From positions 496,001 to 560,000 of the forward strand of contig CDPCPM010000479.1 in NCBI GenBank assembly GCA_976551045.1: a stretch of DNA of 64,000 nt, read 5' to 3'. The notes below the pieces were generated by a model. The model was not told the DNA's origin and did no database searches. It saw nothing but the letters and a program-made list of their open reading frames with translations. A program made the position numbers and the translations under genes. Positions 1 through 64,000 of this stretch are shown here, in pieces. How positions within the stretch are numbered: position 1 is the stretch's first letter; every line of letters starts with the position of its first letter. This DNA is from Glaucostegus cemiculus (Eukaryota).

Positions 1-2886
1 CACGTAATGGTAACTAGAAAGATCCCACTTTCAGAGTTAATTGAAAAGCGTTTGAAGAGTACATGTGAAGTGTGGAATTGAAAATGTATAAGCGCTCTGG
101 GGCTTGCAATTGAAATGCTTGGCGCTATTAAGTGATGGTAGATTTAGGTGCTGTGACCAGTAGAGCATTACTGTTAAATTTAATAATATTTAATTGTGGA
201 ATCAATTGAACTAAAGGCCAGGAACCTTTTAAAAGATATATCTGATGGAGGGATTTGGCTACCTGAAGTTGTGAAACCACAAAGTCGTCCATTCCTTACA
301 CAAACAGAAATTAGATATTGTGTATCGATTAGCTTTTCCTGAGGAAAAGAGAATATTTGTTTTATTAATGAGCTGTTTCCAACTTTTTTTTGAGTATCTT
401 GTAGATGATGCAGTATATTAATGAACTACGTGATTACAAAAATAAAATTTGAGTTACCGTGCAGTATTTTATAATTCTAAACAGTCCATAGGTAGTAATG
501 TATTAGTGTTTTAAAAAGAAAGTTAGTGTGACTTGTGCCAGTGTTACTGTTTTAGGTGAGTCTCCCCATACCCTTTTAATTCCTATCTCCCTTGTGTTCA
601 TATAGCCCAGTGAGTTTCACTTTCTAACCACTCTCTGGGAAAACAGGTTTCTCTTGAATTCCCTTCTGAATTCATTAATAACTGGTTCCCATAATGTATC
701 AACCATTTCAGAATTTTAAAGGTTTCATCCAGGTCATCTCTCATTTTTTTTCTAGATAAGGGAGTTTGTCCCTGACCAGTCTTTTCTGATAAATGTAACC
801 TGTATGTTCTATTCTAATTCTAGTAAATATTTGTACATTTTTTCCAGTGCTTCTGTATCTTTTATATAAAATGTCCAATGTTGCTCACCATGCTACTAAG
901 TATGGGCATGTAAGTAATAACGTAACATCTTATTTTGAAATTTGACCCCTCAGAAATGAACCCCATTCCCATATCCTCTTATTCCTTCCTTTGAAGCAGT
1001 ATGTGATGATCTCATTTTCTTCATCAAAGTATAACATTTTACTTTTGCTAATTAAATGCTGAATCTGCAGGCCATTCATATTTTCTTATTGTTTATCGAT
1101 ATTCTTCTCGTTTTTCACTGTACCACACGTGCATTGAAGTCCTGGCCTTGCAGCAGTTTAAGTGAGTAATTGTTGATGGTTCTGTTCAAGATATTTGACA
1201 TTTACCAGCAAATTTCAGGCCCTTGTAGCAGATTTCTTGAGTTGCTTTTGGTGGGTCACGATGAGTTACTTTTGTATCATAGAACATATCATCAGGACAT
1301 TAATGTACCACTAACTGAATAAGTTGTATTAGTTTTATTTATGAGCTCTTTATATTATCTTGTACATATTTGCAAACATGTCTGTGGAAGCTGTATTTGC
1401 TAGCGCTATGCTTAACTTCCATGTACAGTCTAATAGAAGTAGCATTTTGCCAAAAGAATGGATATTGAAAGAAGCCTCCAGAGGTTTTTTTGCAGTAAGA
1501 TTTTGTTTCGACTTTTAAAAATGTACCACTCATATAGAAACATTTATATGCAAATAATATACATTGAAATTATCTTTTGAACCTTTTATCAAAAGAAGTT
1601 AGTTGATTGCATGCCGTTTTCTTGGATACTCAAGTGGTTGTCTACTGAAAGGATCACCAATCACTTAATTTCATTCCTTACTGTAATGGTCGAGTTATGG
1701 TTTGAATGAAACATTAATGTAGCTATAAAGCAAACTGATTAAAATTTATTGCCATCGTTATTGACAGAATGTGTATCAATTGCCATTGTTCTATTTATAC
1801 TTCTAACTTTGTTATTACTGCTATACCAGGAGGTACTGAAATAGTGGAAAGAAGACTTTTGCTTCTTTATTCTAAATTTAATTATATAGTCTGAGGGAAT
1901 GGTACATACTGTTGTATATCAGGTGGAAGTTTCAACTGTATTATAGATGTCTCCATCTACAGCTGGTCATCACATTTGAACCATGGAATCTAGATAATGG
2001 CTATGTTAATCTGGCATTCCAAAGGATGATTAGCATTTTTAGATTTTTTTCTGTTTCAGAAATAAGAATTACTAGTAATCAATGGAGCCCAATGGAGCCC
2101 TCACCTGTACCTCATTTACTTCCCGTACTTCTGCTCTTAGTCCACTCCCCGCAGATAGAACAGGGGTAAAGTTTCCTTGGTCCTCACCTTTCACCCCACA
2201 GCCTGCACATCCAGCACATCATTCTTTGAAACTTCTGCCAGCTACAACTTCATTCTACCACCATCCACATCTTTTGCTCCCCACAGCTTTCTGCTTTCTG
2301 CAGGGACACTCCTGGATCACTCCCTGGTTTGTTCATATCCATTTCATACCCATCCTGCCTCCCCCTACCCGGCACTTTCCCCATACACTTTAGGAGGCAT
2401 ACCACCTGGCCCTACACCACCTCCCTCACCACCATCCAAGGCCCTAAACAGCCCTTCCATGTCAGGCAGAGATTCACATGCGTCTCCTCCAATCTTGTTT
2501 ATTGCATTCAATGCTCTCTACATTGGTGAGACCAAGTGCAGACTGGGTGACCACTTTGCCAAGTACTTGCACTCTATTTGCCATGGCCTTCTGGAGCTCC
2601 TGGTTGCTAGCCTTTTTAATTCCCCTCTCCATTTCCACACTGATCTATCTGTCTTCAGCTTCCTCTACTGCCAGGGTGAGATTAAAAGCAAATTGGAGGA
2701 ACAACACCTCATATGCTGCCTATGTAGTCTACAACCTGACAGCATGAATGCTGAATTTTCCGGTTTCTGGTAAACTGCACCCCCTCTGTCCCTTTTCCCT
2801 CTCCTGATCTATCCAGTTCCTCCTACACCTGCCTCTGCCCACCCCACCTCCCTTATTTGATTCCATGCTCCACCTTCCTTTCCTAT

Positions 2887-2986
2887 CAGAAGCATGGCGA
2901 CACTTGCAGCTGCTCCCAGAACACTACGCAAAAAGATGTATTTCACTATTTTGATGTACATGTGACAAATAAAGGTACCTTATCTT
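2887..2986 (+). mobile_element. 5'-truncated SINE tail nested in the Penelope 3' region
   Basis: cagaagcatggcgacacttgc..gtacatgtgacaaataaaggtaccttatct aligns with the 3' half of the SINE at 3449-3735. Confidence 0.8.
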
Positions 2987-3135
2987 TGTTGCCTCCATCT
3001 CTCAGCCTTTCTCACTATTTCCACTTTTTCCTCCTCCATTTGCCTATCACCCCCTCCTTCATCTGGATCCACCTATTGCTTGCCAGTTCTTGCTCCACCT
3101 TCTCCCCTTTATATTGGCTGTCTCCCTTCCACCTT

Positions 3136-3175
3136 TCAGTCCAGATGAGGGGTCTCCACCTGAAACGTCGACTGA
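3136..3175 (+). ncRNA. Minimal hammerhead ribozyme motif in PLE pLTR (best-preserved copy, U4A core change)
   Basis: Stem I tcagtc/gactga; core CAGATGA (consensus CUGANGA); stem II gggt-ctcc-acct; GAAAC; GTC cleavage triplet with palindromic ACGT stem III. Confidence 0.75.
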
Positions 3176-3448
3176 CCATTTCCCTCCACAGATGCAGCGT
3201 GACCTGCTGAGTTCCTCCAGCATTTTGTTTGTTGCTACAAATTCTTGTATCTGCAGTCTCCTATGCCTACAATTATTAGATAACTATTACTTGTATGTAA
3301 TTTTCCTTATCCTGGTCTGATTCTACAATTCAATCTCCATGAACTCCGCAGGTTAGGTGTTCCTTTGTATTCAGTAACAAATATGAATGATGTCACAGGA
3401 ATGAGGGTATAGTGGAATCTGTCAGTGGAGGGTAAATCTGATTTCAAA

Positions 3449-3735
3449 GTGTAGCAGTTAGAGTAATGGTATTACAACGCCAAGGACCTGGGTTCAATTC
3501 GGGCTACTTTCTGTAAGGAGCTTGTACGTTCTCCCCATGTCTGTATGAATTTCCTCCGGGTACTCCGGTTTCCTCCCGCATTCCAAAGACATACGGGTTA
3601 GGAAGTTATGGGCATGCTATATTAGTGCCAGAAACATGGCAACACTTGTGGGCTGCCCCCAGAACACTCTATGCAAAAGGTGCATTTCACTGTGTGTTTC
3701 GATGTATGTGTGACTAATAAAGATACCTTATCTTA
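3449..3735 (+). mobile_element. tRNA-derived V-SINE with Rex1-like tail
   Basis: B-box gggttcaattc; V-domain-like ttctccccatgtctg..tttcctccgggtactccggtttcctcccgcattccaaagac; tail ..gtgactaataaagataccttatctta. Confidence 0.85.
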
Positions 3736-3799
3736 AATGGATGAATTCAGAGCATTTTTTTTGTAAGTTAAGGTGGTTAGTCAGAGGTGGGATTGTGAA

Positions 3800-4590
3800 C
3801 AGGGAGGAGGATTTAAGGAGGCAAGGTAAACCAAGTGGGCAGGGACATGGCAGATGCAATAAAATGTGTAAAAATGTGAAGTTTACACTTTTCACATGAA
3901 GGTAAAGCCAACTTTTTTTTAAATGGTGAGAGATCAGGTAATGTTGATGTTCAGAGGAAGCTGAGTCTTTGTACACATGTCACTGAAAGCCAACATACAG
4001 GCATGGCAAGCAATTTGGAAGGTGAGTGGTATGAAAGGGTTTGAGCACAGATGTTTCATTGCAAGTCATATAGGGCCTTGGTGAGACTGCACTAGACTGT
4101 GTAGAGTTTGTCTCCTTAAATAAAAATGACATCCTTGCCGTTGAGGGAGTGCAGCGATATTTTTTTAGACTGGTTCCAGGGCTAGTGAGTTTGCTGTATG
4201 ATATGAAATTGAGTAGACCAAGTGCATATTTTCTGGAGTTCAGAAGAATGAGTGGAGGTGTCACTGAAACTTAAATATCTCACAAGGCTCAGCAAGCTGG
4301 GTGCAACGAGGATGTTTCCCCAGCTGAAAAGTCTAGAACCAGGAATCACAGCCTCAGAATAAGGGATAGGCCCTTTATGTCTGAGACGAGGAAAAATTTC
4401 TTCATGCTCATAGAATTCTCTATCCCAGTGGGCTCAGCTATCCAATTAATTTAAGACCTGTATCAATAGTTTTCTGGATATTAAGCGAATCAAGAAATAT
4501 GGGGGATGGAGCAGGACTTGAGATAGATCTTGATGAATGGTGGAGCAGTCTCAAAGGGCCAAATGGCCGACTCCTGGTTCTTCTTCTGTT
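3800..4590 (+). mobile_element. Degenerate CR1 LINE 3' fragment
   Basis: Decayed RT C-terminal sequence (tgggcag..tggcagatgcaa..aaatgtgaagtt; ttggtgagactgcac) and CR1 3' tail gaatggtggagcag..aagggccaaatggccgactcctg. Confidence 0.8.
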
Positions 4591-5639
4591 CATATTAGGT
4601 TGCACTTTACAAGTAGTCCTATTTCCAGTGAGGCATGTGACAATAATGAATCTCATAGATAAGCATGAGGCTTTCTGTAAAAAAGAAAATCAATGTGCCA
4701 TATTTTACCCTTTGATCATTAAAATGTCAAGTTTGGAATCTGTAGTCCTTTGGGAACTAACTTGGCTTTAGAATAATTTCTGGGAAAAAGGTGTTTATTG
4801 CAGATTTAAGGTCATGTTCCCTTCAAAATGTGGTTGTCAAGATCTATTTACAACACAATTGCTTGTTCTCTATTTGGATATTTTCCTGTGTGCTAAATGA
4901 GTGGGTTAACTTTTGCTGTAATTTATTTTCAGAAATAACACCCACTCTGAGGATGTTCTCTGTAGCCAATTATTTTCAACTTAATGTTCATCAAACTCCA
5001 TTGCTTGGCTTTAACGTCTTTTTTCTTTCAGTTTGTCAGTTAGAAAGCACAAGTGGACAATTGAACTTGGAGGGTTTTTAGTGAGGTCTTCTGTTTAAAC
5101 CTATTAATAGAAGAGTTCTAAAAGGTTGCTTGAGTAATAGTTTCACTCTTGTATAGGGTTTTGAAATCTATACTTGATTACATGTATAACATAATTCTTC
5201 ATTGAAATCATCAGGATCAAGCTGGAAGCTTTTGGATTCTAGTGATTTGCAGCCTGAAAACAGCATGATCAAAGAGCTCCACCTTTTGCAGCAAATTGCA
5301 GCTTTTGGATTCCCTCTAGTATCTCTGCAGTATAAACAATTCCACCAGTCTCTACTGGTAGTGGCTGCTTTGGAATATGTATTACCATAAATGTCTTGCT
5401 ACTGCCTTTCCAATATAGGAGGAGGATACATTTTTTGGACATTTTCCATCCTTTTAGCAGAAGTTGTTGAAAGGATTTCACTGCATGTTACTTAAGTAAA
5501 TGAACAGTTTGGTCCTACTGTGGCTGCTAAAAGTTTGACATTTTGGAAAACTGGAATGTCTCAATTGTTTTCCACCAAAAAGAATGGAAAGATGAGATAA
5601 TAATAGAATAGCAAATTGTTCTACAGAAGAGAAAGATCA

Positions 5640-5720
5640 ATAATTGTAGAAAATGCTGGAAATATCTGGCAGGGCAGATAGCATCTGTGGAGAAAGAAAT
5701 GTTTGGTATTTCACATTGCT
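5640..5720 (-). mobile_element. PLE pLTR fragment
   Basis: aaatgctggaaatatctggcagggcagatagcatctgtggagaaagaaa is the reverse complement of the recurrent pLTR motif. Confidence 0.65.
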
Positions 5721-6597
5721 TCAAAATATTACAAATCTAAAGTGTTTGAGCAAGTGGTGGCGAGGATGTTTGAAAGGAGTAAAGACCAGAAGGGAAGATA
5801 TGTAATAACATAACATATAGGAGGCAATGGATGACAGCCTATCCCCAGAAATGTTTGTGATTGGATACATAGACACATAGAAAGAATATAAGAACTGTGG
5901 GTATGTAATACCCCTACAACCCTTTAACCTGTTTCACCATTCAGTAAAATCACAGGTAGTATGATCTTGGGCCTCAATTCCTTTTGCTACCTGATCCCTA
6001 AAACCTTACTCAAGTGAATAGTTTTGGACATTCAGATAGCTAGATACTGAGAAACTGTAATTCCATGTTATTCTCGTTATTCTACTCTTCTGAATGCTTT
6101 GAGGGGAAATATGGTGTTAAATTATGCAGAGTAGCTTGGTTTGTTTTTAGGGCACTACTATTGACTGCTCTGAAATAAATGGTTGCCCATATTCTATTAT
6201 TTATCATACAGACGTCTGCTAATGATGAGATTCAGACATTATGACAACATGGTTGTACCTTATCATTAACCACTGGTCAGACTCAACTGGAAAATGGCAT
6301 TGGCGAGTTAATAGATTGCATTTCCCTTGGTTAGTATTCTGGCATATGTCACTACATCTAAAAGATAAAAGTGAAATATCCAAGGGAACACGGCAGGGTG
6401 GGTACTTTGCCATAGTTCATCTTAAGATTTAGTGCTTGGACCCCATGTGAACAATGAGAACCTTATGCAAATTTTGAAGCTTTTGGGGATTTTTTTCTTC
6501 CGTGCAGGTTTGTACTGCTATTCACCATTTGGAAGTACTCACTCTGCCTTTACCAGTTCTTCAGGTCTGGAAGATATAAAGGCCTGAAGTTTATACG

Positions 6598-6715
6598 TTG
6601 GTGGCATAGTGGTGTAGCTTGTAGAGCTACTGCCTCAGAACTCCAGTGACCCAAGTCTGATCCTGACCTCTGGTGCTGTCTTTGTGTAGTTTGCACATTC
6701 TCTCTGTGACTGCAT
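6598..6715 (+). mobile_element. V-SINE 5' fragment
   Basis: ggcatagtggtgtagc A-box-like head, then ggtgctgtctttgtgtagtttgcacattctctctgtgactgcatgg (start of V-domain). Confidence 0.7.
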
Positions 6716-6744
6716 GGAAAAAAGGCAGAAGGCAGAGAACCACA

Positions 6745-8075
6745 AGCCAATTAGTTTAACAGCTATTATTGGCAAGATGGTAGAGTCAATCAAAGAGGAA
6801 ATAGTTAATTATATTAAGCTTTTCTAAATGATTTAGCCCAGTCAGCATGGTTTTACGAATGGTAAATCGTGTTTGACAAGTTTGCTTGAATTCTCTAAGG
6901 ATGTAAGAGGGAGCATTGATAGAGAGGAAGCTGTGAGTGTAGTGTATGTAGATTTACAAGAGATATTTGGCATGGTGCATAAAGTAAAAGCTCAGGGTAT
7001 CGGAGGAAGTACATTAGAATGGATTTGAAACTGGGTGTGTTACATAAAAGAGAGGGAATAAATAGGACCTTTTCAGACTGAAAGGAGGTAATTAGTGGAG
7101 TACTGCAGGGATCAGTTCATGACCTGCATTCATTCACTATTTACATTAATGATCTGGAGGAAAGAATAGTATGCAAGGTTTCCAAATTTGCCAATGACAC
7201 AAAAATAGGTGGAAGGCATTTGCGATAAAGATTCTGTAATGGGATATAGATAGATTGAGTGAGTGGGACTGGCAAAATGGAGTTTAATGTGGGGAAGTAT
7301 AAGGTCACTTTGGTAAGAGAAATCAAAAATTATCTAAATAGAGGCTGCAAGTGAGTGAAGTACTGATGGATCTAGTTGTTCCAGTGAATGAATCACAAAA
7401 AGGTAGTAGGTGGCTCCAACAAGTAGTTAAGGTAACTGGCACTTTTGTCTTCATTGCAAAGGGGTTGGAGTTTAAAAATAGGGAGGTTTTGTTGCAACTA
7501 TACAGGATGTTGTTGAGGCCTCATCTGGAATACTGTATACTGTTATGGTCCCCTTAACTAAACAAAAAAGTTATAATAATGTTGAAGGCAGTACCAAGGA
7601 GATTAATCAGGCTAATGCCTGGAATGAGAGGGTTGTTACACCAAGTGAGACTAAATAGTTTGGGTCTGTATTCCTTGGAGTTTAGAAGAATGAGGGGTGA
7701 ACATATTCAAACATAAGGTCCTAAGGGGGATTGACAAGGTTCATGTAGGGATGTTTTCACTAGTGGGAGAATCTCAAACAAAGGGACATAATTGCAAGAT
7801 AGGGAGCCGGTTACTTAAAGCTGAGGTACATGGAAATTTCTTCTTGCAGAGGATGGTGAATCTCTGGAATTTTCTGTCCCGGCAGGTAGTGGAATCTGGA
7901 TTATTTGAAGTGTTTAAAGTTGAGGTTAGTAAAGATTTGATAGATCAAGAAATAGAAGGGCATGGAGAAATGGCACAGAAGAGGAGTTGAGGTCATCATG
8001 GAATAGCTATGATTGTATTAAATGGTGGTGTGAGCTTGAAGTACCTGTTGGCCTACTCCTGCTCCTGTTTTCCTG
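6745..8075 (+). mobile_element. CR1 LINE fragment (RT domain to 3' end), decayed
   Basis: Sequence encodes remnants SQHGFTNGKSCLT, SKFANDTK (YADD region) and LLQLYRMLLRPHLEYC; ends in CR1 3' tail ttggcctactcctgctcctg. Confidence 0.9.
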
Positions 8076-8084
8076 CGTTCTTGT

Positions 8085-8280
8085 TCTTGTGTTCCTCTGG
8101 GTATTCTGGTTTCCTCTCGCATACCATAGACCAGAAGGATAGGCCACTATAAATTGCTTTAATGTATGTGAGTAAGTGGTAGAATATGGGGGTAGTTGAT
8201 GGCAATATAGGGAGAATAAAAATAGCATTAATGCAGCGTAAATGAGTTTAATGGTCAGCATATAATTGGTGGACTGAGGG
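8085..8280 (+). mobile_element. V-SINE 3' fragment
   Basis: ttcctctgggtattctggtttcctctcgcat V-domain remnant and tail ttggtggactgaggg. Confidence 0.6.
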
Positions 8281-8680
8281 GTGGTAAAGGATGATGGGTA
8301 GATGGAGTCAAGAGGGGAAGGGGTGGAGTTGGCAGACAAAGTCAGGTGGATGATAGGTGGGAGCAGACAAAGGAAATAAAAAAGGCATTTGGAACTAGGT
8401 GGCGAGAGGACAGGGAGAATTGGTGACAAACCAGGAGGGTGATGAGCAGGAACGTGAAGACTACCAATGCTGGAATCTGATAAGTATGGAAGGTGATGGA
8501 ACCATTATGGAGAAGTGAAGGGCAGATGAAACCAGATGGGGGAGGGATCTGGTGGGTGAAATGTGTGGGTAGTAGGTGGATGGAACAAGGAGGGGAGGGG
8601 GATGAAAATAGGTGATGGGTGGGCTGGAAGTGGGTGTTGGAAAGGGTACAAAATGGGAAGAAATTGGAGATGTCAAAAAA
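8280..8680 (-). mobile_element. PLE 3' region fragment (purine-rich on + strand)
   Basis: gatgaaaccagatgggggaggg and tgataggtggg motifs resemble the PLE 3' region at 28305-28440 and are complementary to 29420-29530. Confidence 0.55.
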
Positions 8681-8959
8681 AATATCTCCACGTTGATGAG
8701 ACCATTTGATATTTACATGTTAATGACTAACTTTTGTTTCTCTCTCCGACTTAGGTCTTGCAACTTGAGTATTTTCAGCAGTTCCTGAATTTATTTCATA
8801 TTTCCAATGTCTGCAGTATTTATTTTTATTGGATTATTTCCTATTAATCCAGTTGTGTTATCCTTGCATCTGATTAAATTGTCTGCCTAGCTTCACATTG
8901 TAGGTTTATGTGAGAGGTACTATTTATAATCCTGGAACCTATTATTAAGAATGTAGTAG

Positions 8960-9555
8960 CAAAGGAAAGCCAGGAGGGGCCATGAAAAGTCCTTAGCAAG
9001 TAGGAGAATCCAAAGGCATTCTATACCTATATCAGGAATAAGGATAGTGAGGGAAAGGGTAGGACCACTTAAGGATAAAAAAGGGAATCTACGTTTGGAT
9101 GCAGAGGATGTGGGTAAGGTTCTGCATGAGTACTTCTCTTCATTATTTACCCTGGGAAGGGACATGCAGGATGCAGAAATTGGAACTGAGGGCGGAAACA
9201 GGGCATTTAGAGGTCAAGGAGGAGGTAGTGTTAGGTCTCCTAAACAGTATCAAGGCGGATAAGCCCCTGGGGCCCGATGGAATACACCCCAGGTTACTGA
9301 GGGAGGCGAGAGAGGACGTTGCTGGGGCCTTGACCAGTATCTCTGTGTCCTCTTTGATCACGGCTGAGGTCCCAGATGACTGGCAAGTGGCTAATGTTGT
9401 TCCTCTGTTTAAGAAAGGAGCAAGGGAAAATCTGGGCAACCATAGACTGGTGAGTCTCACGTCAGTTGCAGGGAATTTGCTGGAGAAAATTCTTCGAGAT
9501 AGGATATACGAACATCTGGAATCCAATGGCTTGATTAGAGAAAGCCAGCATGACT
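8960..9555 (+). mobile_element. CR1 ORF2 internal fragment (pre-RT tether and RT start)
   Basis: ORF 9099-9557 contains KPLGPDGIHPRLLREAREDVAGAL..VPDDWQVANVVPLFKKG..GNHRLVSLTSVAG..LIRESQH. Confidence 0.92.
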
Positions 9556-10037
9556 GACCATGAATGAAAGACCATTTCATTAAGATATACAGTATAAGAT
9601 TCTGAAAGGAATACAGATGCCAGGAGGCTGTTTCCTCAGGAATCTAAAATAATGGTGGAGAGTCTCAGGATCGGGGGGGGGGGGGGGGTGGGGTGGGAGT
9701 CAACAATTTAAGCCAGATGAGAAATGTTTTTACAATTTTACATTTAGAATTTTCTTTCTCAGAGAGTTGTGGATACTCAGCCATTGAGTTTGCTCAAAAC
9801 TGTGATTGAGGGTAACAGGGATTGGCTGGGAAGATAGATGAGGTATGGGGTTGAAGCTTATTGAATGGGCCATAATGCTCAAGGGACTGTATGACCTACA
9901 CCTATTATGGACAGTTTATACAGGTCACTCTGAGAAACTATGAGGGCTTTGGCAAAGAAATGTAAAGATTTACGAGAGGCGATTTCTGTTGGGGCTTCAT
10001 CACAATGTGTGCTCAACAAAGTGATATAGGATGAAGG

Positions 10038-10640
10038 ATCATAGAGTCATAGAGTTCTACAGCACAGAAATAGGCCCTTCATCCCACGAAGTTCATGCCA
10101 ACCTTTTTTTCCATCTCCACTAACCTCATTTGCCTGCATTAGGACCATATCCTTCTATGCCTTGCCTCTTTAAGTGTTTGTCTAAATGTCTCTTAAATGT
10201 AGTAATTATACCTGATTCCACCATCTCCTCTGGCAGCATGTTCCAGATGTTCTAAAAAGACGTACGGGTAGGTTAATTTGGGAGCTTAAAATGGACGGCG
10301 CGGACTCGTTGGGCCGAAAGAGCCTGTTACCATGCTGTAAATAAAAAAAAATTATCAATTATACTGTGTAAAAAAGATATTCCTCAGATCCCCTTTAAAA
10401 CTCATACCTCTTAGCTTAAACTCATATCCTCTTAATTTTGATACCCTATGATGGGAGAAAGATTTTGATTATCTACCCAATCTATGCCTCTCATAACCTT
10501 GTATATTTCTATCAGGGCAACCCTCAGCCTCCTTCACTCCTGGAAAACAAGCCCAGCCTATCAAATCTCTTCACATAACTTCAATGCAGGCAACATCATG
10601 GTGAATGTCCTTTCCTCTCTTTTTAGCATAATCATATCCT
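10038..10640 (-). mobile_element. CR1 3' end fragment, interrupted by a SINE
   Basis: atagagtcatagag..acagaaataggcccttc is the reverse complement of the CR1 tail; tctatctacccaatctatgcctctcataacc is a recurrent CR1 minus-strand motif. Confidence 0.8.
10250..10350 (+). mobile_element. 5'-truncated young V-SINE (CR1-type tail) with A-tail
   Basis: Nearly identical to 63527-63620 (aaagacgtac..taggttaatttggg..ggactcgttgggccgaaag..cctgttacca.gctgtaaataaaa); CpGs retained. Confidence 0.85.
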
Positions 10641-11509
10641 TTGACCTGAAACATTACCTATTTCTCTTTTCACACTTGCTACCCGACCTGCTGAGTTTTT
10701 CCAGTTTATTCTGTTTTTATTTCAGATTTCCACCACTTGCAGCTTTTTTCTGATCTTTCAAAGTACTGTAGCACATCCTTGAGAAGCTGGAGTACTGAGA
10801 GTTCAAATGACCAATATTTCATTAACTCTTTTAGTGAAAGATTTCCGCTCAGTTGCTTTTCCCTCTCAAATATCACAATTGGCATTGAGTGCAAGTGCCA
10901 TATTTAGTCATTAAAATTTATTGTGGGGCAGCAATTCTAAATTGTTGGCCTCAGGGACCAAATAACAAACTACAAAATACTCGAGGCATGGTCTGCTGTG
11001 TAGTATTGATCAGGGCAAAATATTAGGTTAGCAGCAGTAAAGTGCCATTAAATGCCAAGTATAATAGCAGTGGAATGCTATTAAGGTAGCTTTTTCATTG
11101 CATTGATGCAATTGTTTTGTCAATTTAGTTAGGATTGATGTTGCGTGCTGGTAAAAGATAATTATATTTCATACTTTGTATATGAATGAGCAGAGGGATA
11201 GAGAACCAGGACTCCTGTATTTTCCCCTATGCCACAGAGAAATGTATCTCCCTAGTTTGAATGGATGAACTGAGTTGCAGGTATCATACTGAGGTTGACA
11301 CCAGAACACTGCACTGCTTTGATAATTTGTGAAACATCTAGTATGTGTCCTTATTTTTCAACATTGCACTCTGTTGACTTCTTTATAATGTCATTTTGCA
11401 AAGTAGACAAATATTCTCTTCATCTTTAGATTTTTGAAAATAATACGTATTGTACTTTATAACTGCCAATTACTTTCAGACAAGTGACTAATAGTAAGCA
11501 AGTAATATG

Positions 11510-11802
11510 AGAAGGTGGCATCCATCACTAAGGACCCTCACCGTCCAGGACATGTCCTCTTCTCAATACTACCATTGGGGAGGAGGTACAGAAGCCTGAA
11601 GACTCACTCAACAATTCAGGAACAGCTTCTTCCTCTCCATTGTCAGATTTCTGAATGGTCCATAAAACCCATCTCGTTATTCCTTTTCTTTGCTCTACTT
11701 ATTTAGTTTTGTAATTTATAGTAATTTTATATCTTTGCACTGGTTGCTACTGCAATACAACAAATTTCACCACACAAGTCAGTGATAATAAATCTGATTC
11801 TA
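11510..11802 (+). mobile_element. Rex1/Babar LINE 3' fragment
   Basis: ASITKDPHRPGHVLFSILPLGRRYRSLKTH matches the C-terminus of the Rex element at 20140-20290; tail gtgataataaatctgattct. Confidence 0.8.
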
Positions 11803-13439
11803 ATACAACTCCAAATCCCAACTTGCATTTTCACTTTATACTGTCTGCTTCACTCATACAACTGTGGTGGTGATGCAATCCTCACCACTGTAATGCCTTT
11901 ATTGGTACTTACTCTTCTGAAAATATCACCATTACTTCTGAATACTTTGTTTACACCTCTGGGCTCTTCTATAAAATCCACATTGTGATATTTTAGTGAT
12001 ATTGTGATATTGTTTGAAACTTTGAATTTCAATTCCCAATGTATACTGATGATACCAATACTATGACTTCACCATCTTTTTTTGACCAGTCCATTTCCTT
12101 TAAACTTCTGATATCCACTCCTTCTTCAGTCTTAAATGTAAGGCAGGCTAAAGCCACCTTTGACCAGAGAATCTGCTTATTGGATGCTGGCTTGACTCCC
12201 AACTATCTTGGGTTATATTCCCAACCTTGGTATTCTGTTTGACCCCAAGCAGAGTTACCTAGACTTCCCCATAACCTTGCATGCACTTTATAACATTTCT
12301 CACCTCACCCTTCAGTCAGTATAAAAAGTGACATTTATTGTGTCAGTTATGTGGTGTTAAAACGGGTGAAGCTCCATTTGAAAATAACTAAGGTATGTTC
12401 TTCACTTTTGGCTACCCATAAAATTTGGCTGAAGTAGAAGAAACTAAGACGCTGATTTCCAGGATAACCATTCATAATGGCTTATGGCTCATGGGTCAGA
12501 AAGTTTAGATATTTAAAAAAAAGACTTGATTGATTTTATCCAAAATGACTTGTCTTATCATGAGCTAAATCAGATCAATGAGGTCAGCAAAGGTTGACCA
12601 TCACCACAAGACAAGATTTACTCCTTGACTGTTGTTATTTGGGCAGGAAAGCACCCAAGACAGTCAAGTTCCATGTCATAGTGACATTCAGTTGACATCA
12701 GTCTGAAAATGTAATAATTTATAATAAATATTGTTTTAAAGCAAAAGTTGGATTATTAACTATTAAAATCTACTAACATTTCAGTTAACTATTAAGGACA
12801 TTACTTGGAAGAGTATTTACATTTTGCAATGACTTTACAGAGAAACAAATATTCTTTGAAATAATTCGAAGACTCTGAATGCTCAAGTTTATTTTTCATT
12901 ATTTGTGACCAGTTTTGCAGAGACACGTGTAGTTATTCGCTGACTTTTAGTAAGTAGCAAAAAGCTAAAATAGTAACTATTAATGTTTGTGTATTATCTC
13001 TCACTCTGTGAAAATTAATGTAAGTTCAGAGCACTTAGTGATTATTAGAATGGCAATTATCAAAAGTATTTGGTTAACATGAAGTAATGCAGTTGTTCAA
13101 ATTCTGAATCACAATTTCTAAAGTTTGTACTTCACTCATCATCTTTGTACTCCCTCATCAGTCCTTTGTCCCTCATCCCATATATTTGCTGAAGCGTAAT
13201 CCAAGCGGATTATTATAACTGCCACTGTTACCAATTTTAACAAGGTTGTTGAACATCTATATGGACAGTGCTATTCTGTTTATTCAGACATCTAATCAAC
13301 AGGCTATTGATTGATAGCCCAGTTTCAGCAAAGCTTACCATGTAATGATCACAAGATCTGGAGATTCCTACTTTTCTGTCCCAATCAAGAGTAGCTATAG
13401 CCTATTGCAACACTAGTGCTGCTTCCCCAACTGGGAAGC

Positions 13440-13830
13440 ATGGAATTGTTATGCCAGACAATTTGAAGGGCATTTGGCCTATTATGCCAGTTCTATGTAA
13501 AACAATCCAATCAGGCTCATTACTTTTTTTCTCTATATATAACTGCAGATTATTTTCCACCCCTTCCCTTTTGAAAGCTATGATTCACTCTATTTTCATT
13601 ATCCTTCCAGAAAGTGAAGTCCAGATCATAACTACACTCTGAATTTAAAAATAAAAGCTTTTCCTCCCATCTCCTAATATCTTTTGCCCACCATTTTAAA
13701 TCTGCCTCCAAACCATTTGTTAATGAGAATAGCTTCTTTCTATTTACCTTATTTAAACCCGTCAAGATCTTGTGCACCCCTATCAAACCTCCCGAGGAAC
13801 ACAATCACAAAATCTGCATTTTAACCCAAA
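13440..13830 (-). mobile_element. Degenerate CR1 3' fragment
   Basis: Minus ORF GGLIGVHKILTGLNKVNRKKLFSL resembles the CR1 RGDLIEVYKI..LFP motif. Confidence 0.7.
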
Positions 13831-16012
13831 ATCCCTTACTTTAACTGTAAGTCTCCATTGCTGATATATGGTTTAGCTGATCATTCTTTAATTAGGTGAT
13901 TAACAGAGAGAGTTATAAAGGACTGTATTGTACTGCATTCATTTAGTCACAGGAGTTCAGAAGGACTGTACAGTGGCTGTTTATATTCTTCCTTCCATTA
14001 CTTTAATTGTAATGGTTATCTGTAGGGGTTGTTGCTGCCTGAGGTACTCTGGAGCAGGAGGAAGGGAGCAGGTTTGGCTGTCAGAGGATGGAAGATGCTT
14101 AGTGAGAGGAAACCACTTACTGATGTAGTACACTATGCCAGCAGAGAAGCTGGTGGTGTTTTATTGACAAGACAGTTGCTGGATGTGGAGGCCCCAAGCT
14201 GTCAGAGTTACCTGCACTTCCATTTAGTATCACACCTTTGTGTAACTGCAAATCTTCAGTCTTTTATTCAAGAAGAATAGGCTGTCATTCATCTTTTAAA
14301 ATTTTCTTTCAATGATATGCACATCGGGTTTGAACTGAGGATTACTGTCAGTTTGGACAAATCTTGGATGAGACTGGAAAGTAATGGCTAAATATAATTG
14401 TTTAAACAGAGAAATGTAATTACATTTTCCATTATTAATCTACACACTAAATATCTAGTTCCATTACAGTGCAGTGTTCCAATGGTTATCTTAATGTCTT
14501 CACTTATACTTCAAATATCAATTACTTAATCTGTATCAAAAATAAATGTTGGAAATGTACATGAAGTCAGTCGGCTCTATGTATAAAGGCCAAACGGTTC
14601 AGTAATTGTTATTAGTGAAAGCTATACACAGTAATTGTATATTCAAATGTGTATCCACTTTACAGATCTTGATCAACCTTCTGTGTGCATTTCCAATAAT
14701 TTCAATTTTTTCCCTGTTATTTCTGAAGATATACATATTTGGTTAGAAAATTTCTCTGCAGGCAGTTTTTGCCCAATTGGAATAATGTGAATAGCTCCTA
14801 ATTTGAATAGGTCTACCTAACTTCAAAGAATCACTAGGTAATAACAGGCTTCAAGAATATGACAGCTTGTATGTTAGTAACGGATAAGCTGCCAATGCGT
14901 GTTTTCTGTCAGTTCATTCTTTGTATTGCATCTGGCCTTCAATGCTTTTTCATCACCTAGTAAGTAACATAAAGAGCTTTTTTAAAAATATGTTGACACT
15001 ATAGTTATGAGAATCAAAAGATAGAAGGCAGCATTGTTACCTGAACAATGCATTTATAATTGACATAATTTCAAAAATACTTGCATTCTGATATGCTTAA
15101 TATAAATCAATTTACATGTTTCATATTTTGCTCTCTGGTGGCTCAATTAGTAAATGAATGCCAATATCAAACAATAATTTTGACAGGAAATAGTCCAGAT
15201 TCAAACCCATTCTTTTAGCTAATCTTATCTGAGGCCGCAGTAGAGCAGTACTGTTGTATTCTGGTCTGATACAAGGGAACATCAGTCAGAATATATGCTG
15301 TTGATCACTGTCAAGTGAAGTCTTTTGGACTGTAAATTTGCACAGTATTTTTTTTGGCTTTGTACATAACCTGTTTTTTTTTAATTGAACATTTTGCAGA
15401 TGCTCTGTCTACATCCATACCAGAAAAGTTGACGACTGGGGTGAACTACAGGAGAGTATTTGGTGCTCTTGGCATTGTGTTCCAGTATGAGTTTTGGGGA
15501 ATTTTCTGCCATTCATTTGCTTCAATCATAGATAATGTTTACAAGGACTGTATATAATTATTAGCACAATGATGATGCTTAGTTTATATTTGCTTCTGTC
15601 TGTCAGCTTTCACAGCCAGTCACCCAACAAACAAAATTACTCGGTTCTATTATGGTCAGCACTAAAAGTAGCTGTTGTTTTCTAGGTTTTAGTGTCTGCT
15701 CCCAGTATAACTCTGGCCTGTATAAAGTACTTCACTGGTGACAGCTGAGTCTTTCATAGTTTTCAGAACACTCCCTGCTAATCCCTTTGTAACTTGCGTT
15801 ATTGCTGCTACTTGTGTTGCATAATGTAATAATACTGTTTAATTCAAATAGATAATCATGCACTTCAGTCAAGTTTCTTCTGCTAGATTTAATTGCTAGC
15901 AGCAAACATGGGTTGATCAAAATGCATGCAGAACAAAACCTCAAATTATTTACATAGCACATAATTTCCGCACAAGTATATTGTGTGTGGATAGTGCCCC
16001 CAATTTGTCATG

Positions 16013-17396
16013 AGTTTTCTGCCATCAGTTCTTGGACACTGGTAGCCTGATTTATTGGTTATATTCAGGATAGTGGTTTTCATGCTATTCTCCCAAAATC
16101 TGGGGTGATTACAATGGTCTGGAGTTGCAGAGGTCGTAAAGTCAGTTTTCAGAATAACCAACCCTGGAACCTTTGGTAAAGAAACAAACCTTTTCACTTT
16201 ATTTCTTCTGCCAGGTGTGCATTCTTTATTTTCATTTTTCAAAAAATGACTGAGCAATACAAAATTTAAAAAAGAGAGGATTCAGTTCAAATGTGAAAAT
16301 GCTGATAATGAGTACTACATGATGTACCTTTGCACAGAGGAATCTTGCTCACCATTCTCCCACCAGCTACAGAGGCGCTTGGAAGTTTTCCTAGATTTTC
16401 CCACAGTCAGATGAGTGTGGTATGTGGCCACTGGAGGATTAGGCTGAATTAGCAAACCTCTGCTCTGCTTGAATATGCTTTAGTAAGTATTGATGTTGTC
16501 CTTTCAAACAAATGTAAACTGCTGATCCTTGCATATTGCATGACCGTGCTGTCCGAGTGAATAAAGTCAATTGTTTGAATTTCAAATGTTGTATATTACA
16601 CTGAGAATAAGATGTGCTTTCTGGAGCTGTGTCCTTTCTAAAGGATGGCACAATGCATTCTGAAATAAAAGATTGACTTTCTAGAGGTTCTTTAAAATAG
16701 TTTTCTGACATCAGTTCATGAACACTGGTAGCCTGACTTATCACTTATTGTATATTCAGGATAGTGGTTCTCATGCTATTCTCCCAAAATCTGGGGTGAT
16801 TACAATAATCTGGAGTTGTAGTGGTCGTAAAGTCAATTTTCAGAATAATCAATCCCGGAACCTTGGGTAAAGAAAAGAACCTTTTCACTCTATCTTCTGC
16901 CAGGTGTGCATTGTTTATGTGCACTGTTTATTTGCATTTTTCAAAAAAATGACTGAGCAATATAAAATTAAAAAGAGGACTAATTTCAAATGTGAAAATG
17001 CTGATAATGAGTGCTACATGATGTACCTTTGCACAGAGGAATTTTGCTCACCATTCTCCCACAAGCTGCAGAGGTGCTTTTTCCTAGATTTTCCCACAGT
17101 CAGATGTGTGTGGTATGTGGCCACTGGAGGATTGGGCTGAATTAGCAAACCTCTGCTCTGCTTGAAAATGCTTTAGTAAGTATTGGTGTTGTCCTTTCAA
17201 ACAAATGTAAACTGCTGATCCTTGCATATTGTATGACCGTGCTGTCCGAGTGAATAAAATCAATTGTTTGAATTTCAAATGTTGTATATTACACTGAGAA
17301 TAAGATGCGCTTTCTGCAGCTGTGTCCTTGTTAGAGGTTGGCACAATGCAGTCTGAAATAAAAGATTGACTTTCTAGAAGTTCTTTAAAATAGTTT
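16013..17396. repeat. Direct tandem duplication of ~686 bp (copy 1 16013-16698, copy 2 16699-17391)
   Basis: Long matching blocks such as catgctattctcccaaaatctggggtgattacaa and tggtatgtggccactggaggatt; paralogous minus-strand ORFs 16439-16744 and 17084-17344 are near-identical. Confidence 0.97.
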
Positions 17397-18325
17397 ATTA
17401 AAATAGTTTAATAGTCATGCATATAGTTAAAGTATCAGGGATTTTTTTTGTGAATTAGAACCCATTATAAAAATCATTACCAAAAAAAAAATAATTTACT
17501 TCTCTTCCCAAAAAGGGAAGAAAAATTGTGGAAATGAGGTTTTGTATTCTTGTTATTAACAGGTTGTTACTGGGCCTGCTTAACGGCAAAGCTGAAGTAA
17601 TGTCAATGGATGTAATCTTCAGTCCCTTATCACTGGGGATAAAAGCTGGAGTCCCATGTTTTGAATATTGTAGATCTGGCAAGATGACTCCAATTTGCCA
17701 GTAGCAGTGCTATTTTAGAACAAAATCTTTGCAATTATAGGCATGGGTAATAGCTCCATGTACTGAATCTGCAATGGTGTAAGGGGGGAGAAAAAAACAT
17801 TCTTACCCTAAGGCTTATTGTTCTCTTGAAATGAAGTTCCTTCTGGCTATTTTAAAGCCCCAGTGCAAAATGCAGAAGGAAATATTTGCGTCTTATTTGC
17901 TCTTTCTTCCCAGTGGGGACCTTTCTTATATCTGGTCCAAGATTGTTTTAAGGATGGAAATTGCAGCTGCACTGATTCTATATACTTACATAATGTATAT
18001 GTGCACTTCCCTTTGATAGTCATGGCTCAGTTTTCAGTAGTGGGAACTCCAGTAAGGTATATATATATTCAGTCTGATCTGAATTTGATTTTTATTGATA
18101 TAGTTATAGAGCCTTTCTTAATCCATTTCTATTTTGGCAATACTGAGATTCCAATGCAATGGCAGAGCAATAATAGGACCATCAATGATGCTTTCTTGTC
18201 TTTCACTGATTTTTGTGGAAAAATATCCATACCTCCAGAGAGTTCTTTTTCTGATTGTTGGTTTGTGTTGGCAGAAGGATTGGAACAAGTTGTATGTTCG
18301 TTCTCCACTAAAGGTAATGAACTCT

Positions 18326-18450
18326 CAGTTCTGATGCAGGGTTTCGACCCGAAACATTGACAATTCCTTCCCCCGCACCCCCCCCCCCCCTTCCCCAAAG
18401 TCACTGCAGATTGTTTGTTGTTCCAGATTTCAGCATCTGCTGTCTCTAGG
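18326..18450 (+). mobile_element. Solo PLE pLTR with hammerhead motif (18326-18362)
   Basis: cagtt-CTGATGC-a-gggt(ttcg)accc-GAAAC-att-gac, followed by ttgttccagatttcagcatctgc. Confidence 0.75.
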
Positions 18451-18679
18451 AAATGAATTCAAATGGAGTGAAAACTGGTTACAAATGTCATTGCTCATTT
18501 TCTCTCAAAAGTTGGATTTGGACTATGAATATATTTTCAGGCTATTCTGAATTTAGATTTCATAATAATTGAACTGTTTTAGGATATGTTAAATAACTTC
18601 TCTATCCAGACTGTGTTTCTTAATTCTGTTTCTGGATACATAAAGATGTAGCATAATGAGAAGGTGTTAACTGTCTGCA

Positions 18680-18846
18680 GGTAGCATCTGTGAAGAGAAA
18701 AACAGAGTCAACATTGCAGGTTGATGACTTTTCATCAGAACTGGCCAATTCTGATGTAAGCTTGTCAACATGTAATATTAACTTTGTTTTTCTCTCTCCG
18801 CAGATATTGTTCTACTGAGTATTTTCAATAATCTCATTTATTTTAG
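18680..18846. mobile_element. Palindromic PLE-derived element: two head-to-head pLTR/hammerhead arms
   Basis: Arms catctgtgaagagaaaaacagagtcaacattgcaggttgatgacttttcatcagaac and ttctgatgtaagcttgtcaacatgtaatattaactttgtttttctctctccgcagata are centred on tggcca (18742-18747). Confidence 0.75.
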
Positions 18847-20532
18847 ACCCTGCCCTCACTTTGGTAAGTCAGACCACCAGGCTGTGCTCCTTCTCCCTGC
18901 ATACAAACAGAAGCTGAAAGGGGAGGATCCAGTACAGAAAGTCATACAGTCCTGGTCTAAAGAAGATAGGTGAGCTTCTACATGACTGCTTTAAGTCAGT
19001 GGATTAGTTCATGTTCAAAGACTCAGCTGCCAGCCTAGATGGTATGTCACCACCATCACAGATTTTATCATCAAGTATGTTGAGGACTGTGTATCAAAGA
19101 GGACAATCTGGGTGTTCCCAAACCAGAAACCATGGATGAACCAGGAGATCTACTCCCTACTGAAGTCTAGGACTGCAGCATTCAAATCAGGTGACCCTGA
19201 CCTTTACAAGAAATTGAGCTGTAACCCCCATAAAGCTATCAGAGATACAAAGAGACAGTATCAGTCCAAAATCAAGTCTTAGACCAACCGTCAGTTGTGG
19301 CAGGGTTTACGTGCCATAATGGGCTACAAAATGAAGTTGGGTAGCATCGTCAACAACAGCACTTATCTTCCTGATGAGTTTAAGGCATTCTATGCGCATT
19401 TTGAACAGAAGGGGATTGATATGTCACCACCCACCCCTACAGCCACCAATGAACCTGAACCTGTGTAACTGGATCCTTGACTTCCAGACCAACAGACTGC
19501 ATTCAGTAAGGATAGGTAGCAACACCGACGGCACGTTTATTCTCAACACTGGTGCCCCACAAGGCTGCATCCTCAGTCCCCTACTCTATTCCCTGTAGAA
19601 TCATGACTGCGTGGCCAAATTCTGCTCTAATGTCATCTACAAGTTTGCAGATAATACCACCGTAGTGGGCTGTATCTCAAATAACAATGGGTCAGAGGAT
19701 AGGAAGGAGATGGAGAGCTTAGTGACATAGTGTTATGACAAGAACCTTTCCCTCAATGTTAGTAAAACAAAAGAGCTGGTCATCGACTTCAGGGAGAGGG
19801 GTGGTGCACATCCTCCTGTCTACATCAACAGTGCTGAAGTCGAGAGGGCTGAGAGCTTCAAGTTCCTGGGAATGAACATAACTGATAGCCTATCCTGGTC
19901 CAACCACATAGACTTCATGGCCAAGAAAGCTTAACAGCACCTCTATTCCCTCAGGACGTTGAAGAAATTTGGCATATCCCCCTTGACACTCACCGACTTT
20001 TATCGATGCAACATAGAAAGCATACTATCTGGATGCATCACAGCTTGACATGGTAACTGCTCTGCCTGGGACTGCAAGAAACTGCAGAGAGCTATGGACG
20101 CAGCTCAGCACATCATGGAAACCAGCTTTACTTCCATGGTCTCTGAAGCAGCCAACATAATCAAAGACCCCATCCACCTGAGACATTCCCTCTTCTTCCC
20201 TGTCCCATCAGGCAGAAGGTGCAAAAGCCTGAAAGCACGTACCATCAGGCTTAAGGACAGCTTCTATCCTGCTGTTATAAGACTATTGAACGGTTCCCTA
20301 CTTTGATAAGATGGAGTCTTCACCTCACAATCTACCTTGTTATGACCTTGCATGTTATTGTCTACCTGTACTGCACGTTGTCTGTAGCTGTGACACTTTA
20401 CTCTGCATTCTGTATTGTTTTACCTTGTACTACCTCAGTGCACTGTGTAATGAATTAATCTGTATCAATGGTATGCAAAACAAGTTTTTCACTGTACCTT
20501 GGTACATGTGACAATATAAACTAATTCCAATT
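18846..20532 (+). mobile_element. Rex1/Babar LINE, 5'-truncated and internally deleted
   Basis: PHFGKSDHQAVLLLPAYKQKLK (APE endonuclease end), FPNQKPWMN, LCNWILDF..NTGAPQGCILSPLLYSL, YKFADNTT (RT core) and IIKDPIH..GRRCKSLKARTIRLKDSFYP; 3' UTR ends gtacatgtgacaatataaac. Confidence 0.9.
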
Positions 20533-21384
20533 TCCAGGAGCTACAGTATTAAGTATCTCATAATCCTAACATTGCTTATTATTGTCTTTCTCTTTTCTCA
20601 TTCACTTCCTTCTACTTGTCTCTTCCAAGTAGGCTTAGCTGTGGTTAACAAACTTCCATTGTCCTTTCTGGGCTGCCACCACCACCACTGCGTCATTCAG
20701 TTTTTCTTGGTTTCCACTCTAACACAGTTATATTACAGTATTTCCAGAATTTTCTGTTTTTTATCTTGTTCCTTAGGGCATGGTTTATTCCATCTTGTGT
20801 TAAATTCTTTTTTGAATGCTTCCTACAGACTTTTTCCATTTACCAGTTAACGAACTTTGCCCAGTTCACTATGGCTAATTTCTCTCATCCTATTAAACTC
20901 AGTTTGACATAAATGTAATGCCTTTTACACAGAAGTAAATATTTTTCTTCATTCTGCAATAAATGGGAAGAATTATTGTGCTGCATTTTTTAATTTATAG
21001 GGAATGTATCATATTTTATAATGCATTTATGATTGTGTTTTCTGTCCAGGTATTGGGGGTATTATTTGCAACTCAGTCTAAGTATTGGTACCCTTATTTT
21101 CGTACATTTCACAAATGTTGCTTACAAGGCTGCTACGATACATGTGGATGATTCCAAAATTCTGATGGTTTGGTAGGACCTAAATCTATTGAATGTTACT
21201 GAGATGGTGGAGTAGAGCTAAGGTGAAACCTTCAGTTTTTTTTAATCAAGGTTTCCTATTAAGACATTTTGAAAAGAAATAAATGTGCTGTTGATTGGAT
21301 GAAGTGGAAATGAGTCACTGTTTCACCCTATTTGGATAGTTGATATGGTGAGATATATATTCCCTTTGTCCTATAACTCTATGT

Positions 21385-21515
21385 AATGGATAGGAAAATT
21401 TTAGAGGGATGTGGGCCAAACACAGGCAAATAGGACTAGCTTGATAGACATCTTGGTTGGCATGGATGAGTTAGGCCGATGAACCTGTTTCCTTGCTGTA
21501 CATCTCTGACTCTAT
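21385..21515 (+). mobile_element. CR1 3' terminal fragment
   Basis: tttagagggatgtgggccaaacacaggcaaatagg..ggatgagttaggccgatgaacctgtttcc. Confidence 0.75.
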
Positions 21516-21539
21516 CCATAACTCTGCCCACTGTCCAAC

Positions 21540-22320
21540 TTAAAATCGACTTGTTTCCTCTCTTTCCCAGTTCTGAAGCAGGGTCTTCAACCTGAAATCC
21601 TAACACTATTTCTCCTTCTGGAGTTGCTGCTTGACCTGTTGCTTCCAGCATTTTCTATTTTTATTTCAGAATTCCAGCATCTGAAGTGTTTTTTTGACTT
21701 TCAAAAAGACTTTAATTCTCCTTCCCACTCCTGCCCTGAGCTAAGTGTCTTTGCATTCCTAAACTGCTCCAATGAAGCCCAACGTTTACATGCAGAACAG
21801 CATCTCATCTTCCTTCTGGGCACATTACACCCTTCAGAACTCTGCATCGAATTCAACAATTTCAAATACATTGCTTTTTCTGATTGGTTCTGCTGTAAGA
21901 TTATCTACATATATTAACTCAGTTTTTCTACCTCCACAGACACTGTTCAATCTGCTGGGCATTTCCAGCATTCTAATTTTGGTCTCAGCTTTCAACAACA
22001 GCATTGACCTGTGCATTATAGCTTTAAAATGTCCCTTTGTTTGTTTTCTCACTCTCTAGCTGCCCTCATTAATTTATTAACCAGACAGCTCAATAAACGT
22101 CAGGGTCACCTGGACCACCCTGGCCTGACTTTAACAGTGATTTTTTCTTTGTCCTGTGCACTACTCCTTGAAACACTCTGCAGCTGAAAATTAACTTGTT
22201 TTCTCACATAGCTAGTTCTTATGAAGGTCTTTGATCTTAAATGTTAAGTCTGTTTGTCCTCCCACAGACACTGCCTAGCCTGCTGTGTGTTTCCATCATT
22301 CTCCAGTCTTAATTGCCATG
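21540..22320 (+). mobile_element. Tandem PLE fragments: pLTR, GIY-YIG C-terminus, pLTR, 3' region plus pLTR
   Basis: ORF DFNSPSHSCPELSVFAFLNCSNEAQRLHAEQHLIFLLGTLHPSELCIEFNNF; pLTR motifs at ~21570-21690, ~21910-21990 and ~22210-22310. Confidence 0.8.
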
Positions 22321-22544
22321 ACTTCCTCTGACTGATAGGGCTAAAGTCCTGTTCTGATTCTGCATACAGCAGTGCTATGGGTTTTCGGGTCCTGCCATTG
22401 AAGTATGATCGAAACAAAATGGTATCACTGAGAGATATGAAGGTCTAGGGTCCAGTTCAACAAAGAATCATAGAACAGTACAGCTCAATACAGGCCCTTT
22501 GGCCCACAGTGTTGTGCTAACCTTTAAACCTTACCTAAGACTAT

Positions 22545-25020
22545 CTAACCCCTTCCTCCCACATATCCATCTCTTTTAAATTCCTCCATATGCTTATATA
22601 GTAATCTCTTAAATTTGGCCAATGTACCTGCCTCCACCACTGCCTCAGGCAGCGCATTCCATGCCCCAACCACTCTCTGGGTGAAAAACCTTCCTCTGAT
22701 ATCTCCCTTGAACTTCCCACCCATTACTTTAAAGCCATGCCCTCTTGTATTGAGCATTAGTGCTCTGGGGAAAGAGGCGCTGGCTGTCCACTCTATCTAT
22801 TCTTCTTAATATTCTGTAAACCCCTATCATGTCTCCTGTCATCCTCCTTCTCTCCAAAGAGTAAAGCCTAGCTCCCTTAGTCACTCCTCATAATGCATAC
22901 TCTCTAAACCAGGCAGCATCCTGGTAAATCTTCTCTGCACCCTTTCCAACGCTTCCACATCCTTCCTATAATGAGGTAACCAGAACTGGACACGGTACTG
23001 TAAGTGTGGTCTAACCAGAGTTTTGTAGAGCTGCATCATTACCTCATGGCTCTTAAACTCGATACCACAACTAGTGAATGCTAACATCCCATAAGCTTTC
23101 TTAACTATCCTATCCCCTATCCACCTGTGAGGCAACTTTTGAGGATCTGTGGATATGAACCCCCAGAACCCTCTGCTCCTCCACACAACTCAGAATCCTG
23201 TCATTAACCTTGTACTCCACCTTGGAGTTTGCCTTTCCAAAGTGTACCACCTCACACTTCTCTGGACTGAACTCCATCTGCCACTTCTCAGCCCAGCTCT
23301 GCGTCCTATCACTGACCCTCTGCAATCTTTAACAATCCTCCACACTATCCACAACACCACCAACCTTTGTGTGTGTGTGCAAACTTGCCAACCCACCCTT
23401 CTACCCCTTCATCCAAGTCATTCATAAAAATCATGAAAGGCAGAGATCCCAGAACCAATCCTTGTGGGACACCACTAGTCACAACCCTCCAATCTAAATG
23501 CACTCCCTCCATCCACAACCCTCTGCTTTCTACAGGCAAGCCATTTCTGAATCCATACAGGCAAGCTTCCCTGGATCCCTTGGCCTCTGACCTTCTGAAG
23601 AAGCCTACCACATGGAACCTCATCAAAGGCCTTGCTAAAATCCATGTAGACCACATCTACTGTACTACCCTCATCAATCTGCCTGGCCACCTCCTCAAAG
23701 AACCCTATCAGACTTGTGAGACATGATCTGCCCTTCACAAAGCCATGCTGGCTGTCCTTTATCAGACCATGATTCTCTAAATGCCCATAGATCCTATCTC
23801 TAAGAATCCTTTTCAACAGCTTGCCCATCACAGACGTAAGGCTCACTGGTCTATAATTCCCTAGACTATTCCTACTTCCTTTTTTGAATAAGGGGACAAC
23901 ATTTGCCATCCTCTAATCCTCTAGTACCATTCCCATGGACAACGAGGACTCAAAGATCCAAAGGTTCAGCAATCTCCTCCCTCACTTCCCAGAGCAGCCT
24001 GGGGAATATTACGTCGGGCCCCGGGGACATATCTGTCCTAAGATTTTCTAATACATGCTCTAGAGCCAACTCTGTCCTCAGCATCATCAAGGCCCCTCTC
24101 CTTGGTGAATACTGAACTATTCATTTGAGGACCTCACCCATTTCCACATCTTCCAGGCACATCTTCCCACCTTTATCCCTAATCAGTCCTACCTTTATTC
24201 CTGTTATCCTTCTGCTCTTCACATAAGTGAAAAATGCCTTGGAGTTTTCCTTAACCCTACTCACCAAGGCCTTTTCATGGCCCCTTCTTGCTCTCCTCAG
24301 CCCCTTCTTAACTTCCTTCCTTGCTACCCTGTGTTCCTCAAAAGACCGATCTGATCCTTGCTGCCTAAACCTTATGTATGCTGCCTTCTTCTTCCTAACT
24401 AGATGTTCCACCTCTCTTGTCAACCATGGTTCCTTCACCCTGACATTCTCATTTACCAGGACAAATTTATCCTTAACGTCCTGCAAGAGATCCCTGAACT
24501 ATGACCACCACTCCATAGTACACTTCTCTTCAAAAATATCATCTCAGTTTACACTTGCAAGTTCTAGCCTTATAGCCTCATAATTTGGCCTTCCCCAGTT
24601 AAATGTTTTCCTGTCCTCTTTGCTCCTATCCTTATCCATGACGATGCTAAAGGTTATGGAGCAGTGGTCACTGTCCCCCCAAATGCTCACCCGCTGAGAG
24701 ATCTGCCACCTGACCCAGTTCATTACCTAATACTAGATCTAATATGGCATTCTCTCTAGACGGCCTGTCAACATACTGTGACAGGAATCCATCCTGGACA
24801 CGCTTAACAAACTCTGCCCTGTCTAAACCTTTGGTACTAAGCAGGTGCCAATCAATATTTGTGAAGTTGAAGTCTCCCATGATAACGACCCCGTTATTTT
24901 TGCACCTTTCCAAAATCTGCCTCCCAATCTACTTCTCAGTATCCCTGCTGATACCAGGGAGCCTATGGAATACTCCCAGTAGAGTAACTGCTCCTTTCTT
25001 GTTCCTAACTTTCTTGTTCC
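22545..25020 (-). pseudogene. CR1 ORF2 (APE endonuclease and reverse transcriptase), broken
   Basis: Chain of minus ORFs 24668-24913, 24121-24486, 23475-23909, 23345-23656, 23110-23325, 22881-23186 and 22545-22757 carrying canonical CR1 motifs. Confidence 0.93.
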
Positions 25021-25039
25021 TTCCCATCTCCCTTGCAAA

Positions 25040-26035
25040 CTAGTTTAAACCCTCCCAAACCACACTAGCAAACCTGCCTTCAAGAACATTGGCCCCCATC
25101 AAATTCATGTGTAACCCATCCAATTTGTACAGGCCCCACTTCCCCAGAAGAGATCCCAATTATCCAAAAATCTAAAACCTTGCCCCCTGTACCAACTCCT
25201 CAGCTACACATTCATCTGCCACCTCCTCATATTCTTACTTTCACTATCACGTGGCACTGGCAGCAATCCTGAGATTGCTACCTGTGAGGTCCCGTTCTTC
25301 AGCCTTCTGCCTAGCTCCCTTAGCTCACTTTTCAGGACCTCATCCCTCTTTCTACCTATGTCATTGCTACCAACGTGTACCATGACCTCTGCCTGCTTTC
25401 CCTCCCACACAAGAATGCTGTGGACCCGATCAGAAAACATCCTGGACCCTGGCACCTGGGAGGCATCATACCATCCAGGATTCTCGCTCATGTCCACGGA
25501 ATCTCCTGTCTGTTCCCCTGACTATTGAGTCCCCTATCACTATTGCCCTCCTCTTCTCCTTCCCTTCTGAGCAGCAGGACCAGTGCCAGAGACCTGGCTA
25601 CTGCCGCTTGATCCCTGCAGGTCATCCCCCTCAACAGCATCCAAAACAGAATACCTGTTTTTGACGGGAACAGCTTCTGGGGTCCTCTTCTCTCTCTCTC
25701 TCTGCTCTCTCTCTCTCTGCTCTCTCGCTCTCTCTCTGCTCTCGCGCTCTCTCTCTGCGCTCTCTCTCTGGACAGTCACCCATCTATCTGTCTCCTGGAC
25801 CCTAGAAGTACCTGCTCTAAGTAGGGTGACTGCCTCCCGATTCACAGCATGTACGTAACTCTCTCTCTCCCTCCCTGATGCCTCACAGTGATTGAAGCTG
25901 TGACTCCAGCTCATCAATTCTGAGCTGAAGTTCCTTCAGCCTCATGCACTTACTGCAGATATGGTCACTGTGCCCTACAGCAGGGTCCACTAGCCCCCAC
26001 ATCATGCAGCTGCAGCATATCTCCTTGCCCTCCAT
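25040..26035 (-). pseudogene. CR1 ORF1 (Cys zinc finger, coiled coil, SGNH/GDSL esterase), frameshifted
   Basis: Translation from ATG 26035 reads MEGKEICCSCMMWGLVDPAVGHSDHICSKCMRLKELQLRIDELESQLQSL*. Esterase block VMVHVGSNDIGRKRDEVLKSELRELGRRLK..VAISGLLPVPR; ends WEGLN* (TAG 25042-25040). Confidence 0.88.
25685..25769. repeat. Interrupted (CT)n/(GA)n microsatellite inside CR1 ORF1
   Basis: ctcttctctctctctctctgctctctctctctctgctctctcgctctc.. seen directly. Confidence 0.95.
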
Positions 26036-28304
26036 CTGAACTATATTTTTCTTAACTAGCTGTAGTCTACTTAAAAGTTATAACAATAACAGTAAACCTT
26101 ACCTTTACTTACCAGCTACTCACCAGTGTTGTTGCATATGGCTCTGCCTCTTGATGCCGAAGCCTGTTGTGCCAAAGCCACTCGTGCCAAAGCCACTCAC
26201 CCTGACCCTGTCCCCTCCAACAGTGGCCTCTTCAAAATGTTTGCTTTGCTTGACATGGCCTTTTTATTGGCCCTACTAAATTCTGCAAGACCAAAAGAGC
26301 CTGCGAAAACACATGAAACCCACGAGCTTTTTAAATACTTAGTCCGTACCTGTGAGGAACCCGCTGCTCCAACGTCTCCCGGGCCGATTCTGTAGGAAGA
26401 AGAGATGAGAAAATTCATTGCTGTCCACTGATTTCCTTTAAAATTAAACAAAGTAGATTTTCATTGTTGAATTCCATTGTTATCCGTACCCAAAAATGTA
26501 CTAATTTAGAAATACTTCAATGTTAAATTATGTTTCCTGAAAGAAACTTAGGCATTCATACAATAGAATAGATTATGGATAGGTTAATATCCTAATGTTA
26601 AACAGACAATATTGAAGGATATGGAAGGATGTCTAGAATACTAGTGTGAAATTGAATGAATCCCTTGTTGTCTTTTGTTACAGTGTTGCTTTGTAAGTGG
26701 AACTTACATGTATAATAAGTGTGTGATATATAGTACCACATTATTTTTTGCTATATTTAATTAAAGAGACGGAAGGTACAGAAATGGCCTTGGCATCTGC
26801 TGTGTCAGCATCGCTGACAGAATTGGATGAAATGCTTGATCCTGCCATTCACAGCAGCAACTGCAGAGTGTTTCATAAATAATGGATCAGTGAGATTTTT
26901 TTTAACTAAGACTTGTGTGATCAGATCAGAGTGGCTGCCTGTCCTCTGTGATTTCGGAATTGTGCCTGAAATTCTCTACTGCCCAAAGCACTTGCTCTGT
27001 GCCTGAGATGACAAGCTCCTTTTTAACCCTATTTGGCCTTTTGGGGGTCAATTCTGTACAGTACTATATGAATCAGAATTCAGTCACATAAATATTAAGT
27101 CAATGAAACCATCCAACATGGATATCACAAAGTGCTTTCTTTTTGTTTGATAACATAATTATTTTAAAACATTGCAACAAACATCCATGAGTCAAGTAAG
27201 AAAGGAGCATTTGACAGCCAACCCAGAAGTTTACAAGTTTATGTTACAACACTCCTTTTATTTTATTTAATCATTTTTTGATCATCAGTGATTTAATAAT
27301 TCCTAGACAGATTGCTTGCTTTTGTCCAGAAAAATAATAATGGATTTATTCTATAAGAACGAGCATTGGGCTTTTCCATTTCAAATTGTGTATCCTTTCA
27401 GCTGGTGAAACCATAGAGCATTGCTATTTTGAACTGTGATAAGGAATGCCTGGAATGTTGGAACCTTGAGATGATCATAGTAAATGACTTCTCTGGGTCA
27501 GTCTTTCTCAGGATACATGAACTCTTGCAGTATACATTTATAGCTCCAGAATTTCAGTGGGAGCATTTTATTCTTGATGTTATTTAACTAGTGTTTTTTT
27601 TTTCAATTTGAGTGGGCTCATTCTCAGTAATGAGTTGTTTCTGAAAGCTTCTAACCAAAATAATTGATCAATTAGATAGTGAGGACAGTTTCATTCTCTT
27701 GAATCTGTGTTAAAGATATAGAGAAAAAACGCACAGTTTTAAAGATTGTCTTTGAAACTGACTTGACAGACTTTGCTATCAGATTTTTGTTTGCTGAGTA
27801 AAATATTTTGATAGTGTAAGTAACTATAAAGTAGCTTGAATTATTGGTCTTTTCAATGTGATTAGCTACATTACTATTCACAATGCATTGATCACCAATC
27901 TTGTATAGGAAATGACGGTTTTGGGCCAGCCTGAGTCTCAAGTGCCTACTTTCAGGTACCGAATAGGTTTAAATAGTTGTTGCTTCCCTTTTCTAGCCCT
28001 TTAATGGATTTATTAAAATATTAACAAGTTTGGCAACCCCTAGCAGTTTCTTTGGGATTCATTTTGTTCTTTTTAAATTATTTACCTTTTATTGCATTAA
28101 TCCATTTAGTCATTTGTTTCCTGTCAATCGACTTGATTGCGAAATTAGCTGATTCGCCGTCTGCCAATTCACTGTCTATTAATGCTGACAGAGGGAGAGC
28201 ATAAATATTAACTGAAATAATAATTGGAGAGAAGTGCTGGAAAACCAGTTTGTTTGATAGGCTGTCTGATTTTGTATTTAAATTAAGCTAATCCAATAAC
28301 ATGC

Positions 28305-29185
28305 AGATGAGGAGGGATGATGGGCAGATGGAGCCAGGTGGGAGAGGCTGCTAAGTGATAGGTGGAATCAGATGGGGAGGGGATGATTTGCAGCGGGAAC
28401 CAGGTGAGAGGAAGAGGTGGGAAAGGTGATCAAAGGGAGAAGAAAGCTAAGTGGACAGGTGAGTGTGTGTGGGAGAGAACACTGGGTTACCTGGAATTGG
28501 AAAACTCAATGTCCATGCCAAGCTACCAAAGTGGAATATGACAAGTTGCTCTTCCTATTTGCTTTTGGTCTCCACCTAGCATTGGAGAAGATGGAAGACA
28601 GGCAGGTCAGTGTGGGATTGACAGGGAGAGATAAAATTATGTGCAACAGGAAGATCAAGATGGCCATTGTGGATAGAGTGAAGCTGCTCTGCAAAACTGT
28701 GGCCTAATCGGTTTGGTTTCAACACTCTGGAGGAGTACTGAATGCAGTAGATCAGGTTGGAAGAGATGCATGTGAATCTCTTCCTCACTTGGAAGGGCTG
28801 TTTAGGTCCTTGTATGGTGGTGAGGGAGGATGTGAAGGGACAGGTGTTACACCTAGGGTTGCAGGGGAAAGTGCCAGGGGATAGAGTGGTGAGGGATGAA
28901 TGGTTCGGGGAGTCCTGAAGAGAGTGGTCACTGCGGACATCAGAAATGGGGGGGGAGACGAGAAGATGTGACTTGTGGTGGTATCGCATTGAAGTTGGTG
29001 GAAATAGCAGAGGATGATGTGTTGAAAATGAAGGCTGGTGGGATGAAAAGTGAGGAGCAGGGGTACTCTATTGGTATTTTGTCTGGGGAGAAGGTGGCTG
29101 AGAGCAGATTTGCAGGAAATGGAGGAAACCTGTGTGCGGTCTCCATCAATTATGGCAGACAGGAAGTCTCATTTCTAGGAGAGTA
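28305..29185 (-). mobile_element. PLE fragment (RT-EN linker, Cys motif, GIY-YIG, 3' region)
   Basis: Minus ORF SDHSLQDS..PGTFPCNPRCNTCPFTSSLTTIQGPKQPFQVRKRFTCISSNLIYCIQYS..LPVAHNFISPCQSHTDL. Confidence 0.9.
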
Positions 29186-29535
29186 ACCCCTGGTGTTCTC
29201 TTCCCACTCACCTGTCACTTCTGGCTTCTGCCCTCTTCTCTTCCAGTCCTGATAAAGGGTCTCGGCCTGAAATGTTGGCTGTTCATTTTATTCCATAGAT
29301 GCTGCTTGACCTGCTGAGCTCCTCCAGCATTTTGTGTGTTGCTCCATACTTTCAGCATCTGCACTCTGTCTTCTGTCTCCACCTGTCCATTTAGCATCTG
29401 CACTCTGTCTTCTCCCTTTGTTCACCTGTCCCATTCCCCCACGGTTCCATCTGGCCATAATTCCCTTCTCATCTGGTTCCACATCATCTGCCTATCATCC
29501 CCTTCTAATTCGGTTCCATCTATCACCTTTGGAAT
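29186..29535 (+). mobile_element. Inverted PLE pLTR and 3' region joined to the 5' end of the minus-strand PLE; hammerhead motif at 29244-29281
   Basis: cagtc-CTGATAA-a-gggtctcggcct-GAAAT-gtt-ggctg, then catagatgctgcttgacctgctgagctcctccagcattttgtgtgttgct. Confidence 0.85.
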
Positions 29536-32500
29536 ATCCGGCTCAGTGGACTGACAGAAAGAGTGGAGCTACAAATCCCCTTCCTCTAATCATTTTATAG
29601 CCTTATGTGGAAGATACAAGTGTTTTCTGCATTAGCAGAGAGGAGGAAGAATGAGGGGCAGCATTTACTTGCTTTTCACCCAGACCAGCATCCATTGACA
29701 GGCCTGGAGTAAAGTTGCACATCTGCCTGCTTAACCATTGTTAGTGCATGTCTCACAACACTTAAATGATAAGAAGTATGTTGAATTGTGTACATTTTTG
29801 CTGTTAAAAAAAGTGAAGCCAAATCCAGCTGTGTACCCAGTTCACCATATTTTTAACTGTGTGATTTTAATGGGCTATATTTTACTTTCCACTGTGCATG
29901 AACAGCACCAGACTTTTGTCACACTTACACACAGACTTTGTATGGGATTTTGCACTGGAACTTGCTGTGATTTTGAGAGCCAAAACAACATGGCACTCTC
30001 TGTAGGGTATTGAAAAACTCTGTGAATTGGGCAACCAACTGTGTGTCACCTGAATTAATCAGATTGAAAAATTGTTAAGAAGCAGCATGGACTGAACTAG
30101 GAAATCTCACTTCAGATGTTTGACTCAAGGTCAAATCAAGTACATAAAGCAGAATAGAAAGGAACAGAAAGATTTGGCTGCAAGATTAAAAAAATGAAAA
30201 AAATTCTAACAATAATTAAATTCCACGTTTGTAAGAGTTAATTTTCAATGCTAGAGAGGTTATTTGATCAAAAGTACTGTTTAAAAAGGTATTTGTTCTA
30301 GAATGGACAAACCCTGATGTTTTCTGATACAGTTAATGTGGATCATATAAACACAGCAAATTCATGCTTTTCTGTGATCCTGCTTCACTGTTAAATCTCT
30401 CAGTTCAATATCAGCTTCATGCACTAATGAGAGGGCAAGAGGAACCTGGTCTGTAGCTTCCCAATTTCTGTCTATGTCTAGCCAACTGGCTGTGTTTGGT
30501 CACTAGATTGTTGACATCTGATTTGTACTCAAACAAAAGATGAATTTCCACAGCTAAATCTGACCCATTGAGTTTTTAAGATTCATATTTAGGGCAGTGA
30601 TTGTTGGGAATGCAAAACTTCTTCATGCATGAAATAATGAGATTATTTCAAGCTGATTTCAAAATAATTTTAATTAGAAAATTAAATAAGTTTAATTGGT
30701 GTTCTTGAGTCAGCTGCACAGTTTAAATTGTAGAAGTTTGGGAAGGACAGAAACCCCCATTTTCAGGCAGAAGCTCAGATGGTAAACTGCTGCTGCATAT
30801 GTTTATCCATTAAAATACATAATTGCCACAAATGATGAATAATATTTATTCCTGCATGTTCTAATTACAGCAGCAGTACATATATATAATTGCAGTAACA
30901 TTAGTCATGTAAGAGGAGGTTAATATAAATTTTTAAATATTGTCTTTTCATTCCTCTCACAGTTCATTTGGTAGTTTGATCTCTACAAATATTTTATAGG
31001 CTAATGTTTTTGGATGTTTGGAAAGAAGTTCTTTAATAGATGCTCAGATACATTGAGTCCTCTGTTCAACGTTATTTTCACTACGCCAATGCATAGGCAG
31101 GGAGAGTTTGAATTATGTCTTAGTCTTGACTCTAGGGGAGAATTTTCTATCTTAATTATTCAGATGCTTGACAGCATTTTTATTTAACCTTTTTAACTTG
31201 GAGATATGTGTTCTCATGTTTGGTAGTTGGTGTTTGTAGCTTAATTTTCATTGCTTGTTTTTTCTCTAGCTAATCACAAGGGTCATGTTTGAGACTTTGT
31301 TTTTTTTAATTTCAGAATATACATTACTAGTTTAATAAATAGCTATCTTTTCTGGTGTTCATAAATCCTTCAGTTACTTGGAAAAATACTTCTTGCAATA
31401 AACTTGTGATTTATTTTTAGTGCATTGTTGTATATTGAATGTTATGGGTCACAGAGTACTGGGCTGAATGAATCAATTTAGATGATAACTCCAAATATTT
31501 AAACTCTATGGAATAATTATGTAATTGTGATTTAAATTAATCACTTTCTTTGTATCCCCAGATGGCTTATTTAAATGTATGATATGGTAAAACAGATTAA
31601 TAAGAAGATCATCAGTTTCAGTCTTTCATTTGCATTGTATTAACCGTAGTGGAGAGGAGAAAGGGAAGTGTGAAGTATGTTTGGATAGTACAATTTCTGG
31701 CATGTGGACAGTAGATAAAATCAGCCAAGCTTTCTACTTATGATTTTTATATATTTTTCTTTGGAAGAACATTCATATCACTATCAGGTGAGAAGATTTA
31801 GTTCTACTATGATGTCCCTGTTGCTAAAAGGTCTGCCAGCATTTTGGGTCAGAGTGGACACGAAAATGTTATCTCTGAGAATTTGTAGCTTCTAACAGGT
31901 TTGTTAGATCCTCAGTCTGAGAGTAGGAGATGATCGGAGGAGGATAGTGGAGACATAAATCTTTGTCACACTTTAAAATAAAAATCCGATCAACACTGTG
32001 ACCTATAAGGCTCCAAACTAATAGCAGGGAAGCCATATTAGACTCCATTTGTTTTGTTGGCCAGAAATGGCATGATGGGTTGAGTAGCCTCCTGTGCTAT
32101 AAATTTCCAAGTTTTATGATCGAAGGAACTGTTTTAAATTGGATCCTGTTTATAGTCTCTGGAAAATGACATCAACCAAGTAACAAGTCAATAGCCAATT
32201 GAAAGAGCTCACTGTAGCACCACCTTTTCCTCTAAATAAACAAGTCACTGGATTCTATTTCATTCTGGAAGATAGAAAGTATGTGTGTGTTAACAGCAGG
32301 AATGTGTACAAGCACTGTACTTCACACTGGCTTCAAATGTTGAAAGAAACAGTGTTTCCAAAAGCACCTCCATTCCAAAAATTTGGACAACCTTGGGCAT
32401 TTACCCTCTACCTGCCAGTAATATAAAAAATGTCTTGTATCTATCTACAAGTGACAGTAATCACCAATTGCACCAGTCTACAAGATATTGCAATGTGACA

Positions 32501-33129
32501 GCTGTGGGGCTGAACAAAATGATGCTTTCAAGTCAATAAAGTTTAATAGACTAACAGAAGCAAAGATGTTTCAATGAGTGGGTACGTCCCATCCAGGTAC
32601 TCAACACCATAGCACTGGAATACATGGACAACAGATGGTGCTATTTCAAAGGAACATTCTCTTGATTGATAGCTATGAACTGTACCTTTTCTTCAAGCCA
32701 TGACTAAATTATTGCTGTCTTGATTAAAATTGCTGCATTGTTTGGCAGTTGTCATTCATTTTTAAAAATTATTTCTGTAAATTGTTTTAATCCTTCAGTA
32801 AAATAGCTCTTCGGCTGCAGTTGAAAGCATCCACTTGTATGTTAAATTTCCATTTTACTTGTGTATCCAATTGTAAATTTTGGAAATTAAAGCATCATAT
32901 TTTGTTCCATGTGCACCAAAGTGTAGACTCCTAACAAAAGTTAGTTGTGCTCATTGAAAGGCCAAGATTGCTGTTGTTTAGTAACATCTTTCTGTTTAAT
33001 TGTACCTTCGTTCCTACTATTTTTCTCAAATTCACTTCTGTGGATTGCAGGCATTTACTTCAACTTGCCAGAAATTAGAACATGCCTAGTAACTGTCTGC
33101 ATATGAAGTGATCAAATTTCATATTTCCT

Positions 33130-33432
33130 TATGACATAGGAGGAGGGCATTTTGCCCATTGAGTCTATGCTGGCCCACAAAACAATCCTATTCCCCCTAC
33201 TAATTTTCCCTATAACCTATTCTCCCCAAAATTCCATCAATTATAAGACCCACTTGCACTAGAGGCAATATTTACAGTGGTCAATTAACCTACCAACCCA
33301 CATGTCTTTGGAATGTGGCAGGAAACCCGAGCTCTTGGAGGAAACCCACATGGTCACAGAGCGAACTGGTGGTCAGGATTGAACCTGGGTTATGGAACTG
33401 AAAGACAGCAGCTCTACTAGCTGTGCCACTGA
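33130..33432 (-). mobile_element. CR1 tail plus V-SINE fragment
   Basis: Reverse complement reads gtggcacagctagtagagctgctg..ggttcaatcctgacc..gggtttcctcc..tttcctgccacattccaaagacatg. Confidence 0.8.
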
Positions 33433-34654
33433 ACGGTGTGTTCTGTGCTGTAAATTATATGAATGTTTTCTTTCAGAATGATATGTTTAGTGCTGCAATG
33501 ATGACCAGGTACTTTGGCTTCTCTGTCCCCTAATACAAGGAAATCTGTTCCATTATGATAGAAAAATAAAACCTGGTATAGAAAAGAACATAGTTGCAGA
33601 AGAGTTTTCCATTGCTTATTGCTTGGTTTTTGGGTGTATTGTGTGTCTAATTCTAGCAACAGTACTCTGTTTAAAAATCGAAATAGCCAATATGCCTGGT
33701 TGTCATCATTTGTCCTAGAAAACAAGGAAACAGCATGTGATATTTGTTTATTTTGTTTGGATTTGGTGCAATAACAATGATGAAAATAACTGTGATGAAG
33801 GTAACTTGCAGGTAGCATGTAAAATGTATATTTTTGGTGCAGCAAATCAGAAATGCAGTAATGGGGGAGAGGAACATCAGAATGTCAGGGAGAGTTGTTG
33901 GTAGTTTGACAATTGAATGGATTCACTAAGCTGCCTATAGGAGCCTATCAGAAAGCCTGTTATTGGAGTTAAAGTGCTTTCTGTATAATTGCTGATGAAT
34001 TGCTGCATGACTATAGCAAAGACTGAGATATCTTTGAGAGTATGTGATTACATTGCACATTCTTGATTCAAAATATGTTATTTTATTCTTTATTTACATT
34101 TTATTTTCAGTCTCAGAATAGGTTGACTATCCATGGTGGGAAAGGGCATTTTCATGTTGCATAGGTGATGTACCAGTGTCTTGATTTTTTGATGAGATAT
34201 GCAAGTATTTAGTACAGGTGACATTAATTATCAATTTGACATTTTCTGGATATATGGAGCCACAGCACAAGGTTTTATGCCTTGAGGCAACTTCAATTGC
34301 CTGCAGCTACTAAACAGAGCTCATTGGCTGTGTAGTTTGGACGAAAAAAGGTCAGTTACCATAACGACATATTATTTATACCTCTTGAAAGCCACATTTT
34401 AAAACTAGAAATGAAATCATTTTGAACTGCTGGTAAAACCATTTTTAAATGACAAACTGTCATCAATCGCCGCTTTCAGTCAAGAACCAGAGCACCACAA
34501 TGGGAATGCAGTCTTTGTAGTACTGTCTCTCGTGTAGTTGGTTTAGTAGGCATGAGAACTGCACCATTTGGGAATTTCCTGAGCTCACTTGTTTAAATAA
34601 TCTTGGATTTAAATCCTGCTATCTTATTTTGTATATTAAAAAGATCACCCATGT

Positions 34655-34820
34655 GCTCGGACTTCCTCTATACTACTCCCTTTCTTGTTATACTGGCCAT
34701 CTGCCCTCTCCACTGTCAGTCCTGATGCAGGGTTTCAACACGATACATCGACAGTTCCTTTCCTCTCACACATGCTACTCGACCCACTGAGTTCATCCAG
34801 CAAATTGTTTGTTGCTCAGC
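34655..34820 (+). mobile_element. Solo PLE pLTR with degenerate hammerhead (34717-34754)
   Basis: cagtc-CTGATGC-a-gggtttcaacac-GATAC-atc-gacag; then gacccactgagttcatccagcaaattgtttgttgct. Confidence 0.75.
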
Positions 34821-34829
34821 TGTTTGTTC

Positions 34830-35175
34830 CTCCCTCCCTTTCCAAAACTGTCATCAGGTGCCTTGTTGTTAAAGATCATCTGTGCCCCACTGTCTTTTCA
34901 AACTACTGCAAGCAATCTCTTTCCTCTCAAGTCCTTAATCTCTTGTTGGCACCAAATCCATAGACACTTTCCTTGCAGTCATCACAACAACTTGATCCTT
35001 CTTTCTGCTCCTTGCACAAAGTCACCAGCACGATCTCATTTTTTAAAGGAGACTTAGTTAACATTTGGCTTGGCATCCCAACTTTTTTTGGTTTGATGAA
35101 CAATTTATTTGAATACACACCTATATTGATGATGTTTCTACGTTAAAGGTGCTATTTAAAAGCTAGTCATTATCT
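34830..35175 (+). mobile_element. Old L2-like LINE 3' fragment
   Basis: Tail gatgtttctacgttaaaggtgctatttaaa; weakly complementary to 59270-59340. Family assignment is from recall. Confidence 0.45.
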
Positions 35176-36524
35176 TCCTCGGGTATAGTTCTCTGGCCTT
35201 CCCACTTATTAAATTAGTATTTGAGAATGATAAAAATCATATCTTGCCTCCACCTGATGCACAGCCATGTGCACTTTTCATTGTTATCAATGGAAAATGA
35301 TCAGCAATAGAAAGCTAGACCATTTCCCCCAATGGCCATAGTGGAAGAAGCCATCTATAACAGACACCATTCTAAATTTAGCTGAGATGAGCTAATTGAT
35401 GCAGACTAAGTTCTGGTTCACTGTCTAAGCTTTTGCTTTGCATGGGGTCCCTCTGGAATTGAAACTCTGAACTGAATCTGAAAAAAAAATCCAAGTACAG
35501 TTTTTTCAGTGCATGAAAGTATTTTCCATTGGTTTACTTGTTAGTTGGAACACAGTCCTTTTAGACAAGTTTCTGCCTTCCATTAGGAGCAAGCAGTCCA
35601 GGATACGGGCTTCTAGCGATAATCACTCAGAAATCTGAACAAAGTATGTTGCTAACAATGATTGTAGAGTAGTCAGGCTCTTAATGCAGTCAATGCTGAT
35701 ATGTTCAGTATTTTGTGGTTGAGATAAGCAGGTATTTAATAGCGTACTCAATTTCAGTTCTCTCAATGAAAGCATTAATCAAGTTGTGCTAAATGAGATT
35801 GTGGTGTTGACTTGGTGCAAAGAGAAATGAGCGTGTATGGGAATGATCTAGTAGTTATGTTGTTAGACTATTGATAACAATGCAATTGATGGACTAAATA
35901 CAAAGCTAAATGCAAGACTAAATTTCGTAGTGAGCAAATAACTTCAAAGCTGGGAAAGAAGACATAGAAAAGCTCAAGAAAAATGTGAAAATATCAGAGA
36001 GCCGTGTAATGTGCTCATTTTTATTCCTTGATTTCTTTTAAATTTTACTTTTAAGTAGTGCCAAATGTGGTTCAGCACTAGCCTGGAGGCTCTTTCTCAT
36101 TCGTCCTTTTGATAACTAGCTTTCTTTTGAATTTAATAAGTAGGTAAACTGTCAACATGAATCTGAAAAACTCTCCTGTTAGATTTCATTTTGGTCAATC
36201 TGTGTCTTTTCCGTCCTTGCTCTTCAATAGCAGGGAATTATCAGCATTTTAATGTGGGACTGGTGGTTTTTCTGTGTGACTATTACTAATTTTAGTATTC
36301 CTACATATGTTGGGCTGCAACCTGAACTTCCTGGTAGTGGTATCTATTCCATACTTTACCACTGGACAGCTCGTGGAATCCAGTGGTGGAGTGAAAATTT
36401 CTCACCGTTCAGTGGGGAATCCACTTGAATAGCTGTCACTTAGTTATATGTGGCACAAGAGACCCATCTCCTTTTATTTGAATAGGGATAAATGAACAGT
36501 AGTAAGGGACTGTTGTAAGGTAGG

Positions 36525-37405
36525 GAGTCATAGAGTCGGACAGCATAGAAACAGGCCCTCTAGTGCATCCTGTTCATGCTAACTATTGCATGCATCTATA
36601 TTAATCCCATTTACCCACGTTTGGTCCATAGCCTTCTGTGCCTTGGTGATTCGAGTACTTTCTAGATGCTTCTTAAATGTTGAGAGAGGACCTGCCTGCA
36701 GCATCTCCTCAGGCAGCGAGTTTCAGATTCCAAACACTGTCTGTGGGAAGTAAGTTCCCCCTTTGATCTCCTCCAAACCTCCTATCTCTTATCTAATACC
36801 TATGCCCTGTTGTTTTAGACACCACCATGGTCTCCACCTCAAGTCCCGACTCCCCCCCCCCCCCCATAATCTAACAAGTCATCACTTAGCTTTCTCTGCT
36901 GCAGGGAAAATAAACCTCCTTTATCCAATCTCTCCTCGTAATTGAAGTGCACCTTTCCAGGCAACAACCTGGCGAATTCATCTGAACTCTCTCCAGCTCA
37001 ATCACATCCTTTCAATGCTGTGGCAACCAAAATTGCACACAGTATTCAAGGTGCAGTCTAATCAATATTTTATAAAGGTGTAATATGGTGTCCCTTCTCT
37101 TATGTTCTACACTATGGCTGATGAAGTTAAGCATCCCATATTTCCCTCTTCACACTATCTGCCTATGCTGCCACTTTCAGTTATCTGTATCCCCAAAGTC
37201 CCTCTATTCATTCATAACTCCTAGGGCCTGACCATTTACTGGATGTATGTCCTATCCTTCTTTGATCTTCCAAAATGTATCACTTTGCACTTGTCAGGAT
37301 TAAAGTTCACCTGCCATTGATCCACTCATTTTCCAGCTAATCAATATCATGTTGTAGCATAAGACAATTCTCCTCACTATCTGCAACACCACAAGTTTTT
37401 CCGTT
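36525..37405 (-). mobile_element. CR1 3' fragment
   Basis: gagtcatagagtcggacagcatagaaacaggccc tail, plus ggcaaccaaaattgcacacagtattc and ccaaaatgtatcactttgcacttgtcaggattaaa CR1 minus-strand motifs. Confidence 0.85.
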
Positions 37406-39059
37406 GATATGTTTTTTAATTTAAATGTTTTTAATTGTAAAATGTACTTAGGTGGTTGTTTTCTTTTAAACTGTAGTTTTAATTTTTTACAGCTTTGTAT
37501 GAATGCATCCATATATCAGAACTATTTAGTGTTTTGTCAGTTGGCTAAGTTAAAGTATATGGCTGTTGAAATACTCCTTTGGTATTTTCTAGAGTTGGTC
37601 TTTCTTTGGCTTGCTCCCCATGATGGCATTTGCACATAAGGTCCTTCTGTGGTGCAGAGCCTTGGAATCACTTCTATTCAGCATATTATTTTCAGGAAAT
37701 CTATACAAGAAAATAACAAGCATTTTTCTATATGTAAGTCAGCTGCAGTGAAGGTGGCTCATCGCTGACTGCAAATTCTGGGCCAATTCAGTGACATGTT
37801 CAATAGTGTGTTACTGTTAGATGAGAGAAAATGTACTTCCCTCCTGAAGATTCTTCTGGTTAAAAGTACATCAGTGATTTATAATTGAAGTTTGTGAACA
37901 AGGTGGGACCTAATAGATGATAATTTTGATAAGCTATGGAAATACAGGATTATTTTACTTGGCCTTAAGTGTGAAGTTGTAGTCATATTGCTGTGCTCTT
38001 GCATCAGTGCCGAGGTTGGTATCTGAAATATAAGTACTGAAGCAGAGCTGTAACATTCAACGCTGTAGAAATCCCAGACTTTATTAAACTCTCACTCTGC
38101 TGTCGTTTTTTCCTATTTTAGTGCTCCATCACTGCATACTAAGCTCATTTGCTGAATAACTATTTTTCTTTGCAGAGTTTGTTAGCCATTGTTGTTTTTC
38201 TTGTTCCTGATTTATAGAGCTCCATTTCCTAAAATACCAGAGCATGACATCTCACATCTCCAAACATGTAATTAACCCTTGTCTGCTCCATAGTTGCCCA
38301 CTATTCTGAGGTGTAGTTTTCCAGTCACAGGTTTGTACATCATACTCTATTTTGTATATTTCTAAAGCAACGCTGTTTTATCCTGGTAGAAACATTACTG
38401 TGATTTATGACTGACATGCCGATTTAAGAGTGAGAACTGAGTTATGGAGGAGCCTGTTGCAAGCAGCTTGTGCTCTTGTCTAGGTTTTAAAAAAAAACAA
38501 CCCTCATAAATCACAAAATAAGCTACTTTCATTTGAATCTGGATACCCTTTCAGAAATATTCCAGTCCTCAAAATAAGCTGCTGTGCAGTTTAATAGTTC
38601 CCACTGATTGTAGCAAAGGGAAAAGCTGTTATTTTTAAATTACATAAGGTGATAAATTATACCTTAAAAAATAAGCGAGTATATGAAACAGATTGTGAAA
38701 TGATGAAAAGCAAACATGTTTTGTTTCCCTAATAGAAAACTGGAACTTGTAAGGTAATGCATAATAAGCTAATTAACCAACAAGCTATGCTGAGTTGTAG
38801 GTGGTATGTCATCTTACCATATTTTTATTTCATTACATTTTTAAGACGTAGTCGTAAATATGTGTGATATTTTGGAATATTTCCTCCAAGGTTTATAGAT
38901 AAATATGGAAATTTAAAAACACAGTCATCACATTGCTAGTTTTTATTGTTCAGATTTAGCGGTAAGACTTCAGTAAACTATCTCTTCTCATTAGCCTTTT
39001 TAAAGTGTGGGAGTAGGAAATCCTATACCTTATGGGGGGGGGGGGGAACAGGGCCTTGA

Positions 39060-39420
39060 GGTTGTCAATACCATAATGCTACTTTTCCACTTTAGTCATG
39101 GGCCAGGAGATTCCCGGGAGTCAGTGGAGTTATTGCAGTCCTTCAGGGAAGCTATGAGCACAGTCTTGAATCTTTCTCTCTTTTTGCTTGCAATCTCCTT
39201 CCACCACAGAGTTCAGAATAGGGTGTCTCTTTTGAGTGTCCATTTCAATTCCCCTTCCCGTTCCCACACTGACTTGTCCATCCTTGGCCTTCTCTGCTGC
39301 CAGGCTGAAGCACACAACACAAACTGGAGGAACGACACCTCATATTTTGCCTGGTTGGTCTGCAACCCAATGGAATGAACATAGAGTTTTACAATTTTAG
39401 GTAACCCACCCACCCCTGGT
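39060..39420 (+). mobile_element. PLE GIY-YIG C-terminal fragment
   Basis: HFNSPSRSHTDLSILGLLCCQAEAH, followed by aaactggaggaacgacacctcatatt..caacccaatggaatgaacatagagttt. Confidence 0.8.
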
Positions 39421-39449
39421 GTTGTTTTTACCTTCAAGCCCTTTTCCTC

Positions 39450-39810
39450 ACTGGGCAAAAGGCTGTGCTGGCACATTGAAGGCTGTGGTGAGTTTTATCA
39501 TGAATGTCTGCTTTTGCTGAGAGTTGGCTGCTAAGGTATGGGAGGTGGTCCACGTTCTCCATCATGAATCTTTATTGTCAGAGGACAGAGTGGAGCAGCG
39601 GGGGCAGATTGGTACATCTGGCTGATGTAGAGTGTATGGCTCTGGTTTGGTCGACTAGTTGATGCATCAACTACTGAGCTTCGGTCACCTACATTCCGGA
39701 GTAAAATGTTGCCATAGGTTGAACAATTTCCCATTAATTCACCAATGGGAAATGTGTTAGAAGTCGGGTGCAATGTTGAAGCGAGAAAGACTGAGAAATG
39801 GCAACATGCT
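39450..39810 (-). mobile_element. RTE-clade LINE internal RT fragment, decayed
   Basis: Minus translation FSVFLASTLH..TIKIH then gagaacgtggaccacctcccataccttagcagccaactctcagcaaaagcagacatt (ENVDHLPYLSSQLSAKADI), resembling the RTE motif LENVDHFPYLGS. Confidence 0.65.
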
Positions 39811-39934
39811 GTGTAGTAAAATGAAAGATATATAGATTTTGTGCCAATTATAAATTGTGGGAGTTGAATGTGATGCTTTCCAGGTGTTACCATGGAGAAA
39901 GATATGCAGACTAGGCAACTCGGGGAAAGTTAAT

Positions 39935-41240
39935 GGGGATGTCTTGAGAATAGTGCGCATTACAGTAGAGGAGATGCTGGATATCTTATAGAATATGAAG
40001 GTAGATAAATCTCCAGGGCCTGATCAGGTATATCCACGAACACTGTGGGAAGCTAGAGAAGAAATTATGGGAGCCTTCATCATCGATGAGGTACTGGAAG
40101 ACTAGAGGGCGGCTAATGCTATGCCCTTATATAAGAAGGGTTGCAAAGAAAACCCTGGGAACTATAGACCAATAAGCCTCACATCTCTGGAAGGTTAGAT
40201 CACATGGGATAGCTAGCCAACTGAATGCAGAATTGGCGTGATGGTGGAAGGTTATTTTTTTTGGACTGGAGGCCCATGGTTAGTAGTGTGCCTTGGTGCT
40301 GGGCCCATTGTTGTTTGTCATCAGTAGCAATGATTTGAATGAATATGTGCAAGGCATGGTTAGTAAGTTTGTAGATGACATTAAATAGGTGGTATTGTAG
40401 ACAGTGAAGAAGGTTATCAAGAATTACAGCAGGATCTTGATTTGCAAGATAAGTGAGCTGAGGAATGGCAAATGCGGTTTAATTCTGATAAGTATGAGGT
40501 GTTACATTTTGGGAAGTCAACCAGAGTAGGACTTTCACAGTGAACAGTAGGTCGCTGGGGAGTGTTGTAGAACAGAGGGACCTAAGGGTACAAGTACATG
40601 GTTCCCTGAAAGTGGCGTCACAAGTAGATGGGGGTGAAGAAGGCCTTTGGCATATTGGCCTTCGTCAGTTGGGGCACTGCATCTAGATGTTGGGATGTTA
40701 TGTTGTAGTTGTACACGATGTTGGTGATGCAGCACTTGCATTATCATGTTTACTTTTGGTTACCCTGCTCCAGGAAAGATGCCATTAAGCTAGAAAGAGT
40801 GCAGAAAGATTTATGAGGATGTTGCCAGGACTTGAGGGTCTGAATTATAGGGAAAGGTTGGGCAGGCTTGGACTATATTCCTTGGAGTGTAGGAGACTGA
40901 GGGTGATCTTATAGAGGTGTATAAAATCATAAGGAACATAGGGTTAATGCATGCAGATTTTTTCCCCAGTGTTCGGGCATCAAGAACTAGCAAAGGTTCA
41001 AGGTGAGTGAGGAAAGGTTTGATAGGAACTTGAGGGGCAACTTTTTCCACAAAGAGAGTGGTACCATATGGATGAATCTAGCTCCCAGAGGAAGTGGTTG
41101 AGGCAGGTACAATAAGATCATAATGATAACAGGAGAAAATGCCAACATTTAAAAGACACTTGGACAGTACATAGATAAGAAAGATTCAGGTGGATATGAG
41201 CCAATTTCGGGCAAATGGGACTAGCTTAGATGGGTAAGTG
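39935..41240 (+). mobile_element. CR1 ORF2 3' portion with internal deletions
   Basis: DKSPGPDQVYPRTLWEAREEI, PGNYRPISLTS and VSKFVDD remnants, plus the CR1 3' tail. Confidence 0.88.
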
Positions 41241-41819
41241 GGTCGAAGAATGTCAGACAAAGTTTAATTCAGTTAAGTGTGAGGTGTTGAACTTACCACA
41301 TTTTATCCTCCCTGATGTTTGGGAATTGAACTGGATTGGGAGCAAACCTGAAATCTAGATAGAAAGCTCCCTGGAAATATTTGACCATGAACATGGACCA
41401 CATGAAAATCAGGTAGCACCCTGACTAAGTATGCTGCATTGAAGTAAAAGAAGAGCAACATTGGGTTGTGTGTAAAAAGCAGTATTCCCCATCAACTTCT
41501 CTCCTGGAGGGTTAAGTTAAAACTACAGTGAACTAAAGCCAGAAATAAAGTGAATGACTCAGAATGATCATTCATACACATAATGTAAGATTTGCCATAA
41601 CGTGAAAGATTATGTGACAAGAAGGACAATGCAGCAAAGCAAATGGGGGTGCATGAATAAAGAACAAATAGTAGAAGTGGGCTTCGAAATGCATACCTCC
41701 ACAAGGGATTGCAGTGCAACTAACCACCTTCAGAATGCTCAACCATTCTGACTAGTAATGGGACAAGTAAAGGCAAGTCTGAAAGACATGCAATTGGGAG
41801 CAGCAAAATTATTAGCAGT

Positions 41820-42110
41820 GCTGGGTATAAAAGCTGCAAAATGCCAAATTGAAAGATGAGGTGACATTTGTTGAGCTTCTATTGAGCTACATTGCACTAA
41901 TCTGGGAAGTAGAGGATAGGGAGATCAGAGAGGGTTAGAGAATTATAGTGACAAGCAACCGGAAACTCAGGGTCCCACGTGCAAACTGACTAGAAGTATT
42001 TTGAAAGTGATAACTGATCACAGTATGCTAATTTGAAAGAGTGTAAGTAAATTGCTGTTCCATTTGTAAGGATTATTGGAGCCTTGGATGGTGAAAATGA
42101 AGGAGTTGAA
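41820..42110 (-). mobile_element. Degenerate PLE GIY-YIG fragment
   Basis: aagatgaggtgacatt..tgagctt and attggagccttggatggtgaaaatgaagga are reverse-complement matches to the EQHLIF and TIQGPK regions. Confidence 0.55.
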
Positions 42111-42444
42111 TATTTATCTCTAACAGAAGGCTATTTCAATGGAGCAAATTTTGTTTTTGTTGTTAATGTGTATGTTTTTCTGTTTAATAAGTGCTATTGC
42201 ATTTTTTCAGTCACTTTCAATAACCTAGAAACTTAAGGGTTTGTGAAGGGATTTTAGTTTGATTTTTGTCTTATTTTAATTTCAGGAAAAGGGTAATTAG
42301 CTTGGGTGACAGGGCTAAGAGTAGCCAAGAAACTTGTTTTTTTGACATTAGATGTCATGACTATTAACTGAATACTTGCAATTTTTAGTTGATAATTGTA
42401 ATTATTATCAAGTGAAAGAAACTTGTGTAAAGTGAGTATTTATT

Positions 42445-43095
42445 TTTAGGGATCTGGGTGTTGCTGGCAAGGGCAGTATTTACTTCCCACCTGTGAGTGG
42501 CTAGCTAGACCACTTCAGAGAGCATTTAAGAGTCAACAACATTAATGGATTAAGGGGGCTGCCCAGGGCCGGAGGTGGTTGGCCTGTGGAGCCGGAGGTG
42601 GTTGTTGGACTGTGGGCCCGGAGGTTGTAGGACTGCGGGGCTGGAGGTGGTCGTCGGTGCGGGGTGAGGCTGGGGCTGGGAGATGTAATGTTGAGGTTCT
42701 GGGAGACGTGTTGTACCAGCAGACCGAAGTCCATGCGGCTCCAATGTTTTGATGTTTTTGTACTGTTGTCTTTTATTGTCTTTAATGTCTTTTGCACATT
42801 AGCCTGTGGAGTACGATATCTCGCCTTCATGTATGCTGTGTGTGTGTGTACATGAAAGTGACAATAAACTGATTCTGATTCTGAGTCAGATATAGGCCAG
42901 ACTGAGTAAGGATGGCAGATTTTTCCCCTGAACCAGATGGGTAGTCATTGTAACTGATGACATTTTTAAATTTCAGATGATTAGCTAAATTTAAATTCTA
43001 CAGATGCCATGATGGGATTTGAAGCCTGATCTCTGGATTGTTAGTCTAGGCCTGGATTACTAGTCCAGTAATTTAACTGCTATGCCACTGTATCC
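42445..43095 (-). mobile_element. Old tRNA-head SINE, split by a younger insertion
   Basis: Minus-strand head cagtggcatagcagttaaattactggactagtaatccag..ggcttcaaatcccatcatggca has A- and B-box-like motifs; the body appears to resume on both sides of 42552-42883. Confidence 0.65.
42552..42883 (+). mobile_element. GC-rich short retroelement with Rex-type (ctgatt)n tail
   Basis: CpG-rich, with ccggaggtggt repeats; ends gtgacaataaactgattctgattctga, like the Rex tail at 11782-11800. Confidence 0.6.
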
Positions 43096-45339
43096 AAAAA
43101 TGTGTGTACTATTTGCCAATTGCCATCGTGCTGTTCCTGTCTGTAATTAAAGCATTGTAGCTTCTTAATAAAGATTGGTGATTGATGAAATGCAAATGAA
43201 TAACCTAAATAGAAACAAGGTATGCCATAAAGAAGAGATGAACATAATAGATTCTCAAGATAACTACAATTTAAAATTTCCCTTGATTTTGTCATATATT
43301 TATGTGCCATCTTTTATTCTGTGATAGGGTTTAAATTGTTAATGATGGGGGTTATAATACTGCTTGTTCAGTGTGTGTGTGTCATTGAGGGGAATTTACA
43401 CCAGTCCTCTGAGAACTTTACAAGGAAGTTCCTGAGCGTGTTACATTTAATATTGTTTCACATATACAATACTTTTTTTATTTTTGCAGGAAGATTGTTG
43501 ACAATAAATGTGAGAGATTTATGATAATTACAATAATTTCCCTGGTACTGGAGGAAGTAACTACAAAAACAATTTTATCCATGGTGTTGAGGTTGGATAT
43601 TCTGAAAGCTACTGGATAATTGCAGTGACATTGTTGGACTGAAGGAGAAAATAATAATTTTATTAAATTAAAATATAATATGAGGAGATTTGGAGCTAAG
43701 TAGTGTAGAGGACTTTAAGAAGAAGTTAGCCAACTATATGAAGGAAAAAATAATAAAAGATGTGCAGAGAAGGTTAGATTAAATAAAATGGGAGGAAATA
43801 GAAGTGGAATATTAGCATAATTGCGGTGGTTGGTTCGAATGGCCTGCATCTTTGCTATAAATTCTGTATGACTGAATATGATGTAAGATTGCATTTCTTT
43901 TGGAGTAAATGTTCAATAAATCAAACTTTTTTAGTTAAAACTTCATATGCTACTATGGAGTACAAATGTACTAATTTAAGGTTTGGGTGATTTAAATTGG
44001 CATTAGGTGAATGTGGTGCAGCTTGTGTTACGCTTGGTGAGTTTCTGCCTTTCATTTATTGAAATAATAATTTCTGAACTGTACTGCTGCCTGACAGTGA
44101 GCAAAAATTGGAACCTGACTCACCTAACACATGCTGCTTGCGTGCATCTACCAGCAGAGTCAATTAATAGTCCCTCGCTTGAGCTACATTAATGCACAGC
44201 ATGGTATTACAACCCAGATTTTATTTTAAAATGATGACTATATTGGAAATTTATTCTGTTTAAGATTAAGTATAAGATTAATTCACATTTGTGTTGATCA
44301 TTCAACCATTTCTCTGTGCCAATCTTCCAACTGCATCCCATCCAGTTCTCATCCCACCATTGAATTAGAAATGCGTAAGTAATTTCTGGAGCTCGTCCAC
44401 CATGTGGGTATGCTGTTCTAGGTTGATTTTCATAGACGTACAGAAATTAATTCTGCCAAAATGATGGCAGCGAGCATGTACTGGAGATAAGATTTGGTGT
44501 AATGAATGGCTTTTTTTAATTACAGTAATCTTTACTGTTAAACATTAGTTGTCATTGACTCCCAAAATCTGAACTTTGCATACATGTCTGCTGTTCACAA
44601 CCCCTCAACAGAGGTCATACATTTTTAAACAAAAATTAAAACAATCACATACAAGCTGTTGGAATTGTGTTCCTTTTAACCTATGTCTTTTGCACTAAGT
44701 GGGAGACTGTCTCTTCCATTCTATTTGATCTTGAATATAATTATCTTCCAGCATTCATTGTCAGTTGCTCGCTTGCACTGACACTCAGATAGACTGTGTG
44801 CCCTTCTTTTTAATCTAGCGCTTGCTGAGTAACAAGGTTGTGCTGTCACAATTGGTTTCTACCATTTAAATTCATATTTATTAAACTTGAAATTGTTCCT
44901 GGTGAGGTTTTTTTGTGTAGTAGTTACCCTCGGGCAGTAAACAAGGACAGTGCTGATCAATGCATTGATTACTGGCAGGAGGTCCTGGGGCAGAATCTTC
45001 ATTGTGGCACAGAGGTTGCTGAGGCAGCAGCCTGTTGATAATTAAAGCTGTACTTGCAGCACACGTGAAGCCAAGCAGGCTGAGAAAGGAGTGAGTTGAA
45101 AAAGAGGGGTTTAAATGAAAGAATTTCAAATAGGATGAGTGAAATATCAAAATTGTAGTCAAAAGCAACCAAGGAGGTGCAGGAAAAAAATAATTATCTT
45201 AATTTCTGCTGCATTTATGACCCTTTTGTATTCTATTTTAAATGTTTGCCTTGTCTATATCACCTCAAATTTTTTAAGTATTGGCAAGGGAAACCAGTTT
45301 AATATCAGGTGTAAGGAAGCTTATGGAATATGCCAATAG

Positions 45340-45935
45340 GGGTAGAGTGTCAGTGCCCCTTGGCAAATGTGACCTAATTGGATTGAATCAACTTAAAATT
45401 AGTCAGACATTTAACATAATTGTTGGATATTTTTAGACCTAGGAGTGTCAGTGAACATTGTATGTGGATTTCCAGAAGAATTTGATAAGGTTCCAGAGAA
45501 AAGGATACTGGCAAAAAGAAGAGCACTAAACTAGAAGTAGTTTCTTAACATTTTGAAAATTGGTCATAGAAACTGGGGACAATGGGATTATAAAATATGA
45601 CGAATGTTTTTTTCCTCAGGGATCTGTCCTTGGGCCTCAGTGTTTCATCATTTTTGTTATTGATATGGATGATGGAATTGCATCCACATTTTCAAATGAC
45701 AAATTAAGATGATAGTATGAAGGGACTTGGAGAAATGATACATGATTATGATTGACAAAATTTACTGTTGGCATTTATGAGGCCATCTACTTTAGACCTA
45801 AGAAAGATAAATCACCATTTTCTAAATGGTTACAAACTGTAGAGGAGCAAAGATATTTGATGATCTGAAATAAGCACAACTGTTAAGCGAAAGACAAAAC
45901 AACGTTAGCCAAGGGGAACAGAATCTCAAATGGGA
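45340..45935 (+). mobile_element. Highly decayed CR1 RT fragment
   Basis: tatgtggatttccagaagaatttgataaggttcc (YVDFQKxFDKVP) and cctcagggatctgtccttgggcct (PQGSVLGP). Confidence 0.7.
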
Positions 45936-46097
45936 GGAAGTGATGATTCATTTGTATGGAATCTGTACTTGTATTCAGTTTTGGATACTCAGGAAGATTC
46001 AGGAGCTGATGTGCAAATCTACCATAGTGGGGAAGGAGTAGAGAAACTGGTGTAAGAAGATGCATTTTTTTCAGCTTGGAACTTAGACAAATGTAAG

Positions 46098-48700
46098 ATG
46101 CATAGAACAGTACAGCACAGTACGGGCCATTTGGCCCACAATGTTGTGCCGACATATATAAACCTACTCCATGATCAATCTAACCCTTCCCTCCCACACA
46201 GCCCATAACTCTCCATTTTTCTTACATCCACGTTTTTTAAGAGTCTCTTAAATGTCCCTATTGTATCAACCTTCACCACCACTCCTGGCAGTGCTTTCCA
46301 GGCACTCACCATTCTGTGTGTATTTAAAAAGAAAATCCTACCTCTGACATCTCTGCTAAATTTTTCTCCTCTGACCTTAAATGAATGCCCTCTGGTATTG
46401 GCCATTGCCGTCCTGGGGAAAAGATGCTGGCTGTCCACTCTATCCATACCCCTCATAATCTTATACACCTCTCTCAAGTCGCCCCTCATGGTGTGTTGCT
46501 CCAAAGAAAAGAGCACTTGCTCACTCAACCTTTCCCCACAAGACACGTTCTCTAATCCAGGCAACATCCTGGTAAATCTCCTCTGCACCCTCTCTAAAGC
46601 TTCTACATCTTTCCTTTAATGAGGTGACCAGAACTGAACACAATACTCAAGTGTGGTCTAACCAGAGTTTTATAGAGCTGCAATGTTATCTCATGGCTCT
46701 TGAACTCAATAATGAAGCACATCATACACCTTCTTAACCACCCTATCAACTTGCGTGGCAGCTTTGAGGGATCTATGGACTTAGACCCCAAGATCCCTGT
46801 GTTCCTCCATGCTGCTAAGAATGCTGCCATTAACCTTGTATTCCATCTTAAAGTTTGTTCTTCCAAAGTGTATCACTTCACTCTTTTCTGAATTGAACTC
46901 CATTTGCCACTTCTCTGCCCAACTCTGCATCCCGTCTGTATCCCATTGTAATCAACGACAACCTTCTACACTATCCACAACACCTTCAGCCTTCATGTCA
47001 TCTGCAAGTTTACTAACCCATCCCTTCAATTCCTCATCCAAGTCATTTATAAAAATCACAAAGAGCAGGGGTCCCAGAACAGATCCCTGCAGAACACCAC
47101 TAGTCACGAACCTCCAGGCAGAATACTCTCCATCTACTACCACCCTCTGCTTTCTGCCAATTCTGAATCCACACAGCCAAATCTCCATGGATCCCATACC
47201 TCATGACTTTCTGGATGAGCCCACCATGGGGAATCTTGACTAGCACTTTACCAAAGTCCATATACACCAAATCCACTGCTCTACCTTCATCAATTTGTTT
47301 TGTCACCTCCTTGAAAAACTCAATTAGGCTCATGAGGCATGATCTGCCCCTCACAAAGCTATGCTGACTGTCCCTAATAAGACTATTCTTCTCCAAATGC
47401 TTGTAAATCCTGTCCCTAAGAATCCTCTCCAATAGCTTGCCCACCACTGACATAAGACTCACTGGTCTATAATTGCCAGGATTAACCCTATTACCCTTCT
47501 TGAACAAGGGAACAACATTTGCAATCTTCCAGCAGCAGTCCCATGGCCAGGGAGGACACAAATATCATCATCAATGCCCCAGCAATCTATTTCCTTATTT
47601 CCCATAGTAACCTGGGCTATATCCCATATGGCCCCGGGGACATATCTATCCTAATGTTTTTCAGAAGCTCCAACACTACCTCTTTCATAACCTCAACATG
47701 CTCCAATACATTAGCCTGACCTCTCATTCCTCAAAGGCCCTCTCCCTAGTGAACACTGAAGCAAAGTATTCATTAAGGACCTCCGCCGCCTCCAGGCACA
47801 TGTTTCCCCCCTTTATCCCTGAGCGGTCCTACCATCACTCTAGTCATCCTCCAGTTTTTCACGTACATGTAGAATGCCTTGGGGTTTTCCTTAATTCTAT
47901 TCACCAAGGCCTTCTTATGTCCTCTTCTGACTCTCCCAAGTCCCTTCTTTAGCTCCTTCTTGGCTACCTTATAATTCTCAAGAGCCCTCACTGATTTTTG
48001 CTTCCTAAACCTTAAGTATGCTTCCATATTTCTCTTGACTAAATGTTTCACCTCTTTTGTCAATCATGATTCCTTTATCCTACCATCCTTTCCCTGTCTC
48101 TGTGAGGCAAACCTATCCAGAAACCCATACAAGTGTTCCCTAAACAGTCTCGACATTTCTGCTGTGCATCTCCTTGAGAGCATTTGTTTCCGATTTATGG
48201 TCCCAAGTTACTTCCTAATACCATTGTAAAAAGCCCTCCCCCAGTTAAAAACTTCTCCATATAGTCTGCTCCTATCCTTATCCATGGCTATGCTAAAGGT
48301 CAGGAAGTTTTGGTCACCACCTCTGAAATGCTCACTGACCGAGAGGTCCGTCACCTGACCTGGGTCATTGCCTAGTACTATGATCCAGTATGGCCTCTCC
48401 TCTAGTCAGCCTGTCCAGGTACTGTGTCAGGAATCCTATCTGGACACCTAACAAATTCTGCACGATCTAAACCTTTTGCACTGTTCCCTTAACTAAAGAA
48501 TCCCCTATCACTACCTCACTCCTCTTCTCCTTCCTTCCCTTCTGATCCACAGAGCCAGACTCAGTGCCAGAGACCTGGCAGCTATGGCCTTTTCCTGGTA
48601 GGTGTCCCGTTTCCATCACCACCCTCCCAAAAGTATCCAAAGCAGTATACTTGTTATTGAGGGGAACAGCCTCAGGGGTACACTGCACTGACTGCCTACT
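46098..48700 (-). mobile_element. CR1 LINE with large internal deletion (ORF1 fragment fused to the EN end), inactivated
   Basis: ORF1 piece TPEAVPLNNKYTALD..VVIGDSLVKGT; RT motifs ANVVPLFKKGNRVNPGNYRPVSL, TSGVLQGSVLGPLLFVIFINDLD..SKLADD and RGDLREVYKIMRG; 3' tail. Confidence 0.93.
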
Positions 48701-48844
48701 CCCTTAATACATAACATAACTGGATATCCTTGTCCATCTTTGAAATCATCTGCAGAACTGTACTACAAATACATGGTTCCACAGATCATGGTGGCATTCT
48801 TTGAACAAATCTGGATATTGCATAATATAATTAAGTTGCCCATA

Positions 48845-49030
48845 TTCTCCACTCTTGCACCCCCCTCCCCCTTCTCTTCTCAAAATCTGGTTCTACCTAT
48901 TGCCTACCAGCCCCTCACTTTTATATATGGGCTATCCCTTTGCCTCCATAGGTGCTGCATGATTTGCTAAGTTCTTCCAGCAGTTTTTTTGCCCCAGATT
49001 CCAGCATCTGAAGTCATTTGTGTTTCCATT
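48845..49030 (+). mobile_element. PLE 3' region/pLTR fragment lacking the hammerhead core
   Basis: ttttatatatgggctatccc..cctccataggtgctgcatgatttgctaagttcttccagcag..ccagattccagcatctg. Confidence 0.65.
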
Positions 49031-49544
49031 GTAATCAAGTCCACTGCTTAGCTACTGTTATCCAAATGTGCTCCTACCAGGAGTAATCTGATGACCATGA
49101 GGAGTTGGGTTCACAACAGATACATTTTCTTTCTTCTAACCTGACTACATACTTTTTCTTATGGGGCTACTAATGTAGAAGTATAATTCTACAGCAATTA
49201 AAAATACTCCAGTACCTTTTCCATTTGGCCATTGTTCTCTTGTGAGCTTAAACTAAGTGTTGATAGACTCCTTGATCTTGGAGGGCATCTCTGTTGAATG
49301 AGTTTTCACTTTGTCCAATGTACCCCAGATATACTCCTTTCCAGCAGAGGACATTAGGTAACTGGCTGATTCCTTTGTTTATCTATCTCCCACAAATATC
49401 ACAGCACTGCTAGTATCAATAGATAGAACATCAAGCTTAGCATTCTCTTTGTTGTGGCCTCACGTATCCCATGCTACTTTTACTTTGAGTCAAATAGAAA
49501 TGTTCCCTTTTCTCTGTCCCATGAGTTTGAGAACACTGTTTTTC

Positions 49545-49650
49545 CTTCTTCAATCCTGAAAAAGGGTCCTGACCTGAAATGTTTACCACCCGCTTTTCTC
49601 AACTGATGCTGCCTGGCCTGCCCAGCATCTGCAGTCCTTTGTTTCTCACT
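49545..49650 (+). mobile_element. Solo PLE pLTR with degenerate hammerhead (49551-49585)
   Basis: caatc-CTGAAAA-a-gggtcctgacct-GAAAT-gtt; then gatgctgcctggcctgcccagcatctgcagtc. Confidence 0.65.
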
Positions 49651-50469
49651 GTTTTTCCCAATGCATTCATTTAAAATGGAGCCAAGATGAAGATGCTTTC
49701 TCTCTGAATTTTATCTGAATAGTCTTAACCATGTTTCCAATGCATATGAGCCCACAGGATCAAACTACCTAAAGACTAGCAGTCAACTAGTGCTCTCATT
49801 TAGAAAGCCATAAGATGCAGATAGTGAGCAAATCAAATCACATGTGATCATTTTTGCTTAAGGCATTTAAAGCTGATCACATTAAGGCAGATCGGTGAAA
49901 CAGTATAATTATTTTAAATTCACCCTTGTCTATCCTTTTTCTGAGAGTGCTGGCAATTGATGGACAGTGAATACAAGAAATAAGAAGTGGTTTTGCTCCC
50001 CAAATTGACATCATCACTCTTGTGAATTTGTAATAGTTTTCTTAAAAGTGTGAAATTGAGTATTTACTTTGGTTTTGAAGAGTAATTAGATTTTGAAATG
50101 TTAATTCTATCCAACTTTTGTCTCACCTGCATAAGGTTTACTCTGCAGCAGCTGTACTCATTTACACTGCTCAACAAGAGCAGGACCTATGCATAATGCA
50201 GGTGATTGGAAATTGATTTTTATCCATCTTAATTTGCTGCTGCATCAGAATTTTTCTTGGATCAGACATTTATTTTGGGTTGAGTATATTTTAAAATGTC
50301 ACCACTTAGTACTACTAATTTGTCAAATGAATTAAAATTTATTGAGTAATTTCAGGATTACTCTCCAAGACATATTATCAATATAATGGATATTCTGGTA
50401 AAATTACCAGCTGTTCAGTACTTCCAAAATTGGGTTAGGCAGATTTAATATTTTTTTTAAAAACATCAT

Positions 50470-51440
50470 CACGAATGGCTATTCCCTCTGGACTTTTATC
50501 CCATACCATGATAGTCTGAGGTCCCTTCACTCCTTTGAACAAAGACCCAACCAGTTTCTAACACCTCCCTCTCACCCCCCCCCCTCCAAAAACAATGACT
50601 AACTTTGCCACTGTCTTTGTCTAAATCGTGTGTTGTTATAGGAACTCACATGGACTAAAGCTATGCCCACCTCTAAGTGGGTGATGTAGAACAGTTCTGT
50701 TGTTGTTAACTTTGCTGCTAAGTTCCACCTTGGTCTCACTTTCATATGGCCCCTATATGACTGTTCCCTTTGTTTTCTAGACTTCTTTGTCTCCATTTCA
50801 GGAATAGGTTAGTGACCAATATCTATACAAGTTTACAGATTCTTACAGCTGTTCTGACTACATCTCCCACCTTATTTCCTGGAAGGACTCCATTTCTTCT
50901 AGTTTTTCCATTTCTGTTTTACCTGCTCTATTGAAAAGAGATTCCACAGCAATGCTTTTGTGATGTCTCCCTTTTTGCTTAAATGTAGCTTTCCCTCTAA
51001 CCATAGTCCACAGGACTCTCAACTGTGCTTCTTGCCTTGAACTTTCACTCTTCTCCTTGCTCTCACTCCTTCCCCTGGTCTTCACCACCAGCCTCCATAT
51101 TCACTGGTCATGTTCTTTAACTTCCACCACTTTAAATGAGATTTCACCACGAGCCACGTTTTTCCTTCCTATCTCCTCACAGCAATCTGAAACAACCTTC
51201 CTAGTTTGCTCTTCCATCTTCACCAATCACTTCCTTTCTCATGACATTTTTGCATGCAACTGCAGGAGATGCAATGCATGCCCTTTTACCTTGTACCTTG
51301 CCTCCATCCAGGGACCCAAGTTGTGTTTCCAGTTGAAGTGTCAATTCACTTGCACGACTGCCATTTTAGTACATTGCCTTGAGTGCTCACAATGTGGTCT
51401 CCTCCAAACAGAATGATTGGATGACAGCTTTACAGCCAGA
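50470..51440 (+). mobile_element. Decayed PLE (RT remnant to GIY-YIG)
   Basis: ORF LPLVFTT..IFACNCRRCNACPFT..IQGPKLCFQLKCQFTCTTAILVHCLECSQCGLL; upstream RT-like remnants. Confidence 0.75.
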
Positions 51441-51479
51441 ACATCTCAACAGCCTAGTTTTGATTTTAGGATTTTGTAT

Positions 51480-52300
51480 TCCTCAACTCGGGAAATTTTT
51501 GTCTTGATCTATTTTATTAATTCCTTTAATCATTTTAGAACACCTAAGTTAAGGCACTCTTGATGTTCCAGTTTCAAAGGAGTACAAGCCTTGTCTATAC
51601 AACCTGTTCTCCTATTTTAATGTTTTTTTATGCTCTGTTATCATTTTAATGAAACTGTACTGAGGCTTGATGCCCAGAACTGAAAAGCAGTTCTTGAAAG
51701 GGATCTAACTAAAGTTTTATGTAAAAGTAGCATAACTTTTAATCCCTTTGAAAAGATCAACATTTGTTTCATTTTGTGTGCATGTAATTTAGTTTCTTAT
51801 GATTTCTTTGTTACCTAATTTGTTGTTAGGAAACCTTGATAACTCCATTCCTTCTAAGTAATTTGCACAATGAAAAACTGTACCTGCAGTATGATTCCTG
51901 AGGGATAGCCGTCACATCTTGCCAAATTGAGTACTTACCCATCATCCCTAATATCTATCACCTGCCTGCTAACCAACTTCCAATTCCTTACATCAGTTTC
52001 ATGGATTTTCATTTTTGGTCTGTTTCCTCTGTAGAATTTAATCAAATGTCTTTTGGCTGTCCATATATATGTAACAATGGACAGACTACATTAATTAAAA
52101 CCAAAGAAAATGTAACTAATTTGTATGTGACTTCTGCTTTACCATTCATGCTGATTCTATGTTCTATTTAGGATTGTTCATAAGCTCAAGTCACTCTGTC
52201 TTGAATAACAGATTCCAATAACTTCTAGTAATTAGATCCATAATTTACCAATTTATCATTTCTACCCTTAAGTAATATGTACTTCTTCAAAGAGATGCTT
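51480..52300 (-). mobile_element. Highly decayed CR1 fragment
   Basis: gcccagaactgaaaagcagttc, atcaaatgtcttttggctgtccatata and accattcatgctgattc are CR1 minus-strand remnants. Confidence 0.55.
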
Positions 52301-54559
52301 CCCTGCTTGTATATGTTAAAAAAATCCATTCCCAGTTAGATCCACAGAAAGATAATAGTGGCCTTAAGTTATGATGAAGAATCTGTTTAAGAACAGATTG
52401 TGATAACGTATTTTGTGATGATTGGTTTGGACAAATTTGTAATACATTATTCCATGATACAGTGTAAGGTATACAAATGGATTCTTAATAAAAGTTCCAA
52501 ATAATTCATTATAATTGACTCAGACTACCTCTTTAAACCATGGATTCTAGTAAGTTGCAAACAATCAACAGTAATGTTGTAAATCTAATTACAACTTGGA
52601 TTTCTAAGTAAGTGAAAAGCAACAATGAGTGTGACAAGATGGCTTTTGTCCAATGGAAATTTTTATCTAGCAGACAAAGATAGATGTCTCCAGAAAATGC
52701 CTATGAAATCCTGTTCTAGTAATAGAGGAACCTCACCAGTTCTGGGGAAATAGGAAGACCTTTAATCCATTAACCTGGGTACAGTAAATCATCAGGAAAG
52801 AGGGAGTCTAAAGCAGGAACTGAAATTGTAGAGTGATTCAGAAATTGGGTATGAGAGAAACAGTGCATGAAGGCTGCTGGAGCAATGAAGGGGAATGCAG
52901 GCTTAAGGCTGAGATGGAGAGATTATTTCCTTTGAAATGGTCTTCATTTTACGCTTTTGTGCATGAATGACATTGTTTTTGTTTGGAACTTCTCATGCAA
53001 CAGCTGCTGCAACAAAATCACAGAGATATTAACCTCAGAGAATCCAACCTCCATAAAAAGGTAAATCCAATAACTTTAAGTGACCTTTACAGGCTGGCAA
53101 GTTAGCAAATCCTTGGATTGTGATGCTTGAACTTCATGGATTGGCAATGACTTTAGAATCCCAACCATCAGAAATGAACTGAAATCACATTCTATTGATG
53201 GGGCTTCAGAATTAATGACAATCTCATTGAAAAGCTTGTTTAAGAAGGAATATTACAAGAAATACAGGTAGTCCTGGAATATTTAGCTCATCTGGTTTAC
53301 TGTACATACTATGACCACTTTTTGAAAATAAGTGTAACTACTAATAAATCACACCTAATTTTATGCCTTTTATGTGTTCCAGAGTTAGATTTCATTCTCC
53401 CAATAATGAAAAACCTCAAGCTATTTGGGTGAAAGTTAAAGAGTTAATCTGCCCTCGTAAAAATGAGTATCTGCTAGAATGAGGTGCATTTTTTCTGAAA
53501 AATTATCTCATTAGTGAGGATTCAGGGCTCTGATCAGTCTGAAAATGTTTCTATTCCACTGACTTTTCATCAGCGACTTTAGAACTAAAAAGATATCTGA
53601 ATTGTTTCATCTTGCTTCAGGAGTGCATTTTGAATGTTTGATCCGTGTCTCATTAAACACACATGCTTCCAAACCAGATTTAGTACAGTTTTGTTAAATA
53701 TTCTAATAATAAAAATAATCATGACATTCTATTGGAAGTATTAGTGAATAGCAATTATTTGGTCCCTCATTTTAGGAGGCATCACTTCAAATACTTAGGA
53801 TTTTTTTTCTCTCTGGCCTTGCTAATTACCTCACTATTGGTTGTTTTACAGTTCTTACATTGGGATTTAGATGATGAGTGCCGTTATTGTTTGGATACAA
53901 CATGTTTGGATATTAATATTATTAATAAGAAAAAATATTTTTACTTGTTTACATTAAAAGTGTTAATGTGAATTGAAGAACTCATGTATGCTCATAAAAC
54001 AAAACCATAAATCTTCCCTTCTCTGTTGAGCTTATTGCCTGTCTATCACTGCAACTTGCTTCAATCTTGTTTGTTATGTCTAATCCTCTTCTTCTGTTTT
54101 GACTTCTTTCTCAAACCCCTCCCTATATACCACCTTAGTGGAATACTCTATCTCTATTCCCTAAACCCTAAAGGATAAAATAGGGCTGTTGATTGATTTA
54201 AAGTAGTTAAAACTATTTTGGGATGCGAGTTGGTGCAGGAGAGATGTGGTTGAGTGATCTGGTGAAAACAGCAATACAGAAAATAGAAGAAACAGATGTT
54301 ACGAAAGGGCAGACCAAGATAAAGAATGGGTAACTCAAATATCAAGGAATAAACACAGAAGTAAAACAGTTGTATGAGAGGGTTATTAAAAATAAAGTAA
54401 AATAAATAACTACCAACAGAGTAATACATAAAGCATGCAAAATAAAATAGGGAAATTGGGGGAAATAGGAAGGAACCATATGTGCCCAAGTCATGTTGGA
54501 GCAGCCATGAGGGGTGATGTGGCCTACCTCTGTTTCTTAAATTCTAAAACCTTGGTCCA

Positions 54560-54950
54560 GATAAATGGCAACCTTGCATATTAAAAGGTTAAAAACGGAG
54601 GCAGTATCACAGATAAATAAAAAGAACTTAAAAAAGGGAATAACATCATAGGATTGCTAATGTGCTGATAATTTGCAAGATAAACAAATCCAGTGGATTA
54701 TAGGCCAACTAGTTTAACAAAAGGGAAAATAAGAGAATCCTTCTAGAAATTAAAAAAGTGTCCCCAGCTTTATAATAAAGTTAGCATGGTTTCAACAAAC
54801 AGAATGTCTTGCTTGAACAACCTTACTGAACTAATGCAGCAGACAAAATATATTGATAAAGCATGGTTTTGTGGAAATCTGATGGATAGCATTTTATGTC
54901 CAAAACACAAAATTCAGTTAGGGATGGTTACTCAGAATGACAATAGGTGT
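54560..54950 (+). mobile_element. Highly decayed CR1 RT fragment
   Basis: ggattataggccaactagtttaac (DYRPTSL) and gcatggtttcaacaaacagaatgtcttgcttgaacaac (HGF..SCLNN). Confidence 0.6.
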
Positions 54951-57539
54951 AGAAATACTTCCCCTAAATCTTTGCCAGTATTCTACATTGTCTTAAATCT
55001 TTTTACCATAGTTAAAGGAGTTAGATAAATACTTGCTGCAAATTGTTTTTTTAAGTCAATTGGTCAAACATCTGCACTTTAAAATGTAGAAGTTGATACG
55101 GCTTGTACATTACTAAATAATTATTATTTAAAGCTTATTCTCATTATGCCTAAGTATTTAGACTTGATTGTCTCATTTTGCTCATCTGAGGATGGATCTA
55201 GTCTAGCATTATTGAATATGCCTCTTGTCAGGTCAGTCATTGCTATGGTTAGTTGGCATCTGAAAAGTACATGATAAATAACATAAACATTCTAACGAGG
55301 ATTATTGCCCCTCTGATTTTGACTATTGCAAAAGGTGCTCTTCAGTTTTGGTCCTTATGGTGGAACTTCTAACTTTCTAGAATTTTTCTGAAGCCACAGA
55401 TTTATTTTGCAATGTGATTTCAGTGGTTTGCCTTATTTATTTTCCCTCATTGACAAAGGAATTAGAATCTGGACTGACATTGACCAAGTGAATTGTTCCA
55501 GCTTCACATTGCAGGCAGAGGACTCATATTGCTGAAATGGCTTTTCACACAACCGATAGAAAACCCAGTACTTTGAAGCCTGCAGTAGCAAATAGCTGAG
55601 CTTGCATCATTGCAGAAGGTGTAATGGAGAAGGATTTGTCCTGCAAGCCAAAAGAAATTGAAGCCAACTTCCCACTTTCTCACTTCTAAATAAATTCCAG
55701 TGTATATTGCTCAGATTGCAAATTTGAGTGGTGATGATCGAACCTGAAGCTGCTGACATTTTGAAACATTGTCTTTAGAACTTGTTCATCGCAAATCCCA
55801 TTGATTTCCCATTATGGAAATTCAAGCAAAACAAAATATTTATTGCTCAGGAATGAGCAGTTAGTCCAGCAAAAGCCTGTGGTCAAAGCAAAGTTGATTA
55901 TATTAAGAATATCATTGATCTTTGTCAATGTCAGAGGCCTGATCTGTAGTATAGATTTGCTACCATTAGCAAAGTCCACTCAATCAAGTAAATTAGAAGC
56001 TGATTAAATAATGAAATGGACACCCTAAAACTGACAGTGAAATTTTCTGGATGATTTCATATCTATCTTTATTGCACAAGTGTTTGATCAAGATTCAAGT
56101 CAATTCCTGTAGCCCTTTCAGGGAAAGTTTAAATATTTACCCACTTAAAGATGGCAATGAATAGCTATGTTTAAACATTGCAGTTTTAAAAGGGTAATTT
56201 ATCCCATGAACTAAAAAGCAACGGTATTGTGTAGAGAATTTGGGAGGGAAGCTTTAGAAGGACAAATTTGATCATGTAATTGTGCAAGAATGGTTCTCAG
56301 AGGCTAGGTTTTAGTGGTCATTATTTTACATGTAACCTTTTTCAATATGTTACCTGTGCAAGTAATAAATATCAAGGGAAAATATGTGATTGGACACTTT
56401 GGACTTTGGGTACACGGATAAGCTTTACATTAACTGTCATGGGGAGGAACTTAGGAAGCAAATTAAATAATAGAAACAACATATTCCTGTGGAATATTTG
56501 GAACAAGTCAAATAAATATATTGATAAATGTTTACAATTTCAGAATTTGCAGGAACCCTCTAGAGATGTCTTACAAATGTGATTTTAATGGATCTTAGCC
56601 TAGTACCTGTCAACTTCAAATGTCAGAGTATAAGTTAGTGGTGTTTTTTCATTTCTTAAATCCACTAATGCCCACTGGACTGTTCAAATGCTGTTTGTGC
56701 ACGCCAATGACTTAAAATGACCATGAGATAAGTACAAATGAACCATCTGAGCACGTCATTCATGGAAGACTCCTTACTTCCCTTTGCACAACAAGTTTAG
56801 TCAAATGATTCCAATATTTTTGCCATCACTGAAATTTGATAGTATGCGTTGAGACTTTCTGCCTTTAAGACCGAACATTGCTGTTTACTAATTTGAATGT
56901 AGGTCAACTTATCTTGATCCTACAATTTTGTTTTAAGTAGCTTGATTTTTCATTAATGTCTTCTATTAATTGCAACAAAAGCTTATTTCTACAGTTATCA
57001 TAACTCAAGTATTACGAATCACCTTATGGCTTATCCAGATTTTCCTCTGAATCTTTGGTGACAAGTATTTGAGCTGTGACCTAATGTTACAATTTGTACC
57101 AAAAGCAAAATGTATCAAAGCATGGCTTACAAATATATTTCTTAGATGTAATCTTATTTGACTGCTGCAAATTCAGGGTTTTGCTTTAGATATTCTCTGC
57201 TGCACAGTAGTGTTAATTATCTGTAAATATGAGTGTCAAATCTAGGGTTGTACCTATATTGGCCAATATACCACAATGCTAAGAGGGTGTGCAGCCTTCA
57301 TGATCTGCCGTGGGTATCCTCGTGTGTTTTATCAATTTCCTCAAAGGTATGGAAAAAGCTGAAGGTAAATTGTAAAGCAGTTTTATTTCACAGCAAGTAT
57401 GCATACAGAGCTATGATTACATTACTTCATTTAATCACTATAACTTATCTTCCAATAACATAACATACCTCATGTCATATCAGTGAGTCATGTTGCTTTA
57501 CTTAAAATAACTCATTATACCTGGAGTGTGGCAGATGCG

Positions 57540-57770
57540 AGATGATGGTGCAGCTAACAGAGCTTGTTATCTCAGTTCCAATGAGCTTGGTTCAGTCCTG
57601 CTCTCCAGTGATATCTATGTGGAGTGTGCTCGTTCTTCCTGTGGCCACATGGGTTTTCCTTGGGTGCTCTGGTTTCCTCCTATATTCAAAAGACATGTGG
57701 ATTGGTATGTTACTTAGCCACTGTAAAGTCATAGTGTGTCAAAGGGCCTGTTTCTGTGCTGTACAACTCT
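57540..57770 (+). mobile_element. V-SINE (older copy)
   Basis: ggtgcagctaacagagc..ggttcagtcctg..gggttttccttgggtgctctggtttcctcctatattcaaaagacatgtg. Confidence 0.75.
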
Positions 57771-58190
57771 GTCCTGGCTGCCTGCTGTACCCATCTACAC
57801 TAATTCCATTTACCCATACTAGGTCAGTAGCCTTCTAAACCCTGGCAATTCAAGTATTTGTCTAAATGCCCTTTACCACCTCTTCAGACAGTCCATTTCA
57901 GGTTTCAGCCACCCTTTTTGTGAAAAATTCCCTCTCAGAAAATCTCTGCACCTTGTACCCTTCACTTAAACCTCTTGTTTTAGACAGTCCCCCCATGGAA
58001 AAAGGAATTTTGCCATCTATCCTATCTATCACCCTCATAATTTAATATACTTCCATCAGGTCATACCTCAGTCTTCAGGGAAAATAAAGCCAGCCTATCC
58101 AGTCTCTCCTTATAACCGTAATGCTGTAGCCCAGATAATATCCTGGTGCTTCTTCTCAGTACCCTCTCAGCACAATCACAACCTTTCTAT
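57770..58190 (-). mobile_element. CR1 3' fragment
   Basis: catctacactaattccatttaccc..ccatctatcctatctatcaccctcataattt..cagcctatccagtctctcc. Confidence 0.75.
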
Positions 58191-59269
58191 GTAGGTGTGT
58201 GTATAGTGGTAGAATCTGGATAAGGAGCTTGATAGGGATGAGTGAACAATAAAATGGGATTAAGGTAAATGGATGCACAATGGTCGGCCCAGAGTTGGTA
58301 AGCCAAAGGGTCTGTTTCCATGCCGTATGACTATTCCCACAGCATTTCCATTTAAAAACCAAAATGACTTTATACCTTTTTACTGAATTTGTTAGATTGC
58401 CTGTATTGACTCTGCTTTTTGATCACTGTGTATTCTTAGCCAGTAAAGAAGGCATGAAGGGTTAAGCAATTTTTTTTTTCGCTTGAACAAAATGGTTAAA
58501 GATTACCAAAATGTAACAGCTGTCTGGAGGAATGTTGGATCTACTGTACAAAGCTCTGTCCAAGAATAGTTGATCATATTTTTGAATTATGTGGCCATCT
58601 GTTGGAGGATTAAAAGTAAAATAAGAATCATAATAATTTTAAGTTTTGTTTAACTGTAGAACCTGGTATATGAATTTTACCACAGTGTAAATATTACTAG
58701 TGAATTCCATGGTGTATTTATCAAACTTTTAGGCCTAATTCTGGTGACCTTCTTATCACAATCTCTCTTGGCCTGTATGGGCTGCACTTTCAAATTGTGC
58801 CAGGGAATTTGTGGCTAATCATATGGAAATAATAGTTAAACATAGACTAACAAAATTGTTTATTCCAATTTTTCAAATGCAAACAAAGGGAGCTGAAACT
58901 TAAAAATAGATGAGGTAGTGAACACCAAATCTGAAGCACTTATACGGGATTAATATTTCACAAATGATTTTAAGTTAGCAAAGTGTGAGGATAGAAAAAA
59001 GGTGAGAGTAGACCAAACAGTAACCATCTATCACAATACAGTTTCAATGCGTTGATAGTTTAATGTTGCTATAAATTATGGGGGTTGTGCAGCATGGTTA
59101 AATTCACAGATGAAATAGAGATAATGAAGCAGGTGGATTCCAAAGCTGAAAAGGATGAGTACAAAAGGATTTGAATAGACTTTGGAATTAGCTAGGCAGG
59201 TGTCAGATGAAATTCAACGCAAAGTGCTTCAAAAAAAACTCTGGTTTATTTGGCTCCTTTTATTTTAGC

Positions 59270-60560
59270 AGGAACATACAAAGTTTTATCTTAGGAGTGT
59301 TAGCAAACAAAAAAAATTGAACCAAGCTACGAAAGAGATAATTCAGCCAATGAGCCAAAGATTGGAAGAGAGGTATTTTTAAGAGAGGCAATTTAAAGGA
59401 AAAGAGGGAGTTAATGAGATGGAAAATTTTGGGGAGAAAAGTCTAGATCATAAGACTTTGACAGTTGAAGGCACAACAAAAAGAATTGGAGCAATTAAAT
59501 TTGGAGATGAGGAACAAAGATATCAGGGGGAGTTACAAGCGATGGAGTCAGTTATAGAGATAGGGAAGTGGAAGGCTGAGAATTTTAACATTAAGGTATT
59601 TTTTAAACTGCTTTTCACCAAACACAGAAATGATGGGTGAAAAAAACTTCCACAGGACACAAACAGCAACCTTTTCAATGACTTCATGTTTACAGAGATT
59701 GGCCTAGAGTGCTTTGGAATAGTGAAGTCTTGATGTAATCAAAGCATGGGCTTCAGCAGCCGATGAGCTGAGACGGGTGGAGTTGAGCCATGTTGCAGAC
59801 TTGCACATAGGGGTAATATTTGATGTTATGAATTTGTGGTCCAAAAGTTAATCTGGGATCATGTATGGTATCAAACTTCTAGTTCGTTTCGATTGAGATA
59901 GTAACCAGGGTGAGTATTGAGTGGGTGACTCAAAATCAGAATTTGCATCAACATCCAAAAGCACAGCGCAAGTTTCCACATCTTTGTTGATGACGTCCAA
60001 CTTGCTCATCAGTGTGGATGTCAAGCTGTAGAACAGTTTAGAGACAATAGAGGATTCAATAGAGATAAAGCTGAATATTGTCAGTGAACTTGTGGAAATT
60101 TGTATTATATTTTTGGATGATGTGATTGAGAGGCACTATGTAGATAAGAAATAAACAATCAAGTATAGGACCATAGAAAACTACACAGAAAACAGGCCAT
60201 TCGGCCCTTCTAGTCTGTGCCAAAACTTTATTCTGCTAGTCCCATTTACCTGCACCCAGCCCATACCCCTCCAGACCTCTCTCATCCATGTATCTATCCA
60301 ATTTACTCTTAACAGTTAAGAGTGAGCCCGCATTTACTGCATCAGATGGCAGCCCATTCCACATTCCCACCACCCTTTCAGTGAAGAAGTTCCCCCTAAT
60401 GTAAGAACCTTGGAGAATATCAGAGATGATGGCTAGAGCTTTGAGGCACACAAGAAAATGGGGATAGGTTAATGAAGAAGAGCAATTGCTGCTGATTGGC
60501 TACAGTTGGTTAGATAAAAATGGAACCAGGTGAATGGGATCCCACCCAATTGACAATGGT
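59270..60560 (-). mobile_element. Old L2/CR1-like LINE remnant, interrupted by a younger CR1 end
   Basis: Purine-rich decayed RT antisense (ttcagcagccgatgagctgag, gatgtgattgagaggcactatgtagat) that appears to resume after 60403. Confidence 0.5.
60165..60403 (-). mobile_element. Young 5'-truncated CR1 3' end
   Basis: Minus ORF IRGNFFTERVVGMWNGLP..AGSLLTVKSKLDRYMDERGLEGYG, with tail aacaggccattcggccc. Confidence 0.88.
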
Positions 60561-60681
60561 AGAGATAATATAAGAATATTATTATTGTTATTAAAATGAT
60601 ACAAATAGCAAAAAGAATGACTGAGGAAAGGAGTTATTAGACAATGAGAGCAATTAGATGTGTTCTCACTAGGGGAAGGAC

Positions 60682-60778
60682 AGATAAGATGTTTATTTTT
60701 TAGTTACATGTACATTGAAACACACAGTGAAATGCGTCTTTTTGCATTACTGAGAATGTGCTGGGGGCAGCCCGCAAG
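60682..60778 (-). mobile_element. 5'-truncated SINE tail (Rex-type tail family)
   Basis: Reverse complement cttgcgggctgcccccagcac..gcatttcactgtgtgtttcaatgtacatgtaacta matches 3646-3735. Confidence 0.8.
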
Positions 60779-61499
60779 GGAAAAGGAGGGATGATTGCTA
60801 TTGGGATTTCAAAGGCATTAGATAACATAGCCCATAACTGCTCTGTCACCTTGGAGGTGCAAATTAAAACTAAATTGTAGAGACATTATTTCTATGGGCA
60901 TGTGATGAATCTACATAACTTGCTCCCAAAGGGGAAGGCGGAAGCAAGTTATGGATATTTTTTCCGAATGTGTTTTGAAATATAATGTATGAATAATTTG
61001 ACATGCTGTGTCAAATGTTTGAAAGCATTAGGAAGCTTTGGAGTTATGATTCTTGGAGCATTCCATACTAAGTGTTTCCTCATCCTGTGTTTGAATCTGA
61101 GTAGATTAATTGAACAAGATTGATTGCTATATTAGCAATAATTTCATTATTACTGCACTATATCACAATGATAGCAAATAGTACAGATAACCCCTGTGAA
61201 ACACCAGGAAGTTATGCTAAAGGCTTAGTTTGGGCAGTAACTGTTGTGTTTACCCTTTTGTGCACGATGTGCTGACTATATGAGAAAAAACTTATTGAGG
61301 CTCTTTTGACTTCCCTTAGGCCTCTATTTCTACTGAAATTATTTGATGTGAATCCATGTTGTGATGTTTTAATAATGTGACAACGTACTATATAACTTCA
61401 GGGAATTCTTTTAATTCTTTACATGAGCATAAAAATCAGACTTAAATTTCATTCATTTGTAATTTCTCTTTGAAGATGACTGCCTCAAAAGGAATGTTC

Positions 61500-61770
61500 T
61501 ATCTAGTCTAAAGATTGCATTCTGTATTCTCACTTCCACATTGATTGTTGCCTTCATTTGGTTTCCAGAGTGCTGAGGTCATTGTAACAGGTGGCAGGTC
61601 CAGCTAAGGTGGTCCTGGCAATGGATTCCCAGAAGTTGCTGTTGATGTTGTATTTTTCCATGTTTGCCTAAGGATGTCCTTCAGGGCTTTCTCTGTCTTC
61701 TTTTGGAATGTGTGCCATGACTTGGATCAGAAAGGAAGATTTGCTTCAGGGGCCTGGAGTTTGGCATTGT
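61500..61770 (-). mobile_element. RTE-clade LINE C-terminal fragment
   Basis: Minus-strand frameshifted translation HGTHSKRRQRK / KDIL / MEKYNINSNFWESIA resembles the RTE C-terminus GKRxxGGQRKRFKDTLKxxLKKCNIxxxxWESLA. Confidence 0.6.
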
Positions 61771-62894
61771 ATGATGTAATCGGCTCAGTAAATTTGAAAT
61801 CGGATGATCATTGTTTTCATAAGCAAGGAGAAATGCATTGGTTTAACTTATTTGGTAGGAAATACGAGTTTACCGAAGACTACGTTAATGATATTCACTG
61901 GTGCCTGAAATGTGTCCTTTAGGCTGTTTAAGTGCAGGCAAGTTGAAAAATCAACGGTGGAAACTTCATTCCTACAGCCCCAGAAAAACCTGTTTATTTT
62001 CCTTGAAGTTGTTGTCAGGTTAAGGTTTGATTTTAAGGAATATTACAATTTAATTCCTGTTAATCTTAAATTTAAAAGAAATGTTCTGGATGAATGATTC
62101 TTCAAAGCAAAATTAGCTTAAAAGGAAAAGCAAATCACCTTTCCTGGAAACTGCTTGCTATAAAATTGTTGGGGACTCTAGGAGGAAAGTAGAAATACTG
62201 TAGAAATGACTTGAGCCAGATAAATTAACTGAAAAGTTGTATTGATTTAGTGAAATTTGATATTCTGAGCTCGCCTTCATTAATTGTGGGTTGAATGACT
62301 TATTTTGTGAGATTTTCAATGCAGATCACCACAAAGAGGCACAAGAGAGCCCAGTTGCTGTTCTACAATATACTTATTGTGTTGCCAAGTTTGAAATGCA
62401 CTGTGACACCTTTCACAAATTGCTGTTGGAATTAATTTTAATCTGTTATGTGCTCAACTGTGAGTGGCACCATCAGAGTTAATGACGAGGCAATTGGATT
62501 ATTTTGGTTCATTGGAATTTTTAATTGTATGCATCAGCTAACAGCAGCATTGGCCTACCTGCAGCAATTCTTATTTTCAGAGAAATGTGTTCTTTGCTCT
62601 CTAAATCTGAACACCTTTTATTTTCAGTAAGAGTACTTTTTTTGACTTAGAAAAATTTATAGTTTGTAATTTCAGGATAAATCTAGAAAGAACACCTGCT
62701 CAACCCTAGTGAGTGTAACATGATGTCTGCACCTTCCTCTTGTCATACTGAGTTTCAGATTCCTGTTTGCTTTATCCACGTTGTCATTTTTTTCTGTAAC
62801 TTTCAGATTATCCAATTAATGCTTTAAAAATACAAATTCAAAACAGATATTAATAAGACTTTATTACCTGGAACATTGTCCTAAAGTCTTATTT

Positions 62895-63278
62895 ATATTG
62901 AGGGGTGACCTGATAGAGGTATATAACATCAAGAAGAGCTCAGACAGGGTGAAAACACATAGTCTTTTTCCCGGGGAGTGGGGAGGGTGCTTAAAAGCAA
63001 TAGCGCATAGATTTAGGTCAGAGGTGATAGATTTAAAAGGGACATCAGGAATGACTTCTTCACACAAAGGGTGGTGCATGTTTGGAATGAGTTGCCAGAA
63101 ATAGTGGTTGGGATGAGGACATTAGCAACTTTTAAAAGCCATCTAGATATGTATATGAATAGGAAAGGTTTAGAGGGCTAGGGGCCAAACGTGGGCAGAT
63201 GGGGCTAGGTCACTGGGCAATGCAGTCAACATGGACGAGTTGGGCTGAAGGGCCTGGTTCCATGCCGTATGACTTTAT
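62895..63278 (+). mobile_element. CR1 3' end fragment
   Basis: LRGDLIEVYNI..SLFP and tail ggacgagttgggctgaagggcctggttccatgccgtatgac. Confidence 0.88.
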
Positions 63279-63381
63279 TAAGTCGATAATATATCTCACT
63301 AAAAATTTTTGTTTTTCATGATTAATGTAGTTTGAGCTAGTGGTGAAAATAGCCCAGCTGGAAAAAAATTATCTACTTGCT

Positions 63382-63646
63382 GGGCAGCACGATAACATAG
63401 CGGTTAGCGCGACGCTGTTACAGCGCCAACGATCGGGGTTCGATTCCCGTTGCTGTCTGTAAGGAGTTTGTACATTCTCCCGTGTCTGCTTGGGTTTCCT
63501 CTGGGTGCTCCGGTTTCCTCCCACATTCTAAAAAGACGTACAGGTAGGTTAATTTGGGGGTTTAAAATGGGCGGTGTGGACTCGTTGGGCCGAAAGGACC
63601 TGTTACCACGCTGTAAATAAAATAAAATAAAAAATAAAAATAAAAA
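63382..63646 (+). mobile_element. Full-length young tRNA-derived V-SINE with CR1-type tail and (TAAAA)n end
   Basis: Head gggcagcacg..tagcggttagcg, perfect B-box ggttcgattccc, V-domain, tail ggactcgttgggccgaaaggacctgttacc, then taaaa repeats; many CpGs intact. Confidence 0.9.
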
Positions 63647-64000
63647 CTGATCTGATGGTCTTTTCAGTCATAGCCCTCTCTTCCAGGTTAGCAGTTTTTT
63701 TTAAAATCCAGAACTTACCATCAAAGTGCAAGTGCTATATTTAACTCCATGCAAATATAGTAACTCATGAAGCAGGGGCTGCATTTTAGAGGCCCATTAT
63801 ATGAGCATGGAGCTCACTCCAACACTGTTGCAACTACTTTTCAAGACTATTACTACATATTAGGAAAACAGCTATATATTATAAAATGCCAACGGAGTAC
63901 AATAGTGCCTTTAATGTCCCATAGTAATTCACAAAGGTATAATTAAAAATGAGTGCCAAGTTAAAGATGATGCTGTTGTTAGGGCAAAAAGGAAGTGTGG

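What the first reader, a model, noticed from the sequence alone, without database searches (positions are those of the whole stretch)
3136..3175. Minimal hammerhead ribozyme in a Penelope terminal repeat (reference copy of a dispersed family)
Seen: tcagtc|CAGATGA|g|gggt-ctcc-acct|GAAAC|GTC|gactga. This gives a 6-bp stem I, a near-canonical CUGANGA/GAAA core, a 4-bp stem II and a palindromic ACGT stem III ending at a GUC cleavage triplet. Established: Penelope-like elements carry minimal type-I hammerheads in their pLTRs that cleave efficiently as dimers. Inference: the consensus over this window's copies is about cagtc-CTGATGA-a-gggtcnngaccc-GAAACGTC-gactg, an intact ribozyme. This copy has U4A, so it may be weak or dead.
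Basis: partly seen in the sequence, partly recalled or inferred. Interest (0 to 1): 0.7.

Follow-up and report, generated by a model that had tools for sequence, protein, structure and literature searches.

The report
Penelope hammerhead fossil, subfamily-wide core change
This is a worn copy of the small self-cutting RNA motif that Penelope-type jumping genes are known to carry; its one odd core letter is shared by thousands of sister copies, so that branch of the element likely spread with a weak or dead ribozyme.

Summary
The motif is as described. It lies in the 3' pLTR of a decayed, 5'-truncated Neptune-type Penelope-like element (GIY-YIG remnant 2090-2775; longer sister copies carry RT), probably in a shark or ray genome. 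Hammerheads in pLTRs are known (PMC4209133).

It is a subfamily trait: 1,967 exact genome matches have A4, 2,124 have U4 and 272 have C/G4, and A4 tracks the flank tree. A second subfamily has C at position 9 (1,350 matches). CUGA mutants are low-activity in published mutagenesis, so these lineages likely amplified with little cleavage.

Copy 5' ends pile up at the first base of stem I (11 of 28 A4 copies within 4 nt), not at the cut site. This suggests an uncleaved RNA template that likely starts there.

This copy is old, has no tandem partner and is likely inert. The scan noted both features before on other DNA (e1-9046945, e1-9057645). No cleavage was tested, and Lunse 2017 on pLTR hammerhead variants could not be read.

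The parts
2090..2775 (+). 5'-truncated, frameshifted C-terminal part of a PLE ORF: end of the RT C-terminal region, degenerate Cys linker, GIY-YIG endonuclease
   Evidence: Translations; tblastn to RT+GIY-YIG proteins P0006/P0001 E 4e-10 to 1e-8 and to ray protein P0011 52%; homology to sister copies begins at about 2091
2776..3136 (+). Pyrimidine-rich 3' UTR / upstream part of the pLTR
   Evidence: Collinear with sister copies at 75-90%
2888..2990 (+). Later insertion of about 100 nt, like the 3' tail of the SINE-like repeat at 3629-3734
   Evidence: 80% to 3629-3734; sister copies mostly skip from 2890 to 2984/2996
3137..3141 (+). Stem I 5' arm; A3138 is the modal 5' end of short sister copies (inferred transcript start, Initiator-like)
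   Evidence: the Initiator consensus is recalled, not from a call
3142..3149 (+). Hammerhead core 3-9 with subfamily-fixed A at position 4 (3143), plus the extra purine 9a (G here, A in 57 of 67 family copies)
3150..3161 (+). Stem II and loop; 10.1-11.1 pair is G.U here through CpG-type decay at 3161
3162..3169 (+). GAAA core half, ACGT palindrome (3165-3168, dimer-only stem III), GUC triplet; predicted cut 3169/3170
   Evidence: Sequence; architecture as in PMC4209133
3170..3175 (+). Stem I 3' arm (5 bp in the family; A3175 is private)
3176..3275 (+). Downstream pLTR and 30-40 nt 'tail'; family 3' ends cluster at about +60-76 and +90-111 from C17
   Evidence: tail concept from PMC11167929, PMC8557442

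Best explanation
This is a fossil minimal type I hammerhead at the 3' end of a decayed Penelope-like retrotransposon copy; its U4A core change was inherited from a master element that made thousands of copies, likely with little or no self-cleavage. Shown: the motif, its place behind a PLE ORF remnant, the A4 subfamily, a second subfamily with C at core position 9, CpG-type decay of the copies, and a pile-up of 5' ends at the first base of stem I with almost none at the cut site. Inferred mechanism: the element's transcript would start at about A3138, so the hammerhead is the first thing in the RNA. The PLE protein would prime reverse transcription in the tail 60-110 nt downstream of the cut site and copy uncleaved RNA. 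On RNA begun in that pLTR it would run off the 5' end, giving 100-140 nt stumps, often with an inverted partner. On read-through RNA from an upstream unit it would go on into the UTR and ORF, giving copies like this one. Since cleavage would not be needed for insertion, core changes could drift to fixation in a master lineage while the stems and the start-site letters persist. This copy is predicted to be inert.
For: PLE context. A4 is inherited: 29 of 29 best other genome hits carry A at position 4 (ranked by likeness to the query, so biased). Matched patterns give A4 1,967, U4 2,124, C/G4 272, controls 0. With core letters left out, the A4 label needs 3 changes on a 59-row tree against a shuffled mean of 19.9, 0 of 500 as low. 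C9 subfamily: 1,350 matches. CUGA single and double mutants are low-activity except the C3G/G8C swap (PMC9901934 passages). Core mutants of the Anolis PLE hammerhead still insert in vitro, and no RNA-seq reads end at its cut site (PMC11167929). 5' ends: 11 of 28 resolved A4 copies (30 examined) start at -34..-31, 7 at exactly -31, against 0.25 expected from the upstream truncation rate. In 27 head-to-head pairs not picked by pattern, 11 have an end at -33..-28 and 0 of 54 ends lie at -1..+2 (my count). RNA reads of three runs show no place where many molecules begin or end. Age: median 88% identity to the family majority, best 96%. No same-strand hammerhead-bearing copy within 7 kb. The double-hammerhead fold is predicted 11 kcal/mol worse than the best dimer.
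Against: No cleavage assay exists for this motif. A natural U4C viroid variant keeps enough activity in vivo (PMC3088659), and the Anolis hammerhead is protein-assisted, so A4 may still cut in the RNP. The hammerhead shape is kept across subfamilies (79% of cells paired; one compensatory C-G/U-A switch in 16 of 57 rows), so the structure was under constraint at some time. An A4 RNA could have been mobilised in trans by U4 elements, so its success need not show that cleavage is dispensable. The transcript start is inferred from insertion ends only. The excess of G before A-31 expected from a cap is modest (41 of 100 against 29% background, p 0.006; 11 of 30 in the fetched subset). The same RNA lay shows no pile of starts at -31 either (species match and library type unknown). 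Only 3 of 18 U4 copies are stumps. Energy models disfavour the active fold for U4 copies too, so that test does not separate A4 from U4.
Confidence: 0.7

Rival explanations
1. A4 is a tolerated, active natural core variant: the subfamily's hammerhead cuts as a dimer or with help from the PLE protein, and processes tandem transcripts.
For: All other core positions and both stems are intact in the A4 majority. Natural core variants with activity exist (PMC3088659). The Anolis PLE hammerhead cuts only with protein (PMC11167929). The subfamily was very successful.
Against: CUGA mutants are low-activity and not rescued by second changes (PMC9901934). Copy 5' ends avoid the cut site. A second, independent core-changed subfamily (C9, stem I cut to 3 bp) also amplified.
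Confidence: 0.2
2. The CAG at stem I is a splice acceptor, as in D. virilis Penelope, and the 5'-end pile-up comes from splicing or from an RT stall or fold-back at stem I, not from a transcript start.
For: A pyrimidine tract plus CAG precedes stem I in most subfamily majorities. In D. virilis the intron ends at helix I (PMC4209133). Exact stem I fold-back junctions exist (18 matches).
Against: Stumps keep the AG and often the C, which splicing would remove. Their flanks share no evident first exon (by eye). Fold-back products are rare (18 against 408 contiguous).
Confidence: 0.2
3. One reading: U4A is private decay of one copy from an intact CUGAUGA family consensus.
For: The other copies in this window carry U4.
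Against: Those copies belong to other subfamilies. A4 has 1,967 exact matches and tracks the flanks.
Confidence: 0.02
4. The motif has been co-opted by the host at this locus as a working ribozyme.
For: The GAAAC-GUC half is intact here despite three CpG sites.
Against: The copy has four private changes in 40 nt, is as diverged as its sisters and has no tandem partner. Orthologous loci and a host gene were not examined.
Confidence: 0.02

Closest known systems
[quoted passage not shown]
   Same: In a pLTR behind an RT-GIY-YIG ORF; no helix III; palindromic 15.2-16.2; extra base between 9 and 10.1; G10.1-C11.1 in the family; mostly dispersed single copies in consensus families.
   Different: Core has A at position 4 in a whole subfamily. 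The only core change named in the parts read is U3-A8. Stem II is 4 bp. Cartilaginous fish are not named in the parts read or in the one searchable supplement.
Neptune-clade EN+ Penelope-like elements (Arkhipova 2006, recalled; described in PMC8557442 passages)
   Same: C-terminal GIY-YIG with a Cys-rich linker before it, heavy 5' truncation, inverted 5' partners, 30-40 nt tail.
   Different: Clade assigned from the linker motif only; no RT tree was built and no full-length element was found.
Anolis Poseidon PAc hammerhead (Frangieh et al. 2024, PMC11167929; parts 1-2 of 4 read)
   Same: Two internal RT start sites about 35 nt apart downstream of the hammerhead; uncleaved RNA as template; no RNA ends at the cut site.
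   Different: PAc has a canonical core and an active protein. Here the core is changed and the family looks extinct. A pile of 5' ends at stem I is not described in the parts read.
Non-LTR retrozymes (bioRxiv 10.64898/2026.07.22.740005, passages)
   Same: pLTR-related short units with type I hammerheads; reported in one chondrichthyan.
   Different: Retrozymes are head-to-tail tandem arrays with complete motifs. These copies are dispersed singles or head-to-head pairs, and this one is attached to an ORF remnant.

Membership tests
PLE min-HHR | Lies in the pLTR of an RT + GIY-YIG element | tested here: met
PLE min-HHR | Type I topology, stems I and II, no helix III, palindromic 15.2-16.2 | tested here: met
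PLE min-HHR | Extra nucleotide between 9 and 10.1; G10.1-C11.1 | tested here: met
   9a is A in 57 of 67 family copies (G here); 11.1 is C in 35 and T in 32 of 67 by CpG-type decay (T here)
Hammerhead ribozyme (canonical core) | Core C3 U4 G5 A6 N7 G8 A9 ... G12 A13 A14 A15 U16 H17 | tested here: not met
   A at position 4 in this copy and its subfamily; core definition from PMC3088659
Hammerhead ribozyme (canonical core) | Compensatory changes in stems | tested here: inconclusive
   One clear C-G/U-A switch at the stem I base (16 of 57 rows, essentially one event); none in stem II; 315 of 500 shuffles reach the number of covarying pairs
Hammerhead ribozyme (canonical core) | Self-cleavage after H17 | not testable with these tools
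   No assay; no pile of RNA ends
Rfam hammerhead families | cmscan match | tested here: not met
   No hammerhead hit at E<=1 in the window; expected for a motif without helix III (inference)
Neptune clade PLE | Cys-rich linker between RT and C-terminal GIY-YIG | tested here: met
   CxCxxCxxC-type linker in sister copies, degenerate in this copy
Neptune clade PLE | RT phylogeny with reference PLEs | not tested
   No named reference set at hand
Non-LTR retrozyme | Head-to-tail tandem units with complete hammerheads | tested here: not met
   Single copy attached to an ORF remnant; no tandem partner in the window

The most novel reading that the evidence does not exclude
In this PLE clade the hammerhead is a vestige sitting on the promoter. 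Transcription starts on the first base of stem I, RT makes a 100-140 nt strong-stop-like copy from the tail to the cap, and at least two autonomous lineages fixed core-breaking changes (A4, C9) and still made thousands of copies each: a natural knockout showing that cleavage is dispensable for PLE retrotransposition in vivo.
Probability: 0.35. Interest if true: 0.55.

Novelty: new variant of a known kind. Interest (0 to 1): 0.3.

Why it matters
What hammerheads do in EN+ Penelope-like elements is still called unclear (PMC8557442). Subfamilies that differ by one fixed core letter (U4, A4, C9) in one genome give a ready natural series for a simple cleavage test. The sharp 5' boundary gives a testable prediction for the transcript start. 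The single copy in this window is ordinary debris.

Tried and rejected
Rfam scan of the window: no hammerhead hit.

Pfam on six remnant frames: 0 families; homology came from the protein search and tblastn.

Full-length element: none among 19 best EN-region loci; the longest reach into the RT, so ORF start, autonomy and selection on the A4 lineage are untested.

Folding z-scores are not significant; dimer energies do not separate A4 from U4.

Stem I fold-back as the main source of stumps: rejected, 18 against 408.

An A4-U7 pair rescuing the core (idea from a recalled U4.U7 contact): no support found; PMC9901934 reports no rescue within the CUGA motif.

A DPE-like motif at the D. virilis spacing (PMC2377424 passages): by eye 5 of 8 letters and 2 nt off; not claimed.

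Sequencing runs: no RNA holder listed. In contigs of four other organism labels no change was listed at core position 4 against an A4 reference. This fits A4 being present there, but one run may be the source sample and a missing row proves nothing.

Lunse et al. 2017 (PMC5785218), on small PLE hammerhead variants, is not held and may already describe U4A. Supplement file 1 of PMC4209133 could not be searched, and bioRxiv supplements are closed.

No host gene was sought beyond an ORF list.

Full report
Observation. The predicted cut is 3169/3170. Rfam found no hammerhead in the window at E<=1, and the fold is no better than shuffles (z -0.61). The identification rests on core sequence, context and family counts.

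Context. The DNA at 2090-2775 translates, across frameshifts, to the end of a PLE ORF with a GIY-YIG endonuclease. A sister-copy frame found 12 proteins among 93 candidates, including RT+GIY-YIG polyproteins and a ray protein at 65%. These hit the window remnant by tblastn. Longer sister copies show RT motifs and a Cys-rich linker, the mark of the Neptune type (PMC8557442, passages). The genome is 2.85 Gb; a shark or ray is inferred from the protein hit. The copy is 5'-truncated at about 2090, has a later insertion of about 100 nt at 2888-2990 and ends at about 3275. A profile of the pLTR end found 139 hits in 100 evenly spaced 10-kb stretches, roughly 4 x 10^5 genome-wide by extrapolation, and 11 in the window.

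U4A is inherited. All 29 other loci fetched from the 40 best genome hits have A at position 4 (ranked by likeness to the query). Patterns identical but for that letter gave A 1,967, T 2,124, C or G 272, and 0 for reversed controls. A shorter A4 pattern gave 3,244. In the systematic sample 6 of 84 clustered copies were A4-family. On a tree of 59 of 76 eligible copies built without the core letters, A4 needs 3 changes against a shuffled mean of 19.9, 0 of 500 as low; support is low and the A4 copies form a star. Clustering 238 copies gave about six subfamilies: A4; U4; one with C at position 9 and a 3-bp stem I (1,350 exact matches); one with A7; and an old one with a GUU triplet.

Age and state. 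Sixty-seven A4 copies are a median 88% identical to their majority, at best 96%, with changes concentrated at CpG sites. This copy has private or CpG-type changes at 3149, 3157, 3161 and 3175; the last makes the sixth stem I pair. The nearest same-strand family fragments are at 10642 and 18325. The double-hammerhead fold is predicted at -14.5 against -25.7 kcal/mol for the best dimer; U4 copies behave alike. Across 57 chosen copies 79% of stem cells pair, with one compensatory switch at the base of stem I (16 rows) and none in stem II: weak covariation.

Where copies begin and end. 3' ends cluster at about +60-76 and +90-111 from C17, like the two RT start sites and tail of the Anolis element (PMC11167929, parts 1-2 read). 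Of the first 30 A4 pattern loci, 28 were resolved: 11 start at -34..-31 (7 at -31, the A at 3138), 4 at -39..-41 and 13 between -93 and -1431. The pattern fixes -31 as the shortest possible start, but the upstream truncation rate predicts only 0.25 ends in those 4 nt. For U4, 3 of 18 were such stumps. Of 38 head-to-head pairs, 27 were not pattern-selected; 11 of these have an end at -33..-28 and none of their 54 ends lies at -1..+2. In the systematic sample 9 of 60 starts lie at -32..-28 and 1 at +1 (my counts). A pattern for copies lacking the normal flank gave 837 matches; the base before -31 was G 41, A 41, T 18 in the 100 listed (hand count), a modest G excess over 29% (p 0.006). Exact stem I fold-back is rare (18 against 408). 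The letters around -31 match the Initiator consensus (recalled) and persist in subfamilies where they no longer pair. RNA reads of three runs cover the family in both orientations and show no pile of starts or ends anywhere, neither at the cut site nor at -31.

Mechanism. Shown: motif, PLE context, A4 and C9 subfamilies, decay, end distributions. From papers: min-HHRs cut poorly even as dimers (PMC4209133, parts 1-2 read); CUGA mutants are low-activity without rescue (PMC9901934, passages); PAc core mutants still insert; U4C is a natural low-activity viroid variant that stays infectious (PMC3088659, passages and section 8). Inferred: the transcript starts at stem I, RT primes in the tail and copies uncleaved RNA, giving stumps from pLTR-initiated RNA and longer copies from read-through RNA. 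Cleavage is not limiting, so core changes fix in master lineages. Untested: any cleavage, the transcript start, and whether the A4 lineage was autonomous.

Novelty. Hammerheads in pLTRs are known, and a 2026 preprint (passages) finds related retrozymes in one chondrichthyan. Searches found no report of a U4A subfamily or of the stem I 5' boundary, but Lunse et al. 2017 could not be read. Earlier notes of this scan on other DNA mention a shared core change and a shared start point; I saw them after reaching both results (notes). Verdict: real, a known kind, a likely inert copy. The subfamily-fixed core change is a modest new variant that makes the role of PLE hammerheads testable. Interest 0.3.

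Noticed in passing
window 18325-18369, 34645-34817; genome-wide: Sister subfamily with C at core position 9, a UUCG-type loop II and stem I reduced to 3 bp; 1,350 exact matches.
   Followed up: partly
window 28363-29146 (-) and 29185-29381 (+): Inverted arrangement: a PLE EN remnant on the minus strand back to back with a U4 pLTR on the plus strand.
   Followed up: partly
window 18694-18795: Perfectly abutting 51-nt inverted repeat made of two old-subfamily hammerhead ends.
   Followed up: no
window 50705-51404 (+), 39240-39418 (+): Further decayed PLE ORF pieces.
   Followed up: no
window 3460-3734: Repeat that looks like a tRNA-derived SINE (by eye); its tail also sits inside the PLE UTR at 2888-2990 and at 60682-60778.
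   Followed up: no
window 22868-24449 and 46516-48089: Two long copies at 74-80% identity of another repeat, probably a LINE.
   Followed up: no
window 16060-17378: Young tandem duplication of about 690 nt at 91-96% identity.
   Followed up: no
window 2079-2098: 10-nt direct duplication at the 5' junction of the element.
   Followed up: no
L012 1542-1605 in contigs of runs X2, X5, X6, X7: Opposite-strand joints mostly pair the stem I 5' arm with points downstream of the cut site, in four organism labels.
   Followed up: partly
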